From a virus (Duplodnaviria > Caudoviricetes): a stretch of DNA of 56,714 nucleotides. The position numbers were made by a program, and so were the translations under genes. The stretch is taken from positions 1 to 56,714 of the IMG/VR virus record IMGVR_UViG_3300045741_000168, one strand, 5' to 3'. Numbering within the stretch: position 1 is the stretch's first letter; every line of letters begins with the position of its first letter. Positions 1-56,714 of the stretch are shown piece after piece. The notes beneath the pieces are model-generated. The model did no database searches and had not been told where the DNA came from. It saw only the letters and a list, made by a program, of their open reading frames with translations.

Positions 1-187
1 AGTTCGGTGGCTTCCTGGGACTACGAACCACAGATGTGGTCGGCATGGAAGGGATTACAGCCACAGACATGCTGGACTACCAGATGCCGAGAGGTGACGA
101 TTTGTCACGGGTTGGGACCGAGGCTCACTTTCTCGGCCAATATCTGCCCTGGGACTCTAACGAAAACGCCATGATCGCAGCAAGGCA
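1..187. repeat. Terminal direct repeat, copy 1 (circular assembly overlap)
   Basis: Identical to 56528-56714 except C128 vs T56655 (synonymous His codon). Confidence 0.95.
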
Positions 188-500
188 CGGCATGAAACGA
201 AACGCTGGCTATCCGCCTTGTTACGCTAACTGGTGGGATCACGAGAATCTGGACAACGCACAGACCGGGTTACATGACTACTTCATGTTCCGTAAATATG
301 GCTTTGGTCGCGGGTGCCAGCAAATAAGCGTAGACGTGCGATCAGGACTTATAGATAGGGATGTAGCCATGAAGTGGCTGGAGAAGCATGAAGGTGCCTT
401 TCCATTCGTCTACGGCGGCGTTCCGGTAGAGGATGTCTTGGACCGCATCGGAATGAGCCGAGAGCAGTTGGAAAAACTGGCTAATCAGTTCTCGGAATAG
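1..500 (+). CDS. 3' part of N-acetyl sugar amidotransferase (PseA/WbpG-like), continuing from 55981 across the origin
   Basis: In frame with the 55981 ORF through the terminal repeat; HDYFMFRKYGFGR...IDRDVA C-terminal motif. Confidence 0.85.
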   Translation, partial: FGGFLGLRTTDVVGMEGITATDMLDYQMPRGDDLSRVGTEAHFLGQYLPWDSNENAMIAARHGMKRNAGYPPCYANWWDHENLDNAQTGLHDYFMFRKYGFGRGCQQISVDVRSGLIDRDVAMKWLEKHEGAFPFVYGGVPVEDVLDRIGMSREQLEKLANQFSE

Positions 501-544
501 ACTTATACCAAGTTATACACGTTTCCAGGTATAAATAGATATAA

Positions 545-1345
545 ATGCTGGCGAAGCGGATAATCCCCGTCATGCTGGCTCGTGGCAAGAAGCTGGTGAA
601 GGGTGAGGGCTTCAATGGCTGGCGCAATGTCGGCCATGTTCTACAGTCCGCGAAGGTACACGCTGCGCGTGGCGTAGACGAGTTGATGATCCTGGATATT
701 GCTGCCACGAAAGAAAACCGCGGCCCTGATCTGAACGTAATCAGCGAACTGGCAGACGGTTGCTACATACCGATTACGGTTGGAGGAGGCGTCAAGACCG
801 TCCATGACATAGACAGGCTGTTACGCGCAGGCGCAGACAAAGTTGCAATATGCTCTGCCGCATGGGGAGACGATATCATTGCCAGAGCCGCAGATAGATT
901 CGGCTGCCAGGCCATCACAGTCGTCATCGACTACGAATGGATGACCCACGAAGAAGAACCAGACAAATCCTACCCTCTGATAAAAGTCCACAATAACACT
1001 CAAATTGTAAAAAAGCCTATGAACGACGGCTATACTGCAATCAGGGTAACAGAGGCCATCGAGTTGATGCAAGCATTGGGGGCCGGTGAAATCCTCTTGC
1101 AGCACGCCCAGGCAGACGGTACGCTATGTGGGTACGACTGCGAGCTTTTAGAGGCTCTGAGGCCCCTTTTAAGCGTTCCTGTCGTGATAGCCGGTGGCTG
1201 TTCAGGCTACGAGGATATGCACAAAGCTATCAAGGCCGGAGCAGACGGTGTTGCAGCGGGTGCGCTGTACCAGTTCACCGACGCTACGCCCAAGGGGGCC
1301 GCGCAGTATCTGGCTGAGAATGGTGTGAGCGTTCGGCTTCAGTGA
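545..1345 (+). CDS. HisF-like cyclase-fold protein (LPS/Pse cluster type)
   Basis: RIIPVM, GVDELMILDI, IPITVGGGV, AGADKV, GAGEILL, PVVIAGG; directly follows the amidotransferase. Confidence 0.85.
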   Translation: MLAKRIIPVMLARGKKLVKGEGFNGWRNVGHVLQSAKVHAARGVDELMILDIAATKENRGPDLNVISELADGCYIPITVGGGVKTVHDIDRLLRAGADKVAICSAAWGDDIIARAADRFGCQAITVVIDYEWMTHEEEPDKSYPLIKVHNNTQIVKKPMNDGYTAIRVTEAIELMQALGAGEILLQHAQADGTLCGYDCELLEALRPLLSVPVVIAGGCSGYEDMHKAIKAGADGVAAGALYQFTDATPKGAAQYLAENGVSVRLQ

Positions 1346-1505
1346 CTTTACAGACACAAGTAGCTGCGGTTCCGTACTTCAAAGCAAAACCGTCGTTCAT
1401 ATAAGTTAAGTTCTTATACAGATTATGTTCTATATGTATATATTTAATCCTGTTTCTATACAGGTTCTTATGGATTCCCTAGATTTCACCGGTTCGATGG
1501 CGAAG

Positions 1506-1823
1506 CCCCCCCTACCCCCCAACATGTGAGAAGTAGAAAGAGCATCAGATTCCCTGAGTAACGACTCGGACATCCGACGACCCGCGACCGGCATTGCAGC
1601 CACCAGATTACTCTGGCTTCCATCTGCTTCGCGGGTAAGCCCCAGCAGCGTCGCGCATGGATTGCACGGTTGCCTTACGGCAGCGACTACCATGGACGCA
1701 GAAAGCAAGAAGCCCTTCTCTACTGCGCCCGGTGAGTAAGCACCGGTTGCCATTTCTGGCTGCGCATGAGAGAAGGGCCGTCCCTTGACATCACCACACT
1801 GACCACACTGCTTACTCAATGGT
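1506..1823 (-). ncRNA. Candidate structured non-coding RNA with several GNRA-capped stems and a 3' G6-TA-G7 tract
   Basis: Minus-strand stems gcccttctc/gagaagggc, gcca-GAAA-tggc, ccggtg/caccgg, gctgcc-GTAA-ggcaac, acccgcga/tcgcgggt, ccaga-GTAA-tctgg. Confidence 0.55.
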
Positions 1824-1829
1824 GATGTT

Positions 1830-1857
1830 ATTATCCACACCAGAAAACCTTTGTCAA
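1830..1857 (-). promoter_or_regulatory. Sigma70-like promoter overlapping a DnaA box
   Basis: Minus strand TTGACA (1857-1852), 16 bp, GATAAT (1835-1830); TTATCCACA at 1831-1839. Confidence 0.55.
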
Positions 1858-2072
1858 GTCCTTTTTTTCGGTGTGGTTATTTCCAAGGCTCTGTGAGAGG
1901 TAAATCCTTCTGGGCCGTCGGTGTAAACAGCCTTGATCTGAGCGACGACTGATCTAGTTTTAGTGAGACTGGCCGCATAAACGCAGGCATGGTCGAAGTC
2001 CTCGTCGAACCCTACGAAGTCATTGTCAACTATGACGGCGAACAGATTCAGTAGTTCACGTTCGTTTGCCAT
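1854..2072 (-). CDS. Hypothetical protein
   Basis: Overlaps the upstream HTH gene in the leftward operon. Confidence 0.6.
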   Translation of the reverse strand: MANERELLNLFAVIVDNDFVGFDEDFDHACVYAASLTKTRSVVAQIKAVYTDGPEGFTSHRALEITTPKKRT

Positions 2073-2301
2073 TCTTACGCTCTCGTTCCTCGAACAATGC
2101 TCGCTCTGATTGCCAGAAGTTGAACAATCTGGCGGCTCGCTGATACGTCATCAGATGAATCTTCCCACGCGCTACTTGCGAGAGATAACCTCGGCTAAAA
2201 CCGCACGCCTGCTGGATTTTGTTGATGTTCCAGCCCCACCGTTTCAAGTCCTCGATGATGCTGAAGGCGTCTATCTCAGACGGTATCATCTTTCGAAACA
2301 A
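2056..2301 (-). CDS. XRE/Cro-like HTH protein
   Basis: INKIQQACGFSRGYLSQVARGK helix-turn-helix pattern. Confidence 0.6.
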   Translation of the reverse strand: MFRKMIPSEIDAFSIIEDLKRWGWNINKIQQACGFSRGYLSQVARGKIHLMTYQRAARLFNFWQSERALFEERERKNGKRT

Positions 2302-3257
2302 TCTTCAGTAAGTGGTGCTGGAGCAACAATGTCACGGGTAAACGATAGTCCTTCTATCTTATCGAACATCGCTGGGGAAATGCCGAGTGCCGGTCTAGCC
2401 GTGACCACGTTCAAGCCGAATCGTATCTTGTCCCCCTTCGACACGGAGGAACAGACCCACAATGAGCGTCGTAGCTCGGGGGTTTCGCCGGGCTTTGTCC
2501 CAACTTTGGAGCCAAGAGAAGAGGCTGCATCTCGTACAGCTTGAACCATGGAATTGAATTCGGCAGGGTTCAATGCGAATCCGCTATCCGGCCCGCCATC
2601 GGAACGAGACAAGCAAATATGCTTCTCGATCATCACAGCACCGAGAGCCGTAGCTACTACTGGGGCAGTGTTCGACATTGTATGGTCGCTGAGCCCCCAT
2701 TTATAGTCCAACGAGGCAAGGCCCCGCAGGTTCATCGTAGAGGATTCCGCTGGATAGGCTGATGTGCAGGCCAACATTATGGCTTTTGCATCCGCGGCGT
2801 CGTAAGCAGCCGCTATCTCGTCGCAGTTAGCCATCCCTGTGGAGATTATTACTTCATCAGCCTTGCTCGAGGCATATCGAATCAATGGAATATCTACTAA
2901 CTCGAACGAAGCGATTTTGATTCGATATGAACCAAGGTTTATCAGGTAGTTGACTGACGCATTATCGAAGGCAGAACCAAACGGGTCCAGTCCGATGTTT
3001 TTGCAGTGATTGAAGATTATGTCGATGTCGCGCCAACTCAGGAAAGTCTCGCCGTACAAGTCATACAACGAACGCCCTTTCCAAGGCCCACGAGCCACCA
3101 GGTAGCCGCGATCCAGGCACATAGTCCCAGGTGACCAGCATTGAATTTTGAACGCATCAGCGCCCGCTAATTTAGCCGCGTCGGCCAGCTTCAGTGCGTT
3201 CGACAACTTCCCGTTGTGAGACGCCCCAAGTTCTGCGACTATGGTTGGGCTAATCAC
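2286..3257 (-). CDS. pseI: Pseudaminic acid synthase (NeuB family)
   Basis: IVAELGASHNG, KIASFELVD, ISTGMA, CTSAYP, GLSDHT, IEKH, RRSL plus C-terminal SAF/AFP-like domain. Confidence 0.9.
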   Translation of the reverse strand: MISPTIVAELGASHNGKLSNALKLADAAKLAGADAFKIQCWSPGTMCLDRGYLVARGPWKGRSLYDLYGETFLSWRDIDIIFNHCKNIGLDPFGSAFDNASVNYLINLGSYRIKIASFELVDIPLIRYASSKADEVIISTGMANCDEIAAAYDAADAKAIMLACTSAYPAESSTMNLRGLASLDYKWGLSDHTMSNTAPVVATALGAVMIEKHICLSRSDGGPDSGFALNPAEFNSMVQAVRDAASSLGSKVGTKPGETPELRRSLWVCSSVSKGDKIRFGLNVVTARPALGISPAMFDKIEGLSFTRDIVAPAPLTEDCFER

Positions 3258-3663
3258 GTCGGTATGTGGTCTGGATCAGATCGAAGCCCAACGACTTGAA
3301 TAGAATCCGACTCTTATCGTTTTGTGGCGCAATGTTCGCCAACAACGGGCCAGGATGATCCGAGATCAATTTGGTCAGCGCGGCGCGGGCATATCCCCGA
3401 CCTCGTTCCGCCACTAGCACGGCGATGCCGACTTCGTCCAATTTCGTCAGGTAGCACGTGCCGATCAGGCGACCTTCGACCTTGATTGCGTACCAAAATT
3501 TATACGGGTGCGAGTCGTGGAAAGCCTCGTGCTGTGCAAGCAAGGGCATCTTGCGGTGTGAGATAGACTCGATTGCCTCACGCTCCGACAGTAACTTCCA
3601 TGTCAGGGCGCAGGCAATCGAGCGGTCAACCGTATAAATATCGACCAGTTCGACCGGCATCAC
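3250..3663 (-). CDS. GNAT N-acetyltransferase, PseH-like
   Basis: EVGIAV...RGRGYA...LANIAPQNDKSRILFKSLGF; overlaps the pseI start. Confidence 0.75.
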   Translation of the reverse strand: MMPVELVDIYTVDRSIACALTWKLLSEREAIESISHRKMPLLAQHEAFHDSHPYKFWYAIKVEGRLIGTCYLTKLDEVGIAVLVAERGRGYARAALTKLISDHPGPLLANIAPQNDKSRILFKSLGFDLIQTTYRRD

Positions 3664-3920
3664 TTATGCGGTGCAGGCATCGCTGGAATCTGTTTCACAT
3701 CCCACAGTTTAGCGGCGAAAGCCTTACGCTCGCCCCTAGGTAGATCAACGCCAGATTTACGCAGGCGCGATAACATCGAAGCTACGTTCGTCGCTTTACG
3801 CTCAAGCGCAAGTGCAATCTCAGGTACCTTCGTACCATGTCGATAGAGCTTTACCAACTCATTGACATCGGCCTGAGTCCACGGCTTATAGTCCATATTC
3901 TTACGCGGTTTCTTTTCCAT
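3660..3920 (-). CDS. Small HTH (GcrA/Myb-like) protein
   Basis: WTQADVNELVKLYRHG...EIALALER. Confidence 0.55.
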   Translation of the reverse strand: MEKKPRKNMDYKPWTQADVNELVKLYRHGTKVPEIALALERKATNVASMLSRLRKSGVDLPRGERKAFAAKLWDVKQIPAMPAPHK

Positions 3921-4080
3921 GAAATTCCTCTAGTGGTTAAAATGAGCGATTATACACTAAGCAACCACTGGAAGAATAGTGTGAGTGCATACCCTGACAA
4001 CAGGCCGGTGCAGTAGATCGCGAACAAGAATAGACAATCACGAGTCGGAAGTGTGTCGTAGTCAGTCATATCGACCCCCT

Positions 4081-4347
4081 TTATCCTTTGAATCGTTGAA
4101 TTTCGGCCACGTGATCAGTGTAGTAGTCTAGCAGGATCTGTGCTGCCTCTGATTGTTGCTTTAGACGAGGCATGTTTTGTCCTTGGTAATCTGGTGATAA
4201 TGATAGATAAGTCTGTACTGCGCGAAGCATTGTGTAAGGGTCAGGATTCTCGCATCGATCCTTGTAGGAAAAGCCGCACTGTGAGCCATCGCCATCGTTG
4301 ATAATAGTCAGCACGATGTCATTGATTACATGGTTTTGATGGTACAT
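4081..4347 (-). CDS. Hypothetical protein
   Basis: ORF in the leftward gene run. Confidence 0.55.
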   Translation of the reverse strand: MYHQNHVINDIVLTIINDGDGSQCGFSYKDRCENPDPYTMLRAVQTYLSLSPDYQGQNMPRLKQQSEAAQILLDYYTDHVAEIQRFKG

Positions 4348-4516
4348 GTTGCATCCTATCAGTCGTCAAAATACACAGATCGCAGCAGTTCGGCCTGCGC
4401 GCCTTCATAGTCGATGGCGTAAACCACGACTACGCCATCATCGTCACGGATGTCGGTACACCCTGCGCAGTAGCTCACATGCAATTCTGGTGAGTCGTCG
4501 GTGTTGGGTAGAGTAG

Positions 4517-5209
4517 TCATGCTGCCACCTTTGAGGTTTCGGTTGCAGGCTCGATCGCAGGCTCAGGGCCCTCTCCCAGCCAGTCCCCGACATATGGCGG
4601 CGGGGGGAAGCCCTCCCGCGTGTTGAGCTGCATCAGCGCGCCGATTGCGTTATCGGTCTGGAACTGCACCAGCGCGCCGGCTTTAGTCCCGTTATGGTGA
4701 ATTATTGGGGAATACGTGCATCCGCCCGTCAGTTTTTCGTTGATATCGCCCATTTTGCCGAGATATCGTGCGTTATACTGGCCCGCCTCGCCGCTGGGCG
4801 ACCGAGCCAACCGCAACACTCTGCGCCAGTCAGGGTAGGTGCCGTCGACAGGTGCGGCAGACGTTACCGTGCCTGCGTACATGTTGCGCAGCGTGATCGT
4901 CTGTTTCGGGGGGGATTCTTTGGTTTCGCCCGGTACAGATTCAAATTCCAGTAGCAGATCGTACTGCCGTGCGGTGAATTTTACTGACTTGGCAAACGCG
5001 ATAGGCACGATAAAATCCGCTTGCGGTATCTCGCAATCTTGGTCATAACGGGTAGCGATTAGATAGTGCCCGTTAGTAGTCACTAACGTCACGGTCTTAG
5101 TGCCGTTCGTTTCGACATTGATACCGTTTAAGTAAGCGCGAGTGTCGTTTGTAGGCGCGCTTATACAATGCGCTTGCCAATGCGTTTTAGGAATTGTCAG
5201 TGTAATCAT
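4517..5209 (-). CDS. DNA polymerase III beta-clamp-like protein (partial)
   Basis: DTRAYLNGINVE, VTTNGHYL, VDGTYPDWRRV resemble DnaN middle-domain motifs; likely start MITLTIP at 5209. Confidence 0.65.
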   Translation of the reverse strand: MITLTIPKTHWQAHCISAPTNDTRAYLNGINVETNGTKTVTLVTTNGHYLIATRYDQDCEIPQADFIVPIAFAKSVKFTARQYDLLLEFESVPGETKESPPKQTITLRNMYAGTVTSAAPVDGTYPDWRRVLRLARSPSGEAGQYNARYLGKMGDINEKLTGGCTYSPIIHHNGTKAGALVQFQTDNAIGALMQLNTREGFPPPPYVGDWLGEGPEPAIEPATETSKVAA

Positions 5210-5282
5210 GTGATGGACTCCTGTAATCTGCCCAGAATTGAGCATTGCAAGGCCCCGATGCACGGGGCGATGCGATGGTCAA

Positions 5283-5480
5283 TCATTTTGTTAAAACGTC
5301 AGTAAAATCTGGCGCTTCGCCTTTGTATTCTGCCACGCGAAATGAGTGCCAACCGTCAGCTGTCGCCAGTTTTTTGGCTTTGGGAATATCGATCGGGTTT
5401 ATGGTATGTAGCAAAATTGATTCCATACCCTCGCAGGTTTCGCCTTTTGCTAAGCCGTAAAGTAGGTATTCGGTCTTCAT
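5283..5480 (-). CDS. Hypothetical protein
   Basis: ATGA-coupled to the upstream gene. Confidence 0.6.
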   Translation of the reverse strand: MKTEYLLYGLAKGETCEGMESILLHTINPIDIPKAKKLATADGWHSFRVAEYKGEAPDFTDVLTK

Positions 5481-5764
5481 GCCGCCGCCTTTTGTTTTCC
5501 CGCCTCTATGCCCTTCAGATAAGAGCGCATCAGCTCGAATATTTCGCGTTTTGTGTGAAAGCCATCAATGATGCTTTTAACTCCGCCGTGTTCATTGTGC
5601 ATTCTGACAAGTGAGTGCCCGCCATACGCCGAATCAAGGTGGTAGTGGCCAACATTCGAAATATAACTTGCGCCATTGTTGGTATAGGCCTCCATCGGCG
5701 AGCCTGTCGCCGCGTTTATCTCGTCTATCATTGCTTGCAGATGGTTTTCTGTGATTCTGTTCAT
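5477..5764 (-). CDS. Hypothetical phage protein
   Basis: GGAG RBS; YHLDSAYGG motif. Confidence 0.65.
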   Translation of the reverse strand: MNRITENHLQAMIDEINAATGSPMEAYTNNGASYISNVGHYHLDSAYGGHSLVRMHNEHGGVKSIIDGFHTKREIFELMRSYLKGIEAGKQKAAA

Positions 5765-5804
5765 GATTGTTTACTCCGTTTGGTTGAAGGGCGGGGTGAT
5801 GATG

Positions 5805-6041
5805 TCAGGCGTCTGGGTATTGACCGTAGCAAGCCTTTGCGAGTCCGGCCAAGTCTCGCGTTTTGATGCTTGTCGGCAGGCAGTCTGCGATGCTTGAATT
5901 GACGCGGTAGCCTTGCACTATGGCTACAACACCATTTTCAAACACTGCGACGCAATTGCCGTTGCGCTTGTAAGTACGCGCCTTAGACCGGCCGATGGAA
6001 TCTAGGTCAGAATCGTTGAGCCGCATTGCGCTGGTTATCAT
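5805..6041 (-). CDS. Hypothetical protein
   Basis: AGGAG RBS upstream. Confidence 0.55.
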   Translation of the reverse strand: MITSAMRLNDSDLDSIGRSKARTYKRNGNCVAVFENGVVAIVQGYRVNSSIADCLPTSIKTRDLAGLAKACYGQYPDA

Positions 6042-6043
6042 GA

Positions 6044-6292
6044 TTATTTACTCCTGTCGGCCACGCGCACGGCGCGGAGGGCTATGGCTAGATCTGTGCG
6101 CAGTGCATTGATATGCGGCAGGGTTTTGTGGCAGTCGCACGAGTGATGCCACGCCATTGCGGAGTGCAGCTCTTGCCAAGCATGGCCGACAGCTCGCACT
6201 AGTTCAGCCCGTTGGGACTGTTGATAGTTGCATGGGTTGCGCATCGCTGCGGCTTGTAATGCGCGATTTGCTTCTCGTTGATATTTCAGCAT
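6044..6292 (-). CDS. Hypothetical protein
   Basis: Likely start MLKYQ after an AAGGA RBS. Confidence 0.45.
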   Translation of the reverse strand: MLKYQREANRALQAAAMRNPCNYQQSQRAELVRAVGHAWQELHSAMAWHHSCDCHKTLPHINALRTDLAIALRAVRVADRSK

Positions 6293-6628
6293 GTTAGATC
6301 CTTGGTTGGTTGATGTGCAGTGCACAATTGATAATGTACAGGCGCCCTTCACGCCAGATCAGATTGCACAGATCTGGTGTTCAGTGCGGCTTGCTTACTG
6401 GTGGCGCATTTCTCGCATCGCTGCGTGATAGGCGTAGATTTGAATTCTGCCCAGCTGCACGACAGCGGGGTACGCAGGATGTTCCGACCGCAGGCTGTGC
6501 GCGCTGCTATCCCGCTTCCATTCTTGTTCAGGTGCATTTGGTGCGTCATGATGACCTCTGGTGGATTACGCCGAGGCAACATCGTCAACAGTGGCGACGA
6601 TGTAGCCGTGTTGTGTTGCCCATGATTT

Positions 6629-6871
6629 TTACTTCGTTCGGTTGCCGAGCCGCACGATACAGTTACCGGCCGCGTCGTATGAGTCATCGATCACGCGCGC
6701 TGAGTCGTCGTCGGGCCCTGATCCATACAAGCCACCGCACCGACAATCGCTAACGCCACAAAGCTCATAATCGAGTCGCTTGGTCTGTCGCGCAGACAAC
6801 CAACCGTCGCGCGATCGAAAAGTTGCCAAGTAACTGCCGTGGAAATTATTGCCGCTTACTTTGTATTGCAT
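6629..6871 (-). CDS. Hypothetical protein
   Basis: Preceded by the repeated RBS element. Confidence 0.55.
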   Translation of the reverse strand: MQYKVSGNNFHGSYLATFRSRDGWLSARQTKRLDYELCGVSDCRCGGLYGSGPDDDSARVIDDSYDAAGNCIVRLGNRTK

Positions 6872-7145
6872 GATTTGCCCCTATGGTTATTTACAGCGTG
6901 TCATGATTACGAATTGGCGACATCGTCCACACTGGTGACGGTGTACCCGTTTTGTGCTGCCCATGACGCCGCGTCGCTTTCAGCTTCATCCGGTGTCATG
7001 CAATCCGGCGAGCGGTAAGTGTACGCGTGTGGCCCCCCCTCGTGATAATCTTTATCTGTAACCACATCTGCGCAATACTCGCCCCAAGAGCGTGGCTTGA
7101 CGCTGATATATACCTTATATACCTTCATGATTTGCCCCTATGGTT
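6869..7145. repeat. 20-bp direct repeat covering RBS and start of two adjacent genes
   Basis: catgatttgcccctatggtt at 6869-6888 and 7126-7145. Confidence 0.85.
6907..7128 (-). CDS. Hypothetical protein, first gene of the leftward operon
   Basis: Preceded by the repeated RBS element. Confidence 0.55.
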   Translation of the reverse strand: MKVYKVYISVKPRSWGEYCADVVTDKDYHEGGPHAYTYRSPDCMTPDEAESDAASWAAQNGYTVTSVDDVANS

Positions 7146-7364
7146 GATGCTGCAACGATGGTGATGCAGTGATGTAATGATAGGTTCATGACATACCGAT
7201 GGAAGTAGGCACCGTACCCATTTTAGCGTAAGGTAACGTCTATTTATCGTGTAGGGCAAACACCTACAGAAGGCATATATACTTCGCTTAAAGTTGTTGC
7301 AATTTCATAGGAAAAGAGTACAGTAGATCTGTGGACAAGTACGATAACGTGAGCGGGCACTAAC

Positions 7365-7982
7365 ATGCCAGCAGTTGCGAGAATAGACTGGGCGGAGGTT
7401 GAGCCGCGCTACCGCAGTGGTCGCTACACGTTTAGCGCGCTGGCATCGATGTTCGCCTGCAGCGAAACGGCGATCAGGAATCAGGCGCGAAAACGGGGAT
7501 GGACACGTGACCTTGCCCCGGCCATCAAGGCCCGTGCTGACGAGATAGTCCAGCAGCAGGCCCTTGTCCATACTTCGGAAAGTAACAGTGAATTCGAAAG
7601 CGGCGGCGGATTATGGGCCAGTGAGCTTACTGACAAAGATATCAATCAGGCCGTAGAGCAAAATGCCAAGCAAATTGCCTGCATCAAAATAGCTCACAGA
7701 AAAGATATAGGAAGACTTAGAAAAGCATTGACCAAATTGTTAAAAGAGGTTGAGCAGGACAATAGAGCATTAGAGTACAAGCTCAAAGGCGTAAAGCTCG
7801 CAGCAGATACGCTCGAAACAATAATCAAGCTCGAATCAGAGTCATGGAATTTTGACAAACACGCCGAGCCTCAAACAGAGGCGCAACAAATAGACCCAAT
7901 AGACGGCGCACGAAGATTAGCGTTCATTTTGGCGCGAGCAGAAAAGATACAAGGGCAGATAAATGTCGATACTCTACAATGA
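7365..7982 (+). CDS. Putative terminase small subunit (N-terminal HTH)
   Basis: IDWAEVEPRYRSG...SETAIRNQARKRGWTRDL; first gene of the rightward virion region. Confidence 0.6.
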   Translation: MPAVARIDWAEVEPRYRSGRYTFSALASMFACSETAIRNQARKRGWTRDLAPAIKARADEIVQQQALVHTSESNSEFESGGGLWASELTDKDINQAVEQNAKQIACIKIAHRKDIGRLRKALTKLLKEVEQDNRALEYKLKGVKLAADTLETIIKLESESWNFDKHAEPQTEAQQIDPIDGARRLAFILARAEKIQGQINVDTLQ

Positions 7983-8117
7983 GCCCAGAGCCATAAGCAA
8001 CACGGCAACACCCCCAAAGCCAAAGCGCACTAGCCACGAGCAGATAGTACAGCGCAAGGCACAGGGTAAACCCACAACACTAAAGCGCAAGAAAATAGTC
8101 AAAGGATACTACTGACC

Positions 8118-8330
8118 ATGGCCAAACTCACAGCAGCCAAACGCAATAAGCTAAGCAACAAAACATTCGGACTGCCCAAAGCACGTAAATACCCAATGCC
8201 CGATAAATCCCACGCAATAAACGCAAAAGCCAGAGCTACACAAATGGTTGATAAGGGCAAATTATCGGAGGCAGCTAAGAATATCATTGATGCAAAGGCT
8301 AATTCAATTCTGGGCAGAGCAGGTAAATAA
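8118..8330 (+). CDS. Small basic conserved phage protein
   Basis: FGLPKARKYPMPDKSHAINAKAR. Confidence 0.7.
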   Translation: MAKLTAAKRNKLSNKTFGLPKARKYPMPDKSHAINAKARATQMVDKGKLSEAAKNIIDAKANSILGRAGK

Positions 8331-8400
8331 TCCAACACTGGCGCGTACTTAGGTCAGCCGCAGCAGCAGCATCAGGGCAGATTCAGCAGCGGCAGCAGTG

Positions 8401-8460
8401 GCCGGGCGGGCGGACCGGGCGCGGGACCGGGCGCGGGACCGGGCGGGCGGGGGCCGGCGC
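8401..8460 (+). repeat. GC-rich tandem repeat with many GGG runs (G-quadruplex potential)
   Basis: gggcgggcggaccgggcgcgggaccgggcgcgggaccgggcgggcggggg. Confidence 0.8.
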
Positions 8461-8817
8461 CGTCGCTTAGCGGGGTGGCTGAGATAGAGTGTAACCCCTC
8501 CTACCCAGATAAAAATCGTGCGCTTGTGATGAGAAAAATCGTGCGTCTATGCTGAGTATTCTCGTATCTGTGGCGTATTTGTTTGTTGTGTAGCAGAAAA
8601 AAAGTGGTTTCAGCAAAGTGGTGAGTAGAATCATCATCATCAAAATGGTGTCTTTTACTCAAGATTGGGGTTAAAGTGGGGTGGTTGATGCGCTTTTCTC
8701 GGGTTTATACTTTTGGTTTGGAATGTCAAGACGGGTGTTTTTGTGATCTTTCTTGGCATCTTTGTTAGTCAAGACGGTATTTGGGCTTCAATGTTTATTC
8801 CAATATCAATAAATAGG

Positions 8818-8982
8818 AAGTTATCCACAGGGCTGGTCTGGGAAAATAAGGCTCAGAAACTGGAAAAGTCATGTGGAATCTCCACTTTTGGGGGTGTAAG
8901 TGTCGAAAAACACGGGTTTAGACCGAAGCAAACCGCTTGGTTGCTCAAAGGCGAGAATAATCACCAAAAGTTATCCACAGGG
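8818..8982 (+). promoter_or_regulatory. Two perfect DnaA boxes within a 15-bp direct repeat, 150 bp apart
   Basis: aagTTATCCACAggg at 8818-8832 and 8968-8982. Confidence 0.6.
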
Positions 8983-8990
8983 GAAATATC

Positions 8991-9335
8991 ATGATGAAAC
9001 TAGTATCTCTCAAGGCTTCTAAGGATGAAGTTAGTGAGGGGATGGCGACGCCGGACGGGTATCCGTTCAGCACGTCTATTTCGTTCGAGACGGATGTTTT
9101 GAAGAAGTTGGGGGTCAAGAAGTTACCGACTCCTGGGGATGAGTGGCATCTTATGGCGGTGGCTGATGTGACTTCTGTTAACAAGCAGGGTGAGGAATCG
9201 AGGGTTGGGCTTCAGATCAAGATGTTGGCTGTCACAAATCTTGAGGGCCCAGACAAGGGTGAGGTCGAGACTCCTGCGAGTGAGATCAAAGAGTCCAAGG
9301 CGAAGCCTGCCAAAGGTGGTTTGGTAGGGGAGTAA
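8991..9335 (+). CDS. Capsid staple/cement-like protein
   Basis: YPFSTSISFETDVLKKLGVKKLP...AVADVTSV resembles the epsilon15 gp10-like family. Confidence 0.55.
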   Translation: MMKLVSLKASKDEVSEGMATPDGYPFSTSISFETDVLKKLGVKKLPTPGDEWHLMAVADVTSVNKQGEESRVGLQIKMLAVTNLEGPDKGEVETPASEIKESKAKPAKGGLVGE

Positions 9336-9383
9336 CCCATCTAAAAACAGGCTGTTTTTTCCCTACACCGAATTTTACATAAT

Positions 9384-10697
9384 ATGGCTTTGAAGCAGAT
9401 TATCCGCACTACGGCTGGGTCGGCGTATGGCCAGGACCCTATGGGGATGCCGGTGTGGAATCGTCGTGATGGTGGTCAATTAGCTATTGGTATGTGGAAT
9501 GATGGTCTATCATACGTTTTTACAAGGACTTCTTCAGGTGTAGAGAATTACTCTTTTTTATCTGACAGGCAAACTGGTGTAACTAATTTTGCTGCACTTA
9601 TGCCATTTTTTCAGAAGATGGCTGATGTGCAGAATTCGTCAGTATTGATTCAATGCGCTGGTGATTCGATAACCTATGGTTTGTATTCGGATGGGTCATC
9701 TACTCCAAGCGATACGAATCAAGCTCCTTATGCAATGCCTGCTCAGTTGTCTAAGTTCATGAATTCCAGAATTGGAATGACTGCTACTTTCTCAATCAAT
9801 GCAGATGATGATAGAAATACTTTTGTAGGAGCATCGCAGGTTCAAAGCGTTGGCTTGGGTGGGTTTTGTAGGCAGATTACGAATACCCAAACTATCACTA
9901 TTAACTTACCAGCCTGTACGACCATCGAAGTCATATATTACGAAAGCAATGGTACCAGTGGTACTCCAACCAGCGGAAGTTGTAGTTATAACTGGGGTGG
10001 TGGAACCGTCACTGGAAACATTACTTATGCAGCAACTTTCGATACTTACAAGAAAGCGACAATTGCTGTAACCGGAACTGCGCAAACTCTAGTCCTTACA
10101 GGAACTACAGCAAACCCTGTCTATGTTGCCCAGGTTAATTGCTATACGACTGGTGGAGTCGTGGTTGGTAGAAATGGTCGCGGAGGATGGACTACTAGCG
10201 ATTTTCTGGGAACTGGAGGTAATTTTTCCACAGATGTCGCTGGACAAGCGCGTGTTCTTAAGGGATTCGGTCAGGGTTCTACGGCCTTAAATATAGTAAT
10301 GCTTGGATTCAATGATTGTGCTTTACAAGCAACAGCGGGCCAATTAACCACTACCACATTATATAAGTCTAATCTTCTTCAAATTGCCAATAGAGACACA
10401 ACAATCCCATTACTATTGGTCTCTGAACCAGATGGGCCAAATAGCGATGCCAGTCTTACGGAAAAGTATAGAGATTATTGGGCCGCTGCAAGGTCGCTGG
10501 CTACTATAGGTTCAAATATAGCTCACATGAGTATCGGAGATTTTTGGGGTAATTACACTACAGCCAATGCGAATGGATATAACGCAGGCTCTTCAGTCCA
10601 TCCATCAAGGAAAGGATATGGGAGTATTGCGAATATGCTGGCAACAGTATTGAGCCGAGCCGATATATATAGAACTCAACTACTTACCGGACAATAA
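9384..10697 (+). CDS. SGNH/GDSL hydrolase-domain protein
   Basis: AGDSITYG (block I), NGRGG, LGFND (block III), SVHPS (block V). Confidence 0.8.
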   Translation: MALKQIIRTTAGSAYGQDPMGMPVWNRRDGGQLAIGMWNDGLSYVFTRTSSGVENYSFLSDRQTGVTNFAALMPFFQKMADVQNSSVLIQCAGDSITYGLYSDGSSTPSDTNQAPYAMPAQLSKFMNSRIGMTATFSINADDDRNTFVGASQVQSVGLGGFCRQITNTQTITINLPACTTIEVIYYESNGTSGTPTSGSCSYNWGGGTVTGNITYAATFDTYKKATIAVTGTAQTLVLTGTTANPVYVAQVNCYTTGGVVVGRNGRGGWTTSDFLGTGGNFSTDVAGQARVLKGFGQGSTALNIVMLGFNDCALQATAGQLTTTTLYKSNLLQIANRDTTIPLLLVSEPDGPNSDASLTEKYRDYWAAARSLATIGSNIAHMSIGDFWGNYTTANANGYNAGSSVHPSRKGYGSIANMLATVLSRADIYRTQLLTGQ

Positions 10698-10706
10698 GGA
10701 GGGAAA

Positions 10707-11048
10707 ATGTCTTATTTCAATAGTTTCTGTCCACAGGGAAATACCGTCCTTGTGGCTGCTAGTTCAAGTACCGGAGTTGCCGCAACTCAGTTGACGACGA
10801 ATCCTGGTATTCAGATGGCGTATATTGCAAATCCGAGCACGGCTTTGCCTGTATATGTCGCTTTTGGTTCCAGTTCAGTCGCAGCGAGTTATCCTAGTAC
10901 TACTACTCCATCGGCTGGAATGTGTATCCCGTTCAATTCGGCAAGGGTATTTGTAATTTCCCCTAGCCTTACAAATAACTGGATCAGTGCGGTCACCTCT
11001 GCGGGTGCTTCGCTTGGTTTGTTTGCAACCCCTGGCTACGGCCAATAA
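10707..11048 (+). CDS. Putative virion structural protein
   Basis: Ser/Thr/Ala-rich, beta-prone, ends ATPGYGQ; strong RBS. Confidence 0.6.
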   Translation: MSYFNSFCPQGNTVLVAASSSTGVAATQLTTNPGIQMAYIANPSTALPVYVAFGSSSVAASYPSTTTPSAGMCIPFNSARVFVISPSLTNNWISAVTSAGASLGLFATPGYGQ

Positions 11049-11064
11049 TTAAAGGAGATTTATT

Positions 11065-11544
11065 ATGTCTTGGAGTTCATTGTTAAATACGAGCATTCTT
11101 GGGCGTCGCCTGGGCCTGCAAATCGCAACCACCAACGTTAGCGGAAGCGGAGCTTCTGGGCGTACCGTTGATTTGCTGGTCGGCCCAGAGGAGTTGAAGC
11201 GAGGCGTTACGACAGCAGAAAGTACCGGCACGAATCTTGCCGCATGGGGCGTGAGCTTTGTTCCCGGAACGAGCGCTTCGTCCAGTGCCGTGTATACTCT
11301 CGATCCTCCGATCCCTGGTGTGCAGAAGTTTATTAACTTCAATTCGACTTCGCAGGGTCCGATTTACGTCAAGACAGCGAATGGAGAGACGTTTAATTCG
11401 ACTCAAGGAACGACTTTCACCGTCCTCAAGAGCACGAATAACCAGGTCGGGGTAATCAGCCTTATGGGACTCACAACTGCGACGTGGGGACTGATTAATG
11501 TCGGTCTTAGCACGGCCACTTTTGCACTCACCTCTTCGACCTGA
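11065..11544 (+). CDS. Putative virion structural protein
   Basis: Ser/Thr/Gly-rich; AAGGAG RBS. Confidence 0.6.
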   Translation: MSWSSLLNTSILGRRLGLQIATTNVSGSGASGRTVDLLVGPEELKRGVTTAESTGTNLAAWGVSFVPGTSASSSAVYTLDPPIPGVQKFINFNSTSQGPIYVKTANGETFNSTQGTTFTVLKSTNNQVGVISLMGLTTATWGLINVGLSTATFALTSST

Positions 11545-11547
11545 ACG

Positions 11548-12324
11548 ATGAGTTCTCTCGGCAGGGAAAAGAAGTCTGAGCCAACTCAGATACCAGTTCC
11601 CAATCCAGAGTTGAAAATTGCTCTGGTAGGGAGCGCTCCCGCATCCTGTAGAGCTGCCCCGTATCACGACCTAAGCTGGAAGATATGGGGCTGTTCACCG
11701 GGCCTGTATGGGGTTGCCGGACGGGTTGACGAGTGGTTCGAGCTTCACCTGTGGGAACCAGGCCAAACGTGGTTTAGCCCTGAGTATTGCCAATGGATGA
11801 AGAATCTGCCAAGTCATGGGGTAAAACTATGGACGGGCGCTCCAGTATCTGACTTACCGGGAAGCGAGGTTTATCCTGCCGAGGAAATGCTTAATCGGTT
11901 CGATCCGAACAGGTGGTTTTGTTCATCGAGTCTGTTCTGGATGATGGCAAGGGCTATAAGCATCGGAGCCACGAAGATCGGGTTCTGGGGCGTAGATATG
12001 GCAGCCGGTGAAGAGTATCAAATGCAGAGGGCTGGCATTCATTATCTGACATACATAGCCAAGAATCTTGGAATAGAGGTCGGAATTCCACATGAATCTG
12101 ACTTGTTCACGCCACGGTTCCGGTACGGCATCGACGAGTGGACGCACGTATTCAGGAAAACCCGCGCACGCAAGGCAGAGTTGGAAATTCGTGTGAGGGA
12201 TGCCGAAAGTCTCGTTCAGGCCAAGACTAATGAGGTGCATTTTCTCAAGGGCGCATTGGATGATCTGGAATATATGGGTCAGACATGGGTGGACAAAAAG
12301 CCTTATCTTGGTCCGACTAGCTAA
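11548..12324 (+). CDS. Candidate sialyltransferase/Maf-like (GT42/GT29-fold) protein
   Basis: KIALVGSAPAS and AISIGATKIGFWGVDM resemble the IxGNGPS and IYLxGxD motifs. Confidence 0.45.
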   Translation: MSSLGREKKSEPTQIPVPNPELKIALVGSAPASCRAAPYHDLSWKIWGCSPGLYGVAGRVDEWFELHLWEPGQTWFSPEYCQWMKNLPSHGVKLWTGAPVSDLPGSEVYPAEEMLNRFDPNRWFCSSSLFWMMARAISIGATKIGFWGVDMAAGEEYQMQRAGIHYLTYIAKNLGIEVGIPHESDLFTPRFRYGIDEWTHVFRKTRARKAELEIRVRDAESLVQAKTNEVHFLKGALDDLEYMGQTWVDKKPYLGPTS

Positions 12325-15039
12325 ATGGATGCTGTAGCAGAACTTCGCGCTCAACTCGCGGCGTTGAATCCGAGAGAGGAGCATAAAGTTTACAAGTCTG
12401 CACTGGAGCAGACAAGTTCCGTAAAGTGGGTTCCAAACCCAGGCCCACAAACGCAGGCTTATCTCTCAGATGCGGATTGTCTGCTATTCGGCGGCGAGCC
12501 AGGCGGAGGCAAGCAAGTTAGTATTCACTCACTTATACCTACGCCTAATGGTTGGACAACGATGGCCGAGATATGTGTCGGGCAGCAGGTAATCGACGAC
12601 ACTGGTAGGCCCTGCATGGTTGTAGCGAAGTCTAATGTTGATTGGACCGAGCAGGCCTATCGCTTAACGTTTTCAGATGGGTCTGTGATCGAGGCGGGTG
12701 CACGGCACCAGTGGGTAACGAGCACCCGTGCAGAGCGGATGCGTGCGCTCAAGTGTAATGACGAATGGCGCGCAGCGCGCCGAGCCAACCGTCCATTGCG
12801 CGGCACCGGCAAGCGACCTGATCTTGCAAAACGCAATGCCGAATCTGCTGTTTCGCAAGACTTGCCAACGTCATCTATCAAAACCACGCAGCAGATATTT
12901 GAAACGCTGAAGCGAGGCGACGGCGGACTAAACCATGCGATCGCAGTTGCTGGGTCGCTCCAACTGCCATGCGCAGAACTGCTGATTGATCCTTACGCGC
13001 TCGGTGCGTGGCTCGGGGATGGAGCATCAAAGTCTGGTCAGATTACAGGGTTAGATGAGGAGATATTCCAGCAGATTGCAAATGGTGGATACGTTGTAAC
13101 GCAACACGCCTGCCCGAAAAGCCGTGGTGTGCTAGGTATTCAAAAGCACCTGAAGCAACTCGGTGTGTTTGGCAACAAACACATTCCACCAGCCTACCTT
13201 CGTGCATCTTTCGATCAGCGTTTGGCTCTCTTACAGGGCCTGATGGACACCGATGGATATTGTGATACTCGTGGTCAGTGCGAGATTCAACTGACGCGCA
13301 AGGAGTTGATCGATGGCGTACACGAACTGCTGTCATCGCTTGGCATCAAGGCCGAGATGCGTGATGGTGACGCTACGCTATACGGGCGCGTGGTCAGCCG
13401 TAAGTGGCGACTGAAGTTCATGACTGAGCTACCCGCATTCAAGCTACCGAGAAAACTGATACGCCAGAAACGCAGCGGCTTTCGCGGTACGCATAGCGTG
13501 CGGTATATCGTTGGCTGTGAGCCGATTGCACCCATTCCGATGCAATGTATTCAGGTAGACAGCCCATCACATTGCTATTTGGTCGGCAAGACAATGATCC
13601 CGACTCATAATAGCCAATTGATACTAGGTTTAGCATTTAATGAACATAAACGTTCACTAATAATGCGGCGTCAGTATGGTGAACTTGACCGTTTAGTCGA
13701 TGATGCTCTCAAGATTCATGGAAGCAGAGAAGGATTCAACGGAAGTCCACCACCAAAGTTAAGAGTCACTGACAAACAGATTATAGAGTTTGCGGCTGCG
13801 CACCGGGTCGGTGATGAGCAGGCACAGATGGGTAAGGGCCGAGATTTGTTGGGAATCGACGAGGCCACTCACTTTGCCGAGCAGCAAGTAAGGTTCCTGA
13901 TGGGATGGAACCGAAGTGAGGACCCGAATCAGCGGGTCAGAACAGTATTGGCGACGAATCCACCTCTATCAGCCGAGGGGCTGTGGGTTTTAAAGATGTT
14001 CGCCCCATGGATCGACCCACAATATCCTAATCCTGCGAAACCAGGAGAGTTGCGTTGGGTTATCAGCGATGATGATGGTAATGATCTTTGGGTGAATGGG
14101 CCAGAAGATATAAGGACTAACTCATCAGGCAAGAAGATCAGGCCGACTTCCAGAACGTATATTCCGTCGAAAGTCTCAGATAACCCATATTACGCAGCCA
14201 GCGATTATGAGAGACAGCTCGATGCAATGCCGGAGCCGTATCGTAGCCTGCTATTAGGCGGCTTCACGACTTCGTTCAAGGACCAGCCGGCGCAGATTAT
14301 CCCGACCAAGTGGGTTCAATTAGCACAAGAACGCTGGACAAAAACCCCGCCGGTCGGGATTCCCATGTGCGTTATAGGAGTAGATGCCAGCGGTGGTGGA
14401 GCGGACCCGATGGTAATGGCCGCACGGCATGATGGCTGGTACGCGCCTCTCGTGGAGATTCAAGGAAAAGACATCCCGATGGAAAATATCGGGCCATACG
14501 GAGCCGGAAGGATTATCTCGCTTCGTCGAGACAATGCCCTTGTAGTGATCGACATGAGCGGTGGCTATGGCGGTTCTATGTACGACCATCTAAGACATAA
14601 CGGTGTCGAGGTTAAATCGTACAAGGGCGCAGAAGCAACACCGAGACGGTCGATAGATGGGAAGCTGAAGTTCGTGAACAAGCGTACAGCAGCCCTGTGG
14701 GGGATGAGGGAAGCTCTTGATCCAGGACAGCCAGGAGGTAGCCCTATCATGTTGCCGCCAGATGCCAAGATCGTAGCGGACTTGACGGCTCCCACGTTCG
14801 AGGTAGTACCAAACGGAATAAAGGCTGAAGCGAAGGAAAAGATTTGCGACCGGCTTGGAAGATCGACAGATGCGGGTGATGCTATTGTGATGTGCTGGTT
14901 CGAGGGCGGAAGAAAGGCGACGAACGTAGTTGACTGGATGGACCTGAAAAAAGGTAAAGGCGGATATTTAGAGAAAATCCCTCAAGTGTTGACCAGTGGT
15001 AGAAAACCATTGACGGCCAATCGTGCGACTCGCCACTAA
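12325..15039 (+). CDS. terL: Terminase large subunit containing an intein
   Basis: Walker A GGEPGGGK|S, Walker B LLGIDEA, ATNPP, nuclease IGVDASGGG and RSTDAGDA. Confidence 0.9.
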   Translation: MDAVAELRAQLAALNPREEHKVYKSALEQTSSVKWVPNPGPQTQAYLSDADCLLFGGEPGGGKQVSIHSLIPTPNGWTTMAEICVGQQVIDDTGRPCMVVAKSNVDWTEQAYRLTFSDGSVIEAGARHQWVTSTRAERMRALKCNDEWRAARRANRPLRGTGKRPDLAKRNAESAVSQDLPTSSIKTTQQIFETLKRGDGGLNHAIAVAGSLQLPCAELLIDPYALGAWLGDGASKSGQITGLDEEIFQQIANGGYVVTQHACPKSRGVLGIQKHLKQLGVFGNKHIPPAYLRASFDQRLALLQGLMDTDGYCDTRGQCEIQLTRKELIDGVHELLSSLGIKAEMRDGDATLYGRVVSRKWRLKFMTELPAFKLPRKLIRQKRSGFRGTHSVRYIVGCEPIAPIPMQCIQVDSPSHCYLVGKTMIPTHNSQLILGLAFNEHKRSLIMRRQYGELDRLVDDALKIHGSREGFNGSPPPKLRVTDKQIIEFAAAHRVGDEQAQMGKGRDLLGIDEATHFAEQQVRFLMGWNRSEDPNQRVRTVLATNPPLSAEGLWVLKMFAPWIDPQYPNPAKPGELRWVISDDDGNDLWVNGPEDIRTNSSGKKIRPTSRTYIPSKVSDNPYYAASDYERQLDAMPEPYRSLLLGGFTTSFKDQPAQIIPTKWVQLAQERWTKTPPVGIPMCVIGVDASGGGADPMVMAARHDGWYAPLVEIQGKDIPMENIGPYGAGRIISLRRDNALVVIDMSGGYGGSMYDHLRHNGVEVKSYKGAEATPRRSIDGKLKFVNKRTAALWGMREALDPGQPGGSPIMLPPDAKIVADLTAPTFEVVPNGIKAEAKEKICDRLGRSTDAGDAIVMCWFEGGRKATNVVDWMDLKKGKGGYLEKIPQVLTSGRKPLTANRATRH
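12514..13611 (+). mobile_element. 366-aa class 3 intein with LAGLIDADG endonuclease
   Basis: Begins Q-VSIHSLIPTPNGW; block B HQW, block F MQCIQV, block G PTHN|S; LGAWLGDG and LQGLMDTDG. Confidence 0.9.
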
Positions 15040-15484
15040 GGAAGATATTCCGTGGGTGGATCAGGTATTGAACCTTCCCGAAATAAGGTTGTGGACCACG
15101 TATGAGGGGCAGGGAAGAATAGAATCAGAAAAGTTAATGAAGCCTCCTAATATATTTGTCGTAGATGAGCGAGGGGTTGTTGCGGCGAATTATGTAGAGC
15201 CTGGCATATACAATGTTCATACCAATCTACTTCCTTCATGCAGGGGACAAAAAGCCGTAGAAGCAGCAAGTGAGTTTCTAAGATTCTTGTTTTTGGAACA
15301 AGAGGTATCAGAATTAAGGACTTCGATTCCCGAAACCATGCCTCACGTAAAAAGGTTTGCAAAACAGTTCGGCTTCAGATGGATTTATAACCGTAAAGAA
15401 GCATGGAAAGTCCTTGGGACTCTCGTTGATATGGGTTTCTATTCAATTACAAGAGAACAATATCTAGCAGGATTGGAGAAATAA
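15023..15484 (+). CDS. GNAT-fold virion-region protein
   Basis: YNVHTNLLPSCRGQKA...FAKQFGF. Confidence 0.6.
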   Translation: MRLATKEDIPWVDQVLNLPEIRLWTTYEGQGRIESEKLMKPPNIFVVDERGVVAANYVEPGIYNVHTNLLPSCRGQKAVEAASEFLRFLFLEQEVSELRTSIPETMPHVKRFAKQFGFRWIYNRKEAWKVLGTLVDMGFYSITREQYLAGLEK

Positions 15485-15485
15485 C

Positions 15486-16067
15486 ATGCCAGTAGGAGAT
15501 TGGATAGACAGTATAGGAAGTTCTGTTACTAATTTTTTATCCGGCCCGGCTGATGCTGTGGCTAATGCAGGTGGTCAGTTCGCTGAATCACCTCTTCTTC
15601 CTGCGGCAATCAATGCTGCGGCTACAGGGAATCCGGTTAGTCCTGTCGATGCAGGGACAGATGCAGCAACAACAGCAGGGACAGATGCAGCAACAACAGC
15701 AGGGACAGATGCAGTAACAGCGGCACAAGCTGATGCTGCCGCACAAGAGGCAGGAGCGTCATTGCAGGGAACGGCCTCTTCCGGGGCTTCAGCGTCAACA
15801 TATTTCGGAACTGCTGGGTCTGGCGGCTTATTGGGAAACTTCAAGACAGCGGGGCAACTAATATCTGCGGCGAGTGGGATCAAGTCCCTGCTGACGAGGC
15901 CACCAAGTATGCCGAAACCGACGGTGGCACCAATCGTTCCTATGCCAGACCCACTGGCGCAGCAACGAGCCAAGCAAAAAGCTCTGCTACAGGCGGTTTT
16001 GGGACGAGGACGGGCTGCGTCAATACTGACGGACCCGAATCAGGCAAGCGGAAACTTAGGCGGATAA
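15486..16067 (+). CDS. Pre-portal virion protein with internal repeats
   Basis: PMPDP...GRGRAASILT C-terminus; GTDAATTA repeats. Confidence 0.65.
   Translation: MPVGDWIDSIGSSVTNFLSGPADAVANAGGQFAESPLLPAAINAAATGNPVSPVDAGTDAATTAGTDAATTAGTDAVTAAQADAAAQEAGASLQGTASSGASASTYFGTAGSGGLLGNFKTAGQLISAASGIKSLLTRPPSMPKPTVAPIVPMPDPLAQQRAKQKALLQAVLGRGRAASILTDPNQASGNLGG
15651..15713 (+). repeat. 24-bp in-frame tandem repeat (~2.6 copies)
   Basis: gcagggacagatgcagcaacaaca units. Confidence 0.85.
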
Positions 16068-16068
16068 C

Positions 16069-17727
16069 ATGGATGCAAAAGAGTTACATACAGTAGCAGA
16101 GGATTTATTCTCGAAAAAGATGCCTCTGAACTCGCTCCATCAGGAAATCGCGGACAACTTTTACCCTGAACGAGCAGACTTCACGCTAAAGCGGTCGATG
16201 GGGACAGACTTCGCTGCGAACATGATGAGTTCCTATCCTATGCGTTGCCGCAGGGAGCTTGGAAACCAGTTCGGCACGATGCTACGGCCAACAGCAAGAC
16301 CGTGGTTTCATACTCGCCGCAAGTACATCGAGCGGACGGGGGAAGATACGGAAACGATGGCATATCTTGAATGGTTCGAGGAAACTCAGCGCCGGGCAAT
16401 GTACGATCCAGCATCTTTGTTTACTAGAGCCTGCAAAGAGCTTGACCACGACTTGGCAGCATTCGGACAGGGGGTAATGAGCGTCGAGCTTAACGGTGAG
16501 GCCAATGGTCTTTTGTATCGTTGCTATCACTTGCGAGACGTATGCTGGCAAGAGAATGAAATGGGCAAGATTGGATTCGTAGCAAGAAAGTGGAAGCCAA
16601 CTGCACAGACAATGACTCGGGTATTTTCCAAGACAGTATCTGAACAAGTACGGAATACTGCCAAGAAAACTCCGTTTGAAGAAATGGAGGCAATGCACTT
16701 TGTCGTCGATGCTGATATGTACGATGGTAATGCGATGAAATGCCCGAAGTGGAGTATCTGGTACGATACGCTTCATAATGAGATTCTGGACGCAACCCCA
16801 ATTTGGGGTAATCATTATGTAATACCACGCTGGCAGACAGTATCTGGTGTTCAGTACAGTTATTCTCCGGCGACAGTATGTGCCCTGCCAGACGCAAGAC
16901 TTTTACAGGCAATGACATTTACGCTTCTCGAAGCTGGTGAAAAGGCTACAAGCCCACCGATCATTGCTACTCAGAACGCTGTAAGGTCTGATCTTGCTCT
17001 ATTCGCTGGTGGAGTGACTTGGGTCGATGAGGAATACGACGAAACCAAGGGCGCATCGCTAAGGCCCTTGGAGCAGGACTTCCGTGGTTTTAATTACGGT
17101 GTGGAAATGAACCGTGATACTCGGGAAATGCTCAGGTCTGCTTTCTTTCTGGACACGTTGACTATTCCTCAGCGCGCACCGGAAATGACTGCTTATGAGG
17201 TTGGGCAACGGATTCAGGAATATATCCGTAACGCACTTCCTATATTCGAGCCTATCGAAATGGAATATAATGCGGCAGTATGTAACGAAACCTTCGATCT
17301 ATTATGGAGACATGGCGCATTTGGGCAAGCGGCATCATGGCCTAAAGCCTTGAGAGGCGCTGAAATTGATTTCAGTTTCGAGTCTCCGCTGCATGATGTG
17401 ATCGAAGAACAAAAGGGCCAGAAGTTCCAGCAGATTCAGGTCTTGGTATCTGCCGCAGCCGCTCTCGATCCGACGAGCGTGTACGTGCCTAATGTAGAGG
17501 TTGCATTGAGAGACGCCCTGTTAGGTGTTGGGGTTCCTGCAAGGTGGCTCAATAGCGAGGTCGATGTGGCTAAGCAGAAGGAAAATCAGCAAGCTCAACA
17601 GGCCGCGCAGCAGAAACTCGCTGCTATGGAAAGTGCATCCACAACGGCCAAGAATATCGGTCAGAGTGGAATGATTCCGAATGAACAGGCTGGAGTTGGT
17701 CAGCGCACAAGCGGAGCCGCGCCATAA
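16069..17727 (+). CDS. Portal (head-tail connector) protein
   Basis: 552 aa; EIADNFYPERADF, PEMTAYEV, FESPL. Confidence 0.9.
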   Translation: MDAKELHTVAEDLFSKKMPLNSLHQEIADNFYPERADFTLKRSMGTDFAANMMSSYPMRCRRELGNQFGTMLRPTARPWFHTRRKYIERTGEDTETMAYLEWFEETQRRAMYDPASLFTRACKELDHDLAAFGQGVMSVELNGEANGLLYRCYHLRDVCWQENEMGKIGFVARKWKPTAQTMTRVFSKTVSEQVRNTAKKTPFEEMEAMHFVVDADMYDGNAMKCPKWSIWYDTLHNEILDATPIWGNHYVIPRWQTVSGVQYSYSPATVCALPDARLLQAMTFTLLEAGEKATSPPIIATQNAVRSDLALFAGGVTWVDEEYDETKGASLRPLEQDFRGFNYGVEMNRDTREMLRSAFFLDTLTIPQRAPEMTAYEVGQRIQEYIRNALPIFEPIEMEYNAAVCNETFDLLWRHGAFGQAASWPKALRGAEIDFSFESPLHDVIEEQKGQKFQQIQVLVSAAAALDPTSVYVPNVEVALRDALLGVGVPARWLNSEVDVAKQKENQQAQQAAQQKLAAMESASTTAKNIGQSGMIPNEQAGVGQRTSGAAP

Positions 17728-17730
17728 GAT

Positions 17731-18042
17731 ATGCCTAGTCCGAAGCTGAAATTACTCACGCAAGGAGCAAATTATGTCCCGACTGTATCGTTACCTGTCG
17801 CAACAGCTATCAAGGCTTTGCGCATGGGGGAAGCAACTTCTCACCAGCAACAAACAGCCCTAGAGTGGATTATCCGAGATGCTGCTGGCAAGGCGACGTT
17901 TGCATTTCACCAGACGGATAGAGATACGGCTTTCGCTCTAGGTAGGCAGTTTGTTGCCGACCAGATTATCGGTTTGTTCAATGCGGATTTGTATTCTTTG
18001 AGGAATAAGGATGTTCCAGACCAAGCAGATTTACATGGCTGA
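17731..18042 (+). CDS. Bbp19-like conserved protein
   Basis: TAFALGRQFVADQI; lies between portal and scaffold. Confidence 0.65.
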   Translation: MPSPKLKLLTQGANYVPTVSLPVATAIKALRMGEATSHQQQTALEWIIRDAAGKATFAFHQTDRDTAFALGRQFVADQIIGLFNADLYSLRNKDVPDQADLHG

Positions 18043-19009
18043 AGATGAACAGGGTGGCGGCGGCGGTACGGCAACGGTGACAGAAGCTCCTTCTCCAGCA
18101 GCACGAGAGGTTCCGCACGTACCAAAGGCCGCAGAGGTTGTATCAGATGAAGGAACTCCAGCAGCGAAGACCGCAGAAGCTGTAAAAACTGAAACTCCAC
18201 CTGAGCCAAAGGACAAGCCTGGAATATGGCCTGAGAACTGGAGACAGTCTGTAGCCAAGGAAGATGTCAAGGTCTTGCAGAGGCTTGAGCGTTATGCTTC
18301 GCCGGAGGCTGCACTACAGGCTCTGATTGCGGCACAAAACAGGATATCTGCGGGTGAACTGAAGCCTGCACTTGGGAAGAACCCTACAGCAGACCAACTC
18401 AAGGAATGGCGCGAGAGCCACGGTATCCCGGAGACGCCTGACAAGTATGAAATCCCCAAGGGGTTTCAGATCCCGGATGAAGAGAAAGACCTGTATGCTG
18501 GGTTGTTGAAACGACTCCATGATACGAACCACACCAAGGAGCAGGTAGCTTCCAGCTTCGACGCCATGAGGCAACTGTCACTTGCTCAGGCTGAACGCCG
18601 CGCTGAAGCAGATGCAGCCAGACAGCAAGAAGCAGAAGATACTCTCAGAGCAGAATGGGGGACAGAGTATCGTAGAAATATCAATTTGATTAACGGTATG
18701 CTCGATCTGACCACAGACAAGCAGACTAAGCTTGATTGGCTTGAAGGTCGTCTCAAGACGGGAGAGATTATCGGAAGCTCGCCAAATGTATTACGTATGT
18801 TGGTAAGTCTGGCGAGAATCCAGAATCCTACAGGTACAGTTGTTCCTGGCGCAGAGAATCAAATGGATGGAATCGACGGAGAGATTGCCAAAATAGAAAA
18901 GGTAATGAAGGAAAATCGCGGAGCGTATAACAAGGACACAAAGATGCAGGACAGGCTGCGTGAGTTATATGGCGCTCGTGAAGTAATTAATGCCAGAAAT
19001 AAGCGGTGA
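18011..19009 (+). CDS. Capsid scaffolding protein
   Basis: GIPETPDKYE, LRAEWG; immediately upstream of the capsid gene. Confidence 0.75.
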   Translation: MFQTKQIYMAEDEQGGGGGTATVTEAPSPAAREVPHVPKAAEVVSDEGTPAAKTAEAVKTETPPEPKDKPGIWPENWRQSVAKEDVKVLQRLERYASPEAALQALIAAQNRISAGELKPALGKNPTADQLKEWRESHGIPETPDKYEIPKGFQIPDEEKDLYAGLLKRLHDTNHTKEQVASSFDAMRQLSLAQAERRAEADAARQQEAEDTLRAEWGTEYRRNINLINGMLDLTTDKQTKLDWLEGRLKTGEIIGSSPNVLRMLVSLARIQNPTGTVVPGAENQMDGIDGEIAKIEKVMKENRGAYNKDTKMQDRLRELYGAREVINARNKR

Positions 19010-19028
19010 TTATATTATCCCAAAGTTC

Positions 19029-19057
19029 TTGACATTCTGTTGTATAAGGAATACGCT
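19029..19057 (+). promoter_or_regulatory. Sigma70-like promoter upstream of the capsid gene
   Basis: TTGACA, 17 bp, TACGCT. Confidence 0.5.
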
Positions 19058-19180
19058 ACTCAGACCGAAGTAACACGGCACCGGCAAAGCGGGAAGGCCC
19101 CCAATAAGAGGGACACCCCGGATACGCTCCAACGGATACCCCAAGTGAAAGGAATTCATCAACCTTTTATTGGAGATAAT

Positions 19181-20952
19181 ATGTCAGATAGTGCGTTTCA
19201 AATTCAGTAAATCTTTGCTGAGTAACTAGAACTGAATAACTGGGAGGCGAAAGCTAACCAGACGGAAGGTTTCCAAGCCCATAACAGAGAGGCGGTTTGG
19301 ATGAACGAATCATTAGTTAAGTATCTAGCTGGATTGCTAGATGCTGATGGCTCTTTATCATTTGCCTTTAAGCACGACCAAAACAGAGAGGGTCGGTATT
19401 TCATAGGGCTCATGATGAAGTTATCGTCATCAGCGGCGGTTGATAAGTCTGGATTTACAGAGTCGTTGCCAGAGCAGACTGGAATGGGTTCTGTAAGTTT
19501 TTCAGGGGAACGGGCCCAGTTCAAAACTTGGTCTATAGCTAAGAGGGCTGATCTGGAAATGATCTTGCCGAGACTTATCAAGCACATGGTTATCAAGGCT
19601 CAACATTGGCAGTGGATGCTAGATGTGTGGCGTAATGCAAGAATTGATGACAAAACATGCACGCTGTTGGAACGAGAAACTTTAACTCATGGATGTAAAG
19701 AGTCGCGTCGATTAAATCGTGGTCCACTGAAGCCAAAAAAGTTCCCAACATGGGCTTGGTTAGCCGGGTATCTTGATGGTGACGGATGTTATTCCAACAG
19801 ACCTTATGAGTATGGTGGATATCAGCAGAGGGCCATGAATGTGAGCGCTGTGGCTCATGTGAATGACGTAAAGGTGCTTGAGTTTTTACAGGCTTCCTTT
19901 GGCGGCAGGATACAAGATCACGGTCAGTCCAAGAATGTCTTTGTATGGATTAGGAACTTAGGCCCGCGCGATAAAGATTTTGCGCTGGAGTTTCTCAGAA
20001 ACATATCGAAGCATTCAAGGCTAAAGCGGTACAAAATTGACGCTATGATTCATCACCACCGGCAACGACTAAGTGTTCTAGGCGTCAATGACGTAAGCGA
20101 TAGTCTGAAAACGTTATGCGTTTGATCGACAGACAAGAATTTATCCAAGCGTTCGAGCAGCACCAAACACTGCTTCGTGAAACGGTAACTACAGAAGCCG
20201 TTATCAAGGGCCAGCAGGCTATCTTCCTGGTAGCTGGTTCGGGTGGTGCAGCAGCAGTGACTCGTGGCCTCAACGGTCGCATCCCTGCGCGTAACGATTC
20301 CAACACGCAGAACACCTGCACGCTGCAAGAATGGCATGATCTAGTCCGCAAGACTGGATTCAACGTCTTTGCATCGCAGGGTAATCAGCGTGCGATCATG
20401 CAGATGACGAGCATGGCCGTCATCAACCGCAAGATCGACGAACTTATCGTCAACCAACTCAACACGGGTACGGTTACGATTGGCTCTAGCACCACGATTC
20501 CTAACGTTTCGCTGTTCCAGAACGCTCGCGTCAAACTGAGCAATGCAGCGGTGCCGTGGGATTCCAACATCACCCTGCTGTGCCAACCATCGTTCCTGGC
20601 TTATCTTGAGCAAGCAACGGAGTTTGTCAACGCTCAGTACGTAGACATGCGTCCATATGCTGGCTCAGACAATCCAAGCTGGAAAGACAAGCCGATGGCA
20701 TACCGCTGGCGCAATTGCCTGCTGGTTGAGCATCCGAACCTTCCAGGTCGTGGCACGTCGAGCGAAAAGTCGTTCATGTATCACAAGACCGCGATTGGCC
20801 ATGCGATGGACACCGCAGGGATTCAAAGCCCAGTAGGTTACGAGCAAGAGCAAGATTACTCTTGGGCACGAGCCAGCGGATATCAGGGCGCACTGTTGTT
20901 GCAAAACACTGGTGTTGTTGTTTTGACTCACGATGGTAGCGCGTACGCTTAA
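19181..20952 (+). CDS. Major capsid protein, spliced (exons 19181-19208 and 20129-20952; 283 aa)
   Basis: GGAG RBS; joining gives MSDSAFQIQ-Y-RQEFIQAFEQ; position after the scaffold gene. Confidence 0.85.
19209..20128 (+). mobile_element. Group I intron (920 nt)
   Basis: P1 exon ttcagt / IGS gctgag with U.G wobble; P3 ctagaac/gttctag; P7 gacta/tagtc; P9 hairpin; terminal G20128. Confidence 0.9.
19301..20125 (+). CDS. Intron-encoded double-motif LAGLIDADG homing endonuclease
   Basis: YLAGLLDADGS and WLAGYLDGDGC. Confidence 0.9.
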   Translation: MNESLVKYLAGLLDADGSLSFAFKHDQNREGRYFIGLMMKLSSSAAVDKSGFTESLPEQTGMGSVSFSGERAQFKTWSIAKRADLEMILPRLIKHMVIKAQHWQWMLDVWRNARIDDKTCTLLERETLTHGCKESRRLNRGPLKPKKFPTWAWLAGYLDGDGCYSNRPYEYGGYQQRAMNVSAVAHVNDVKVLEFLQASFGGRIQDHGQSKNVFVWIRNLGPRDKDFALEFLRNISKHSRLKRYKIDAMIHHHRQRLSVLGVNDVSDSLKTLCV

Positions 20953-20994
20953 CAGCATACTAGCATAACATCGTAACAACACAAAGGAAATATC

Positions 20995-21384
20995 ATGGCT
21001 TATTTTGGTTCTACTCAATTGAGTTCTGTTGCTAACCCTCCGCGTCAGTTGGTTTCTCCGTTCGGCGCTAATCCAGCAGTGGCTGGTTCTACCAACTTTC
21101 TGACCACACAGGGTTCGACCTATGCGAACAATCCTAATGGTCCAGGCGGTATTGGTGGAAGTCTGTGGTACTACGCATCGACAAATGCGACCACTGATCT
21201 GACGGCTACCAACTTCTTCAGTGACGGATTCTATTTGGGTATGCGTGCTGGCGATATTATTATGGGCGCGCAGTTTTCGTCGTTGGGGTCGACTGTCACT
21301 ACGTTTACCGGTGCAATTGTTTCTGTTTCGACGGCTGGAGCTAGTTTGTCTACTGGCACTTTGATGACCAGCACGTTTAACTGA
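20995..21384 (+). CDS. Putative head decoration protein
   Basis: Directly after the capsid gene; NFFSDGFYLGMRAGDII. Confidence 0.6.
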   Translation: MAYFGSTQLSSVANPPRQLVSPFGANPAVAGSTNFLTTQGSTYANNPNGPGGIGGSLWYYASTNATTDLTATNFFSDGFYLGMRAGDIIMGAQFSSLGSTVTTFTGAIVSVSTAGASLSTGTLMTSTFN

Positions 21385-21433
21385 TAAATAATTCCTCTGG
21401 TGATGTAGAATTCAGAGTGTGTCATCACCAATT

Positions 21434-21468
21434 TGGGGGCGTGTTTTAACCGGCGCGTCCCCATTTTT
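21434..21468 (+). terminator. Rho-independent terminator
   Basis: tgggggcgtg...cgcgtcccca stem followed by TTTTT. Confidence 0.55.
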
Positions 21469-21484
21469 CTAACCCGGAGGAATA

Positions 21485-21934
21485 ATGGCAGAAGTAGCAG
21501 AAGCAAAACGAACGATCATTCTGGAACCACAACGCATGCACCTTGCTGAACACGCAAGGCAGGAGTGGGTGGTCGATGCAGAAGAAGGTACGAAGGTAGA
21601 AGATATTATGGCTCCCGCATATTGGAGTCATATGGCATCTCAGATGAAGCAGTTCGACCATGTTGAAGTACGCATGGAAACTGGGGAATGGACGGCAGAT
21701 TTCATCGTCAGTACGGTCGGTAGAAATTGGGCGAATGTGCATCTAGTTCAGCAGCACTTCCTCAGTCAAGACCCCGGCTTGGAGACGGCGATGGCAAGAT
21801 ACGAAGTGTTGTGGCGCGGCCCACAGCATAAGTGGTGCGTGAAGCGACTGGCGGACAACGCTGTTCTTCAGTCAGGCATGGACAATAAGTTGGCGGCTTC
21901 TACGTGGCTGACAAGTTACGAGAACGCCCAATAA
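21485..21934 (+). CDS. Conserved hypothetical phage protein
   Basis: GGAGG RBS; WRGPQHKW. Confidence 0.7.
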   Translation: MAEVAEAKRTIILEPQRMHLAEHARQEWVVDAEEGTKVEDIMAPAYWSHMASQMKQFDHVEVRMETGEWTADFIVSTVGRNWANVHLVQQHFLSQDPGLETAMARYEVLWRGPQHKWCVKRLADNAVLQSGMDNKLAASTWLTSYENAQ

Positions 21935-21953
21935 TGAGAAATGAGGCTTCTGC

Positions 21954-22598
21954 ATGGCGTCACAACTTGATGTTTATAACGGAGCCCTTCTATTCTGCGG
22001 TGAGCGGTTCTTAGCGTCACTTAGCGAAGAGAGAGAGCCACGACGGTTACTTGATAACGTCTGGTCAGATGGCGGGGTAAAGAATTGTCTCGAACAAGGG
22101 CAATGGAACTTCGCCATGCGGACCGTACAGCTCGATTACGATACGAGCATACAACCGACGTTCGGGTATAACCGCGCTTATACGAAGCCAACAGACTGGG
22201 TTCTCACGTCTGGATTATGTGCTGACGAATTCTTCCGTGTCCCACTTACACGGTATTGGGATGAATCTGGTTATTGGTACACGGACTTGGACACTATCTA
22301 TGTCCGGTACGTTTCCAATGATGTGAACTACGGAGGCGACCTGGGCCAATGGCCTGAGTCGTTCAAGGAATTCGTAGAGGCTCACTTCGCCTACAAGATC
22401 ATTATGAAGCTCTCTAACTCAGAGGAAGAGTGGAAGCGAGTGGAAAGGATCAGGGAGAAGTTCCTCAAGACAGCCAAGAGCCGTGCTGCAATGGCAGAAC
22501 CAACGATGTTCTCGGCAAGAGGAACCTGGAGCAATTCCAGAAATCGGTTCCCGAACCGCAGGGACGGGGGTGGAACTAACGGGCCATTGTTCGGGTAA
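21954..22598 (+). CDS. Tail tubular protein A (adaptor)
   Basis: YNGALLFCGE, WNFAMRTVQL, YxxPxDW. Confidence 0.8.
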   Translation: MASQLDVYNGALLFCGERFLASLSEEREPRRLLDNVWSDGGVKNCLEQGQWNFAMRTVQLDYDTSIQPTFGYNRAYTKPTDWVLTSGLCADEFFRVPLTRYWDESGYWYTDLDTIYVRYVSNDVNYGGDLGQWPESFKEFVEAHFAYKIIMKLSNSEEEWKRVERIREKFLKTAKSRAAMAEPTMFSARGTWSNSRNRFPNRRDGGGTNGPLFG

Positions 22599-22601
22599 GA
22601 A

Positions 22602-25322
22602 ATGGCTCAGACAAATACTACCCTTCTTAGTCTAAACAGGGGGATAGTAGATCACCGTGTATTAGCTCGTCTGGATGTAAAGCGCGCCGCTCTGGCCGCA
22701 GAGACGATGACTAATTACATCCCTCGTGTTCTTGGCTCCATGAGCATGAGGCCAGGACTTGGGTATATCGGTACTATTTCAGCGGTAGGAACCTCGTGCA
22801 GGCTGCTGAAGTTTATCTTCGCAACTGATGACACTTCTATTCTTGAGCTGACAGACTTACAGTTACGAATCTGGATCAATGACGTTATCTTGACCAGACC
22901 TTCAGTAACCAGTGCTGTTACGAACCCGACATTTGCAACAGGTCCGTTTACAGGCTGGACGAAATCAGCCGCTCCGACTGCACCAACATATACCAGTAGC
23001 GCGGCCCAACTGAATGGTGATGGGGCGAGCGGAATCTCGTCTGTAGAACAGACAGTGACGTGTCTTAATACAAACGTAGAACACGCCCTGAGAATAGTAA
23101 TAGACAGAGGCCCTGTAACATTTACTTGTGGTACGGCCAGCGGTGATGATAGTTATGTATCTAAAACCAGTCTTGCTACTGGAACTCACTCTCTATCATT
23201 TACACCTACCGGGGATTTCAATATACGGTTTACCAGTACCCTGAAGAATCCGGTGAGGATTACCAGTTGTACTATCGAGGCCTCTGGCATAGTAACTCTT
23301 CCAACTCCTTGGGGAATTAGCGACTTACAGAATGTACGTTATGAGCAAGTTGGGGATAGAGTATTTATAGCCTGTAAGGATATACAACAATACGAGATAC
23401 AGCGCAGGGGAACAAGACCAGCGGCAAGAGGTTGGAGCGTAGTCAAGTATGAAGTAAATGATGGTCCGTTTCTTACTCAGAACTTGACTCCATCAACTAT
23501 ATCTGCATCAGCGATATCTGGTGGAGGAGTTACTCTTACAGCATCGGTGCCAACATTCAAATCGACTAATGTAGGCGGATTATATTTCATCGAGTCTGTC
23601 GGACAAAAGGTAAGTATCACTACTGGAGTAGCAACGACTACGACAGATGAAATACGTGTTACTGGTATCAGTTCAGCCAGAACTATTACTATAACTATAA
23701 CTGGAATAGTTACTGCCGGTACTTCTGTTGACTTGCAGTATTCATATGATGAGAGCAGTTGGGTAAATGTAACAGGCAAGCATTATACCGCCAATACTAC
23801 AACCACATATGCTGATGGATTAGATAATCAGATTATCTTTTACCGACTAATACTAACCACGGTTGCCGGTGGTGATACACCAACAATGCAGTTGGATTTT
23901 GGAGCCGGGTCTATTCGTGGTATTTGCAGGGTTACAGCATATTCAAGCACAACATCGGTAACTGTAGATGTGCTAAAGAATCTTGGTGGCACGGCTGCTA
24001 GTTCTACATGGGGCGAGGGAGAATGGAGTACCAGACAAGGATGGCCCACGAGTGTACGGATACATGAAGGAAGGCTATGGTGGGCGGGAAAGAATGGTAT
24101 ATGGGGATCGGTAAGTGACGCTTATACCTCTTTCGATGAAACTACAGTTGGAGATTCTGGACCATTAAATAGAACAATAGGCTCTGGACCAGTCGATGTG
24201 ATTAACTGGTTATTGAGCGCAAAGAATCTGTTGTTCGGCGCTCAAGGAACAGAATATGCCTGTCGTGCATCGAGTCTAGATGAGTTACTAACTCCAAGCA
24301 ACTTCAATATGAAAGTGGTTGGTACTCAAGGGTCAGGATCAGTAGAGGCTTTGAAAATAGACCAAAGTGGATATTTCGTAAACAGAACCAACACCAAGGT
24401 ATATGAGCTTCAGTTTGATCTTAGGAGTTATGAATATGCAGCAAAAGACTTACTAGAACTTATACCTGAAATAGGACTTCCCGGAATAATCAGGATTGAC
24501 GTACAGCGTCAACCCGATACTCGTATTCACTGTGTACGGTCCGATGGAACAGTAGTATTGATTACTCTGAACAAGACCGAGGATATGCTTGCCATATCAT
24601 TAATTATGTCGGCAGGAGCGATAAATGATGTTGTTATCTTGCCAGCAAAAAACGGTGATTTAGACGACCAAGTGTATTATTGTGTCACTCAGTTAGATCA
24701 AGATGGAGCAATGAACGGTGATTTTCTGGAGAAAATGGCTCAGGATATAGACTGTCGTGGAGATTTACCACAGTGCCATATAGCTGATTCGTATGTCACT
24801 TATTCAGGAACTCCGGTAAGTTCATTATCAGGATTGACAAATCTGAAAAACACCAGGGTAGTAATCTGGGCTGATGGCGCAGAGATATCAGGGTATAACG
24901 CAAATCCAAATCTAATGGCTTTAGTAGACAGTAGTGGAAATATAACTATGCCAGGAGGTATTGCATATTCTGATATTGTTGTAGGCAAACCTTATCTGGC
25001 GCAGTTCAAGAGTGGGAAACTTGGATTCCAGGATCAAAAGGGAACATTGCTTGGTCAGCAGAAGAGGCTTGGTCACATAGCAATGTTGCTGGCGAACAGA
25101 ACGCCAAATTCGGTTCAATTCGGGCCTGACTTTGACACTCTAGATAATCTTCCGGGCCTGATAGACAGCCATACAGACTCGACGTGGATTGCCGACTACG
25201 ACGATGCTCCGGTAGAGTTTCCCGGTAGGTTCGACGTTGATATGCGTATTTGCTTGCAGACACAGGCACCAAGGGCAGTAACGGTAATGGCCATTGTGTA
25301 CGAAGCCAGAGAGGATATTTGA
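22602..25322 (+). CDS. Tail tubular protein B (nozzle)
   Basis: 906 aa; GWPTSVRIHEGRLWW, IWGSVSDAY. Confidence 0.8.
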   Translation: MAQTNTTLLSLNRGIVDHRVLARLDVKRAALAAETMTNYIPRVLGSMSMRPGLGYIGTISAVGTSCRLLKFIFATDDTSILELTDLQLRIWINDVILTRPSVTSAVTNPTFATGPFTGWTKSAAPTAPTYTSSAAQLNGDGASGISSVEQTVTCLNTNVEHALRIVIDRGPVTFTCGTASGDDSYVSKTSLATGTHSLSFTPTGDFNIRFTSTLKNPVRITSCTIEASGIVTLPTPWGISDLQNVRYEQVGDRVFIACKDIQQYEIQRRGTRPAARGWSVVKYEVNDGPFLTQNLTPSTISASAISGGGVTLTASVPTFKSTNVGGLYFIESVGQKVSITTGVATTTTDEIRVTGISSARTITITITGIVTAGTSVDLQYSYDESSWVNVTGKHYTANTTTTYADGLDNQIIFYRLILTTVAGGDTPTMQLDFGAGSIRGICRVTAYSSTTSVTVDVLKNLGGTAASSTWGEGEWSTRQGWPTSVRIHEGRLWWAGKNGIWGSVSDAYTSFDETTVGDSGPLNRTIGSGPVDVINWLLSAKNLLFGAQGTEYACRASSLDELLTPSNFNMKVVGTQGSGSVEALKIDQSGYFVNRTNTKVYELQFDLRSYEYAAKDLLELIPEIGLPGIIRIDVQRQPDTRIHCVRSDGTVVLITLNKTEDMLAISLIMSAGAINDVVILPAKNGDLDDQVYYCVTQLDQDGAMNGDFLEKMAQDIDCRGDLPQCHIADSYVTYSGTPVSSLSGLTNLKNTRVVIWADGAEISGYNANPNLMALVDSSGNITMPGGIAYSDIVVGKPYLAQFKSGKLGFQDQKGTLLGQQKRLGHIAMLLANRTPNSVQFGPDFDTLDNLPGLIDSHTDSTWIADYDDAPVEFPGRFDVDMRICLQTQAPRAVTVMAIVYEAREDI

Positions 25323-25882
25323 TGGACTTGGATTTCTGGCAACAGGCCGCTCAAGACGTATCGGGTATAACTCAGGGTCTACTCGATTACAGCAGCAAGA
25401 AGGAGACTGCTGCAAGCGCAGTCGCCCTCGGAGAATATCAAGCTGCGCAGCTACAGCAGAACGCTGGTCAGACAATGGCGGCGAGCCAGCGTCAGGCTTA
25501 TGACATACAACGACAGGCAGATTACTTGACATCCAGAGCTATTGCCGCTGCGGCTGGAAGCGGCGGTGGAGCAAATGATCCAACTGTGTTGAACCTGATA
25601 GCCAGAAACGCAGGAGAAATGGCCTATAGGAAGTCCCTAGCTCTCTATGGTGGGCAGGAGAGGGCAAGACAGATGGGGATGGAGGCACAGTCCAAATTGT
25701 ACGAAGGAGCGACTGTTGGTGCTCGTTACAGGAGCGCGGCAAACATCAGCGCACTTAAGACTGGAGTTACTTTGTTAGGTGATGCCCAAAGTCTAAACAG
25801 CCGGTTTGGTGGCGGAGGACCAAAGTTACCAGATGTTTCCCCAAGTCAGTACACCGACTTGGACAGTTTTCCTCAGTGGTAA
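25322..25882 (+). CDS. Internal virion protein
   Basis: Ala/Gln-rich helical protein; start coupled to the upstream stop. Confidence 0.65.
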   Translation: MDLDFWQQAAQDVSGITQGLLDYSSKKETAASAVALGEYQAAQLQQNAGQTMAASQRQAYDIQRQADYLTSRAIAAAAGSGGGANDPTVLNLIARNAGEMAYRKSLALYGGQERARQMGMEAQSKLYEGATVGARYRSAANISALKTGVTLLGDAQSLNSRFGGGGPKLPDVSPSQYTDLDSFPQW

Positions 25883-25888
25883 TAGATC

Positions 25889-27730
25889 ATGCCGATATTA
25901 CCTGATATTCAAGGGCAAAGTGAAAGCCCAGTTCCACAACCATCTCAGGGAGTTGTGGCCTATGACGTAATGGGGCGATACAAAGGCGCTGGCTTGGCTG
26001 CTGAGGAAATGGGAGGAGTCAGCCAAGAGATAGGGCGTTGGGGCCAGCAGCTTCATGCACAGGATGAGTTCAATGCTCAGGCTGCATTGAATCAGGTCAG
26101 CCGATCTTTGACAGAAGCCGAGTATGGATCGGCTGATGGTAGTGTCCCCGGATTCAAATCAGTAAGGGGGCTTGGAGTTCAGGACCCGAACTTTATTCAG
26201 AACGCCTTACAGCCAGCAGACGACCATGCGAAGCAGCTTGCCGAGTCATTGGGTGATACGATGGCTAAGCAAATCTTTGACCAGCATTATCAAGTAGCTC
26301 GGGCGCATTTGATGGCCGGTGCATTGGCATGGAAGGCGCAACAAACATATGACGGCAATGTTCACACTGCGCAAGAAGGTATCAAACTTGCTATAAACCA
26401 AGCAAATATCGATCCTGTTGGAGACATTCAATGGACGCCATCTGGAACGTTAATAGACAATAATACGTCATTCCATGATGCGTTACTGAAGATAGACAAT
26501 AACGCTAAACTGTTGTTCCATACTACAGGTGCAGATCAGGGACAAAACGGCCAAGAAAACCTAAATGATTTTATCAATCAGCAGCATGGAATTGCGTGGA
26601 CAGCTCGCCTCACTGCAATAGCGGAAGGAGCACCTGGAAGGCCTCCTGACCCAGGACTTGCGAGTCAGCTTTTTGAGCAGAACAAAGACAACATTCCACC
26701 TGGCTTGAAGGATACGATTGGCAAGCAGTTAGAAGCCTACCAAAAGGATTTCGACGGCAGGGCCTTAGCGCAGGATACGGTGATTGGAACAGCACCCACT
26801 ATAGAGGGAAAGGAGCCATTACCGTCAGCATCATCCATGCAAACATCTGACCAGATGAAGGTGATGAAAGAGCCTTGGGGTCAATGGGCGCACGATGCTT
26901 ATCTTCAGCAATATCCTGGTGATCTGAAGGGGGCCGATAACGCCCGTAACCAAGCGACGAATCTTGCTGCACAGATGATCCAGCAGAAAGAAGCTGTTGA
27001 AAATCAATCATCAGGCGTCCTGAAAGACTTTCTGGTAAATAGCTATTTGAATGGAACTGTCCCAACCCCTGAAATGGTCAGGAATGATCCAAACATCAGG
27101 CAAGCACTTGCATCAACCAGCCCAACAGCAAGAGAGTCTTTTGCAAGGGCTTTGTCTCAAGGCGGATTGAACAAAGACGGCGACCCTATTTACGCAGATC
27201 AGGTAATGAGGGGAATAGTTAATGGAACCGTTACCAATACCTCACAGATTCAGATAGATAGGCTTAATGCAGGGCAACTAAGCAGGATAAATTCTGCGTT
27301 TGCTGACCATCAGCGCAACCCGGACGGTGTGGGCAAACAGATAGAGCAGGTAACGTCCATCTTCAGGCAGAGGGCTTATGCGCTAGACCAGACGAATAGC
27401 GGCGCTTGGACCTATGCTTATCGAAACTCGGTACTCGATAAGATCAAGGCTTATCAGGACGCAGGAAAACAAACTGATACTTTATTTAGAACTGATACGC
27501 CAGATTCAGTGGTAACGCCAAATTACATGTCGGCATTTATTCCAAGCAAGCAGCAGCAAGCTTTCCTCAAAGCCGCTGGTATCAAGGCGCAGCAACCTCA
27601 ACTTAGGCCTTTTGTTGGGCCTTTACCTCTACCTCCTCGTGATGCTAACGGCAACCTAATGCCTTTTGCTCAATTTATGAACCAGCATGTGTTGGGTATT
27701 AAAGAAGGAACTGGTGCTGGCAATGAATAA
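25889..27730 (+). CDS. Internal virion (ejection) protein
   Basis: 613 aa, Gln/Ala-rich; synteny. Confidence 0.65.
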   Translation: MPILPDIQGQSESPVPQPSQGVVAYDVMGRYKGAGLAAEEMGGVSQEIGRWGQQLHAQDEFNAQAALNQVSRSLTEAEYGSADGSVPGFKSVRGLGVQDPNFIQNALQPADDHAKQLAESLGDTMAKQIFDQHYQVARAHLMAGALAWKAQQTYDGNVHTAQEGIKLAINQANIDPVGDIQWTPSGTLIDNNTSFHDALLKIDNNAKLLFHTTGADQGQNGQENLNDFINQQHGIAWTARLTAIAEGAPGRPPDPGLASQLFEQNKDNIPPGLKDTIGKQLEAYQKDFDGRALAQDTVIGTAPTIEGKEPLPSASSMQTSDQMKVMKEPWGQWAHDAYLQQYPGDLKGADNARNQATNLAAQMIQQKEAVENQSSGVLKDFLVNSYLNGTVPTPEMVRNDPNIRQALASTSPTARESFARALSQGGLNKDGDPIYADQVMRGIVNGTVTNTSQIQIDRLNAGQLSRINSAFADHQRNPDGVGKQIEQVTSIFRQRAYALDQTNSGAWTYAYRNSVLDKIKAYQDAGKQTDTLFRTDTPDSVVTPNYMSAFIPSKQQQAFLKAAGIKAQQPQLRPFVGPLPLPPRDANGNLMPFAQFMNQHVLGIKEGTGAGNE

Positions 27731-29516
27731 TTTTGCCCCCTATTCCGATGAGGAGGTAAGCAACTATGTCGAGCAAAATAGGGATGCGTGGAATAAGCTT
27801 GGCTATCCAGACAGCTATATAAACAATTACTTCGGTGTTCAGGAGCCGAGTGTATTTGCTGCCAATGGCAAGTTTGCAAGAGTTCTGCATCATGTTGCTA
27901 ATGCTCTTACACCAACCAAAGAGGGAATAGAAAATGCGAAGCAGACAGCATCGAATATCGGAGAGGATGTGATTGGTGGCATAGAAACAGGATTAAACGC
28001 TGTCACGTCACTCACAGCGGCCCCAGCAGCATTGATCGGTTCCGGTCTAGGTGGCTTGGCGTATAAGGCAATGACCGGTGGTGATTACTCGCTGGAGGAA
28101 GTTTCTGACCTTGCCAAGGCATATTCCAAGCTAGTGACTTATGAGCCTCAGACAGAAATGGGGCAAAGAGGCGCTGAGAATTTTCAAGCGCCGTTTAACG
28201 CATTGAGTGAAGTAGCAACCAAGGCTGGACAAAAAAGTACAGACATTGCAACCAAAGCCGGATTAGGAACTGATACAGCATCTGCTGTTGGAGCAACAGT
28301 TGAGTCAACCCTGAACGTTCTTCCGTGGGTCGTGGGAGCCAAGGCTGGCGATATAGGCTTTGCCGCTGCTAAAGCGTTGCGAGGTGAGGCAGTAACTAAG
28401 CTTACTGATCCGGCTCCTACGAACAGAGATATTCATAACGTAGCCACAGTAATTGCTGCTGGTAAGAGGCCTACTGCGCCAGTGACAGAGGACTTCACAG
28501 AGCCAGCAACAAGGCAGCACGAGGAAGGTACTTCGTTAGCATCACCGGTGCCTAGAGTGTTTGGTGCGAAGCCAGCTCCAATACCAGTAGTTGGTGGTGC
28601 TACGGTTAAGGTCGGCGCTCCATCAAATGATGATGTCCTGGCTGTCGAGAAAAGTCTCAAGGCCATTTATTCTGAAACAGGCATAGGACCATTCTCTGTA
28701 GCTGAAGCTGCAAAGGTTGATTCCAATGTCAGAGCAGACTTGCTCGATCCGAATAAAGACATACCGGATGCGTTTCAGCCGCTGATTCCTGAAAAGCCAA
28801 ATGAAGCAGCAGAGCCTCCTATTCCGCAGATTGATTTATCGACTTCGGAGCAGAAGATCGCTGATGAAGTCAGCCAACAAGCCGTTGATGCTGGATACAC
28901 ACCGGAACAGGCGCATCAATACGGCCAACTTTATGCAGCTAGATATGCGGCAAGGGGCGAGAGGCTAGGAATCGATCCGTATGAGGCTTATAAAGGTGGC
29001 CCAGAGCAAACAGTAAAAGAAGTAGTCGAGGAAAATAAGAGTCTTGCTTCCTCTTTTGCAGATAGGCCACAAGAGATGATTAGATCATCAGGGCATGCGT
29101 GGCTGGAAGAACTTGTTGCTGATGCGGCACGAGAAGGTGTCGATCCTCAACTCAAGACTGATCTGCAAACTGTCAGGGACTATCTTGGAAATAAAGGAGA
29201 AGAATTCACCACTGAGCAACACGAGAAGTTTGCAAGGACAGCAGAGGCTTATTTCATGGAAGGTAAAGCCCCGACTTCCAAGCTCCGTGCCGTGTTCGAT
29301 AACTTCAAGGCTTGGCTCACACACATTTATCAGAGCGTTCTTGATCTGAATGTTCCGATCAATAATGAGATTCGTGGCGCGTTCGACAGAATGCTTGGCA
29401 CTGACAAAGAACTTTCTGCACCGGCTGAGATTGGGCCTGAAGCTAAACAGGCGCTAATAGATATGCGTAAGCGTAATTCTGTACTTGAGTCGTTACTGGA
29501 TTGTCTGGCAGCATGA
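27723..29516 (+). CDS. Internal virion protein with polyvalent-protein-like C-terminal domain
   Basis: EQHEKFARTAEAYFMEGKAP...FDNFKAWLTHIY; likely start MNNFAP at 27723. Confidence 0.65.
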   Translation: MNNFAPYSDEEVSNYVEQNRDAWNKLGYPDSYINNYFGVQEPSVFAANGKFARVLHHVANALTPTKEGIENAKQTASNIGEDVIGGIETGLNAVTSLTAAPAALIGSGLGGLAYKAMTGGDYSLEEVSDLAKAYSKLVTYEPQTEMGQRGAENFQAPFNALSEVATKAGQKSTDIATKAGLGTDTASAVGATVESTLNVLPWVVGAKAGDIGFAAAKALRGEAVTKLTDPAPTNRDIHNVATVIAAGKRPTAPVTEDFTEPATRQHEEGTSLASPVPRVFGAKPAPIPVVGGATVKVGAPSNDDVLAVEKSLKAIYSETGIGPFSVAEAAKVDSNVRADLLDPNKDIPDAFQPLIPEKPNEAAEPPIPQIDLSTSEQKIADEVSQQAVDAGYTPEQAHQYGQLYAARYAARGERLGIDPYEAYKGGPEQTVKEVVEENKSLASSFADRPQEMIRSSGHAWLEELVADAAREGVDPQLKTDLQTVRDYLGNKGEEFTTEQHEKFARTAEAYFMEGKAPTSKLRAVFDNFKAWLTHIYQSVLDLNVPINNEIRGAFDRMLGTDKELSAPAEIGPEAKQALIDMRKRNSVLESLLDCLAA

Positions 29517-29851
29517 GTGAAATAGCCATCGAAGATATTCTCGTAGAAATCAGTGGCGCACTGAGTGATATCTTGGTTGCCATTGAAAAGCCGTCTGATG
29601 ACAAGGAAATGGCCGCTTCGTTGTTGATTGGTCTGAGAGAACTCGTCGATGCTAAACAGGCCAAGCCACCAGAGGTGAATGTTACTGTTCAGCCGACTCC
29701 GATAACTATCGAGCCGACACCAATTACTGTTCAGCCATCAAGCGTGATTATTTCAGAGCCACAAGATAATCAGATAAAGAACTGGAAGTTAGTAGTATCT
29801 TCCAGGGATGGTAATGGATACATAAGAGAAGTTACTCTGAAGGCAGAATAG
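29513..29851 (+). CDS. Hypothetical protein
   Basis: ATGA-coupled; PPEVNVTVQP...RDGNGYI. Confidence 0.6.
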   Translation: MSEIAIEDILVEISGALSDILVAIEKPSDDKEMAASLLIGLRELVDAKQAKPPEVNVTVQPTPITIEPTPITVQPSSVIISEPQDNQIKNWKLVVSSRDGNGYIREVTLKAE

Positions 29852-29852
29852 C

Positions 29853-32800
29853 GTGGCAATTAGTCACATCAAGTCGAACATCATCCCGGACTTTACCGGG
29901 ACTGTGACTGTATTCGACCAGTCAACAGGGACCTTGACCAAGGCAGCTAGTGATCTGGTTCGCCCAAGTGACTGGAACAGTGTCCATAACGAGTACATGA
30001 CTATCAGTGGCAACACTGCTGGTGCATCTACTCTGAGCGGATCGAACTTGGTATTCCAGGGCGGCAACAACGTCACGTTGAGCGCCAATGGGCAGACGCT
30101 CATATTCAGTGCCGGGGCTGGTGGGGGCGGTGGCGTCGGAATATCTGCCGGCACACAATCCGTCAGCACAGGAACGGTCGTATTCTCGAACAGCAACGGT
30201 ATCAGCTTCGGGATGTCTGGATCGAATACCGTAACTGCCAGTTACACGGTTCCAGCAGATCAGACCGGGATCAGTGGTATTCAGGTGTCTGATACAACTT
30301 ACACCAGCGGAACAATAACATTCCAGAACGCCAATGGCATCAGTTTCGGTAGCAGCGGGGCCAACGGAATCAGCGCCAGCTACACAGTACCTGCCCAGAG
30401 CACTCAGCCGGTAGCCGCCAGTGCCAGCAATGGTTCGTTTGCTTTCAGCACGTTGAATTTCAGCAACGCGAACAACGTCACATTCGGTACCAGTGCCGGT
30501 GGAATCATTACTGCTTCTGTAGCTGCTGGGGGCGGTGGCGCTGTTGTCAGTAACGCCATCCAGTCAGTAGGAAGCGCAACTGGGTCAGGAACAAACACAA
30601 GCAGATTTGCCGCCGACGATCACGTTCATGCTGGGGTGTTCAGCATGGGGGTCAGTACGGCGGGTAATACCCTGAACAATACCCGTGTCGATGTAGGCCA
30701 GTTCGTCTTGCAGGGCGGAAACAACGTAACACTGAGTCAGATCACAGCAGCCGGAGGACTCAACACGATTGTGTTCTCAGGCCCGAATGCTGGAGGAGCG
30801 CAAACAGGGATTAGCGGGATTGTCGTATCAGATACTACTTACACGAGCGGTACTGTAAGTTTCTCCAACGCAGGGAACATTACCATTAGTTCTAGCGTAA
30901 ACGGTGCAACCCAGTACATCAAACTTAGTGGCAACGCGGCCCAGACCAACCAGAGCGCGATCAAGGCTTTCGGTGTAAGCAACACTGGGCAAACGGCAGG
31001 AAATACTGGTGTATCTACCGGAGTGGATTGGGTGCTGGCCGGGTCCGGCAGCATCACGCTTTCTCAGAGTACGGCAGGCGGTGGGCCTAATACTGTATGG
31101 ATACAACATCCAGCATGGCTTACGACTGCGATGCAGAGCAATGCTGCGACGATCAGCAATATCAATATCAGCGCTGGGACGACCTCTACCAATGCTTCTG
31201 CGTTCACGTTCTCGAATAGCAACGGTCTAAGTTTCGGGCTTGGTACAGGAGCTAACGTTGGTGTCGTTACCGCCAGCTACAACAGCACTCAGTTTGCCGG
31301 AACTGGCACATCGATTACCGGTGGCGCGTCTATAACACTAGACAGTGCTGGCATCAAGTTCAACGGAACCGCTCTAGCAGGGACTGGCACTACATTCGCT
31401 GGTGCGAACATCAGTGGTTCGATAACCCAAAATACTGCCGGTATAAATCTGTCATTGTCGGCAGCGGCTACTGTTGCACAGACAAACCAGACGGTTGGGA
31501 TCTATGGTTCTTCTCAGACAACTGGTTCGGCTTCATCTGGCACTCACGATGCGCGATCTATGTCGTTCATTGGTGCTGGCATCATTTCAATTGGTAACCA
31601 TTCGACTTCTGCTGGTGGTACTACTACCGGCATCATCATTTCGGCGACTCAGAGCAATCAAGCTTTCAGTGCTGGGGCTGCTTCGAGTGCGTTCCAAACT
31701 CTAGTATTCCAAGACTCTCAGAACATCAGTTGGAGCAACAACGCTGGATCAGTTCGGATCACGCATAACCTGGCTGGAACGTCGACCGGATTTACCGGGG
31801 CCAATATATCCGGCTCGATGACACATGACAGTTCTGGTCTTGCGTTGTCATTATCTGTTGCCGCCCCTGGCGCTGCCGCTGAAAACAACTGGATGAACCT
31901 GCTCGGAGCAAATACGGCAGGAAACACGACGGCATCTGGTTCTACCATAGGGCTATCAGGCGTCAACATGACCCTGAGTGGCACGAATAACTCACAGATC
32001 GTGTTCAGTGTTCCAGCTACATCGTCGCTTGTTGGGGTGAACGGTATTAGCATCTCGACCAGCGGCAGCACTATCAGTGTCCAGAACATTATGCAGTCGT
32101 ACTATGAGCCAAGTATGCGCGGCTCAGTTGCTGCACAGCTTAACTCGAATGGAACGGTGTATTTCCAACCATTCAATCTGTATGTTCCGCTGTCAATGTA
32201 TCGGATGCAACTGTTTCAAAGCGTTAGCGGTCAATCTGCTACGACAGCATCTTATTCAGGTTCAGTATCCAGTCAAACCAGCACGGCAGGCAACCAGACA
32301 TGGGGCCAGACGGGTACGGTATTGTTGTTTAGCCGTGTATCTACAGGAACGAATGCCAACAGCAGTAGGATACTCAGCTTCTTCAGCCAGAGTTATTCAC
32401 ATTCTGTCGGCATCAGTGAGTCAATTAGCTGGTCTACCAATGCAAGCTCTGCTACTGTATCTGGAACAACCACAGGGCAGTGCGGATATAACTCACAGAT
32501 AGACAGTGCAGGTGGCTTGACCACCAGTAGCTTCAGCACCAGTGGCAGTTGGTCATTCTCAACCACCAGCACGAACCAAAATAGCTTTAGTTCATCTACT
32601 GTTGTTACGTTCTTGTCAGGGATGATGTCTGGTCCAAGACCAATTATTATTCCATTCGCAACATCACTTTCACCAGGTGAATACTGGCTTGCCAATATAC
32701 AATCGAGCAACTCAAACACTACCGGATATAATCATAGCCGTGTTGTCAATATTCAGCAACAGATGGTAGGGGCGAATTTTATAACGAATCAGTATATTGA

Positions 32801-32957
32801 AATTGGGAATAGTGCAGTAGTAAATTCTTCTAATTACATACCTGGATGGGGCAGCTACAGCGCCAGTTCGCAGACATCGACGACGATTCCTTTGTCTCAG
32901 ATCTCGCCAAACTCAGGTATGCAGACGTACTTCAACATGATGGCTCAAATCAAGTAA
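29853..32957 (+). CDS. Large Ser/Thr/Gly-rich repetitive protein, putative fibre or virion surface protein
   Basis: 1034 aa; recurring FSNxNGISFG and QGGNNVTLS units; few charged residues. Confidence 0.7.
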   Translation: MAISHIKSNIIPDFTGTVTVFDQSTGTLTKAASDLVRPSDWNSVHNEYMTISGNTAGASTLSGSNLVFQGGNNVTLSANGQTLIFSAGAGGGGGVGISAGTQSVSTGTVVFSNSNGISFGMSGSNTVTASYTVPADQTGISGIQVSDTTYTSGTITFQNANGISFGSSGANGISASYTVPAQSTQPVAASASNGSFAFSTLNFSNANNVTFGTSAGGIITASVAAGGGGAVVSNAIQSVGSATGSGTNTSRFAADDHVHAGVFSMGVSTAGNTLNNTRVDVGQFVLQGGNNVTLSQITAAGGLNTIVFSGPNAGGAQTGISGIVVSDTTYTSGTVSFSNAGNITISSSVNGATQYIKLSGNAAQTNQSAIKAFGVSNTGQTAGNTGVSTGVDWVLAGSGSITLSQSTAGGGPNTVWIQHPAWLTTAMQSNAATISNINISAGTTSTNASAFTFSNSNGLSFGLGTGANVGVVTASYNSTQFAGTGTSITGGASITLDSAGIKFNGTALAGTGTTFAGANISGSITQNTAGINLSLSAAATVAQTNQTVGIYGSSQTTGSASSGTHDARSMSFIGAGIISIGNHSTSAGGTTTGIIISATQSNQAFSAGAASSAFQTLVFQDSQNISWSNNAGSVRITHNLAGTSTGFTGANISGSMTHDSSGLALSLSVAAPGAAAENNWMNLLGANTAGNTTASGSTIGLSGVNMTLSGTNNSQIVFSVPATSSLVGVNGISISTSGSTISVQNIMQSYYEPSMRGSVAAQLNSNGTVYFQPFNLYVPLSMYRMQLFQSVSGQSATTASYSGSVSSQTSTAGNQTWGQTGTVLLFSRVSTGTNANSSRILSFFSQSYSHSVGISESISWSTNASSATVSGTTTGQCGYNSQIDSAGGLTTSSFSTSGSWSFSTTSTNQNSFSSSTVVTFLSGMMSGPRPIIIPFATSLSPGEYWLANIQSSNSNTTGYNHSRVVNIQQQMVGANFITNQYIEIGNSAVVNSSNYIPGWGSYSASSQTSTTIPLSQISPNSGMQTYFNMMAQIK

Positions 32958-33307
32958 TGACAATACTCGCTACTGTTGCATCACAGTCCTATAGCCCGCA
33001 GGCGCTGACTGTGGCGTTCACTCCCGCCAATGTAGCTGGAGCGACGCAGGTACGCATCACTCTCACGCGACCGGAATGGCCGTCCGGGGACTGTGTGACT
33101 TATGAGGTACTTTGGGATAGCATATCCAGCGGGATTTGTACTATCGGCGGCGGTGTGCGTGCCGATAAAGGCGGAGGCAATATCCCATCGGCAAATCTTC
33201 AAGACACGAGTTGGACTTGTGATATTCCGCCTGGATTCTCATCGGCTACTGCGCGAATCACAGTGCTCCAGACACTGACCACATCACTATTGGTCGAGGG
33301 CCTTTGA
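32957..33307 (+). CDS. Hypothetical beta-rich protein
   Basis: TAATG coupling, start MTILAT. Confidence 0.6.
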   Translation: MTILATVASQSYSPQALTVAFTPANVAGATQVRITLTRPEWPSGDCVTYEVLWDSISSGICTIGGGVRADKGGGNIPSANLQDTSWTCDIPPGFSSATARITVLQTLTTSLLVEGL

Positions 33308-33308
33308 C

Positions 33309-33989
33309 ATGGCTCTGACGTATACCAGTTACAAAGATAACGCAGTACATCCGACGACAAATGGTGGAGTTACAACTACATCACACACATATACGTCGGG
33401 TAATCTAGTCACAGTTTGTTATGTTACTGCCGACGGTAATAGCGGTGGCACAACCAGCATATCGAATTCCGGGACGGCGCAAAGTTGGACAAAGCAAAAA
33501 GAAAATGCGACTATAGACGGCACTAATTGCATAGTCACATTGTGGTCTTGCGTGATGAGTGTTACGCAAGCGATGACCATAACTTGTCAGTTATCGGCAT
33601 CGAGTGCGAGCGTTTGCGCATTTGTTATAGAACATTCTGGGCAACATTCTACAACTCCAATACCTGCTGGAAACATATTCCACGGAATTGGTGGGCACAA
33701 TGTAACTCAGAGCATTACCCCTACATCTTCTGGGTCATGCCTTTGGTTCTTTTGCGGTGATTGGTCCGCTACAAATTCGTTCACTCAAATTGCAAACTGC
33801 TCTCAAGAGCAATTAGTCCCTGGTGATGGCACTGATTACAGCACAGAACTTGTCAGACCAACGACGCAGCCAAGAACCGACGCCAATGCTTTCACCATCG
33901 GTGAGAACGAGACCGGTGGTAAGATAGCCTGGATTGCCTTCGAGGTGCAGGCGGCTCCGGCAACAACAATAGCATGGTTGAAAGCATGA
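33309..33989 (+). CDS. Hypothetical Thr/Ser-rich protein
   Basis: Tightly packed ORF in the operon. Confidence 0.65.
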   Translation: MALTYTSYKDNAVHPTTNGGVTTTSHTYTSGNLVTVCYVTADGNSGGTTSISNSGTAQSWTKQKENATIDGTNCIVTLWSCVMSVTQAMTITCQLSASSASVCAFVIEHSGQHSTTPIPAGNIFHGIGGHNVTQSITPTSSGSCLWFFCGDWSATNSFTQIANCSQEQLVPGDGTDYSTELVRPTTQPRTDANAFTIGENETGGKIAWIAFEVQAAPATTIAWLKA

Positions 33990-34711
33990 GACCGCAATTC
34001 ATTGCGCCAGATATTGGCAAGCACAACGCAAATTTGGAAGATACTATTGCTCGTGTCAAGGATTCTGCTGCCTGGAAGAAACTGGACACGATTATTCTGA
34101 TACCTGCTGCTGGAACTATCCCGACGAAAGTAGTTGCATCCTGGTGGAATATGTATGCACCACCGAACAATGGCCTGTACCGTATATTCGCCGTAGGTAT
34201 GGAAGTCGGAGAGGCATATTCACAGGCAATAGAGGGAATACTTGCCAACGAGACACTTTCCAAATTCCCATACATATTGACGATGGAGCATGACAATATA
34301 CCTCCGCCAGATGGGTTGGTAAAGTTGCTTCAGAGAATGGAACAGCACCCAGAATATGACTGCATCGGGGGCCTTTATTTTACCAAGGGCGAGTGTGGAG
34401 TACCACAAATCTGGGGTGATCCCAGAGATGTGACGACGAATTTTCGGCCACAGCCCCCGAGAATGGGAGAACTCGTCGAATGTTGCGGAACAGGAATGGG
34501 GTTCAATCTGTGGCGCACGGATATGTTCAAGGATGGTGATCTGAGAAGGCCGTGGTTCAAGACACAAACAGAAGGCGGGGTGGCAACCCAGGACTTGTAC
34601 TTCTGGGGTGATGCAAGAAAGCATGGATACAGATGTGCTGTGGACTGTGCTGTGCCAGTTGGTCATTACGACCATCTTGGTCAATTCGGGATTCCCGACT
34701 ACACGTGGTGA
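33986..34711 (+). CDS. GT-A (family 2-like) glycosyltransferase
   Basis: ILTMEHDNIPPPDGL (DxD-like), GTGMGFNLW, QDLYF, VGH. Confidence 0.7.
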   Translation: MRPQFIAPDIGKHNANLEDTIARVKDSAAWKKLDTIILIPAAGTIPTKVVASWWNMYAPPNNGLYRIFAVGMEVGEAYSQAIEGILANETLSKFPYILTMEHDNIPPPDGLVKLLQRMEQHPEYDCIGGLYFTKGECGVPQIWGDPRDVTTNFRPQPPRMGELVECCGTGMGFNLWRTDMFKDGDLRRPWFKTQTEGGVATQDLYFWGDARKHGYRCAVDCAVPVGHYDHLGQFGIPDYTW

Positions 34712-34729
34712 CTTTGATTGGTGAAATAA

Positions 34730-35308
34730 ATGGCAAAAGGTAATGTAGTCAGAGCATATGTTGTTCCGCAAGGGGAGGCGCAACCTGCTCCATTGCTGAA
34801 GCTCGACATTGGTTGTGGCAAGACAACCCCTGAAGGATGGGAAGGCATAGACGCCATCGACTTTGGTCAGAAACACGTCCATGATATTCGTAAAGGGCTG
34901 CCTTGGATCAAGGACAGCACGGTGGATGAGATCCGGTCAAGCCATTTCGTGGAACATCTTGACTGGCCGGAACGAGTCGATCTGTTCAATGAGCTATACC
35001 GAGTGATGAAGCCAAAGGCAACGGCGCAGATCATCACCCCACATTGGAGCCATTCTTGTTTCTACGGCGATCCTACTCACAAGGCACCACTGAGCGAATG
35101 GTATCCGTACTATTTGCTCAAGTCTTGGCGGGATGTGAATGCGCCACATGCCGGTTATATCTGTGACTTCGACCACGTGGTGGCCGGGTCATGGGATCAG
35201 AGTATCGAAGCCAGGAATCCAGAGACAAAAAGTGTCATGATGAACAAGAACATCAATTCCTGGCGCGATCTCATCATCACTTTGACATCACGGAAACCTG
35301 CTGGTTAA
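34730..35308 (+). CDS. Class I SAM-dependent methyltransferase
   Basis: LDIGCG, SSHFVEHL, ELYRVMKP, DPTH. Confidence 0.85.
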   Translation: MAKGNVVRAYVVPQGEAQPAPLLKLDIGCGKTTPEGWEGIDAIDFGQKHVHDIRKGLPWIKDSTVDEIRSSHFVEHLDWPERVDLFNELYRVMKPKATAQIITPHWSHSCFYGDPTHKAPLSEWYPYYLLKSWRDVNAPHAGYICDFDHVVAGSWDQSIEARNPETKSVMMNKNINSWRDLIITLTSRKPAG

Positions 35309-35314
35309 AGAAAT

Positions 35315-35548
35315 GTGTTTCAGCTTGGCGCATTCCAGACAGATGCTTTCCAGCACGGAGCAAATCCTGCTAATACAACGTCATGGCCGTTCCAGTCAGA
35401 TGCGTTCCAGTACGCTGTGGGGTCTTACATCACCAAGCATTACAAGCCGTGGATTGATGGAAAGCGTCCTGAAGATAAGATTCATAAAGACGATGAAGAA
35501 GTTATTGAACTTCTGACATTGTTGTTTGCTTCTGGAAAATTTCACTAA
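35315..35548 (+). CDS. Hypothetical protein with FQxDAFQ repeats
   Basis: TAATG-coupled to the next gene. Confidence 0.55.
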   Translation: MFQLGAFQTDAFQHGANPANTTSWPFQSDAFQYAVGSYITKHYKPWIDGKRPEDKIHKDDEEVIELLTLLFASGKFH

Positions 35549-38193
35549 TGGCATCATTAACTGGCTGCATCAAGAAGGCTCGGGAGTTTCTCCACCCAGA
35601 GGATAAGGCTGCGGTGCTTGCCCATGCTCGTGAACTTCGCAATTCAGGCCTGAGCAATGCAGATGCGGCGCGGCAAGCTGTTTCTGCAAGGATAGAACAC
35701 GCCAAAGGATTGCTGTCTGATCTGGAGGTTCAACCAAGCAGCAAGCCTGTGACAGAAGGGGCTGGAACGCTTGGGGCTGGTATCAATACGGCGGCGATCA
35801 AAGGTGCGCTCACAAGCCCATATACGCCCTACCAAGGGGTTGCTCCGATCAAGACCACTGCGCATCCATTATGGGATTCGTTGCAGAAGGTATTTGCTCC
35901 GGCAAGTCGTGGCCCGATAGCTTCTATTCAAGCGGGGATCATGCGACACAACTGGGGCAAGATTGCTCACGCCCAGGAACTTGCAATAGAGGCTCTGAAA
36001 GAATCTGCTGCTGTGCTTCATAAGATGCCGGTGGCCGAGCAATTGAAGATGGCCGACGCCATCGAGCGTGGCACAAGGCTGACAGACCCGAGGCTTGCTG
36101 CGATAGCGGCTGATCTAAAAGCCAGTCAGGATGCCAAGGTAGCAGAGGTAAGGGCGCTTGGTACAGGTGCTTTGGAGCACGTACAAGAAAATTATCTGAC
36201 GCATCTTTGGCAAAACCCTGAGAAGGCGGTCGGGTTCTTTGGGCGCAGGCCCTTGGAGGGAAGCAAGACCTCGCTTAAGAAGAGAACAATTCCATACATA
36301 TCAGATGGTATGCGGTGGCGCGCATACGATGCAGATGGAGAGTTCGTCAAGAGCTTCGATACTGAGGCGCAAGCCAAGGCCGCTGCTGGTGCTGACGGAA
36401 GGGTTGGTGAGCCACTCAAGTTAGTAACAACTAATCCTGTTGAGCTTGTAATGCTTAACAATCGCATATTGGATAACTTTATTTCCGGGCAGAAAATATT
36501 TCAGGAAATGAAGTCTGTAGGTATAGCCAAGTTCGTTAAATTTTTGGACGATCATCCGGCTGGATGGACAAAGATTAACGACAGTATAGCCCGCGTGCTT
36601 CAAAAGAACGAAGGCGAAGGCGGAGGGATGATCCTGCGTGGTGAGTATTACGCTCCTGACGAGGCTGCTACCTTACTGAACAATCATTTGTCACCAGGAT
36701 TGAGAGGAAACACTTTCTTCGAGAAATGGAGAATGCTTGGCAACATGATGGTTCAGCTAAAAATGGGTTTGTCTGGCTTCCATGCCGGGTTCACCACTTT
36801 CGATGCGATCATCAATAAAGGCGCGCTTGGCTTACAACAGATAAGCCGTGGTGATATAGCAAAAGGTTCTTATAACATCGCGCAGGCATATCTTAACCCT
36901 TTTACACCTATCGCAAATGTATGGCGCGGTGACAGAGTAATTAAAGCATATTTGGGTAAAAACTCTGATCCAGCAATGGCGCCTATTATAGAGGCTATGG
37001 AGAAATCAAATACAGCAATAGGTATGGACCCATTCTACAGAAACCTTGCTGCTAATGCTTTCAAGAACTCTATCAAGGAAGGCAGTTATGGCAAGGCGTC
37101 TGTACAAGTCCTGCCATATGTATTAGACAAGCTAAGTGCCCCGTTATTTGAATGGTTAGTACCAAGACAGAAGCTTGGAGTATTTGCAGAACTTGCCAAG
37201 GATTGGAATTCAGAGAATCCGAATGCCAGTTTAGCAGAGCAACGTAAAGCATATTCAAGAATATCTGATGATATAGATAATCGCATGGGACAGATGCGGT
37301 ACGATAACAGATTCTGGAATCGCGCCTTAAAAGATGGGTTAATGGCTTCCATCCAAGCGCCTGGCTGGTTTGTTGGTACGGAGGAAGTATTCAGGGGTGG
37401 AGTATTAGATATTAAGGATATTCATAAGCTTGGTTCATTATCTAATAGAACTGCCTATTTAATAAATTTGTTTACACTGACAGCATGGACTGGCGCTGTA
37501 TTAACATATTTATACACTGGTGAAGTTCCAAGAGATTTATGGGATTCGTTACATCCTAGAAATGGCAAGACCAATCCAGATGGAACCGAACAGAGATTAT
37601 CGTTGGCTACATATGTAAAAGACTCCGATGCTGTTACCTATGAAGGTGTTGGTAAGTATCTCAAGAACAGAATACATCCTGCTGTAATCGCTCTTATAGA
37701 GGGTTTGCAGAATAAGGACTGGCAAGATGCTGCTATCAGAACACCTAGCGATCCTATCAGTCAACAACTAATAGATGAAGGTAAGGACATAGTCAGCAGA
37801 CTCATCCCGATAGGTATTTCCAAGTACGCAAAAACAGCCAAGGAAGAAGGCAAGGAACCATCATTCTCAGACTTGTCTAGTTATTGGGACTACGCAACTT
37901 CAGGAGCAAATTGGGGATTGGCTGTAGCTCCAGGATATATTCAGAAAAGTCCTGAGCAGCGCGAGAGCAATGAGATATTGGCAAACAAGGATGCCGTGAT
38001 GCAGAAGTATCGGGTTGCTCTCAGAGAGGGTAAGATGGAGCCTGATGAGGCAAGGGCACATATGCTGAAGTTTGGTATCACCACTAGGGAAATACAGTCT
38101 GTAATCAGATCAGCTAACAGACAGCCAGGAACAGGAAAACTCAGAGAGCCTGATCCTGATGCACTAGACGAATTCAATCAGCAAGGACAATAA
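35548..38193 (+). CDS. Large internal virion protein
   Basis: 881 aa, helical; synteny before the tailspike. Confidence 0.65.
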   Translation: MASLTGCIKKAREFLHPEDKAAVLAHARELRNSGLSNADAARQAVSARIEHAKGLLSDLEVQPSSKPVTEGAGTLGAGINTAAIKGALTSPYTPYQGVAPIKTTAHPLWDSLQKVFAPASRGPIASIQAGIMRHNWGKIAHAQELAIEALKESAAVLHKMPVAEQLKMADAIERGTRLTDPRLAAIAADLKASQDAKVAEVRALGTGALEHVQENYLTHLWQNPEKAVGFFGRRPLEGSKTSLKKRTIPYISDGMRWRAYDADGEFVKSFDTEAQAKAAAGADGRVGEPLKLVTTNPVELVMLNNRILDNFISGQKIFQEMKSVGIAKFVKFLDDHPAGWTKINDSIARVLQKNEGEGGGMILRGEYYAPDEAATLLNNHLSPGLRGNTFFEKWRMLGNMMVQLKMGLSGFHAGFTTFDAIINKGALGLQQISRGDIAKGSYNIAQAYLNPFTPIANVWRGDRVIKAYLGKNSDPAMAPIIEAMEKSNTAIGMDPFYRNLAANAFKNSIKEGSYGKASVQVLPYVLDKLSAPLFEWLVPRQKLGVFAELAKDWNSENPNASLAEQRKAYSRISDDIDNRMGQMRYDNRFWNRALKDGLMASIQAPGWFVGTEEVFRGGVLDIKDIHKLGSLSNRTAYLINLFTLTAWTGAVLTYLYTGEVPRDLWDSLHPRNGKTNPDGTEQRLSLATYVKDSDAVTYEGVGKYLKNRIHPAVIALIEGLQNKDWQDAAIRTPSDPISQQLIDEGKDIVSRLIPIGISKYAKTAKEEGKEPSFSDLSSYWDYATSGANWGLAVAPGYIQKSPEQRESNEILANKDAVMQKYRVALREGKMEPDEARAHMLKFGITTREIQSVIRSANRQPGTGKLREPDPDALDEFNQQGQ

Positions 38194-38195
38194 AC

Positions 38196-39998
38196 ATGAG
38201 CACACCAACTACAGACAGGCGCTACGGCCTGACAGCAGACAAAGGCATGAAGGCTCCTTGTCGTGTAGCTACAACAACTAACATAACATTATCTGGAGAA
38301 CAGACAATAGATGGCGTGGCAGTTGTTGCCGATGACCGTGTATTAGTCAAGAATCAGACCAATTCAATAGATAATGGAATATATCTAGTTAGTACAGGAG
38401 CATGGGCCAGAGATTATGATGCCGACAATAATCTCGATCTAGTTAGCGGAACTACTGTATTTGTTAATGCAGGAAGTATTAACGGTAACAGTTATTTTGT
38501 TTTGACCTCAGTTAACCCTATACAACCAGGCACTACTGGGCAAACTTGGGTAGTTGTTACGGCTGCGGCACTTGTAAACCTAGCCGCATCATCTGGTTCA
38601 TCTCTGGTCGGATTCCTCCAAGCTGGAACAGGCGCAGTTGCGCGGACTACGCAGGCGAAGATGCGGGAGATTGTTAGTGTGACGGATTTCGGTGCGATTG
38701 GTGATGGGGCTACAGATAATGCCGCAGCATTCGCACTTGCGCGGACGTATGCGGCCTCATCAGTTTGCACCTTGGTATTTCCTCCTGGCACCTACAATTA
38801 TTCGGTCATTCAGAATTTTAATTTCCAGGGAGCGAGATTACTTGGCCTTGGCAAAGTCAATCTACATTTCACCGGCACCGGGAACTGCTGGTCTGTTGAT
38901 GCCGGGCCGAATCCAGGTGATGGGACAGTCGTCGATGTGGAGATGGACAATTTTACGATCTCGGGAACAGCATCAGCCACAAATGGTCTGTTGAGCCGAG
39001 GTGCGGATCACTGCACATTCCGAAACATCAATGTTACCAATGTAACAGCGGCCGGGCTAAATGTTGTTCGGAACACAGCAAGTCTGTTCGAGAATTTCAG
39101 GTGCTCCTTGACTGAGGCAGCATTCAGCACCACCCCAGCGAATGGGATATTGATAGAGCAGAGAGTCAGCCAACAGACCTCAGCTTGCACATTTATTCAA
39201 CCGATCATAGAGGGCGTAAGCGGGTCTGGGTTAAAGCTCGCGGCCAGTGGTTGCCTGCGTTGCAATTTCCAGGGAGGCACCATCGAGGGCAACGGTGGAT
39301 TGGGCATAGAAATACTTGCTAGTAGTGCTGGAAATGTATTCAATTGCATTGATCTTGAGGGCAATACGCTTGGTGATATTTCGGTAACATCAAACTACAA
39401 CACATTCATAGGCATATTGGGAATCTCAAACGTAGCAAACACAATACATCTACTATCTCCTGCGCTAGGAAATACATTTCACGGCGGACAAGTCGGAAAC
39501 GTGACCCTTGATTCTGGCACATATAGCAATGGATTCTTCGGGACAACTTATCTTTTTGGCGCTGGAACATATACCGATAATGGATCAGGAAATATCAGAG
39601 TCGGAACATACAACCAAAACACATCGTCTAATGAGGCACTGAGGGCCGGAACTACGCTAATCTCAGATGTTGGCGCAGTTGTGATGACCCGGAAGGCGCT
39701 TACTTATGCAGCGCCGACGGCGGTGAATGCTGCGACAGGAAATTGGTTCGACTTGACGGTTAGTGATGGATCGGCTTTTACTATTTCCAGCCCAACTAAC
39801 TCAGTAGACGGTCAACGGATTTCTATTACAGTTCGCAATTCATCGGGCGGGGCTGGTGGAGTAATTACGTGGGGAGCATCTTACAAAATGTCGGCATGGA
39901 CAAATCCTGCAAACGGATTCAGCCGCACCATTGACTTCAAATATAACGGAACAAATTGGGTTCAGGTTTCGCAGACAGGAGTAGATGTTCCTAACTAA
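38196..39998 (+). CDS. Tailspike / receptor-binding protein with beta-helix domain
   Basis: N-terminal CRVATTTNITLSGEQTIDG...RVLVKNQT; VTDFGAIGDGATDN pectate-lyase-like start. Confidence 0.8.
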   Translation: MSTPTTDRRYGLTADKGMKAPCRVATTTNITLSGEQTIDGVAVVADDRVLVKNQTNSIDNGIYLVSTGAWARDYDADNNLDLVSGTTVFVNAGSINGNSYFVLTSVNPIQPGTTGQTWVVVTAAALVNLAASSGSSLVGFLQAGTGAVARTTQAKMREIVSVTDFGAIGDGATDNAAAFALARTYAASSVCTLVFPPGTYNYSVIQNFNFQGARLLGLGKVNLHFTGTGNCWSVDAGPNPGDGTVVDVEMDNFTISGTASATNGLLSRGADHCTFRNINVTNVTAAGLNVVRNTASLFENFRCSLTEAAFSTTPANGILIEQRVSQQTSACTFIQPIIEGVSGSGLKLAASGCLRCNFQGGTIEGNGGLGIEILASSAGNVFNCIDLEGNTLGDISVTSNYNTFIGILGISNVANTIHLLSPALGNTFHGGQVGNVTLDSGTYSNGFFGTTYLFGAGTYTDNGSGNIRVGTYNQNTSSNEALRAGTTLISDVGAVVMTRKALTYAAPTAVNAATGNWFDLTVSDGSAFTISSPTNSVDGQRISITVRNSSGGAGGVITWGASYKMSAWTNPANGFSRTIDFKYNGTNWVQVSQTGVDVPN

Positions 39999-40054
39999 AG
40001 CCTTATTATTGCACAACAGAAAGGTGACATATTTACTAATAGGCAATAAAAATA

Positions 40055-40435
40055 ATGTCAGAACAAAAACAAGAAGGTGTTTTCCATTATAAATCTGATA
40101 AAATTGATGAGAAAATCTTGCAAGAAGTCTTGAGAATCCATGATGATATTACTATCATTAGAGCAGATCTGGTAAACGCTGAAATGATGGCGCCTGTCAT
40201 ATCCAAGGCTGTCGCAGATGGTCTAAAGCTCGCAGCAGGCAGTCCTGAAACGTGGGCAGCGGTGGCTGATGGCATCAGGGCTAGGGCCACGGCAAGCGCC
40301 GGAGGATGGCTATTCGGTGGACTCGCTACCTTGTTTAAGCGCCTTGCATGGATCGCCTTGATATTGATCTGCGCCTACATTGCTGGCGGCCACAAGGCGA
40401 TCCTTGCATTGGTCAAGGCGGCGACTGCCGAATGA
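40055..40435 (+). CDS. Membrane protein (possible holin/antiholin)
   Basis: Hydrophobic C-terminal segment; in the lysis region. Confidence 0.5.
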   Translation: MSEQKQEGVFHYKSDKIDEKILQEVLRIHDDITIIRADLVNAEMMAPVISKAVADGLKLAAGSPETWAAVADGIRARATASAGGWLFGGLATLFKRLAWIALILICAYIAGGHKAILALVKAATAE

Positions 40436-40629
40436 TGGGGCCTGTAGCCTACCTAGTCATCGGTGAACCGCATTACAGGGCGGTGTTCCTGGAGCACGAG
40501 CCAGCCATCAAAGCAGCGGTGGAGCATCACGGACTTGTCCGAAACCTGGTGCTGGAGGATCAAGTGGCGACGCTGTGCTCGGCAGCGTATCAGCAGGGGA
40601 TTGATACTGCTGACAGGAGGATGTCATGA
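40432..40629 (+). CDS. Hypothetical protein
   Basis: ATGA-coupled start. Confidence 0.4.
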   Translation: MMGPVAYLVIGEPHYRAVFLEHEPAIKAAVEHHGLVRNLVLEDQVATLCSAAYQQGIDTADRRMS

Positions 40630-40820
40630 TCTTTTCTATGCAAGATTTATGCGCCATAACTGGTGCAGATTTATCTGTCATTGATAATGGCCCAGTTATC
40701 CCTAAGCCGCACACAGGGCATGAATACCAGAATCTGCCATTTGACATGGATAGTACTCCATCCCACTCAATGAGATTCATATCTACTTCTTTATTCTGAA
40801 TTGCGTGGGTAAATTTCATT

Positions 40821-41240
40821 ATGAACCTAATTGATTGGATGCAAAGGGAAGAGGGCTGCAAGCTCTACGCCTACCAAGACTCACTCGGATTCTGGACTAT
40901 CGGATACGGAACTCTTATCGACCAGCGGGGCGGCGGGATAACTGAGGAGGAGGCGCTGTATCTCCTGACGCATCGCCTCGACACGACAAAGAATTCTGTT
41001 ATATCCGCTCTTCCATGGGTCTCTGGGTGCGCGGAAGTACGTCAGGCAGTCATCTTCGCAATGGCATTCCAACTCGGCCTGCACGGGATGCTCGCTTTCC
41101 ACAGGATGCTCACAGCGGCGCACGATGGGAATTGGGAATTAGCGGCGAAGGAACTTCTGAACTCGAAGTTGGCGACTCAGACTCCGGCACGGGCACAGCG
41201 GACGGCGGAGATGCTTCGGACGGGGGAATGGCCTTTGTAA
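40821..41240 (+). CDS. Endolysin (phage lysozyme, GH24-like)
   Basis: EEGCKLYAYQDSLGFWTIGYG, MAFQLG, QTPARA. Confidence 0.9.
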   Translation: MNLIDWMQREEGCKLYAYQDSLGFWTIGYGTLIDQRGGGITEEEALYLLTHRLDTTKNSVISALPWVSGCAEVRQAVIFAMAFQLGLHGMLAFHRMLTAAHDGNWELAAKELLNSKLATQTPARAQRTAEMLRTGEWPL

Positions 41241-41607
41241 TTCCGCATAAAGAACAAAGTAGATGATCTTCTTGCGGTTTGCGCAAAAATCCAGTCCACA
41301 CCCAGTTATGCCTGCACCTATCTGGAGCGATCGTTGCCACAGCTCTTTTCTCGTCATTTATGGGTACAAGCGTAGTTTTGAAACCTTTCGAGCACTCTTT
41401 GCACAGACACGTCCAAGCACCAAAGTTAATCCGACGTCGAATGTCGGCGATGTAGAAACACTTCGCCCCGCAGTTGTCGCACAAACGGTAATCTATTCCT
41501 GCCATATCATTTACCCAGAAGCTGGTATACAACCCAAGCAAAGCAGATCAGGCCTCCGACAACTGCGCCTTGTGCCATGCCGCGCCACATTGCATATAGA
41601 AAATCTC

Positions 41608-41898
41608 TCATGTCATTTCCCTTCTGAATGCGGCTTCGGAAGCTGCTGCCAATGAGTCGGGTGAAGGCGGCTGCGGAAGCGGATGCCAATGAGTCGGGTG
41701 AAAAGCTATATCAGTTTCCCAATAACCGTCGTGAACTTCTTCTGTTTTGTATACGTCTCCGTCCTCTGCCGGACGCACAAATATAAGCTCTTCTTTCCAG
41801 GTATGGCAATAAAAGCCAACATCCATCTCGCCGTTGTCGTTTACAAGAAGTATTTTGGTGCCGTCTTTAGGCGCTGTTTCTATCGGTAGCCAACTCAT
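41608..41898 (-). CDS. DUF551-like protein
   Basis: WLPIETAPKDGT...PTHWHPLP. Confidence 0.75.
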   Translation of the reverse strand: MSWLPIETAPKDGTKILLVNDNGEMDVGFYCHTWKEELIFVRPAEDGDVYKTEEVHDGYWETDIAFHPTHWHPLPQPPSPDSLAAASEAAFRREMT

Positions 41899-41923
41899 GT
41901 CATTTCTCCTTGGAGGTTAAATA

Positions 41924-42331
41924 ATGTCACTCGATCCAGTAACAGCACTTCTCGATATTGGCAGTAAAGTCATCGACAGGCTTTGGCCCGACCCGACGCA
42001 GGCCGCCGCCGCGAAGCTCGAACTGTTCAAGCTCCAGCAATCTGGCGAACTCGCGCAGATGACTGGGCAACTGGAGATCAACAAGGTCGAGGCGGCAAGT
42101 ACGAGTCTGTTCACGAGTGGATGGAGACCAGCCATTGGCTGGGTCTGCGGCGCAGGGTTTGCTTGCCAGTTCGTCATAGGGCCACTTGCGAGTTGGGGGA
42201 GCCGATTGGTAGGACATCCTGTCGATCTGCCTCCGCTCGATGTTGGCGCGATGATGCCTCTGCTATTCGGGATGCTTGGCATGGGCGCATATCGGACTGC
42301 GGAGAAGATTCAGGGCGTGGCGGCTAAGTAG
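41924..42331 (+). CDS. Holin (3TM family)
   Basis: SGWRPAIGWVC...LLFGMLGMGAYRTAEK. Confidence 0.85.
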   Translation: MSLDPVTALLDIGSKVIDRLWPDPTQAAAAKLELFKLQQSGELAQMTGQLEINKVEAASTSLFTSGWRPAIGWVCGAGFACQFVIGPLASWGSRLVGHPVDLPPLDVGAMMPLLFGMLGMGAYRTAEKIQGVAAK

Positions 42332-43284
42332 GCTCTAATGAACTCCGCCGCGACTTGCGGGACGATAGCGTTGCCGTAGGCGCGCAGGCGTCCCACACGG
42401 CTGGTAGTCCCATTAGCCAACGGGAAAATGCCGGGTTGAGTTGGCCTGGCTTTGCCGTCGGAGCACTGGAGCCATTCGATGTCGCACCAAGGACTAGATA
42501 CGCTTGTACCTCTATGCCAACCTGGCGATTGGATTCGGATCGCGCCTTGGCCATCGACTGATTGCTGAGCCGCATCTTTGCATCTGTCGCATTCGGCGTC
42601 GCCCAGTTGGCCAGCCACGCTGCTCGGCCCAGCCGCGCATTGATCGGCACGTTGTTGCACTGTGACCCGTCCTTCCAATCCCGCGTCGTCGGTGTCGGCC
42701 ACAGTGACAATGCCACTTGTTGCGTTAGTGGTATCCCCGTATCGTGTGGCCTTGGAGGCGCAACTCCCCGACTGTGATCTTGGGCAGTCGGAGACACCCA
42801 CGAACCATAATCGCTGCCTGATGTGCGGTGCCCCGACGCTGCAAGCCGGTAAATCTGTCGCCCCGACGGAGTAACCCGCGCTTTCCATGTCATCCGAAAC
42901 AAGGTCGAACCAGGCGAGTGCATTGGCAACCTGCTCTCCAAACACAATTTCAGGGCTGCACTCAGTGATGAGACGGAACCATGTGGGCCAGAGGTGCCGA
43001 CTGTCATCGAAGCCTTTTTGCTTCCCTGATGAACTGAATGGCTGGCATGGACAGCTTCCAGTCCAGACCGGTCGATCGTCCGGCCATCCTGCGAGTCGCA
43101 AGGCGTAGCTCCATCCTCCAATGCCTGCGAAGAAGTGGCATTGTTCATATCCTCTGAGATCGTCTGGTTTGACATCCTCGATGCTCCTCTCGTCCACATC
43201 ACCGGGCGCAATATGCCCCGCAACAATCAAGATGCGCAGCCATGCCGCTGCGAATGGACCATTTTCGTTGTAGTAAGCGGCCAT
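42310..43284 (-). CDS. C5-cytosine DNA methyltransferase (alpha polypeptide)
   Basis: FFAGIGG, GSCPCQPFS, EQV, GAPHIRQRLW, RLRAYGNAIV. Confidence 0.9.
   Translation of the reverse strand: MAAYYNENGPFAAAWLRILIVAGHIAPGDVDERSIEDVKPDDLRGYEQCHFFAGIGGWSYALRLAGWPDDRPVWTGSCPCQPFSSSGKQKGFDDSRHLWPTWFRLITECSPEIVFGEQVANALAWFDLVSDDMESAGYSVGATDLPACSVGAPHIRQRLWFVGVSDCPRSQSGSCASKATRYGDTTNATSGIVTVADTDDAGLEGRVTVQQRADQCAAGPSSVAGQLGDAECDRCKDAAQQSVDGQGAIRIQSPGWHRGTSVSSPWCDIEWLQCSDGKARPTQPGIFPLANGTTSRVGRLRAYGNAIVPQVAAEFIRAYLAATP
42324..43175 (-). CDS. Overlapping-frame methyltransferase beta polypeptide (TRD and motif IX)
   Basis: GAGGAG RBS before MSNQT; WVSP/WPTP/WATP repeats; GQLNPAFSRWLMGLP. Confidence 0.7.
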   Translation of the reverse strand: MSNQTISEDMNNATSSQALEDGATPCDSQDGRTIDRSGLEAVHASHSVHQGSKKASMTVGTSGPHGSVSSLSAALKLCLESRLPMHSPGSTLFRMTWKARVTPSGRQIYRLAASGHRTSGSDYGSWVSPTAQDHSRGVAPPRPHDTGIPLTQQVALSLWPTPTTRDWKDGSQCNNVPINARLGRAAWLANWATPNATDAKMRLSNQSMAKARSESNRQVGIEVQAYLVLGATSNGSSAPTAKPGQLNPAFSRWLMGLPAVWDACAPTATLSSRKSRRSSLEPT

Positions 43285-43623
43285 TTTCAGAGCGTGGCGT
43301 CGAAATAGTCATAGCCCCCGTCTCTCCGAGGTGTCACGTCGATCTGCGGAGCATCCTGACCCCTGACGTTCTCTAGCCGCACATTACCGCGGTCTCCGCT
43401 TCCGCCAGCGTACTCCGGGGCCGGGTTGTGCTGGATTCGGTCCCTCATTTCAGGCCCCCCGAAGAATTCATATCCATGTACTATCACGCACAACAACTGC
43501 AATAAGCAGAGCCAAACAGATAATCCCGGCAATCCAATGCCCAAACGTGAAAAATGCGATGGTTGCCAGAATAAGCATTAGACTTTCCATATTCGTTCCC
43601 TCATTTCATGCCCCCCAGAAGAA

Positions 43624-43863
43624 TTAAACGGCTTCCCAATCATCGGCCAGTATGTCTGTTTGCGAAGCCAACCACGGAACGCGAGCTCCGGGGATGTTTT
43701 GCGCATCGATAGGATAGTTGATGTAAATGTACGGAAGCGTCATCTTGCTGTGTTCGTCAGGTATTTGTAGCTCAAGCCAGAGACCTTTGCCGTTCCATCC
43801 GCTTCTGGCAACTTTTCCGCCATCATTTAATAGTTCCAATGCTTGTCCTATTTTCATCTTCAC
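43624..43863 (-). CDS. DUF2829 / Tad2-family anti-defence sponge protein
   Basis: GQALELLNDGGKVARSGWNGKG...PWLASQTDILADDW. Confidence 0.8.
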   Translation of the reverse strand: MKMKIGQALELLNDGGKVARSGWNGKGLWLELQIPDEHSKMTLPYIYINYPIDAQNIPGARVPWLASQTDILADDWEAV

Positions 43864-44012
43864 CCCTTTTGTTTGCTGTCAGTCGGCTGGCGACAGCAAC
43901 CCCGTCACACTTGTCGCTTAAAAGGCTCGACAGTCTGCCCGCGACGCTGTTCGTCGAATCACTGCTACGCATCATCACTGCGCTTCACCACCACCTGATA
44001 GCACTTCATGTT

Positions 44013-44339
44013 TTAGAGCCTGCTTGGCGAGTCTGGGTGCAGGACCACTGCCGACATACATGCGTCCCAACGCTTTGCGGCTTCGCTCGCCGCTTCTTCT
44101 TGTGACAACGGATACAGAGCAGCAGTGTCGATAGATGAAAACTGTCTGAATACGATGTACCCAACTATTTCGCGACTAGCATTGAGCAGCCGCTCAACCT
44201 CAGCGCGCAGCCGCTCAATTTCGTCGGCAGCTTCGATATTTAGCTTTCCACGTTGAATCGTATGCGGGTCTATATTCACACCAGTACGCATCATATTGGC
44301 GAGCCAAGGTTCGCGCAGGCGCTCTAGGATGTCGCTCAT
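44013..44339 (-). CDS. Hypothetical protein
   Basis: MSDILERLR...EAADEIERLRAE, a common phage motif. Confidence 0.6.
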   Translation of the reverse strand: MSDILERLREPWLANMMRTGVNIDPHTIQRGKLNIEAADEIERLRAEVERLLNASREIVGYIVFRQFSSIDTAALYPLSQEEAASEAAKRWDACMSAVVLHPDSPSRL

Positions 44340-44347
44340 GTCAAGTT

Positions 44348-44655
44348 CCTTTAAGTTCTTCCCATACTGCCTTTGCAGCCTGATACGCGGCGGTATAGGC
44401 TCGGGTACGGCCATTTACAGCCATCCGCGAAGTGCTCTAGTGAGCGCGATAGAGCGTGCGCGCGCTTCAACGCGATGGGTTTGCCAAAGCTTCCGAGGGG
44501 CCCTTCATCAGGTGCAGCAGCGTGATACATCGCGCCGTTTCCAAACACCGATAGGTAGCCGCCGCCATTGAGAGCCCTCATTGCCGCCGCTTCCGTTTTG
44601 TTCATGTTGCCGCCCCTTTAAGTTCTTCCCATACCGCCTTTGCCGCCTGATACGC
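44348..44655. repeat. 41-bp direct repeat at gene boundaries
   Basis: cctttaagttcttcccata(c)...gcctgatacgc at 44348-44388 and 44615-44655, 2 mismatches. Confidence 0.85.
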
Positions 44656-44925
44656 AGCGCCGCCGACCTGCCACACAAACGGCTCGGTGCTGTGCTGCCG
44701 CATTTGTAGCTGCCACCACTCACCAAAATCCTGCGCCGGCTGCCACCAAAGAAAAGTATCTGCTGCCAGCCATTCCTCACCGTCCCACTTTGTCCATTGC
44801 CAGCCCTCAGAGCATTGCTGGTGCATGGACTTGTTGAGCGTTTTGTACCACCCGACTTTTCGTGGCAGGTCACAAGGCGGACTCCAAGTCACCGACCAGG
44901 CCCCCGAATATCTGACTGCATCCAC
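44602..44925 (-). CDS. Hypothetical Trp-rich protein
   Basis: PRKVGWY...KWDGEEW. Confidence 0.5.
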   Translation of the reverse strand: MDAVRYSGAWSVTWSPPCDLPRKVGWYKTLNKSMHQQCSEGWQWTKWDGEEWLAADTFLWWQPAQDFGEWWQLQMRQHSTEPFVWQVGGAAYQAAKAVWEELKGAAT

Positions 44926-45071
44926 ATGATGGCAAAGATCACAGCCTGCCGCGCTCGTCTGTAGTCTGGTGTTCTGACGCTTTCAGGGCGAGTATCCATC
45001 TCTTCACGGACTGCCCGGAGTAACCTTAATATCTTCTCGTCGTGCTGTTCGGATGCAGATTTGTTCACCAT
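44889..45071 (-). CDS. Hypothetical protein
   Basis: Overlaps neighbours in the operon. Confidence 0.45.
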   Translation of the reverse strand: MVNKSASEQHDEKILRLLRAVREEMDTRPESVRTPDYRRARQAVIFAIMWMQSDIRGPGR

Positions 45072-45661
45072 TTCGTTTTCCTCTTCGCCAATCCAATCAA
45101 ACTAAGCCCAGCAGCAATCAGTTGCAGGGTTGGCGGCTCAGGCACTGGCGGCGGTGTGGACACGACAAGCTGATCCAAGGTGTTCTGTGTTCCGACAAAC
45201 AGGCTCAGTCCAGCGCCATAGGCCTCGTACCACGAGCCGCTAAGTTGATACCAATCGAAGGCCTGGGGTATGGGTGACTGCCCAGGCATCGCAAGTCCAG
45301 AATCGGATGCACTGGAAAACACCACGGTGTAGAGGCCAGGAGGCAGCCACAGACTGTCCGCGATGCCGAACCATCCGCGCTGAAACGGCGGGATGTATGT
45401 GCTGGCCTGATAGATCAGAGAACCTGAGCCTGGAAATTCGGTGTAAATCGAGACCGTCAGATCGGCCCAGTTCTCCGAGTCGAAGTAACCATCGATATTG
45501 GTGATTGTTTCGGCCTCACCCATGCCGAACGACACTCCAAGGCTTTGCTGCCAATTCACAGAATAGAGCGCGCCATATGGATTGCTGCCGGTGTTGACCA
45601 GAGTGTTGGCTGATGCGACAGCCGCGATTGAGAGTAAGAGCGTCGCGAGTAATCGTTTCAT
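45065..45661 (-). CDS. Secreted PEP-CTERM-sorted protein
   Basis: Signal peptide MKRLLATLLLSIAAVASA; C-terminal VPEP, hydrophobic helix, KRK. Confidence 0.85.
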   Translation of the reverse strand: MKRLLATLLLSIAAVASANTLVNTGSNPYGALYSVNWQQSLGVSFGMGEAETITNIDGYFDSENWADLTVSIYTEFPGSGSLIYQASTYIPPFQRGWFGIADSLWLPPGLYTVVFSSASDSGLAMPGQSPIPQAFDWYQLSGSWYEAYGAGLSLFVGTQNTLDQLVVSTPPPVPEPPTLQLIAAGLSLIGLAKRKTKW

Positions 45662-45948
45662 ACCAACCACCACACCAGCAGCGCAGTCCATGCCACCGAA
45701 AACAAGATCAGCCATATCCATATCCGGCGTTGTGCCTGAGCGTCGCGCAGAGCTTCCTCCATCAACCATTGGTTTTCTTCATCGTCTGTCATGGTTTCTC
45801 TCCATCTACCAATGACTTCATAGCTTTTTCGTAGAGTGGTTTAGCAGTTGTTATTACCACATGCCCGATGTAGTACATCATCGCGGCACCAGATAACACA
45901 CCGAATAGATAAATTCCAAGCACAACAATTGCGTCAAATAGGTTCATG

Positions 45949-46170
45949 TTACCCCATCTTGTCGATAGTTAGCGCCATCAGCCTTGCGACTTCCTTGTCA
46001 GTGGTTCTCTGTCCGCCAGGCAATACCCAACCTTCATGGAATGGAGTGCCGAACTGATCTGTTCCAGCATCACCCCAGATAATCCTGCCCTTGCCGATGG
46101 TTATATTCAACTCGTGAGTGAACCGGCCAATTTCTTTGTCCTGTATATGTTTCTTTCCTGGAGCGTTCAT
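45949..46170 (-). CDS. Hypothetical protein
   Basis: Overlaps the upstream stop; GWVLPGG. Confidence 0.55.
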   Translation of the reverse strand: MNAPGKKHIQDKEIGRFTHELNITIGKGRIIWGDAGTDQFGTPFHEGWVLPGGQRTTDKEVARLMALTIDKMG

Positions 46171-46670
46171 TTAATATCGATCCTTCTCTCTTGTACCAGG
46201 TGGCAACCGGGAATCTCGACACCATCTTTCAGAAACTTTGCCAGTAATGTTTTGTCTGGCTCTGGTGGCGGTGGCGGTGGATGCCTCATATATTCAGCAG
46301 GAATAAAGTCAACCTCGTCTATTATTACTTTTGGCGGATTGTTTTTGATCGAGATTGCAAAGTAAGGACTATCTACCTTTGATATTCCTGCATACTCCAT
46401 GCAGTCCAGAAGATACTTCTTCAGCCTGGCAGACCTATTCTCAAGGGCCTTCCTGCGACTGTGCATCTGTTCTTCAGCCTGCTTTATAGAAGAAGCCAAG
46501 GCTTCCAGGTTACGACTGAACATCGCAACGTTGGTGGCCTTGGTTTCAAGATCACCGCCGAGCGAATCCAGAGTATCCCTGACAGTTACCTCATCCAAGT
46601 CCAATTCCGATAACTTCTCGATGGACTGACGGTACTCTGTAGCTAATTGATATAACGCTGGTAATGTCAT
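46167..46670 (-). CDS. Siphovirus Gp157-family protein
   Basis: LYQLATEY...ISIKNNPPKVII...PDKTLL...GVEIPGCHL; start MTLPAL at 46670. Confidence 0.85.
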   Translation of the reverse strand: MTLPALYQLATEYRQSIEKLSELDLDEVTVRDTLDSLGGDLETKATNVAMFSRNLEALASSIKQAEEQMHSRRKALENRSARLKKYLLDCMEYAGISKVDSPYFAISIKNNPPKVIIDEVDFIPAEYMRHPPPPPPEPDKTLLAKFLKDGVEIPGCHLVQERRIDIK

Positions 46671-46674
46671 AATA

Positions 46675-46783
46675 AATCCTTGCTTTGCTTCGCAGAACCC
46701 TGCCACGCCGCGCCCCACACCGCCGAGCCCATCCGCGCCAGCACTGCCTGGCATCACCGCGCCCTGCCCGACCGCGCCGCGCC
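46675..46783 (-). ncRNA. Downstream GGY-NN pentamer array (22 units), candidate guide RNA
   Basis: ggcgc ggcgc ggtcg ggcag ggcgc ggtga tgcca ggcag tgct ggcgc ggatg ggctc ggcgg tgtgg ggcgc ggcgt ggcag ggttc tgcga agcaa agcaa ggatt. Confidence 0.75.
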
Positions 46784-46792
46784 GTGATTATA

Positions 46793-47383
46793 TTAAGCAA
46801 CAGCTTTCAATACTTCAACTTCTTCCCACTTGGTAACAACAAACTTCCCATATGGCCCTTTTGTTGCTGGCCTGAAGTCTCCTAGCCCGATACGCTTCCC
46901 AGCATCATCGACAATCATTCTGAAAATCTTTGCTCCGGCAATAGACGTATCAAGATCGACAAGGAATTCCAGCGCCCAGTCATCGAACATAGGCCGATGA
47001 GCCAAGATTCGGCCACCAGTCGATGGGATGCGTACAGCGCGTGTATCGACCTTCCACGGCTGCTTTGTAATCAGTGTGATCTCAGCGCCTTCGATATCGA
47101 CGCAGGCATACAGGTGACTACTCTTGCTGGTGGTTAGTTGAGTCTTGCCAGCTTTGTGAAACCGTCCGCCCTCTACAAGGCACCGCATTAGATTAGGCTG
47201 AGGGATCATAGGTTTACCATCCAACCCGATATATAGCTTGCTCTCTGCAATCTCTAGCGGTGTTCCACGATCCTGTGCGGCTCCCGATCCACGAGTTCCA
47301 TTCGTTGCTGATTCCGCTGCTGCATCGGTAAACTTGTTGCAGATCAGCGGTGTTGTACCTTCGATTCTGATTGATAGTTTCAT
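46793..47383 (-). CDS. RAMP/Cas7-like protein (Vipr-like candidate effector)
   Basis: N-terminal strand IRIEGTTPLI, PMIPQPNLMRCLVEGG, HRPMFDDW, C-terminal Gly-rich loop AGKRIGLGDFRP...GPYGKF; flanked by pentamer arrays. Confidence 0.7.
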   Translation of the reverse strand: MKLSIRIEGTTPLICNKFTDAAAESATNGTRGSGAAQDRGTPLEIAESKLYIGLDGKPMIPQPNLMRCLVEGGRFHKAGKTQLTTSKSSHLYACVDIEGAEITLITKQPWKVDTRAVRIPSTGGRILAHRPMFDDWALEFLVDLDTSIAGAKIFRMIVDDAGKRIGLGDFRPATKGPYGKFVVTKWEEVEVLKAVA

Positions 47384-47399
47384 AATTCCTCTTTAGTTA

Positions 47400-47544
47400 A
47401 AGCCTTGCCTATCCTTGCAGCGCTCGGCATTACCATGCAGGGCCCGGCAATACATTGCGTCGCCTCGCCGACCATTGCCCCACCGAGCAATGCTGTGCAG
47501 CGCCGGGCACTACCACGCCGGGCAAAGCCCGGCATTACCATGCC
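47400..47544 (-). ncRNA. Upstream (G/T)GY-NN pentamer array (29 units), candidate guide RNA
   Basis: 29 consecutive in-phase pentamers, all with G at position 2 and 27 with a pyrimidine at position 3. Confidence 0.8.
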
Positions 47545-47546
47545 AT

Positions 47547-47996
47547 CTAATTAAAAGGTATATCGTCATCCATATCGCCGAATGGCGGAGGATCGTTCTC
47601 GGTGTATGCCCTCTTGGGAGCTGACTTTGCAGCAACCCGATCAGACACTCGTGCAGGAGACCTCGGGGGAGACGCAACCCTGTTGGCCTTGATCCGCAAA
47701 CCGCCAGTAACTTTGCCACCGTACGAGATAGATGGGTCTGTGTAGAGCACAACTTCCTGGCCCTTCCAGTCGTCAGTCTCATCAGAGTTCAGGGCGTTGG
47801 CGATCAAATTCATGTTGGTCGGGTTGAGCACCATGCCCTTGTCGAATTCCTTGAAGTAAATCACGTACTTCATTTCCTCAGAATCGCCATCACGTGCAAC
47901 GTTTTCCACTTTGACGCCACGAATAGTGACAATGTAATCTTCTTCCACATCAGCCTGTTTCAGGTATTTGCTCGGCATCATTTTGCTTATCTTCAT
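47547..47996 (-). CDS. Single-stranded DNA-binding protein-like
   Basis: SKYLKQAD, LNPTN, acidic tail DDDIPF. Confidence 0.7.
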   Translation of the reverse strand: MKISKMMPSKYLKQADVEEDYIVTIRGVKVENVARDGDSEEMKYVIYFKEFDKGMVLNPTNMNLIANALNSDETDDWKGQEVVLYTDPSISYGGKVTGGLRIKANRVASPPRSPARVSDRVAAKSAPKRAYTENDPPPFGDMDDDIPFN

Positions 47997-48100
47997 GTTC
48001 CAGTTCCTGTTTGAGTAAAGTGCAGGGTTTTGAATAGACCCTGCGAACTATAGTGGCGGCCAACCAAGGAGTCCAACGTCACATAACCAGCCGCCAATCC

Positions 48101-48292
48101 CTAAAGCCACAGCATCGATACTGCGATTAATCCAATCACGATTAGCCAGATATAAACCAACCCGTGATGCTTCGGCCTTTTATAGCCGTAAATAGATATT
48201 GCATCCATTACGCTGTCTTTCATTCTGTCCTGGCAATATCCCCAGCGAAAAGGATAATGCAGAAAGTCCTTATTCGACATATCGATTGGCAA
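48101..48292 (-). CDS. Small membrane protein
   Basis: C-terminal hydrophobic helix. Confidence 0.45.
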   Translation of the reverse strand: MPIDMSNKDFLHYPFRWGYCQDRMKDSVMDAISIYGYKRPKHHGLVYIWLIVIGLIAVSMLWL

Positions 48293-48551
48293 GGCCCCTC
48301 CATTGTTTATTTTGGTCTAACGACTTATGCAGACTATATTGAGTGCTCAAAGCCATTTCTATAGTAACTCCTGCACAAGTCCAGTAATTCCCGGTCCAGA
48401 AGCTGAACATAACATTTCCCTTCTTTCGCCGCTTCACCTGATATATTCCAGGATATGTTGGTTTGATATAATAATCGAACCATTCCGTTGTTATTCCTTT
48501 ACTGACAAGGCCAGCCGGTTTCAACAATGAGTGCGGCAATGGATTAGTCAT
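48270..48551 (-). CDS. Hypothetical protein (paralogue of the upstream gene)
   Basis: TEWF...KPTYPGIYQV...W...WRG. Confidence 0.6.
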   Translation of the reverse strand: MTNPLPHSLLKPAGLVSKGITTEWFDYYIKPTYPGIYQVKRRKKGNVMFSFWTGNYWTCAGVTIEMALSTQYSLHKSLDQNKQWRGLANRYVE

Positions 48552-48795
48552 TCATTATTCCTCTCCACATTAGTATCTGATCTTTTTCGTCGCCATCGAA
48601 AGCGAAATATGGTCCTTCCGATAATACTTTGTGTTTCGTATACGTACCCCAATAGCCGCTCCAGTAACACCAATATATCGATGCCCCGAAATAATGTGGT
48701 GCTTTATATGGACGCACCAAGGCTTTTACTTGGTACAGACCGTGATGCACCGGCTTTACCTTTGCCTGAAACCAAGGCGTCATCCGATGTATCAT
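48544..48795 (-). CDS. Hypothetical protein
   Basis: TPWF...KPVHHGLYQV...W...WRG. Confidence 0.6.
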   Translation of the reverse strand: MIHRMTPWFQAKVKPVHHGLYQVKALVRPYKAPHYFGASIYWCYWSGYWGTYTKHKVLSEGPYFAFDGDEKDQILMWRGIMND

Positions 48796-49142
48796 GCAGC
48801 CTCCTCATCTCGATAGCCCCACGACATACGATCATGGAGTTGAAGTAGCTCATCTTCCCATCGTTCGATGATATGCTCTTGCAGCACATCCTCCGGATGC
48901 TTGCACCAGACCCCATTGATGAGCGCGCCAGTGATGAACAGTTCTGCCGGCTCACCTTCTTCCGGCGTGTCTAGGCTGTAGCATGGCTCGGAACCTGGGT
49001 GAAATTCGTACTCTACCAGGAACTCTACTTCCCCAGCCCGTAACACGTACATTTCACGGTTTGGATCAGTCGGGTACAGGCTTGTGCCCTCGTACTGAGC
49101 CAGCCTCTCTTTGTCTGTGCCGTATGCCATGATGGACCCCAT
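48792..49142 (-). CDS. Hypothetical acidic protein
   Basis: ATGA-coupled to the downstream gene. Confidence 0.55.
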   Translation of the reverse strand: MGSIMAYGTDKERLAQYEGTSLYPTDPNREMYVLRAGEVEFLVEYEFHPGSEPCYSLDTPEEGEPAELFITGALINGVWCKHPEDVLQEHIIERWEDELLQLHDRMSWGYRDEEAA

Positions 49143-49174
49143 GTGTTGCTGACACTGTGGATTATAGTCGATGG

Positions 49175-49495
49175 TTAGACGATGCCAATATCCTTATCTG
49201 TAACATCGGTAACAATACGTAACACTATCATCGCATGCTCGCATTGGTGTAGAATAGGATATGAGATTGGTTGTTCGTTAGGGCATTTGGGGCGTCTGAA
49301 GTAGCTGCACTCGGCGCAGGAGACACGAGGATCGATATCACGATCACGGCGCACCAGCCGATCAGCGAGGGCCGACGCGCGGTGGTCTGGAAGCAAGTTG
49401 TTCAGAAATAGTCGTTCACGAGCCAAGAACAAGTCGATCTCTGCGGTGTTCATCGCCTCGCTATGGGGCCAACAAAAGCGGTCTGGATTTAACAT
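49175..49495 (-). CDS. Hypothetical protein with Cys motif
   Basis: CWPHSEAMNTAEI...LADRLVRRDRD..CAEC. Confidence 0.55.
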   Translation of the reverse strand: MLNPDRFCWPHSEAMNTAEIDLFLARERLFLNNLLPDHRASALADRLVRRDRDIDPRVSCAECSYFRRPKCPNEQPISYPILHQCEHAMIVLRIVTDVTDKDIGIV

Positions 49496-49506
49496 AGGAG
49501 AAAAAT

Positions 49507-49764
49507 ATGGTTGACCTCAATGCTTCCGTAAAGGAAATGAAAGATGGTCGAGTAGCTATAGCAATAAAACTAGCGTCTGGCATAGAAGGTAGACTAGATG
49601 GTGCCAGTGAACGTGCTCAGGCATTGGCCCTGTTACGTCTTATATTCAATGAACTTAGGCGGCTAGGATGTAGCGATGCAGGAGTAGAAGTGTTCATTTC
49701 TGCTGTAGCAAGATCAGTATTGATCGACAAGTACGATTTGGCCACCTTGTGGGGCATAGGATGA
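49507..49764 (+). CDS. Hypothetical protein
   Basis: AGGAG RBS; first gene of the rightward operon. Confidence 0.6.
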   Translation: MVDLNASVKEMKDGRVAIAIKLASGIEGRLDGASERAQALALLRLIFNELRRLGCSDAGVEVFISAVARSVLIDKYDLATLWGIG

Positions 49765-50333
49765 AGTACATGATTACACCATTGTCAGCCGTGGTGCATG
49801 GCGTAGATGAGTCTGCGATCTTTGGTGAGTATCGTACCATCGTTAGCATCGAAGATGATGGTGACGGTATTTACATACAACTGGATCAGGATAAGGAGAA
49901 TCGGCCAGGAAGAATTAAGCTCAACGGACTCGAAGAACTACACAAAGTAGTCGAAGCAGCGACCAAGCTGATGAAGGCTCACGAGAAGCCCGCTGAGATC
50001 GTAGAGACCGATGACTACAAGTGCCCGAACTGTCCTGCTGAGAAGCTGGTGGAGTTGTACCATAAACAATTGCCTGAACTGCCTAGAATTGTAGATATGT
50101 CATCGACCAGACTGAAACATTTGGCCGCACGATGGAGACAAGTTGTTGCTGAAGAAAAGATGACGCGCCAGGAAGGTTTGAATTGGTGGGTAAAGTTCTT
50201 TGGCATGGTCAAAGAGTCCCCGTTCTTGATGGGCACCAACAATCAGAACTGGCGCGCCAGCCTGGACTGGCTCATCGTACAGGACAACTTTCTCAAGGTG
50301 ATCGAAAGGAAATATCACCGTGAAGTTTCGTGA
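49761..50333 (+). CDS. Protein with phage replication-initiator C-terminal-like domain
   Basis: CPAEKLVELYHKQLPELP...ESPFLMG...WRASLDWLI...NFLKVIERKY. Confidence 0.6.
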   Translation: MKYMITPLSAVVHGVDESAIFGEYRTIVSIEDDGDGIYIQLDQDKENRPGRIKLNGLEELHKVVEAATKLMKAHEKPAEIVETDDYKCPNCPAEKLVELYHKQLPELPRIVDMSSTRLKHLAARWRQVVAEEKMTRQEGLNWWVKFFGMVKESPFLMGTNNQNWRASLDWLIVQDNFLKVIERKYHREVS

Positions 50334-51001
50334 TGGCTGAGAAAGTAACAATCGGGAACGCGGAACTGTGGCACGGGGACTGCCGCGATGTACTGCCACT
50401 ACTGCCGAAGCATGACCTGCTACTGACTGACCCGCCGTATGGCATTGGCACTGGAGCTGCATCAGTTGGCAGGGGTGCGAAGCTGTGGGGCGCACAGGAT
50501 TGGGATTTGGTGATTGCCAATGACGCTGTGCAGCTATCGCTTTCAAAGGCTGGGACGGCGATTGTTTGGGGTGGCAATTACTACCCGCTTCCGCCTTCTC
50601 GGTGTTGGCTTCTCTGGGACAAAAAGCAATCGGATGCTTGGTATTCAACGGCTCACTTCGAGATGGCTTGGACGAACATGAACAAGAACTCCCACGCATT
50701 CCGAATGTCGCGAGTAGAGGCGCACACAGGGATGAACAAGGAGCACCCTTCGCAGAAGCCTTTACGACTGATGTCGTGGTGCATCGACCAAGCGGGCCGT
50801 CCTGGCGTTGTGCTTGACCCTTTTATGGGCAGCGGCACAACCGGCGTTGCCTGCGCCCAGCTTGGCAAAGCCTTCACAGGCATCGAACGCGAGCGCAAGT
50901 ATTTCGACATTGCCTGCGAGCGCATCAGCCGCAGCCAGGCACAGGGCAAGTTAATACCACATGAATCAGCGATAAATCAGATACAGGAACCATTGTTATG
51001 A
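50330..51001 (+). CDS. N6-adenine/N4-cytosine DNA methyltransferase (beta class)
   Basis: TDPPYG, HPSQKP, VLDPFMGSGTT. Confidence 0.9.
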   Translation: MMAEKVTIGNAELWHGDCRDVLPLLPKHDLLLTDPPYGIGTGAASVGRGAKLWGAQDWDLVIANDAVQLSLSKAGTAIVWGGNYYPLPPSRCWLLWDKKQSDAWYSTAHFEMAWTNMNKNSHAFRMSRVEAHTGMNKEHPSQKPLRLMSWCIDQAGRPGVVLDPFMGSGTTGVACAQLGKAFTGIERERKYFDIACERISRSQAQGKLIPHESAINQIQEPLL

Positions 51002-51402
51002 AGTTTCGTGAAGCACTGGAGAAGAAAGAAGAATCGGCTGATGACCGCATGTGTCGGGCCAGTGGATGCCCGAACCGATGGAGCGTGAGTATCGATGGCA
51101 AATTATGCCAGTGGCACGCATTCGCAGAGATGATCGACTGGCCGCGTATCACTCGTGAGCAGATCGACAACGAAGCGGCACGGATCCGAAAGTCTGTCGC
51201 ACCGAAACAACCGCAGCATCAATACACTCGGGAAGAAAAGAAGGAAATACTGCGCAAGTTGCCTGCTGCGGCGAAGGAATTGAAGCTGGAAACGGCCAGG
51301 CTTGGATGGGCGTATCAGCTACGGGCGCGTGACGAAGCCGGGGAAGCTCTTACACCGTACCAACGTACAGCATGGCGCGAAGCATTGAGGAGGATTGAAT
51401 GA
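50998..51402 (+). CDS. Hypothetical protein
   Basis: CRASGCP...CQWH; WAYQLRAR...AWREAL. Confidence 0.6.
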   Translation: MKFREALEKKEESADDRMCRASGCPNRWSVSIDGKLCQWHAFAEMIDWPRITREQIDNEAARIRKSVAPKQPQHQYTREEKKEILRKLPAAAKELKLETARLGWAYQLRARDEAGEALTPYQRTAWREALRRIE

Positions 51403-51650
51403 AGAATAACAAATTTCATCGATGGTTCGTTTCGCAGCACTTGGATCGTCCATCAAAGCTGGAAATAAGCGAGCTAATGGACGCGATGAGCGCCAAGCAA
51501 AAAGAAGTAGATGCACTTGCCAGACTAATCCGCGAATGTCAGGACTGGCATATCCAATACAAAAGTGCGCTACTCGCATGGAAGGCAAGAGCGTATGAAG
51601 ATGCGCTACACCTATGGAACGAAAGAAAGCATGAAGATGAGAAAGATTAG
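51399..51650 (+). CDS. Hypothetical protein
   Basis: ATGA-coupled. Confidence 0.5.
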   Translation: MKNNKFHRWFVSQHLDRPSKLEISELMDAMSAKQKEVDALARLIRECQDWHIQYKSALLAWKARAYEDALHLWNERKHEDEKD

Positions 51651-51870
51651 AAATATGAATGAAAAAATCTGTCGTGAGTGTGGTAAGACAGAAAGAGATC
51701 ATCACGAATTCGATCCGATGATGCCTGATCCACGTTGTATGTGCGATCCTAGAGACTGGTTCGATGATGGAATAACAAGGATTTGCCCAGAATTCACGCC
51801 ACGCGACGAAGATCAAGAACAAGATGGGCGTTGTAAAGTATGCGAACATGTCGAGGCTTGCCACGGCTGA
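51631..51870 (+). CDS. Small Cys/His-rich protein
   Basis: CRECG, CMC, CKVCEH. Confidence 0.5.
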   Translation: MKMRKIRNMNEKICRECGKTERDHHEFDPMMPDPRCMCDPRDWFDDGITRICPEFTPRDEDQEQDGRCKVCEHVEACHG

Positions 51871-52266
51871 ATGAAGCAGACCTTCTACATGGCCCATGCT
51901 GAGGCTCGCAGGAACGCCATAGAAGCCGTCAGAAACGCGCCTGAAGGCTACAAAGTCACCATCGACTCACCAAGGCGCACTGACCCAGAGAATCGTCTCA
52001 TGCACGCTCTGATAGGCGAGGTTGCAGCGGCCAAGGTATGGGATGGGAAGCGCCTGCCGATGGAAGTCTGGAAGCGCCTGCTCGTTGCAGCTTGGTGCCG
52101 GGCAAGTGGTGAACCTGCTGAGATGTACCGATCCTTGGACGGTCAAGGCATAGATATTGTGCCGAAACGCACAGGAAAGCTCACAAAGAAGGAATGTGCA
52201 GACCTTATAGAGTTTATTTACGCCTGGGGCGCAGAAAATGGAGTAAACTGGTCTGTGGACATATAA
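51871..52266 (+). CDS. ninB: NinB recombination protein
   Basis: RRTDPENRLMHAL, WKRLL, TGKLTKKECADLIEFIYAWGAE. Confidence 0.85.
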   Translation: MKQTFYMAHAEARRNAIEAVRNAPEGYKVTIDSPRRTDPENRLMHALIGEVAAAKVWDGKRLPMEVWKRLLVAAWCRASGEPAEMYRSLDGQGIDIVPKRTGKLTKKECADLIEFIYAWGAENGVNWSVDI

Positions 52267-52282
52267 TTGCCGGAAAAATTTT

Positions 52283-52564
52283 GTGAAAAGTAAAAACTCT
52301 AAGGCGATTTCACATGCAGAGTCAAGGCACATGCAGAGGGTCAAAGAATTACCCTGTTCAGTATGCGATTCTCCAGGTCCGAGCGACGCGCACCATATCA
52401 ACCAGGGTCAGCACTGGACTGTAGTGGCATTGTGCAAGGACTGTCATCAGCATTCATTTCATGGATGGCATGGGCAAAGATGGGCATGGCAATTGCGCAA
52501 AATGGATGAACTTGATGCTTTGGCAATTACGATAAAGCGGATAATTGGAGATAAATATGATTAA
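52283..52564 (+). CDS. Ref/HNH-like Zn-binding protein
   Basis: LPCSVC...DAHH...LCKDCH. Confidence 0.65.
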   Translation: MKSKNSKAISHAESRHMQRVKELPCSVCDSPGPSDAHHINQGQHWTVVALCKDCHQHSFHGWHGQRWAWQLRKMDELDALAITIKRIIGDKYD

Positions 52565-52988
52565 ACCGTGGCTTAGTTTCACTGTTCCTGGTGTTGCAGT
52601 TGCAAAGGGCCGAGCGCGAGTGGTCAAGGGCCACGCTTATACGCCTGAGAAAACAAAGACCTATGGCGATACTGTTGGCTGGATCGCCAGGGATGCGATG
52701 GGTAAGATCGGGCGGCAGCTTACTTTGGAGCCTGTTTATGTCGAGATCGACATTGGAGTTCCAATTCCAAAAGGCTTTGGAGTAAAACGCCGTGCGGCGG
52801 CTCTGTCTGGGGAGTTACATCCCACGCAGAAGCCTGACCTGGATAACATCATCAAATCGATCTATGACTCGATGAACAAGATCGCGTACAAGGATGATGC
52901 CCAGATCGTCAAAACGCTCGTAAAGAAGATATACGCTCCTGAACCATATGCGGAAGTGCGTGTATGGCGCATGATTGATCTAGTATGA
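52557..52988 (+). CDS. rusA: RusA Holliday junction resolvase
   Basis: KGRAR, YTPEKT, KPDLDNIIKSIYD, DDAQIV. Confidence 0.9.
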   Translation: MIKPWLSFTVPGVAVAKGRARVVKGHAYTPEKTKTYGDTVGWIARDAMGKIGRQLTLEPVYVEIDIGVPIPKGFGVKRRAAALSGELHPTQKPDLDNIIKSIYDSMNKIAYKDDAQIVKTLVKKIYAPEPYAEVRVWRMIDLV

Positions 52989-53833
52989 AGTCTGTTCTCG
53001 TAACAGGTGGCGCGGGGTTCTGGGGGTTTGGATTTGCCAGGGCCGCTCTGGACTTGCAGTGTGTTCAGCGAATCTGTATCTATAGCCGAGGTGAACACGC
53101 ACAGCATTTAATGCGACAACATCTTGGTAATAATCCATTGCTGCGATTCTTTATCGGGGATGTGCGGGATAAAGACAGGCTGCTCAGGGCCATGCACGAG
53201 GTCGATGTGGTGGTTCATGCAGCGGCGCTGAAGAGGGTGGAGGTGGGAGAGTACGACTCAGGTGAGATAGCCAAGACCAATGTTGGTGGGACACAATTTG
53301 TTATCGAAGCTGCTCAGGAAACTGGAGTACGAAAATGTGTGCTCATCAGTAGCGACAAGGCTTGTGAGCCAAGGAACTGCTACGGAGCGTCGAAGTTAAT
53401 GGCTGAGAAGCTGTTTCTGTCGGCCAATAACTCTCGCGGCCAAACTGGTCCGATATTTTCTGTCGTGAGATATGGAAATGTGGCCGGCAGCACAGGATCG
53501 GTAATCCCCACATGGTCACGTGAGCATGAGCAAGGCCGTCCAGTAAGACTTACTCACCCCGACGCCACACGATTCTGGATGACTCGTAAAGAGGCTGTAG
53601 GCTTGGTGATGCGGACAATCGACACGATGAAAGGTGGAGAACTGGTAATTCCAGAGCTACCGGCGTACAGATTGGCTGATTTGGCTACAGCAATGGGAGT
53701 GGAATATAACGTTCATGGACTGAATCCGGGAGAGAAAATGCACGAGTCGATGAAACATGGCGAGACAAGTAACGATGCGAGACGCATGACAATCAGCGAG
53801 ATTCGTGAACAACTGAAGGTGATTTATGCTTAG
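52985..53833 (+). CDS. pseB: UDP-GlcNAc 4,6-dehydratase (inverting)
   Basis: VTGGAGFWG, IGDVRD, HAAALKRV, SSDKA, YGASK, RYGNV, TRFW, GEKMHE. Confidence 0.85.
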   Translation: MKSVLVTGGAGFWGFGFARAALDLQCVQRICIYSRGEHAQHLMRQHLGNNPLLRFFIGDVRDKDRLLRAMHEVDVVVHAAALKRVEVGEYDSGEIAKTNVGGTQFVIEAAQETGVRKCVLISSDKACEPRNCYGASKLMAEKLFLSANNSRGQTGPIFSVVRYGNVAGSTGSVIPTWSREHEQGRPVRLTHPDATRFWMTRKEAVGLVMRTIDTMKGGELVIPELPAYRLADLATAMGVEYNVHGLNPGEKMHESMKHGETSNDARRMTISEIREQLKVIYA

Positions 53834-54437
53834 TCCGTTTTGCGTGGTAAAAGATTTCGAGCGCAATCTATGTGAATATACAGGTGCTAAATATGCTGTT
53901 ACCACCACTAGCTGCACACAGGCTATATTGATGGCGTGTGCATATTGGCGGTATAAAGATAAGTCATATGTATGTAAGATGCCAAGACTATCTTATGTTG
54001 GCGTTCCAGCAAGTATTTGTAATGCTGGACATGCAGTCGAATTCAGGAGTGAAAATTGGCAAGGGGAATATGAGATTTTCCCGTTACCGGTCTGGGACAG
54101 CGCGCGCCGGTTCACATCCGATATGTTCAGGCCAGGCCTGATGCAATGCGTAAGTTTTCACGTGAGCAAAATCCTGGGAGATACTCAAGGAGGCGCGATT
54201 CTGCATGATAACGACGAAGCAGATCAGTGGCTAAGACGAGCTAGATTCGATGGCCGCACAGAAGGAGTTGATCCAAAGAACGACCAGGTTCAATATCCGT
54301 CGTGGCACGCTTATATGAGTCCAGATGTTGCAGCTAGGTTGAACTGGAAGTTATCTGTTCTACCAAAGCATAATGCCGATCTACCCAGGAGTGATTACCC
54401 TGATCTGAGTACGTTGAAGGCGTTCCAGAATGACTGA
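53826..54437 (+). CDS. Short DegT/PseC-family PLP aminotransferase
   Basis: FERNLCEYTGAKYAV, DSA, SFHVSKILG..GGA; only 203 aa. Confidence 0.75.
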   Translation: MLSPFCVVKDFERNLCEYTGAKYAVTTTSCTQAILMACAYWRYKDKSYVCKMPRLSYVGVPASICNAGHAVEFRSENWQGEYEIFPLPVWDSARRFTSDMFRPGLMQCVSFHVSKILGDTQGGAILHDNDEADQWLRRARFDGRTEGVDPKNDQVQYPSWHAYMSPDVAARLNWKLSVLPKHNADLPRSDYPDLSTLKAFQND

Positions 54438-54804
54438 GCTTGATCGTCAAATCCGCACCGACATACAGATGCAGGTAGTTGCCCGTGAAAAGGAGATTCA
54501 TCTTCTGTTCAGCGAAGTGTCTGGCGACAAAATGATTCCAGCCTATACCAGTAACTTCCTGCTCAGTGCCTCGGATGCGCTTGCACTCAGCACTTTGCTG
54601 GCGGACTTGGCATATGAAATAGAAACGACTCTGAAGCCGGTTGGGAGCGCGCTCAAGGCTGAACTGATTGAGAAGCACAGGATCAAGATCACCAAGCGAA
54701 TTGAGTTGATGCTCAACAGCACCAGATTCAAAAAGACCGTCTCGAACAGCGTGTTAGCCAAGAAGATGACGGATGTCTCACTGAAAGATGTATTCGATCT
54801 ATGA
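54430..54804 (+). CDS. Hypothetical protein inside the Pse cluster
   Basis: Overlaps both neighbours. Confidence 0.65.
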   Translation: MTELDRQIRTDIQMQVVAREKEIHLLFSEVSGDKMIPAYTSNFLLSASDALALSTLLADLAYEIETTLKPVGSALKAELIEKHRIKITKRIELMLNSTRFKKTVSNSVLAKKMTDVSLKDVFDL

Positions 54805-55400
54805 ATGTTGTAGCAATAATCCCTGCGCGTGGCGGGAGTAAAAGGGTTCCACGCAAAAACGTAAGCCAGTTCCGTGGCCATCCTATGATCTGGTACGCCA
54901 TTCGTGCTGCTCAGGCCGCAAACATTTTCACGAGCATCATTGTTTCGACTGACGACCAGATGATTGCTGATGTGGCAAATTCATATGGCGCAGTAGTCTC
55001 AATGCGCGAGCCTGATGACGGCGTCAGAGGTACACAGGAACTCACAGCAGAGGTTCTGAGGGCGTGCTCCATCGATACTGGACTGGCGTGCTGTATTTAT
55101 CCTTGCGTTCCGATGTTACTGGCGACTGATCTTATCTCAGCGCATCACGAACTGGTAGATGAACATCACGATTACGTTATGTCTATAGATCGGTCTGGAG
55201 CTGACATCGGTATGTTCTATTTCGGCCATGTGGAATGCTTCCTGAAGGACGTTCCTCTGCATGGGGCTGGCACCGCTTACCAAGTGATACCAGACGAGAG
55301 GGCTATCGACATAAATACCCAGGAGGACTGGAAAAGGGCCGAACATATGTACGACTCATTTCTGCATAATCTGATGCTTGACATGAGGGGCCATGTATGA
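54801..55400 (+). CDS. pseF: CMP-pseudaminic acid synthetase (cytidylyltransferase)
   Basis: IIPARGGSKRVPRKN, VSTDD, CIYP, DINTQEDW. Confidence 0.85.
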   Translation: MNVVAIIPARGGSKRVPRKNVSQFRGHPMIWYAIRAAQAANIFTSIIVSTDDQMIADVANSYGAVVSMREPDDGVRGTQELTAEVLRACSIDTGLACCIYPCVPMLLATDLISAHHELVDEHHDYVMSIDRSGADIGMFYFGHVECFLKDVPLHGAGTAYQVIPDERAIDINTQEDWKRAEHMYDSFLHNLMLDMRGHV

Positions 55401-55984
55401 GCAACACTGAAGGGTTCTGGAGCGGTGAATTCGGAGACGACTACCACAAGCGCAATCGTGTCGATTACCGGGACCGTTTACCGTTCTGGCAATCTGCTGT
55501 CCAGTACACAGAGCCGAGAAGCGTGCTGGAGATCGGTTGCGGTCCAGGCTGGAATCTTCTGGCTCTGAGAGAGGTGCAACCGACGCTCGATCTATACGGT
55601 ATAGAGATCAACGAAGGTGCGGTAGCAGAGGCACGTAGCAATAACCTGAAGGTCGATCATGGGACCTTCGACACCGCCAAAGCAATGTACGAACCTGGAG
55701 CCGTCGATCTTGTGTTCACCAGCGGGGTGCTGATCCACGTTGCGCCGGATGATCTTGATCGCTGCATGAACGCGATGATCGAGATAAGTGGACGATATGT
55801 CATGGCTATCGAGTACGACGCTGACCGGGAAGTTCCCCGTGTTTACAGAGGCCACGATGACAAGCTATGGGCCAGGCCATACGGCAAGCTCCTGGAGAAG
55901 AAGGGGCTGAAACTGTTGTCTGAAGGCATGGCAGGTGGCTGGGAAAGTGCGACCTATTACTTACTGGAGAAGGCACAAACATGA
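55397..55984 (+). CDS. Pseudaminic-acid-biosynthesis-associated methyltransferase
   Basis: FWSGEFGDDYHKRN, LEIGCG, FTSGVLIH, YRGH..KLW. Confidence 0.85.
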   Translation: MSNTEGFWSGEFGDDYHKRNRVDYRDRLPFWQSAVQYTEPRSVLEIGCGPGWNLLALREVQPTLDLYGIEINEGAVAEARSNNLKVDHGTFDTAKAMYEPGAVDLVFTSGVLIHVAPDDLDRCMNAMIEISGRYVMAIEYDADREVPRVYRGHDDKLWARPYGKLLEKKGLKLLSEGMAGGWESATYYLLEKAQT

Positions 55985-56714
55985 TTCGTTGTAAAACATG
56001 CGTGCTTCCTGATTCCAGACCCGACACTCCTTTCATAGATGGTGAGTGCTCGGCCTGTATCAGCTACCGCAAGCGGCCAATAATAGATTGGGACGAGCGC
56101 AAGCGGCAGCTGCTGGCTTTGCTGGGCCGACACGGATTCAGGTGTATTGTTCCAAGTTCCGGCGGTAAGGACTCTACAGCGCAGGTCATAAAACTTCAGG
56201 AGTTGGGGTGTGATGTAACGGTTGTGACTGCTAGGACATGTCAACTTACATCGGTCGGCAGAGAAAACATCGACAATTTGGCGCGGTACGCCAGGACAAT
56301 CGAGGTCGTACCAAATATGACTGTCAGGGCAAAGCTCAATCGACTTGGGCTTGAACTGGTTGGGGATATATCGTGGCCTGAACATTCTGCAATCTTCACC
56401 ACGCCATTCAAGATGTCAGTGGCATTGGGCATCCCGCTTCTGTGGTACGGAGAAAACCCGCAGAACCAGTACGGCGGCCCTATGGGAAGCGAAGAAGCGA
56501 TGCAGATGACCCAACGCTGGGTCAGTGAGTTCGGTGGCTTCCTGGGACTACGAACCACAGATGTGGTCGGCATGGAAGGGATTACAGCCACAGACATGCT
56601 GGACTACCAGATGCCGAGAGGTGACGATTTGTCACGGGTTGGGACCGAGGCTCATTTTCTCGGCCAATATCTGCCCTGGGACTCTAACGAAAACGCCATG
56701 ATCGCAGCAAGGCA
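55981..56714 (+). CDS. N-acetyl sugar amidotransferase (PseA/WbpG-like), 5' part; about 348 aa when joined to 1-500
   Basis: CKTCVLPDSRP..C..C, PP-loop SSGGKDS, YGENP..YGG. Confidence 0.85.
   Translation, partial: MIRCKTCVLPDSRPDTPFIDGECSACISYRKRPIIDWDERKRQLLALLGRHGFRCIVPSSGGKDSTAQVIKLQELGCDVTVVTARTCQLTSVGRENIDNLARYARTIEVVPNMTVRAKLNRLGLELVGDISWPEHSAIFTTPFKMSVALGIPLLWYGENPQNQYGGPMGSEEAMQMTQRWVSEFGGFLGLRTTDVVGMEGITATDMLDYQMPRGDDLSRVGTEAHFLGQYLPWDSNENAMIAAR
56528..56714. repeat. Terminal direct repeat, copy 2
   Basis: Matches bases 1-187. Confidence 0.95.

Follow-up and report, generated by a model that had tools for sequence, protein, structure and literature searches.

A structured RNA family of uncultured phages with two direct repeats of identical tail around a G·U-rich hairpin, at a locus first read as a possible R-loop origin

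Few of the structured RNAs that phages encode have a known function. In the c4 RNA, as Citron and Schuster reportedly described in 1990, flanking direct repeats are complementary to an internal segment; in the c4 system of phages P1 and P7, as well as in the CI system of P4, the repeats and the complementary segments change together between heteroimmune phages. A quite different arrangement, mitochondrial CSB II, consists of two closely spaced G runs, G6AG8. The work on c4 of P1 and P7 is cited, in a reference and in table rows, in PMC2864571, and the relevant portions of that paper present manA, wcaG and STAXI as orphan phage-associated structured RNA motifs that were found by comparative genomics.

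Here we consider a phage locus for which the original prediction had offered two readings, namely, an RNA-primed R-loop origin of replication in the manner of ColE1 RNA II and mitochondrial CSB II, or an undescribed class of noncoding RNA. We argue that the second reading describes the locus far better than the first one, and that the most distinctive property of this RNA is a pair of direct repeats, the tails of which are identical within each genome and different between clusters.

Genomic setting, promoter and AT-rich DNA

The DNA under study, hereafter the window, is the whole of IMG/VR virus record IMGVR_UViG_3300045741_000168, 56,714 bases in length and rated 100% complete. Scans of the window against Pfam, PHROG and NCBIfam reveal the gene content of a tailed phage: a small terminase (7365-7982), a large terminase with a LAGLIDADG domain inside it (12325-15039), a T7-type head-tail connector (16069-17727), plus-strand genes for the tail and for lysis, and early genes of the lambdoid style, which include NinB, RusA, a Gam-like protein and an O-like/DnaD-like replication initiator (49749-50333; phrog_5810, E 1.2e-24). 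A sugar pathway of the pseudaminic-acid type spans the record ends, and a tRNA/tmRNA scan of the whole window yielded 0 genes. The RNA locus occupies the junction between the plus-strand sugar operon, where a WbuZ/HisF-like gene ends at 1345, and the end of the minus-strand early operon, the last ORF of which is 2072-1854.

The minus-strand promoter claimed for this locus is, indeed, present: a sigma-70-type element at 1830..1857, with TTGACA at 1857-1852 and GATAAT at 1835-1830 separated by a 16-nt spacer, has 11/12 matches and would place the transcript start near 1823. A listing of sequencing runs that contain this stretch named no RNA run. So is the overlapping DnaA box, as TTATCCACA, a perfect match to the consensus, lies on the plus strand at 1831..1839, across the -10 hexamer. 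The window contains three perfect copies of TTATCCACA, this one and two others (8821, 8971), and 10 matches with at most one mismatch, as compared to 12.8 +/- 3.9 in shuffled sequences; among the relatives described below, no DnaA box was seen in the promoter-like strings of the seven that have an exact TTGACA. The overlap of the box with the -10 hexamer is, probably, incidental. As for the promoter itself, 8 of the 22 representatives of the family have an exact TTGACA upstream of the RNA on its own strand, 2 of the 22 have one on the opposite strand, and only 4 of the 22 have a full promoter match (at least 10/12).

The AT-rich stretch was found as well: the GC content is 26-29% in 70-nt windows between 1375 and 1479, and 51.9% across 1001-2000. 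On the minus strand, this AT-rich spacer between the convergent units (1395..1472) carries four copies of TATAnGAAC and the hairpin CCUGUAUAGAAACAGG (1464-1449), which is terminator-like on the plus strand.

Fold, relatives and covariation

The minus strand of 1490-1830 folds with a minimum free energy (MFE) of -157.4 kcal/mol (z -6.24; 0 of 100 shuffles were as good), and the plus strand of the same interval with -120.9 kcal/mol (z -3.38). The three GNRA loops ascribed to the minus strand can all be recovered, GAAA at 1756-1753 and GUAA at 1678-1675 and at 1611-1608, each closing a hairpin of the MFE fold. The following features all belong to the minus strand. The 5' hairpin of the transcript (1788..1828) is a single-sequence prediction from the MFE fold. 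It is followed, in the same fold, by a three-way-junction domain with the GAAA loop (1709..1782), which has a counterpart at the same place in the L006-type relatives, as far as the architecture can be judged by eye, and by a hairpin domain with the first GUAA loop (1639..1697), the 3' part of which overlaps the comparatively defined helix Pd.

The core of the RNA is a pseudoknot of the H type. Helix Pd (1624..1648), with CUGCU at 1648-1644 facing AGCAG at 1628-1624, is interlocked with helix Pa (1581..1635), with CCCGCG at 1635-1630 facing CGCGGG at 1586-1581, and Pa encloses two hairpins, Pb (1602..1617), with the GNRA loop GUAA at 1611-1608, and Pc (1590..1601), with the conserved loop UGCAAU at 1598-1593. 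Downstream of the core come two helices that emerge both from the MFE fold and from covariation. In Pe (1545..1577), an "anti" strand, UCGGAU-G-UCC-GAGU, is joined by the loop CGUU to copy 1 of a direct repeat; in Pf (1505..1543), the pyrimidine tract CUCUUUCUACUUCUC (1542-1528) pairs with GGGGGGUAGGGGGGG (1520-1506). A small linker hairpin (1487..1499; 62% paired, weakly supported) separates Pf from copy 2 of the repeat, AAUCU-A-GGG-AAUC (1473..1485), in which AGGGAAUC is identical to copy 1.

No catalogued family accounts for this RNA. The proposed search of Rfam with Infernal has been run, and Rfam 15 gave 0 matches in the whole window at the gathering threshold; E-value scans of 1200-2100, of 14 family loci and of L173 and L175 returned only scattered matches at the level of chance, such as CRISPR-DR40 (E 2.2), Twister-P5 (E 2), STnc210 and snoRNAs. 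The same scans picked up one genuine tRNA, in L226. The blastn search of 1300-1950 against phage records produced no match, and the use of a 72-aa neighbour protein as a search anchor led to two weak loci, both without the RNA. The exact 15-mer G tract occurs in at least 120 viral loci and, taken alone, is common by chance. Among the matches listed, only L006 shares more than this motif with the window, namely, 142 nt at 69% identity, and the alignment of the two displays conserved blocks together with compensatory changes in the stems, e.g., CCAGA-GUAA-UCUGG versus CGCGA-GCAA-UCGCG.

Further members were fished out of viral contigs, metagenomes and a genome collection with patterns derived from the conserved blocks, giving 119 locus rows, which collapse to 37 distinct sequences and to 20 clusters at 85% identity. 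All members come from phage-like or metagenomic contigs. The scan of the genome collection returned 10 loci, nine of which are chance matches or other repeats and one of which is a member, L157, which agrees in length (37,887 bp) and in RNA sequence with a contig also filed as viral. Since every scan demanded ACTCAGGG and/or a G run and/or AATCTAGGG, members lacking these motifs fall outside the sampling, and the constancy of the motifs is partly built in. The GC content of the RNA ranges across the family from 33% to 72%. Two types can be distinguished, type A, which comprises the window-type members, and type B (L221, L240, L246, L230), both with the H-type pseudoknot core; when read by eye, L165 and L170 seem to retain a minimal Pd/Pa pseudoknot. 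The covariance model R1, built from ten type A sequences, gives 125-153 bits to the type A members and 20-45 bits to the more distant ones.

Covariation among the homologues, the second proposed check, provides the main evidence for the structure. In an alignment of 22 distinct sequences, which was fitted to the covariance model and hence leans towards it, 82.0% of the cells are paired, as compared to 71.3 +/- 0.7 in shuffles, and 32 of the 43 pairs have changed on both sides, as compared to 16.2 +/- 2.2 in shuffles, with 0 of 500 shuffles reaching 32. When the partners were slid by 1-3 columns, at most 14 pairs showed changes on both sides, and these controls, as well as direct readings of the window against L006, of Pf and of Pd, agree with the model-fitted covariation. 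Specifically, both-side changes affect 5/6 pairs of Pa (90.5% of cells paired; in L181, the helix reads CCUAGG/CCUAGG), 3/3 pairs of Pc (100% paired, with a UGCAAU or UGCAAA loop across the members) and 12/16 pairs of Pf (91.4% of cells paired). All five pairs of Pd are possible in the window, L181, L173, L175, L174 and L172, again with changes on both sides, such as CCUCC/GGAGG in L175 and CUGUC/GACAG in L174. The inner pairs of Pe are conserved and the outer ones vary; every type A lineage read has a GNRA loop in Pb (GUAA, GAAA, GUGA, GCAA).

A protein-coding explanation has to be weighed at this point, because a frame of 136 codons with a GTG start lies over the RNA on the minus strand (1430..1840) and is open throughout; were it a gene, the RNA structure would be incidental. 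The 136-aa product belongs to no Pfam or NCBIfam family and has no tblastn relative in viral contigs, the relatives contain only short, non-homologous frames over this region, and the frame that runs through the G tract is not the same in L139 as in the window. Furthermore, the mismatches between the window and five relatives are distributed over the three codon positions as 97/95/102 (p 0.88): conservation that followed the codon pattern of this ORF had been named in advance as a ground for giving up the RNA reading, and the outcome favours the RNA. We consider that the frame is not a gene and give the protein explanation virtually no credence.

With no match in Rfam, 20 clusters, covariation and no codon pattern, the suggestion of an undescribed noncoding RNA class is supported. 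No published description was found under the sequence strings GGGGGGTAGGGGGG, GGGGGGUAGGGGGG, AAUCUAGGG, AACUCAGGG and UGCAAUGCCGG; as far as Rfam 15 and text searches of the literature can tell, both the family and the repeat rule described below are new. That we are dealing with a new structured noncoding RNA that acts as RNA appears to us highly probable. The interval 1430-1840 should, accordingly, be annotated as a noncoding RNA gene, rather than as a hypothetical protein or an origin.

The G tract, the direct repeats and what they might do

The G6-TA-G7 tract, which had inspired the idea of an R-loop, is where it was said to be: GGGGGGTAGGGGGGG occupies 1520-1506 on the minus strand, and GGGGGNNGGGGG is unique in the window, where 0.06 occurrences would be expected. 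However, the tract is one strand of a hairpin. In the window, CUCUUUC-UA-CUUCUC pairs with GGGGGG-UA-GGGGGGG to form Pf, and half of these pairs are G·U, so that the hairpin can form only in the minus-strand RNA. Variation of the tract was surveyed with a scan that needed only one run of five G, and the variants include G5UAG5, G5UAAG5, G6AAAG6, G3UAG5, G3UG6 and G3CUG6; two G runs, 1-3 nt apart, are present in all 20 clusters. The opposite strand changes accordingly: in L239, G6AAAG6 faces CCUCCC-UU-CCUCCC, and in L246, GGGUGGGGGG faces CUUCCCAUUC. Because Pf covaries and the partner follows the changes of the G tract, selection acts on the RNA hairpin. Judging from these sequence comparisons, the tract supplies the 3' side of a covarying hairpin and is not evidence of a replication origin.

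Under the origin hypothesis, the G runs of the transcript would form a persistent hybrid with the template (or a DNA:RNA hybrid G-quadruplex with it), and the processed RNA would prime synthesis into the AT-rich DNA. The window does offer a promoter, a structured RNA, two G runs and DNA of 26-29% GC in the right order, the last of these with its four TATAnGAAC copies; the layout with two G runs 1-3 nt apart, shared by all 20 clusters, resembles mitochondrial CSB II; and in the relatives, the RNA resides within early and DNA-metabolism regions. A promoter-driven transcript with a G-rich segment upstream of the presumed start of synthesis is found, but G-rich RNA that is free for the template, easily melted DNA after the RNA in the relatives and a replicon devoid of its own initiator are not. 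The G runs are held by an RNA partner through compensatory changes and vary between clusters (G5UAG5, G6AAAG6, G3UG6). The window and L255 do have AT-rich DNA after the RNA, but L259, L256 and L173 have the start of an ORF within 5-8 nt of it. The phage has its own O-like/DnaD-like initiator about 8 kb off, across the record ends. The earlier remark that no primase or helicase gene could be seen agrees with our scans, which found none either. A look for iterons in the region of the O-like gene revealed nothing clear. Neither the relatives, with no DnaA box seen in their promoter strings, nor the window, where boxes with one mismatch are not above chance, lend weight to an origin, and the repeat rule would have no role in an R-loop origin. 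On balance, the reading of this locus as an R-loop origin is not supported, and we regard such an origin as quite improbable.

In six relatives, PHROG assignments show that the RNA is surrounded by early genes and by genes for recombination and DNA modification (Erf, SSB, RecE-like, RusA-like, methyltransferases). The only neighbour protein cluster that recurs is an HNH endonuclease (phrog_144), which is found in 4 of 16 contexts, downstream of the RNA in three and upstream in one, a pattern in keeping with the insertion of a selfish nuclease gene next to a conserved gene. Copy 2 of the repeat is the ribosome-binding site of the HNH gene in L259 and L256, where that gene begins 5-8 nt past it. 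The next gene is convergent in 5/16 contexts, the window included, so that a simple leader function cannot hold everywhere, and the downstream genes are not conserved. A riboswitch or another cis-regulatory leader was considered and rejected, given that the RNA has no consistent place upstream of one functional class of genes.

The direct repeats obey a simple rule. The sequence of copy 1 is AA-CUC-A-GGG-x, that of copy 2 is AA-UCU-A-GGG-x, and the two flank Pf; the tail x, 3-8 nt in length, is identical in both copies of a given genome and different between clusters, as exemplified by AAUC (the window), UCAGG, UGAAG, AAGAGU, UGGUU, UUAGGA and GAAAAA. Counting AGGG, the two copies share 7-12 nt in 18 of the 20 clusters; one cluster has 6 and another has 4-5. 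Because the search patterns themselves prescribed the triplets CUC and UCU, only the tails x count as an independent observation. In the window, copy 1 (ACUC-A-GGG-AAUC) is located at 1559-1548; across the family, the spacing of the copies is 56-111 nt and is not conserved. In type A members, copy 1 is the 3' strand of Pe (in the window, UCGGAU-G-UCC-GAGU, loop, ACUC-A-GGG-A-AUCUGA), and the upstream partner of Pe changes together with x. A strand complementary to GGG-x is found upstream of copy 1 in the window, in L174 and, when read by eye, in L240, and between the copies in L244, L221, L230, L234, L246 and L178; this is a statement about a subset, many other lineages having numerous weak matches or none. 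In that subset, the sequence of each RNA seems to provide a single strand with two identical targets to pair with.

Several other interpretations of the repeats were tried and discarded. The notion of a repeat gene, with a unit length that is a multiple of three, was rejected, the remainders being mixed. A short frame that runs from copy 1 as far as the UAG inside the G tract exists in only 6/22 representatives and is absent in the window. Docking of copy 2 (AUCUAG) on AGAU/YUAGAU of the core would give at least six contiguous pairs in 7/22, and shuffles reach this in 26-39% of cases. When the window genome was searched for sequences that the repeat might target in trans, there were 8 matches against 10.3 expected, and only the two copies themselves stand out.

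The presence, in the subset, of a complementary strand in the same relative place, along with two identical GGG-x targets, suggests a two-state gate. The RNA would act at the RNA level, with the one complementary strand choosing between the two targets: copy 1 would be held in Pe or by the pyrimidine tract, and copy 2 would be either free or captured. The state of the gate would set the exposure at the 3' boundary, which, in the HNH-linked lineages, is a ribosome-binding site; in the window, nothing follows the RNA on its 3' side, so that the RNA stands alone. Single-sequence folding with copy 1 blocked showed pairing of copy 2 with the "anti" strand in 0 of 9 sequences, at a cost of 3.2-9.3 kcal/mol for the blocking, and bistability was not evident from these folds. 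The gate mechanism is, for these reasons, offered as a tentative proposal, less likely than not to be right. In addition, ACUCAGGG and AAUCUAGGG do not vary even where they are paired; 9-mers this constant point towards a partner or a chemistry with sequence specificity, which the gate model does not account for.

This invariance brings up self-processing, whereby the N-A-GGG-x copies would be cleavage sites read by one guide strand, in a new ribozyme or with the help of a host RNase that acts on the helix of guide and target, and the cuts would release the 56-111-nt hairpin RNA between them. Such a scheme would make sense of the invariant 9-mer in both copies, of the unpaired A between two helices, of the tail that matches a single complementary strand, and of a pseudoknotted core with invariant unpaired nucleotides; the span of the family from phages of 33% GC to those of 72% GC suits chemistry that does not depend on the host. 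Against it, no known ribozyme model matches, and the length of the would-be unit, 56-111 nt, is not conserved; we deem self-processing unlikely. Twister-P5 (RF02684), considered as a candidate, was rejected, as it matched nowhere but in the window, where its 15.5 bits (E 2) fall short of the threshold of 37.6, and was absent from L173 and L175. A somewhat broader conjecture concerns the 3' module, defined as one guide strand, two GGG-x targets, each after an invariant AA-YYY-A, and a G·U-rich hairpin with two G runs between them. This module might represent a new RNA device, either a self-cleaving or self-excising ribozyme class or a co-transcriptional switch that frees the G runs for an R-loop or a hybrid G-quadruplex, which we view as a long shot. 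If it is such a device, the genome-specific "address" x would keep the device of each phage private.

Finally, the element might work at the level of DNA, with direct repeats around a hairpin serving as binding sites, iterons, or a recombination or slippage site. Direct repeats that combine a conserved part with a genome-specific part do resemble iterons and operator sets, and HNH genes adjoin the element in 4/16 contexts. Yet, with half of its pairs G·U, Pf would be no hairpin in DNA or in the other strand, the helices covary as RNA pairs, including changes from G-C to G-U, and the tail x of copy 1 pairs with an RNA partner; we find a DNA-level role very hard to credit.

Taken together, the observations incline us, by a modest degree, to the combined view that the interval from 1823 to at least 1473 on the minus strand is a noncoding RNA gene of about 350 nt, with a host-type promoter of its own, that belongs to an uncatalogued family and acts at the RNA level, the two-state gate being the more tentative part of this view.

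Comparison with known systems

What sets this RNA apart is that it is spread over at least 20 clusters of uncultured phages, with its own promoter, strong covariation and no catalogued family, and that it displays an unusual three-way relation in which two identical targets and a complementary strand change together between genomes. If the tail x works as an address, it would provide a novel instance of self/non-self specificity encoded in phage RNA, and the core of about 180 nt is a small, defined object for biochemistry.

Like ColE1 RNA II and mitochondrial CSB II, the window has a folded transcript, driven by a promoter, in which G runs precede DNA that melts easily. Unlike in those systems, the G runs reside in a covarying RNA hairpin, the downstream AT-rich DNA is not conserved, and the replicon encodes an initiator protein. 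The resemblance to the T4-type leaders that restrain free-standing homing-endonuclease genes is confined to L259 and L256, where the RNA ends in the ribosome-binding site of the HNH gene (phrog_144). In contrast to such leaders, the HNH gene adjoins the RNA in only 4/16 contexts and on either side, and selfish insertion beside a conserved RNA gene fits its placement better than a dedicated leader does. With manA, wcaG and STAXI, as they are presented in the relevant portions of PMC2864571, the family has in common that it comes mainly from phage and metagenomic DNA and is defined by covariation. None of these models matches in the Rfam scans, and the rule of one strand for two identical targets is not among the features described for these motifs in those portions of the paper.

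The comparison with C4 (RF01695; the c4-a1b1 motif) is of another kind. Its model gave no match in the window, either at the gathering score or at E <=10, and none at E 5 or 10 in 16 loci. In contrast to C4, the RNA described here is three to five times larger and has a pseudoknotted core and a G·U-rich hairpin; in type A, both copies of the repeat lie 3' of the complementary strand, and no gene follows in 5/16 contexts. What is found in both is flanking repeats that are complementary to an internal segment and change along with it, which is a resemblance of logic only. As in c4 of P1/P7 and CI of P4, a small structured RNA with direct repeats is encoded by the phage and driven by its own promoter; as in c4, the repeats vary in sequence from phage to phage and change in concert, and some of the downstream copies overlap a ribosome-binding site.

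Genes adjoining the RNA gene in its relatives

L226 and L228 are two AT-rich members of the RNA family. The RNA gene of L226 lies directly downstream of a tRNA gene (174-246; 37.9 bits) and a terminator, and that of L228 directly follows a tRNA-like 3' end, recognized by eye, and a terminator; hence, in both loci, the RNA gene is placed among stable-RNA genes. In other relatives (L255/L265, L259, L256 and L263), homologous genes for HNH endonucleases of the phrog_144 type directly adjoin the RNA gene, either upstream or downstream, as expected of a homing-type gene that has a conserved neighbour as its target.

The search pattern also caught a different element: metagenome contigs L167-L169, L187, L189, L190 and L199 each contain two or three perfect palindromes of the form G7TAG8-CTC-C7TAC9, flanked by T runs, A runs and arrays of TCCCTAGGGA repeats.

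Repeats and DnaA-box matches in the window

Within the 78 bp of AT-rich DNA at 1395-1472, the motif TATAnGAAC occurs four times on the minus strand, the copies adjoining a hairpin which, read on the plus strand, resembles a terminator; these repeats could be protein-binding sites at the meeting point of two convergent units. Two perfect matches to the DnaA-box consensus 9-mer are found, 150 bp apart, at 8821-8829 and 8971-8979 (plus strand), with two one-mismatch copies nearby (9400 and 10224), the whole group being situated within the structural-gene region.

Record ends, sugar pathway and terminase

A nonulosonic acid pathway of the pseudaminic acid type is encoded by the phage (52985-56712 and 3-1345, plus strand; 2286-3663, minus strand), comprising PseB, a PseC-like protein whose gene is split into two frames (53826-54437 and 54430-54804), PseF, a methyltransferase, the WbuX amidotransferase, a WbuZ/HisF-like protein, PseI and a GNAT protein. 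The WbuX gene is interrupted by the record ends: its pieces, at 55981-56712 and 3-500, match profile positions 1-248 and 202-343, respectively, and, therefore, either the record represents a permuted circle or its ends overlap; as written, it offers no exact join of the two frames. The large terminase (12325-15039; 904 aa) contains a LAGLIDADG/Hom_end domain at residues 293-365, of the kind that an intein would carry.

What the first reader, a model, noticed from the sequence alone, without database searches (positions are those of the whole stretch)
46675..47544. Candidate RNA-guided system: a RAMP/Cas7-like gene bracketed by two phased GGY-NN pentamer arrays
Seen: a compact 870-bp unit on the minus strand made of a 29-pentamer array, an RBS, a 196-aa gene and a 22-unit array. 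Each pentamer has a conserved (G/T)GY triplet and a variable dinucleotide, so this is neither a simple tandem repeat nor a CRISPR repeat-spacer array. The protein has an N-terminal beta strand (IRIEGTTPLI), a PxIPxxxL..L segment and a C-terminal Gly-rich loop (GKRIGLGDFRP..GPYGKF). Established: that motif order is characteristic of RAMP/Cas7 proteins, which polymerise along guide RNA with fixed periodicity. Inference: one subunit binds each 5-nt unit, with GGY as scaffold and the NN pairs jointly specifying a gapped target, for example in a competing phage. This matches what I recall of the recently reported VIPR architecture (from memory, not verified here). No nuclease or Cas1/Cas2 gene is adjacent, so binding or repression is more likely than cutting.
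Basis: partly seen in the sequence, partly recalled or inferred. Interest (0 to 1): 0.95.

Follow-up and report, generated by a model that had tools for sequence, protein, structure and literature searches.

The report
Phage VIPR locus: Vipr plus guide arrays

Summary
On the minus strand, a 29-unit pentamer tract (47544-47400) and a 22-unit tract (46783-46675) bracket a 196-aa gene (47383-46793). They are the only phased (G/T)GY runs in the 56.7-kb window.

The protein is homologous to the solved SUSP1 Vipr protein, PDB 36pp: E 1.3e-6 alone, 7.8e-20 full length as a family profile. Its confident model (pLDDT 94.9) matches Csm3/Cas7 RAMPs. The SUSP1 residues that hold GGY align with R130, D169, F170 and R171.

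Of 37 related viral loci, 36 carry same-strand pentamer tracts beside the gene. The dinucleotides turn over much faster than the gene.

This matches VIPR as described in bioRxiv 10.64898/2026.04.26.720920, so it is a new member of a known kind. This scan already holds 774 VIPR notes in at least 504 genomes.

This clade differs from the studied type II systems:
- No conserved accessory (vap) gene.
- A short GCAAGG-type 3' end, not a pseudoknot tail.
- A relaxed first base.
- Tracts that fill the spaces between operon genes.

Transcription could not be tested.

The parts
47400..47544 (-). Upstream vrRNA tract. It has 29 pentamers of (G/T)GY + NN: about 25 guide units, then a 3' end of four units that reads TGCAA GGATA GGCAA GGCTT.
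   Evidence: 24 of 25 KGY triplets share one phase. Shuffles reached at most 11, against 24 observed. It is one of only 3 phased runs in the window.
46793..47383 (-). vipr gene, encoding a 196-aa minimal RAMP protein. It has an RRM core, a thumb hairpin around R130, and a G-loop G162..G166-L-G-D169-F170-R171-P172..G176..G179.
   Evidence: ORF. PDB 36pp_D SUSP1 Vipr matches at E 1.3e-6, and the family profile at 7.8e-20 over the full length. The model has pLDDT 94.9. Foldseek top hits are Csm3/Cas7. Nearly invariant columns are listed.
46741..46783 (-). Downstream tract, block a: 9 uninterrupted GGY/TGY units. Its last NN shares one base with the next block, which makes a 4-nt unit.
   Evidence: The run of 9 was never reached in 5000 shuffles.
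46675..46739 (-). Downstream tract, block b: 10 units (9 of them KGY), then a degenerate 3' end AGCAA AGCAA GGATT that stops 4 nt before the next ATG.
   Evidence: The GC[AG]AGG end motif is enriched at tract ends in relatives.

Best explanation
This is a VIPR (Viral Interference Programmable Repeat) locus in a complete 56.7-kb sediment phage genome. It consists of a vipr gene flanked by vrRNA tracts.

Shown here:
- The protein is a homologue of the experimentally studied SUSP1 Vipr protein and has a Cas7/Csm3-like RAMP fold.
- The SUSP1 residues that clamp the GGY bases align with R130, D169, F170 and R171 in the window protein.
- The flanking tracts are phased (G/T)GY+NN pentamers on the coding strand.
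- Relatives of the gene almost always carry such tracts, with different NN strings.

Inferred by homology with SUSP1 (bioRxiv 10.64898/2026.04.26.720920 and .720927):
- The tracts are transcribed with the minus-strand early operon and cut out of it.
- One Vipr protomer binds each pentamer and forms a helical filament. The filament buries GGY and displays the NN pairs.
- The NN pairs read double-stranded DNA with one base skipped per unit (NNx NNx ...).
- Binding represses transcription of the bound gene, most likely in a competing phage, prophage or satellite in the same host.

With no nuclease or helicase partner nearby, silencing is more likely than cleavage. The actual target is unknown.
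For: Array statistics.

Homology to solved Vipr. The alignment pairs window R130, D169, F170, R171 with chain R138, D177, W178, R179. Section 5 of the cryo-EM preprint names these as G2, G1, G2 and Y3 contacts, and reports that D177A and R138A abolish silencing.

Fold.

Family size: 1597 proteins at E <= 1e-3 among 1735 candidates, and 2332 50%-identity cluster representatives.

Co-occurrence: 31 of 37 viral loci have an upstream tract, 28 of 37 a downstream tract, and 36 of 37 at least one. About 28 of these loci are distinct.

Variable NN: over 1956 pentamers in 110 distinct tracts, positions 1-3 carry 1.07, 0.22 and 0.59 bits of entropy and positions 4-5 carry 1.90 and 1.97. NN entropy is 3.82 of 4 bits. 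Positions 1-3 were used to call the tracts, so that side is biased.

Turnover: pairs with vipr 87-96% identical have tracts only 62-82% identical, close to what fixed GGY alone would give. L032 against L041 has gene 96%, far flank 99% and upstream tract 77%.

Contact residues: N16, R130, D169, F/Y170 and R171 are unchanged in 31 of 32 related loci. The 32nd (L037) aligned only in part.

Context: phage structural and replication genes surround the locus. No cas genes or nuclease are nearby. No self-target was found, as the paper also reports for its own guides (paper section 27).
Against: No target was found by the 1-nt-skip rule in any search I could run.

No RNA data exist for this phage, so transcription, processing and binding are untested.

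The tracts depart from the studied type II form:
- Only 15 of 29 upstream units are strict GGY. Nine are TGY and five are other triplets.
- There is no 40-60-nt pseudoknot tail.
- No conserved vap gene is present.
- The upstream tract has 29 units, against 9-16 per vrRNA in type II.

The mapping of SUSP1 H17 to N16 and K33 to R31 rests only on my reading of the profile alignment.
Confidence: 0.88

Rival explanations
1. It is a working VIPR locus, but its guides regulate the phage's own genes or host genes, as timing or takeover control, rather than rival mobile elements.
For: The tracts sit inside the early replication and recombination operon and fill the spaces between genes. No rival-element target was found.
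Against: The best 12-unit skip-1 match in the window itself and in 42 related loci was 17 of 24 bases. That is no better than guides with shuffled unit order, which averaged 17.9 with a maximum of 19. The host genome is unknown, so host targets could not be tested. The published natural targets are satellites, prophages and other VIPR loci.
Confidence: 0.12
2. It is a decaying or idle VIPR remnant. The gene is intact, but the tracts are degenerate and no longer make usable guides.
For: Five of 29 upstream units are not KGY. The downstream tract has a phase slip and a degenerate end. No target was found.
Against: The paper states that internal degeneracy of vrRNAs is frequent (Methods section 20). 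AGC and CGC are also the commonest off-consensus units in relatives, at 71 and 70 of the non-KGY triplets, so position 1 is relaxed across the clade rather than decayed here. The protein keeps every nearly invariant family residue. The phage genome is rated 100% complete.
Confidence: 0.07
3. It is a stray Cas7/Csm3 gene from a CRISPR-Cas system, or the periodicity is a chance G+C-rich repeat.
For: The best structural matches are Csm3/Cas7.
Against: By sequence, the only significant PDB match is SUSP1 Vipr. No Pfam, NCBIfam or PADLOC Cas model matches the protein. No CRISPR-like repeat was found. Chance is excluded by the shuffles and by recurrence of the tracts in 36 of 37 loci.
Confidence: 0.01

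Closest known systems
VIPR systems. The reference is type II of Escherichia phage SUSP1 and a Pseudomonas fulva prophage (bioRxiv 10.64898/2026.04.26.720920; structures in 10.64898/2026.04.26.720927, PDB 36pp).
   Same: The Vipr protein is homologous, with a full-length profile match at 7.8e-20. It has a minimal RAMP fold and conserved GGY-clamping Arg, Asp, aromatic and Arg residues. GGY/NN pentamer tracts lie on the gene's strand on both sides. The NN are hypervariable. It is phage-borne, with no CRISPR array or cas genes and no self-target.
   Different: The protein is only distantly related: the pairwise match is E 1.3e-6 over residues 105-181. No conserved vap gene is present. The tracts end in a short GC(A/G)AGG motif followed by T/A-rich bases, not a roughly 40-60-nt pseudoknot tail. 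Position 1 of the unit is G in only about 60% of units here, with T in 30%. The upstream tract has 29 units, against 9-16 per vrRNA. The tracts abut the ribosome-binding sites of the next genes. I could not assign one of the paper's seven types, because that needs its figure 5 and supplementary data, which I did not see.
'Staggered' vrRNA arrays (legend of fig. S18 in 10.64898/2026.04.26.720920, read as a passage).
   Same: The two downstream blocks share one base, which gives a 4-nt unit. In relatives, blocks follow one another directly with phase shifts.
   Different: Among 19 adjacent block pairs in relatives, the shift was 0 in 8, +1 in 8, -1 in 2 and +2 in 1. The window's -1 slip is therefore the rarer kind. 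I saw only the legend, not the figure.
Cas7-family backbone subunits of class 1 CRISPR effectors: Csm3 of type III-A, Cmr4 of type III-B and Cas7 of type VII.
   Same: The fold is the same (Foldseek E 2e-6 to 5e-5, TM 0.42-0.59). Both have a G-loop and thumb and polymerise along a guide with a fixed period, as the VIPR papers state.
   Different: Sequence identity is only 10-16%. The period is 5 nt, not 6 nt. The guide is made of fixed and variable pentamers, not repeat plus spacer. There are no partner Cas proteins and no adaptation genes.
TIGR-Tas tandem interspaced guide RNA arrays. I know these only as cited in 10.64898/2026.10.21.760802 and from recall.
   Same: They are short-period tandem guide arrays next to their effector gene.
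   Different: Their period is 18 nt and their effector is of an unrelated fold. This locus is not a member.

Membership tests
VIPR | Vipr protein: sequence homology to a characterised Vipr. | tested here: met
   36pp_D 'SUSP1 Vipr protein' matches at E 1.3e-6, query residues 105-181. A profile of 90 family members matches at E 7.8e-20, positions 1-184 against chain residues 1-188 of 202. The next PDB hit has E 0.36.
VIPR | Minimal RAMP fold with an RRM core, a glycine-rich loop and a thumb. | tested here: met
   The model has pLDDT 94.9 and pTM 0.88. Foldseek gives 87 PDB matches at E <= 0.001, and all 28 printed rows are Csm3, Cmr4 or Cas7 chains. The G-loop residues G162, G166, R171, P172, G176 and G179 are 90% or more conserved. 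The thumb is assigned by alignment of R130 to SUSP1 R138. It was not checked by superposition on a Vipr structure, because 36pp did not appear in the fold library.
VIPR | Residues that recognise GGY: SUSP1 H17, R138, D177, W178 and R179. | tested here: met
   R130, D169, F170 (aromatic in place of Trp) and R171 align directly. They are unchanged in 31 of 32 related loci, allowing F or Y at position 170. H17 corresponds to N16 only by my reading of the profile alignment.
VIPR | Tandem YNNGG (GGY/NN) repeats, at least four units, in the intergenic DNA beside vipr. | tested here: met
   There are 29 and 22 units on the gene's strand. The consensus is relaxed at position 1 (G/T, sometimes A/C). 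The paper allows 'a related consensus'.
VIPR | GGY conserved and NN hypervariable across related loci. | tested here: met
   Entropies are, with ascertainment bias on GGY. Tract identity is 62-82% where the gene is 87-96% identical. There the excess of NN changes over GGY changes was small in the one pair I counted by eye: 5 of 24 against 4 of 36.
VIPR | Invariant 3' tail after the repeat tract. | tested here: inconclusive
   A short GC[AG]AGG end motif is present at 67 of 110 tract ends, against 221 of 1626 interior units. Both window tracts end with it. No long structured tail, hammerhead or other Rfam family was found. I could not compare tails of the other types.
VIPR | vap accessory gene in the operon. 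The paper says 'typically': six vap families for seven types. | tested here: not met
   Neither window neighbour has a homologue next to vipr in 42 related loci. Neighbours elsewhere are DUF669 SSB-like (8 loci), RusA (5), YqaJ exonuclease (4), a helicase, portal and terminase. The paper does not present vap as obligatory.
VIPR | vrRNAs are expressed and bound by Vipr. | not testable with these tools
   This needs RNA sequencing or pull-down experiments.
VIPR | Guides match natural targets by the 1-nt-skip rule at 80% or more NN match. | tested here: inconclusive
   Exact 9-10-unit seeds only: seven IMG/VR scans gave 0, 1, 1, 1, 0, 4 and 1 hits. Two metagenome scans gave 0 and 46 hits. Where extension could be scored (all but the hit to L046, which already spans the whole 9-unit block), flanks were at chance. 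A search with mismatches allowed, like the paper's nhmmer search, was not possible on the collections.
CRISPR-Cas class 1 (Cas7/Csm3) | CRISPR repeat-spacer array and partner cas genes (Cas10 or Cas8, Cas5, Cas6, Cas1-Cas2). | tested here: not met
   No such repeats were found. No Cas families were found in the neighbours. No Pfam, NCBIfam or PADLOC model matches the protein.

The most novel reading that the evidence does not exclude
This clade has 1597 close relatives, mostly from environmental viral contigs. It may be a stripped-down form of VIPR that the papers' main text does not describe. Its features would be:
- A three-part cassette (tract, vipr, tract) with no accessory gene.
- Movement between unrelated phage backbones. 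Only the vipr gene aligns at DNA level among 42 loci, and the neighbours differ.
- Guides carried in the untranslated spacers of an early operon.
- Capping by a short GCAAGG motif instead of a pseudoknot.
- Tolerance of T, A or C at the first repeat base, perhaps because Asn replaces the His that reads G1 in SUSP1.
- Filaments of up to 25-45 units, which would footprint 75-135 bp.
Probability: 0.25. Interest if true: 0.45.

Novelty: new member of a known kind. Interest (0 to 1): 0.3.

Why it matters
The finding adds no new principle. VIPR, its pentamer code, its structures and its role in conflict between phages are in four 2026 preprints. This scan has already noted VIPR 774 times.

Its value is as an annotated example of a divergent, abundant environmental clade. 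That clade is vap-less, short-tailed and relaxed at the first base. It could help define the minimal requirements of the system: which RNA end is needed to cap a filament, whether vap is dispensable, and how G1 is read. It also gives compact parts (196 aa) for programmable DNA binding.

It also assigns a function to two intergenic stretches and a 'hypothetical protein' (phrog_4652) in this phage.

Tried and rejected
Target search. Skip-1 patterns built from the window's NN units were run in three ways.
- Local, with mismatches: against the window and 42 loci. The best 12-unit match was 17 of 24, which is not above shuffled guides. Skip 3 found the tract itself at 24 of 24, which shows the code worked.
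- Exact, against IMG/VR: units 1-9 gave 0 hits, 9-17 gave 1, 17-25 gave 1, 5-13 gave 4 and 16-24 gave 1. Downstream block a gave 1 and block b gave 0.
- Against the whole records of 36 relatives: 12 units with up to 3 mismatches gave 0.

Where extension could be scored, no hit extended.
- The block-a hit (L046) already spans the whole 9-unit block, so extension could not test it. It lies in a 570-aa ORF whose function I did not test. By my arithmetic the skipped base falls on codon position 2, not on the wobble position. I treat it as chance.
- Units 5-13 read on the opposite strand spell P-[DE]-[IM]-V-A-G-L-T-G. The 46 metagenome hits plus 4 viral hits lie in unrelated protein contexts. Their flanks match 2-14 of 32 bases, where 8 is expected. 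I rejected them as a target.
- Units 3-15 gave 0 hits in the metagenome collection.

Absence of a target is weak evidence, because the published method tolerates 20% mismatch and mine could not.

Other steps that led nowhere:
- blastn of 46100-48100 against 50,697 phage records found no match.
- Rfam found nothing in the tracts, and no hammerhead in the window or in L040, L020, L012 or L005.
- The promoter and terminator scan gave 4 promoter-like sites against 3.5 expected and 0 terminators, which is uninformative.
- Sequencing runs: no RNA holder is listed. The one DNA run (sediment metagenome) may be the source sample.
- I looked for a link between residue 16 and first-base usage, but residue 16 is Asn in all 32 loci, so no test was possible.
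- Complex prediction, the protein-atlas search and the BFVD fold library were not used.
- Type assignment (I-VII) was not possible without the paper's figures and supplements.
Full report
WHAT IS THERE.
Read on the minus strand, the stretch has five parts in order:
- The stop codon of a 149-aa gene (47996-47547), then 2 nt.
- 29 phased pentamers (47544-47400), then a Shine-Dalgarno-like AGAGGA.
- A 196-aa ORF (47383-46793), then 9 nt.
- 22 pentamer units (46783-46675) with a single 4-nt unit between units 9 and 10, then 4 nt.
- The ATG of a Sipho_Gp157 gene (46670-46167; PF05565, E 6e-47).

The tracts therefore fill both intergenic spaces.

In the upstream space, 24 of 25 (G/T)GY triplets share one phase. 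In 2000 dinucleotide-preserving shuffles the best-phase count averaged 6.4 and never passed 11. The downstream tract is split by the slip, so its single-phase count (9) is not above shuffles (max 10). Its uninterrupted run of 9 was never reached in 5000 mononucleotide shuffles, where the maximum was 5.

Across the whole window and both strands, these are the only runs of 8 or more phased units. No other uninterrupted run exceeds 4 units. Same-base frequency peaks at lags 5 and 10 in both tracts and is flat in the gene.

THE PROTEIN.
Pfam, NCBIfam and PADLOC have no model for it. PHROGs places it in phrog_4652, of unknown function (E 1e-19).

Against all PDB sequences, the only significant match is 36pp_D, 'SUSP1 Vipr protein'. 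The match is E 1.3e-6 for residues 105-181. A profile of 90 family members (alignment A1) matches the same chain end to end at E 7.8e-20, and the next hit has E 0.36.

AlphaFold2 on A1 gives pLDDT 94.9 and pTM 0.88, with a beta-alpha-beta core, a long beta hairpin (111-118 and 125-133) and a C-terminal glycine-rich segment. Foldseek against the PDB gives 87 matches at E <= 0.001. Every one of the 28 printed rows is a Csm3, Cmr4 or Cas7 chain of a type III or type VII CRISPR complex (best 9ash_F at 1.9e-6; TM 0.42-0.59; identity 10-16%).

Section 5 of the cryo-EM preprint names the SUSP1 residues that hold the repeat: H17 and D177 for G1, R138 and W178 for G2, and R179 with others for Y3. It reports that D177A and R138A abolish silencing. 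In the alignment these correspond to window D169, R130, F170 and R171. By my reading of the profile alignment, H17 corresponds to N16 and K33 to R31. R130, P131, G162, G166, R171, P172, G176 and G179 are at least 90% conserved in the family.

RELATIVES.
The family is large. There are 1597 proteins at E <= 1e-3 among 1735 candidates, nearly all unnamed. There are 2332 50%-identity cluster representatives.

Of 37 IMG/VR loci with a relative (59-88% identity), 31 have a same-strand tract within 400 nt upstream, 28 have one downstream, and 36 have at least one. The exception, L024, shows weaker tracts by eye. Nine of the 37 are exact duplicates of others, so about 28 are independent. Five more loci come from metagenome-assembled genomes of diverse phyla.

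Over 110 distinct tracts and 1956 pentamers, positions 1-3 have entropies of 1.07, 0.22 and 0.59 bits, and positions 4-5 have 1.90 and 1.97 bits. The tracts were called on positions 1-3, so only the NN side is unbiased.

Where vipr genes are 87-96% identical, the tracts are 62-82% identical. That is about what fixed GGY plus random NN would give. In L032 against L041 the gene is 96% identical, a flank 99% and the upstream tract 77%, with an indel.

At DNA level, only the vipr gene of the window aligns to any of 42 loci. This suggests the cassette moves between phage backbones.

FEATURES OF THIS CLADE.
- Accessory gene. The two window neighbours have no homologue beside vipr in 42 loci. Neighbours elsewhere are DUF669 SSB-like proteins (8 loci), RusA (5), YqaJ exonuclease (4), a helicase, a portal and a terminase. 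So there is no conserved vap, but the cassette often sits in replication and recombination modules. The window's 149-aa neighbour ends in an SSB-like acidic tip (that resemblance is recalled, not tested).
- 3' ends. GC[AG]AGG lies at 67 of 110 tract ends, against 221 of 1626 interior units. In L040, fourteen successive tracts each end in the same GGCAAGGCAAGG followed by a T run. Both window tracts end in a version of this motif. No Rfam family or hammerhead was found.
- First base. It is G in 60% and T in 30% of window units, and G in 37-85% among relatives. Inside tracts, the commonest off-consensus triplets are AGC (71) and CGC (70).
- Block length. Blocks have a median of 15 units and range from 9 to 45. 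Adjacent blocks are in phase in 8 pairs and shifted by +1 in 8, -1 in 2 and +2 in 1. The window's -1 slip fits the 'staggered array' legend that I read as a passage.

TARGETS.
I applied the published 1-nt-skip rule. Nothing in the window or in 42 related loci beats guides with shuffled unit order, so there is no self-target. Exact 9-10-unit seeds found 0-4 hits per pattern in IMG/VR, and 0 and 46 hits in the metagenome collection. The flanking units, where there were any to score, matched at chance. Twelve units with up to 3 mismatches found nothing in the whole records of 36 relatives. The target is therefore unknown. My searches were much less tolerant of mismatch than the paper's.

MECHANISM.
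- Shown: homology, fold, conserved contact residues, tract statistics, co-occurrence and NN turnover.
- Inferred from SUSP1: transcription within the co-directional minus-strand operon (49495 down to about 44013), processing of the transcript, one protomer per pentamer, a filament that displays NN, gapped pairing with dsDNA, and repression of a competitor's gene.
- No nuclease or helicase lies nearby. In the paper, the nuclease-linked types are III-V.

COMPARISON AND NOVELTY.
The locus works like VIPR and meets the VIPR features I could test. The exception is vap, which the paper calls typical rather than required. The tail test was inconclusive.

VIPR is in print in four preprints:
- Discovery: I read the abstract, all Results, Methods sections 18, 20, 26 and 27, and legend passages.
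- Structures: abstract and sections 5 and 6.
- Phage-satellite competition and solo vrRNAs: abstract and passages.
- Language-model survey that recovered 99 VIPR-like clusters: passages.

This scan already holds 774 VIPR notes in at least 504 genomes. The finding is therefore a new member of a known kind.

CAVEATS.
- No RNA or binding evidence exists for this locus.
- The VIPR type is not assigned, because I did not see the supplements.
- The H17-to-N16 mapping is indirect.
- The NN-versus-GGY contrast is partly built into how I called the tracts.
- The host is unknown. The record is a virus record rated 100% complete.

Noticed in passing
window 47547-47996 (-): The 149-aa protein directly upstream of the locus (phrog_21613, unknown function) ends in an acidic ...DDDIPF-type tip like the C-terminus of bacterial SSB (that resemblance is recalled, not tested). 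In 8 related loci the gene upstream of vipr is a DUF669 / phrog_6015 'single strand DNA binding protein'. The two proteins share no blastp similarity.
   Followed up: partly
window 45065-45769 (-): A phage-encoded 234-aa protein has a C-terminal PEP-CTERM sorting motif (PF07589, E 1.3e-4, above the gathering score). This hints at a host that has an exosortase.
   Followed up: no
L027 347-2039 (the same contig as L040): Fourteen successive guide tracts of 15-27 units lie upstream of one vipr gene. Each ends in the same GGCAAGGCAAGG followed by a T run and a GAGGGG spacer. This is the clearest view of unit boundaries in the clade.
   Followed up: partly
L008 and L009 (one 52-kb viral contig rated 100% complete): Two vipr genes lie on the same contig, near its two ends. 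They are 93% identical, and their flanking tracts are only 65-74% identical. This could be two loci or a permuted or terminally redundant assembly.
   Followed up: no
Related loci L001-L043, residue aligned to window position 165: Loci with Val at the position aligned to SUSP1 C173 (Y3 pocket) have G at the first repeat base in 67-85% of units. Loci with Ile, the window included, have G in 37-83%. The loci are related to one another, so this may be ancestry rather than cause.
   Followed up: partly
window 42310-43284 (-) and 50330-51001 (+): Two DNA methyltransferase genes flank the early region: a C-5 cytosine type (PF00145) and an N6/N4 type (PF01555).
   Followed up: no
window 8402-8457: A separate G+C-rich tandem repeat of period 12 (TRF score 72). 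It is not pentameric and is unrelated to the VIPR tracts.
   Followed up: no

Follow-up and report, generated by a model that had tools for sequence, protein, structure and literature searches.

A phased pentamer array beside a Cas7-like RAMP gene of a Caudoviricetes virus is very probably the vrRNA array of a phage-borne VIPR system

The window analysed here was the whole 56,714-base virus record, and the locus of interest consists of a 196-aa gene (46793..47383, minus strand) flanked on both sides by intergenic arrays of 5-nt units. The first of these (array 1, 47400..47544, minus strand) begins 3 nt past the stop codon of the upstream 149-aa gene (47547..47996, minus strand) and finishes 16 nt before the ATG of the 196-aa gene; as had been stated in an initial annotation of this DNA, it fills nearly the whole gap. 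The second (array 2, 46675..46783) is located on the same strand, at the opposite side of the 196-aa gene, and comprises nine units, a 1-nt phase slip (...TGCT[G]GCGC...) and a further 13 units ending AGCAA AGCAA GGATT. The last unit of array 2 runs into the ribosome-binding region of the gene that follows (46167..46670, minus strand), which encodes a 167-aa Gp157 or Gam-like protein (PF05565, E = 6e-47; phrog_253). Within positions 46675-46690 the AGCAA GGATT end of array 2 contributes AAGGA, which resembles a Shine-Dalgarno sequence and is spaced 5-9 nt from the ATG of the Gp157 gene, and several arrays in relatives likewise end in GGAGA or GGAAG right before the next gene.

Direct parsing of the minus strand from 47544 to 47400 gave the same 29 pentamers that the initial annotation had written out, all in phase and of the form (G/T)G(C/T)NN. 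On recounting, position 2 was G in 29/29 units, position 3 was C or T in 27/29 (C 22, T 5, G 1, A 1) and position 1 was mostly G or T (G 15, T 11, A 2, C 1). The string of variable dinucleotides (NN) was identical to the earlier listing when rechecked by program, and the reported recurrence of units 1-3 as units 22-24 proved to be a common 13-nt string with two copies in the window and none in the other loci fetched. The array ends in ...TGCAA GGATA GGCAA GGCTT and is unique to this locus.

A scan of the window for phased runs of any base at periods of 3 to 7 yielded no run of more than 16 units besides array 1, and the only other period-5 runs, of 13 and 9 units, were both array 2 (46675-46783). 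When a generic 8-unit pattern was searched for with up to two mismatches, 20 matches were obtained, every one of them on the minus strand within one of the two intergenic gaps; over the 56.7-kb record there were 0 matches on the plus strand and 0 with a reversed control pattern. Scans for tRNA genes and Rfam families returned neither. Three tandem repeats elsewhere in the window were unrelated to the arrays: a 24-nt unit at 15651-15719 (2.9 copies, 97% matches), a G-rich 12-nt unit at 8402-8457 (approximately four copies) and a 37-nt unit at 41625-41702 (2.1 copies). The first two of these account for the period-6 and period-4 runs in the window.

The 196-aa protein matched no Pfam or NCBIfam family and belongs to phrog_4652, which has no known function; at least 1597 family members were found at E ≤ 0.001, and every name given by their sources was 'hypothetical'. 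An AlphaFold (AF2) model was obtained with a pLDDT of 80 and a pTM of 0.77. When it was used in Foldseek there were 113 PDB matches at E ≤ 0.001 (best E = 1.3e-6), led by Csm3/Cas7 chains (9no4_G, 6ifn_F and 8yhe_E at the top); the matched proteins were Csm3/Cas7 backbone subunits of CRISPR effectors (types III and VII). The model also matched a BFVD entry named 'Cas system-associated RAMP superfamily protein'. In addition, the protein is homologous to the Vipr protein of phage SUSP1 (record phiSUSP1, KT454805.2), whose gene at 28474-29061 was located with the protein from the window. BLASTP gave 23% identity over 190 aa (E = 1e-11), hhalign of a 24-sequence alignment against SUSP1 Vipr gave a probability of 97.4%, and the profile of that alignment matched PDB 36pp_D, 'SUSP1 Vipr protein', with E = 8.9e-12. 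The earlier description of this gene as RAMP-like was thus borne out by both the modelled fold and the homology, and we refer to it as vipr.

Contact residues were mapped through the BLASTP alignment, and the published residue numbers fit the phiSUSP1 record. Four of the five SUSP1 residues that contact the fixed GGY triplet (H17, R138, D177, W178 and R179) were either kept or conservatively replaced, R138 aligning with R130, D177 with D169, W178 with F170 and R179 with R171; R130, D169 and R171 were invariant across the 24 sequences, and the scan pattern had an aromatic residue, F or Y, at position 170. H17 was changed to N16, but N16 is itself invariant and polar. The Y3-pocket residues E71 and M72 differ, being aligned with P63 and N64, and SUSP1 K82, G87 and K88 correspond to R74, G79 and K80 of the window protein. 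Three of the homologs collected from other loci (L025, L036 and L037) carried an in-frame stop or were split into two tblastn pieces; these may be broken copies or assembly errors.

Relatives of the vipr gene were gathered from viral (276) and metagenome (433) sources. All 37 close viral relatives (59-88% identity) had a sense-strand array of at least 40 nt within approximately 100 nt of the gene, and none of the 37 had a homolog of the other neighbours of the window gene at E ≤ 1e-5. Over the 211,324 bases of these 37 loci, phased runs of at least eight units contained 3460 G units at period 5, compared to 662, 239, 559 and 123 at periods 3, 4, 6 and 7, respectively, in runs of the same length. 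The unit in the viral relatives was GGCNN, with G2 invariant, C3 present in about 75-95% and positions 4 and 5 variable. Even where the proteins were 79-88% identical, the arrays could be aligned only at their 3' ends; NN was hypervariable while GGY was kept. Of 58 genome loci from many phyla (28-76% identity), 55 also contained G or C runs with a period of 5 and eight or more units, a count that admits any distance from the gene and a size class in which runs of 8-9 units occur at other periods too. Applied to SUSP1, the array detector recovered one upstream and three downstream GGTNN arrays. At one distant locus (L102:2999-3520) the units were GGANN (e.g. CGGAG TGGAA) in place of GGCNN, and the arrays adjoined a partial, distant Vipr-like match (32% identity, residues 113-183); judging from this locus, proteins that differ seem to go with a different third base in the fixed triplet.

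VIPR has already been described in preprints from 2026, and the present locus is very probably a further example. In two of these (bioRxiv 10.64898/2026.04.26.720920; 10.64898/2026.04.26.720927), VIPR is presented as a CRISPR-like phage weapon in which Vipr, a RAMP protein, binds a vrRNA composed of 9-16 GGY/NN repeats and a constant tail, with one protomer per repeat. The GGY triplets are sequestered and the NN dinucleotides pair with DNA, one base being skipped per repeat. Natural targets are given as competing phages, satellites and prophages; many sites fall within genes, the skipped bases then coinciding with wobble positions. The papers also define seven VIPR types and state that a vap gene 'typically' accompanies vipr. 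Two later preprints also deal with VIPR (bioRxiv 10.64898/2026.10.15.759431; 10.64898/2026.10.21.760802).

Flanking the window's vipr gene, tandem YNNGG (equivalent to GGYNN) repeats, scored as four or more units, numbered 29 on one side and 9 + 13 on the other. Because the arrays lie beside a Vipr homolog, and because sense-strand arrays were present in 37/37 relatives, the locus is therefore very probably a VIPR system composed of Vipr and its arrays, in which 47400..47544 is a vrRNA array. By analogy with SUSP1, the array would be transcribed on the minus strand, and protomers of Vipr, encoded just downstream, would load onto the transcript one per 5-nt unit to form a filament. The G-loop and thumb of each protomer would then sequester GGY and leave NN exposed; the NN string would pair with double-stranded DNA bearing the same dinucleotides spaced by one skipped base, and such pairing would repress genes of competing phages. 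The initial annotation had proposed a GGY scaffold and an NN string that guides a RAMP-like protein, and this idea matches the published VIPR mechanism, with support from the homology, the conservation of gene plus array and the one-skip matches made by guides of the same clade (see below).

The closest comparison is with the type II VIPR system of SUSP1 (PDB 36pp). Each locus encodes one small RAMP protein, of 195 aa in SUSP1 and 196 aa in the window, and the G-loop and thumb residues of the two are homologous; both are phage-borne, and both carry sense-strand GGY/NN pentamer arrays in the intergenic DNA on either side of the gene, with hypervariable NN, one skipped base in targeting (here seen in clade guides) and no self-targets. 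They differ in that protein identity is low, units are GGC or TGC here and GGT there, the window has no vap1 homolog and its cassette sits within a replication and recombination gene block. Moreover, the arrays here are uninterrupted (29 units, and 73 and 122 in relatives), whereas SUSP1 has separate vrRNAs of approximately 100 nt, and the 3' element of the present clade is in pentamer phase (GGCAA GGCAA GG), whereas a pseudoknot tail is described for the SUSP1 clade. The points counted against a VIPR assignment were the 29 contiguous units of array 1 as opposed to the published 9-16 per vrRNA, the T at position 1 in 11/29 units, the negative searches for targets of the window's own guides and for vap1, the want of a universal neighbour, the 23% identity, the changes at H17, E71 and M72, and the variant tails.

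The backbone proteins of class 1 CRISPR effectors (Cas7/Csm3 of types III, VII and I) share the fold, as judged from the model, and likewise grip RNA through a thumb and a loop rich in glycine, with each repeat of the RNA lattice occupied by one protomer. Unlike the Cas7/Csm3 crRNA filament, which has a 6-nt period with one base flipped, the lattice here has a 5-nt period with three bases sequestered, and the guide is gapped. No repeat-spacer array or Rfam CRISPR repeat was found in the window, and no cas family, including Cas5, Cas6, Cas10 and Cas11, was found among the seven neighbouring proteins scanned.

The one-base-skip code was examined with all phased guides from the fetched loci, each guide being represented by its best 10-unit window at skips of 0-3 bases; arrays in the database were masked, and guides with shuffled unit order served as the control. 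In a first set (188 guides, 561 windows, 94 loci), 18 windows scored at least 18/20 at a skip of one compared to one shuffled window, and skips of 0, 2 and 3 gave 0, 3 and 2 windows. In the enlarged set (398 guides, 243 loci, 1.98 Mb), 21 guides scored at least 19/20 at a skip of one compared to two shuffled guides, with 1, 0 and 2 guides at skips of 0, 2 and 3. Examples included two guides directed at the same locus, L073: 14 of the first 15 units of the L084 guide and 11 of the first 12 units of the L101 guide matched perfectly. Clade targets included the vipr genes of relatives and an exonuclease gene.

The gapped search of the NN string with shuffled controls, which the initial annotation had suggested, was productive for guides of the clade, where it was specific for one skipped base, but not for the array's own string, which gave no target. 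Against the window itself, the best skip-1 scores of its own guides were 15/20 and 17/24, no better than shuffled, and no self-target reached an NN match of 80%. Against the 94 and then the 243 local loci, no score exceeded that of shuffled guides. In IMG/VR, five exact NNx seeds covering 43 units of the two arrays gave 0, 1, 1, 0 and 18 matches, none of which extended; because the seeds had to match exactly over 8-9 units, a target whose mismatches are scattered would escape them. The single seed matches, to L104 and L105, comprised only the nine seeded units, and the 18 matches of the 8-unit seed reached at most 12/20 on extension; all were treated as chance.

A reverse scan of the window with 442 guides (4503 nine-unit windows) yielded scores at or above 17/18 at skip 1 only, in five overlapping windows at one site, compared to none at skip 1 and a single score of 17 at skip 0 for shuffled guides. 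The guide belonged to a relative (L225) whose Vipr is 71% identical to that of the window. Units 13-24 of its 28 units matched 47946..47982 (minus strand) with 11/12 units perfect, each skipped base falling at a wobble position, and its last four units were unmatched. This predicted target site of the L225 vrRNA spans codons M6-V17 of the 149-aa gene; by our own estimate about 0.004 matches of this type would be expected by chance in the reverse scan. An 18/20 match of another guide (L026) to the window's vipr gene was at chance level (approximately one expected by our own estimate), and no claim is made for it.

These matches bear on the reading that survives best beside VIPR, namely that the RAMP protein binds the array, yet the array is no guide and acts as an operator or decoy lattice that regulates flanking translation or soaks up Vipr. 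TRAP, which binds spaced (G/U)AG triplets, offers a parallel: there, too, triplets spaced at 5 nt are read by an oligomeric protein that passes over the 2 nt in between. TRAP, however, forms a ring and controls attenuation, and the spacers in its sites hold no information, whereas here the spacers are the information. The abutment of the arrays on the ribosome-binding regions of vipr and the Gp157 gene would suit such a role, as would the absence of targets for the window's own NN strings in the searches made, and vrRNAs that redirect VIPR to decoy sites are reported in one preprint (bioRxiv 10.64898/2026.10.15.759431). However, guides of the same clade match gapped DNA far above shuffled guides and specifically at one skipped base, and a pure operator would have no use for the hypervariability that NN shows between close relatives. 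We consider the operator or decoy explanation improbable.

Less probable still is a structured RNA or REP-like palindrome that stabilises or terminates an mRNA, with the 5-nt period merely a by-product of hairpin formation. Units of GGCA can pair with units of TGCC, and the predicted fold of array 1 (-74.6 kcal/mol) was more stable than that of dinucleotide shuffles (z = -2.29). However, across six arrays the folds were no better than those of whole-pentamer or phase-column shuffles (z from -0.4 to +0.9), and what look like hairpins in these predictions are GC steps that pair because they are in phase. The lack of an Rfam family and of a terminator-like site, the absence of the pattern elsewhere in the genome and the lack of conservation of array sequence among relatives also argue against such an RNA. 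Translation of array 1 as a low-complexity peptide, which the initial annotation had named beforehand as the refuting alternative, is hardly credible: one frame is open through the array (a 53-aa ORF, 47380-47541, whose TGA overlaps the vipr ATG), but open frames are expected because stops are rare by composition, a 5-nt period cannot arise from codon-level selection, 1-nt phase slips occur inside arrays, and 7 of 37 arrays of at least 100 nt had stops in all three frames (six of them at least 296 nt long), so that frame analysis of the arrays gave the peptide no support. Three early ideas, namely a TRAP-like operator, a new single-strand annealing protein (suggested by the SSB and Gp157 context) and REP-like hairpins, had also been dropped on the basis of the fold, the neighbour survey, the shuffle tests and the literature.

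With the arrays read as vrRNA arrays, their length raises the matter of how many guides each encodes. In 21 strong matches the target-matched block was 9-14 units long (median 10), and in most cases it was followed by 2-6 unmatched terminal units. In arrays of 31-46 units only one block matched a given target, and long in-phase arrays therefore hold several guides. The motif GGCAAGGCAAGG was present in 112 of 433 distinct arrays of the clade, about 15 nt from the 3' end, and the window arrays end in variants of it only. Judging from this tail motif and the matched blocks of relatives, array 1 probably encodes about two guides of approximately 10 units each plus a 3' tail. Array 2 would encode two guides separated by its 1-nt slip, a slip that fits the legend to 'staggered' arrays, whose vrRNAs overlap by 1 nt, in one preprint (bioRxiv 10.64898/2026.04.26.720920). 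Processing would then yield about four guides in all. A look-up of public RNA runs listed none that holds this RNA.

Other layouts were seen among relatives. One locus (L027:340-2160) carried approximately 15 tandem modules of 115-125 nt upstream of vipr, each a phased array ending GGCAA GGCAA GG, after which come six or seven consecutive T residues and then a spacer that is conserved (GAGGGG...AATATAC); these modules resemble separately transcribed vrRNA genes and have 1-nt phase slips inside them. The longest uninterrupted phased runs, of 122 units (L235, near position 5967) and 73 units (L015:2027-2392), were far above the 9-16 units published per vrRNA. It is conceivable, though on balance doubtful, that such uninterrupted arrays, including the 29 units of the window, encode several guides of approximately 10 units that follow one another directly, lacking any intervening tail, spacer or ribozyme, that filament assembly or cleavage at the 1-nt slips, and not a structured handle, determines where each guide ends, and that, since the ribosome-binding site of the following gene lies partly within the phased GGCAAGG tail, Vipr loading also tunes expression of the flanking genes.

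The upstream gene had been labelled ssb in the initial annotation, and this label held only in part. The 149-aa protein has an SSB-like layout, in which the N-domain is conserved and is followed by a linker rich in Pro and the tip DMDDDIPF, but it has no Pfam or NCBIfam assignment and its PHROG is of unknown function; in a fold search of the protein, OB-fold matches were weak and none reached E ≤ 0.001. The gene is probably co-transcribed with array 1. A promoter-like site at 48047-48075 was not above chance (four such sites found compared to 3.1 expected).

The gene neighbourhood of vipr varied between loci. Homologs of the window's neighbours were rare in the enlarged set, the 149-aa gene being present in only two loci and Gp157 in only one. 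Neighbours in other loci included Erf together with YqaJ, Pol A, helicases, a PD-(D/E)XK nuclease and a terminase. The commonest neighbour, recorded in 22 of 72 loci, was a DUF669 SSB together with an exonuclease and a protein resembling Sak4; the DUF669 SSB is absent from the window. No vap1 homolog was found by tblastn at E ≤ 1, and no neighbour was universal among the loci.

Since VIPR is only months old and known only from preprints, independent checks are of value. The present analysis indicates that a divergent Vipr clade keeps both the GGY lattice and the one-base-skip code, on loci outside those papers, and documents multi-guide arrays with no obvious separators. It also offers a concrete, predicted inter-phage pair, the L225 guide and the 149-aa gene of the window phage, and for annotation it allows two 'empty' intergenic gaps and phrog_4652 to be named.

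Some minor observations were made along the way. Two vipr loci with arrays (L008 and L009) lie near opposite ends of the same 52-kb contig (IMGVR_UViG_3300021475_000019) and could represent two copies or terminal redundancy. In the window, a 234-aa protein encoded at 45065-45769 (minus strand) carries a C-terminal PEP-CTERM sorting motif (PF07589, E = 1.3e-4; narrowly above the curated threshold), which hints at a host with an exosortase system. Finally, the translation of a 223-aa ORF at 50330-51001 (plus strand) contains LLLTDPPYG, which we take to be the catalytic motif of N6-adenine/N4-cytosine DNA methyltransferases.
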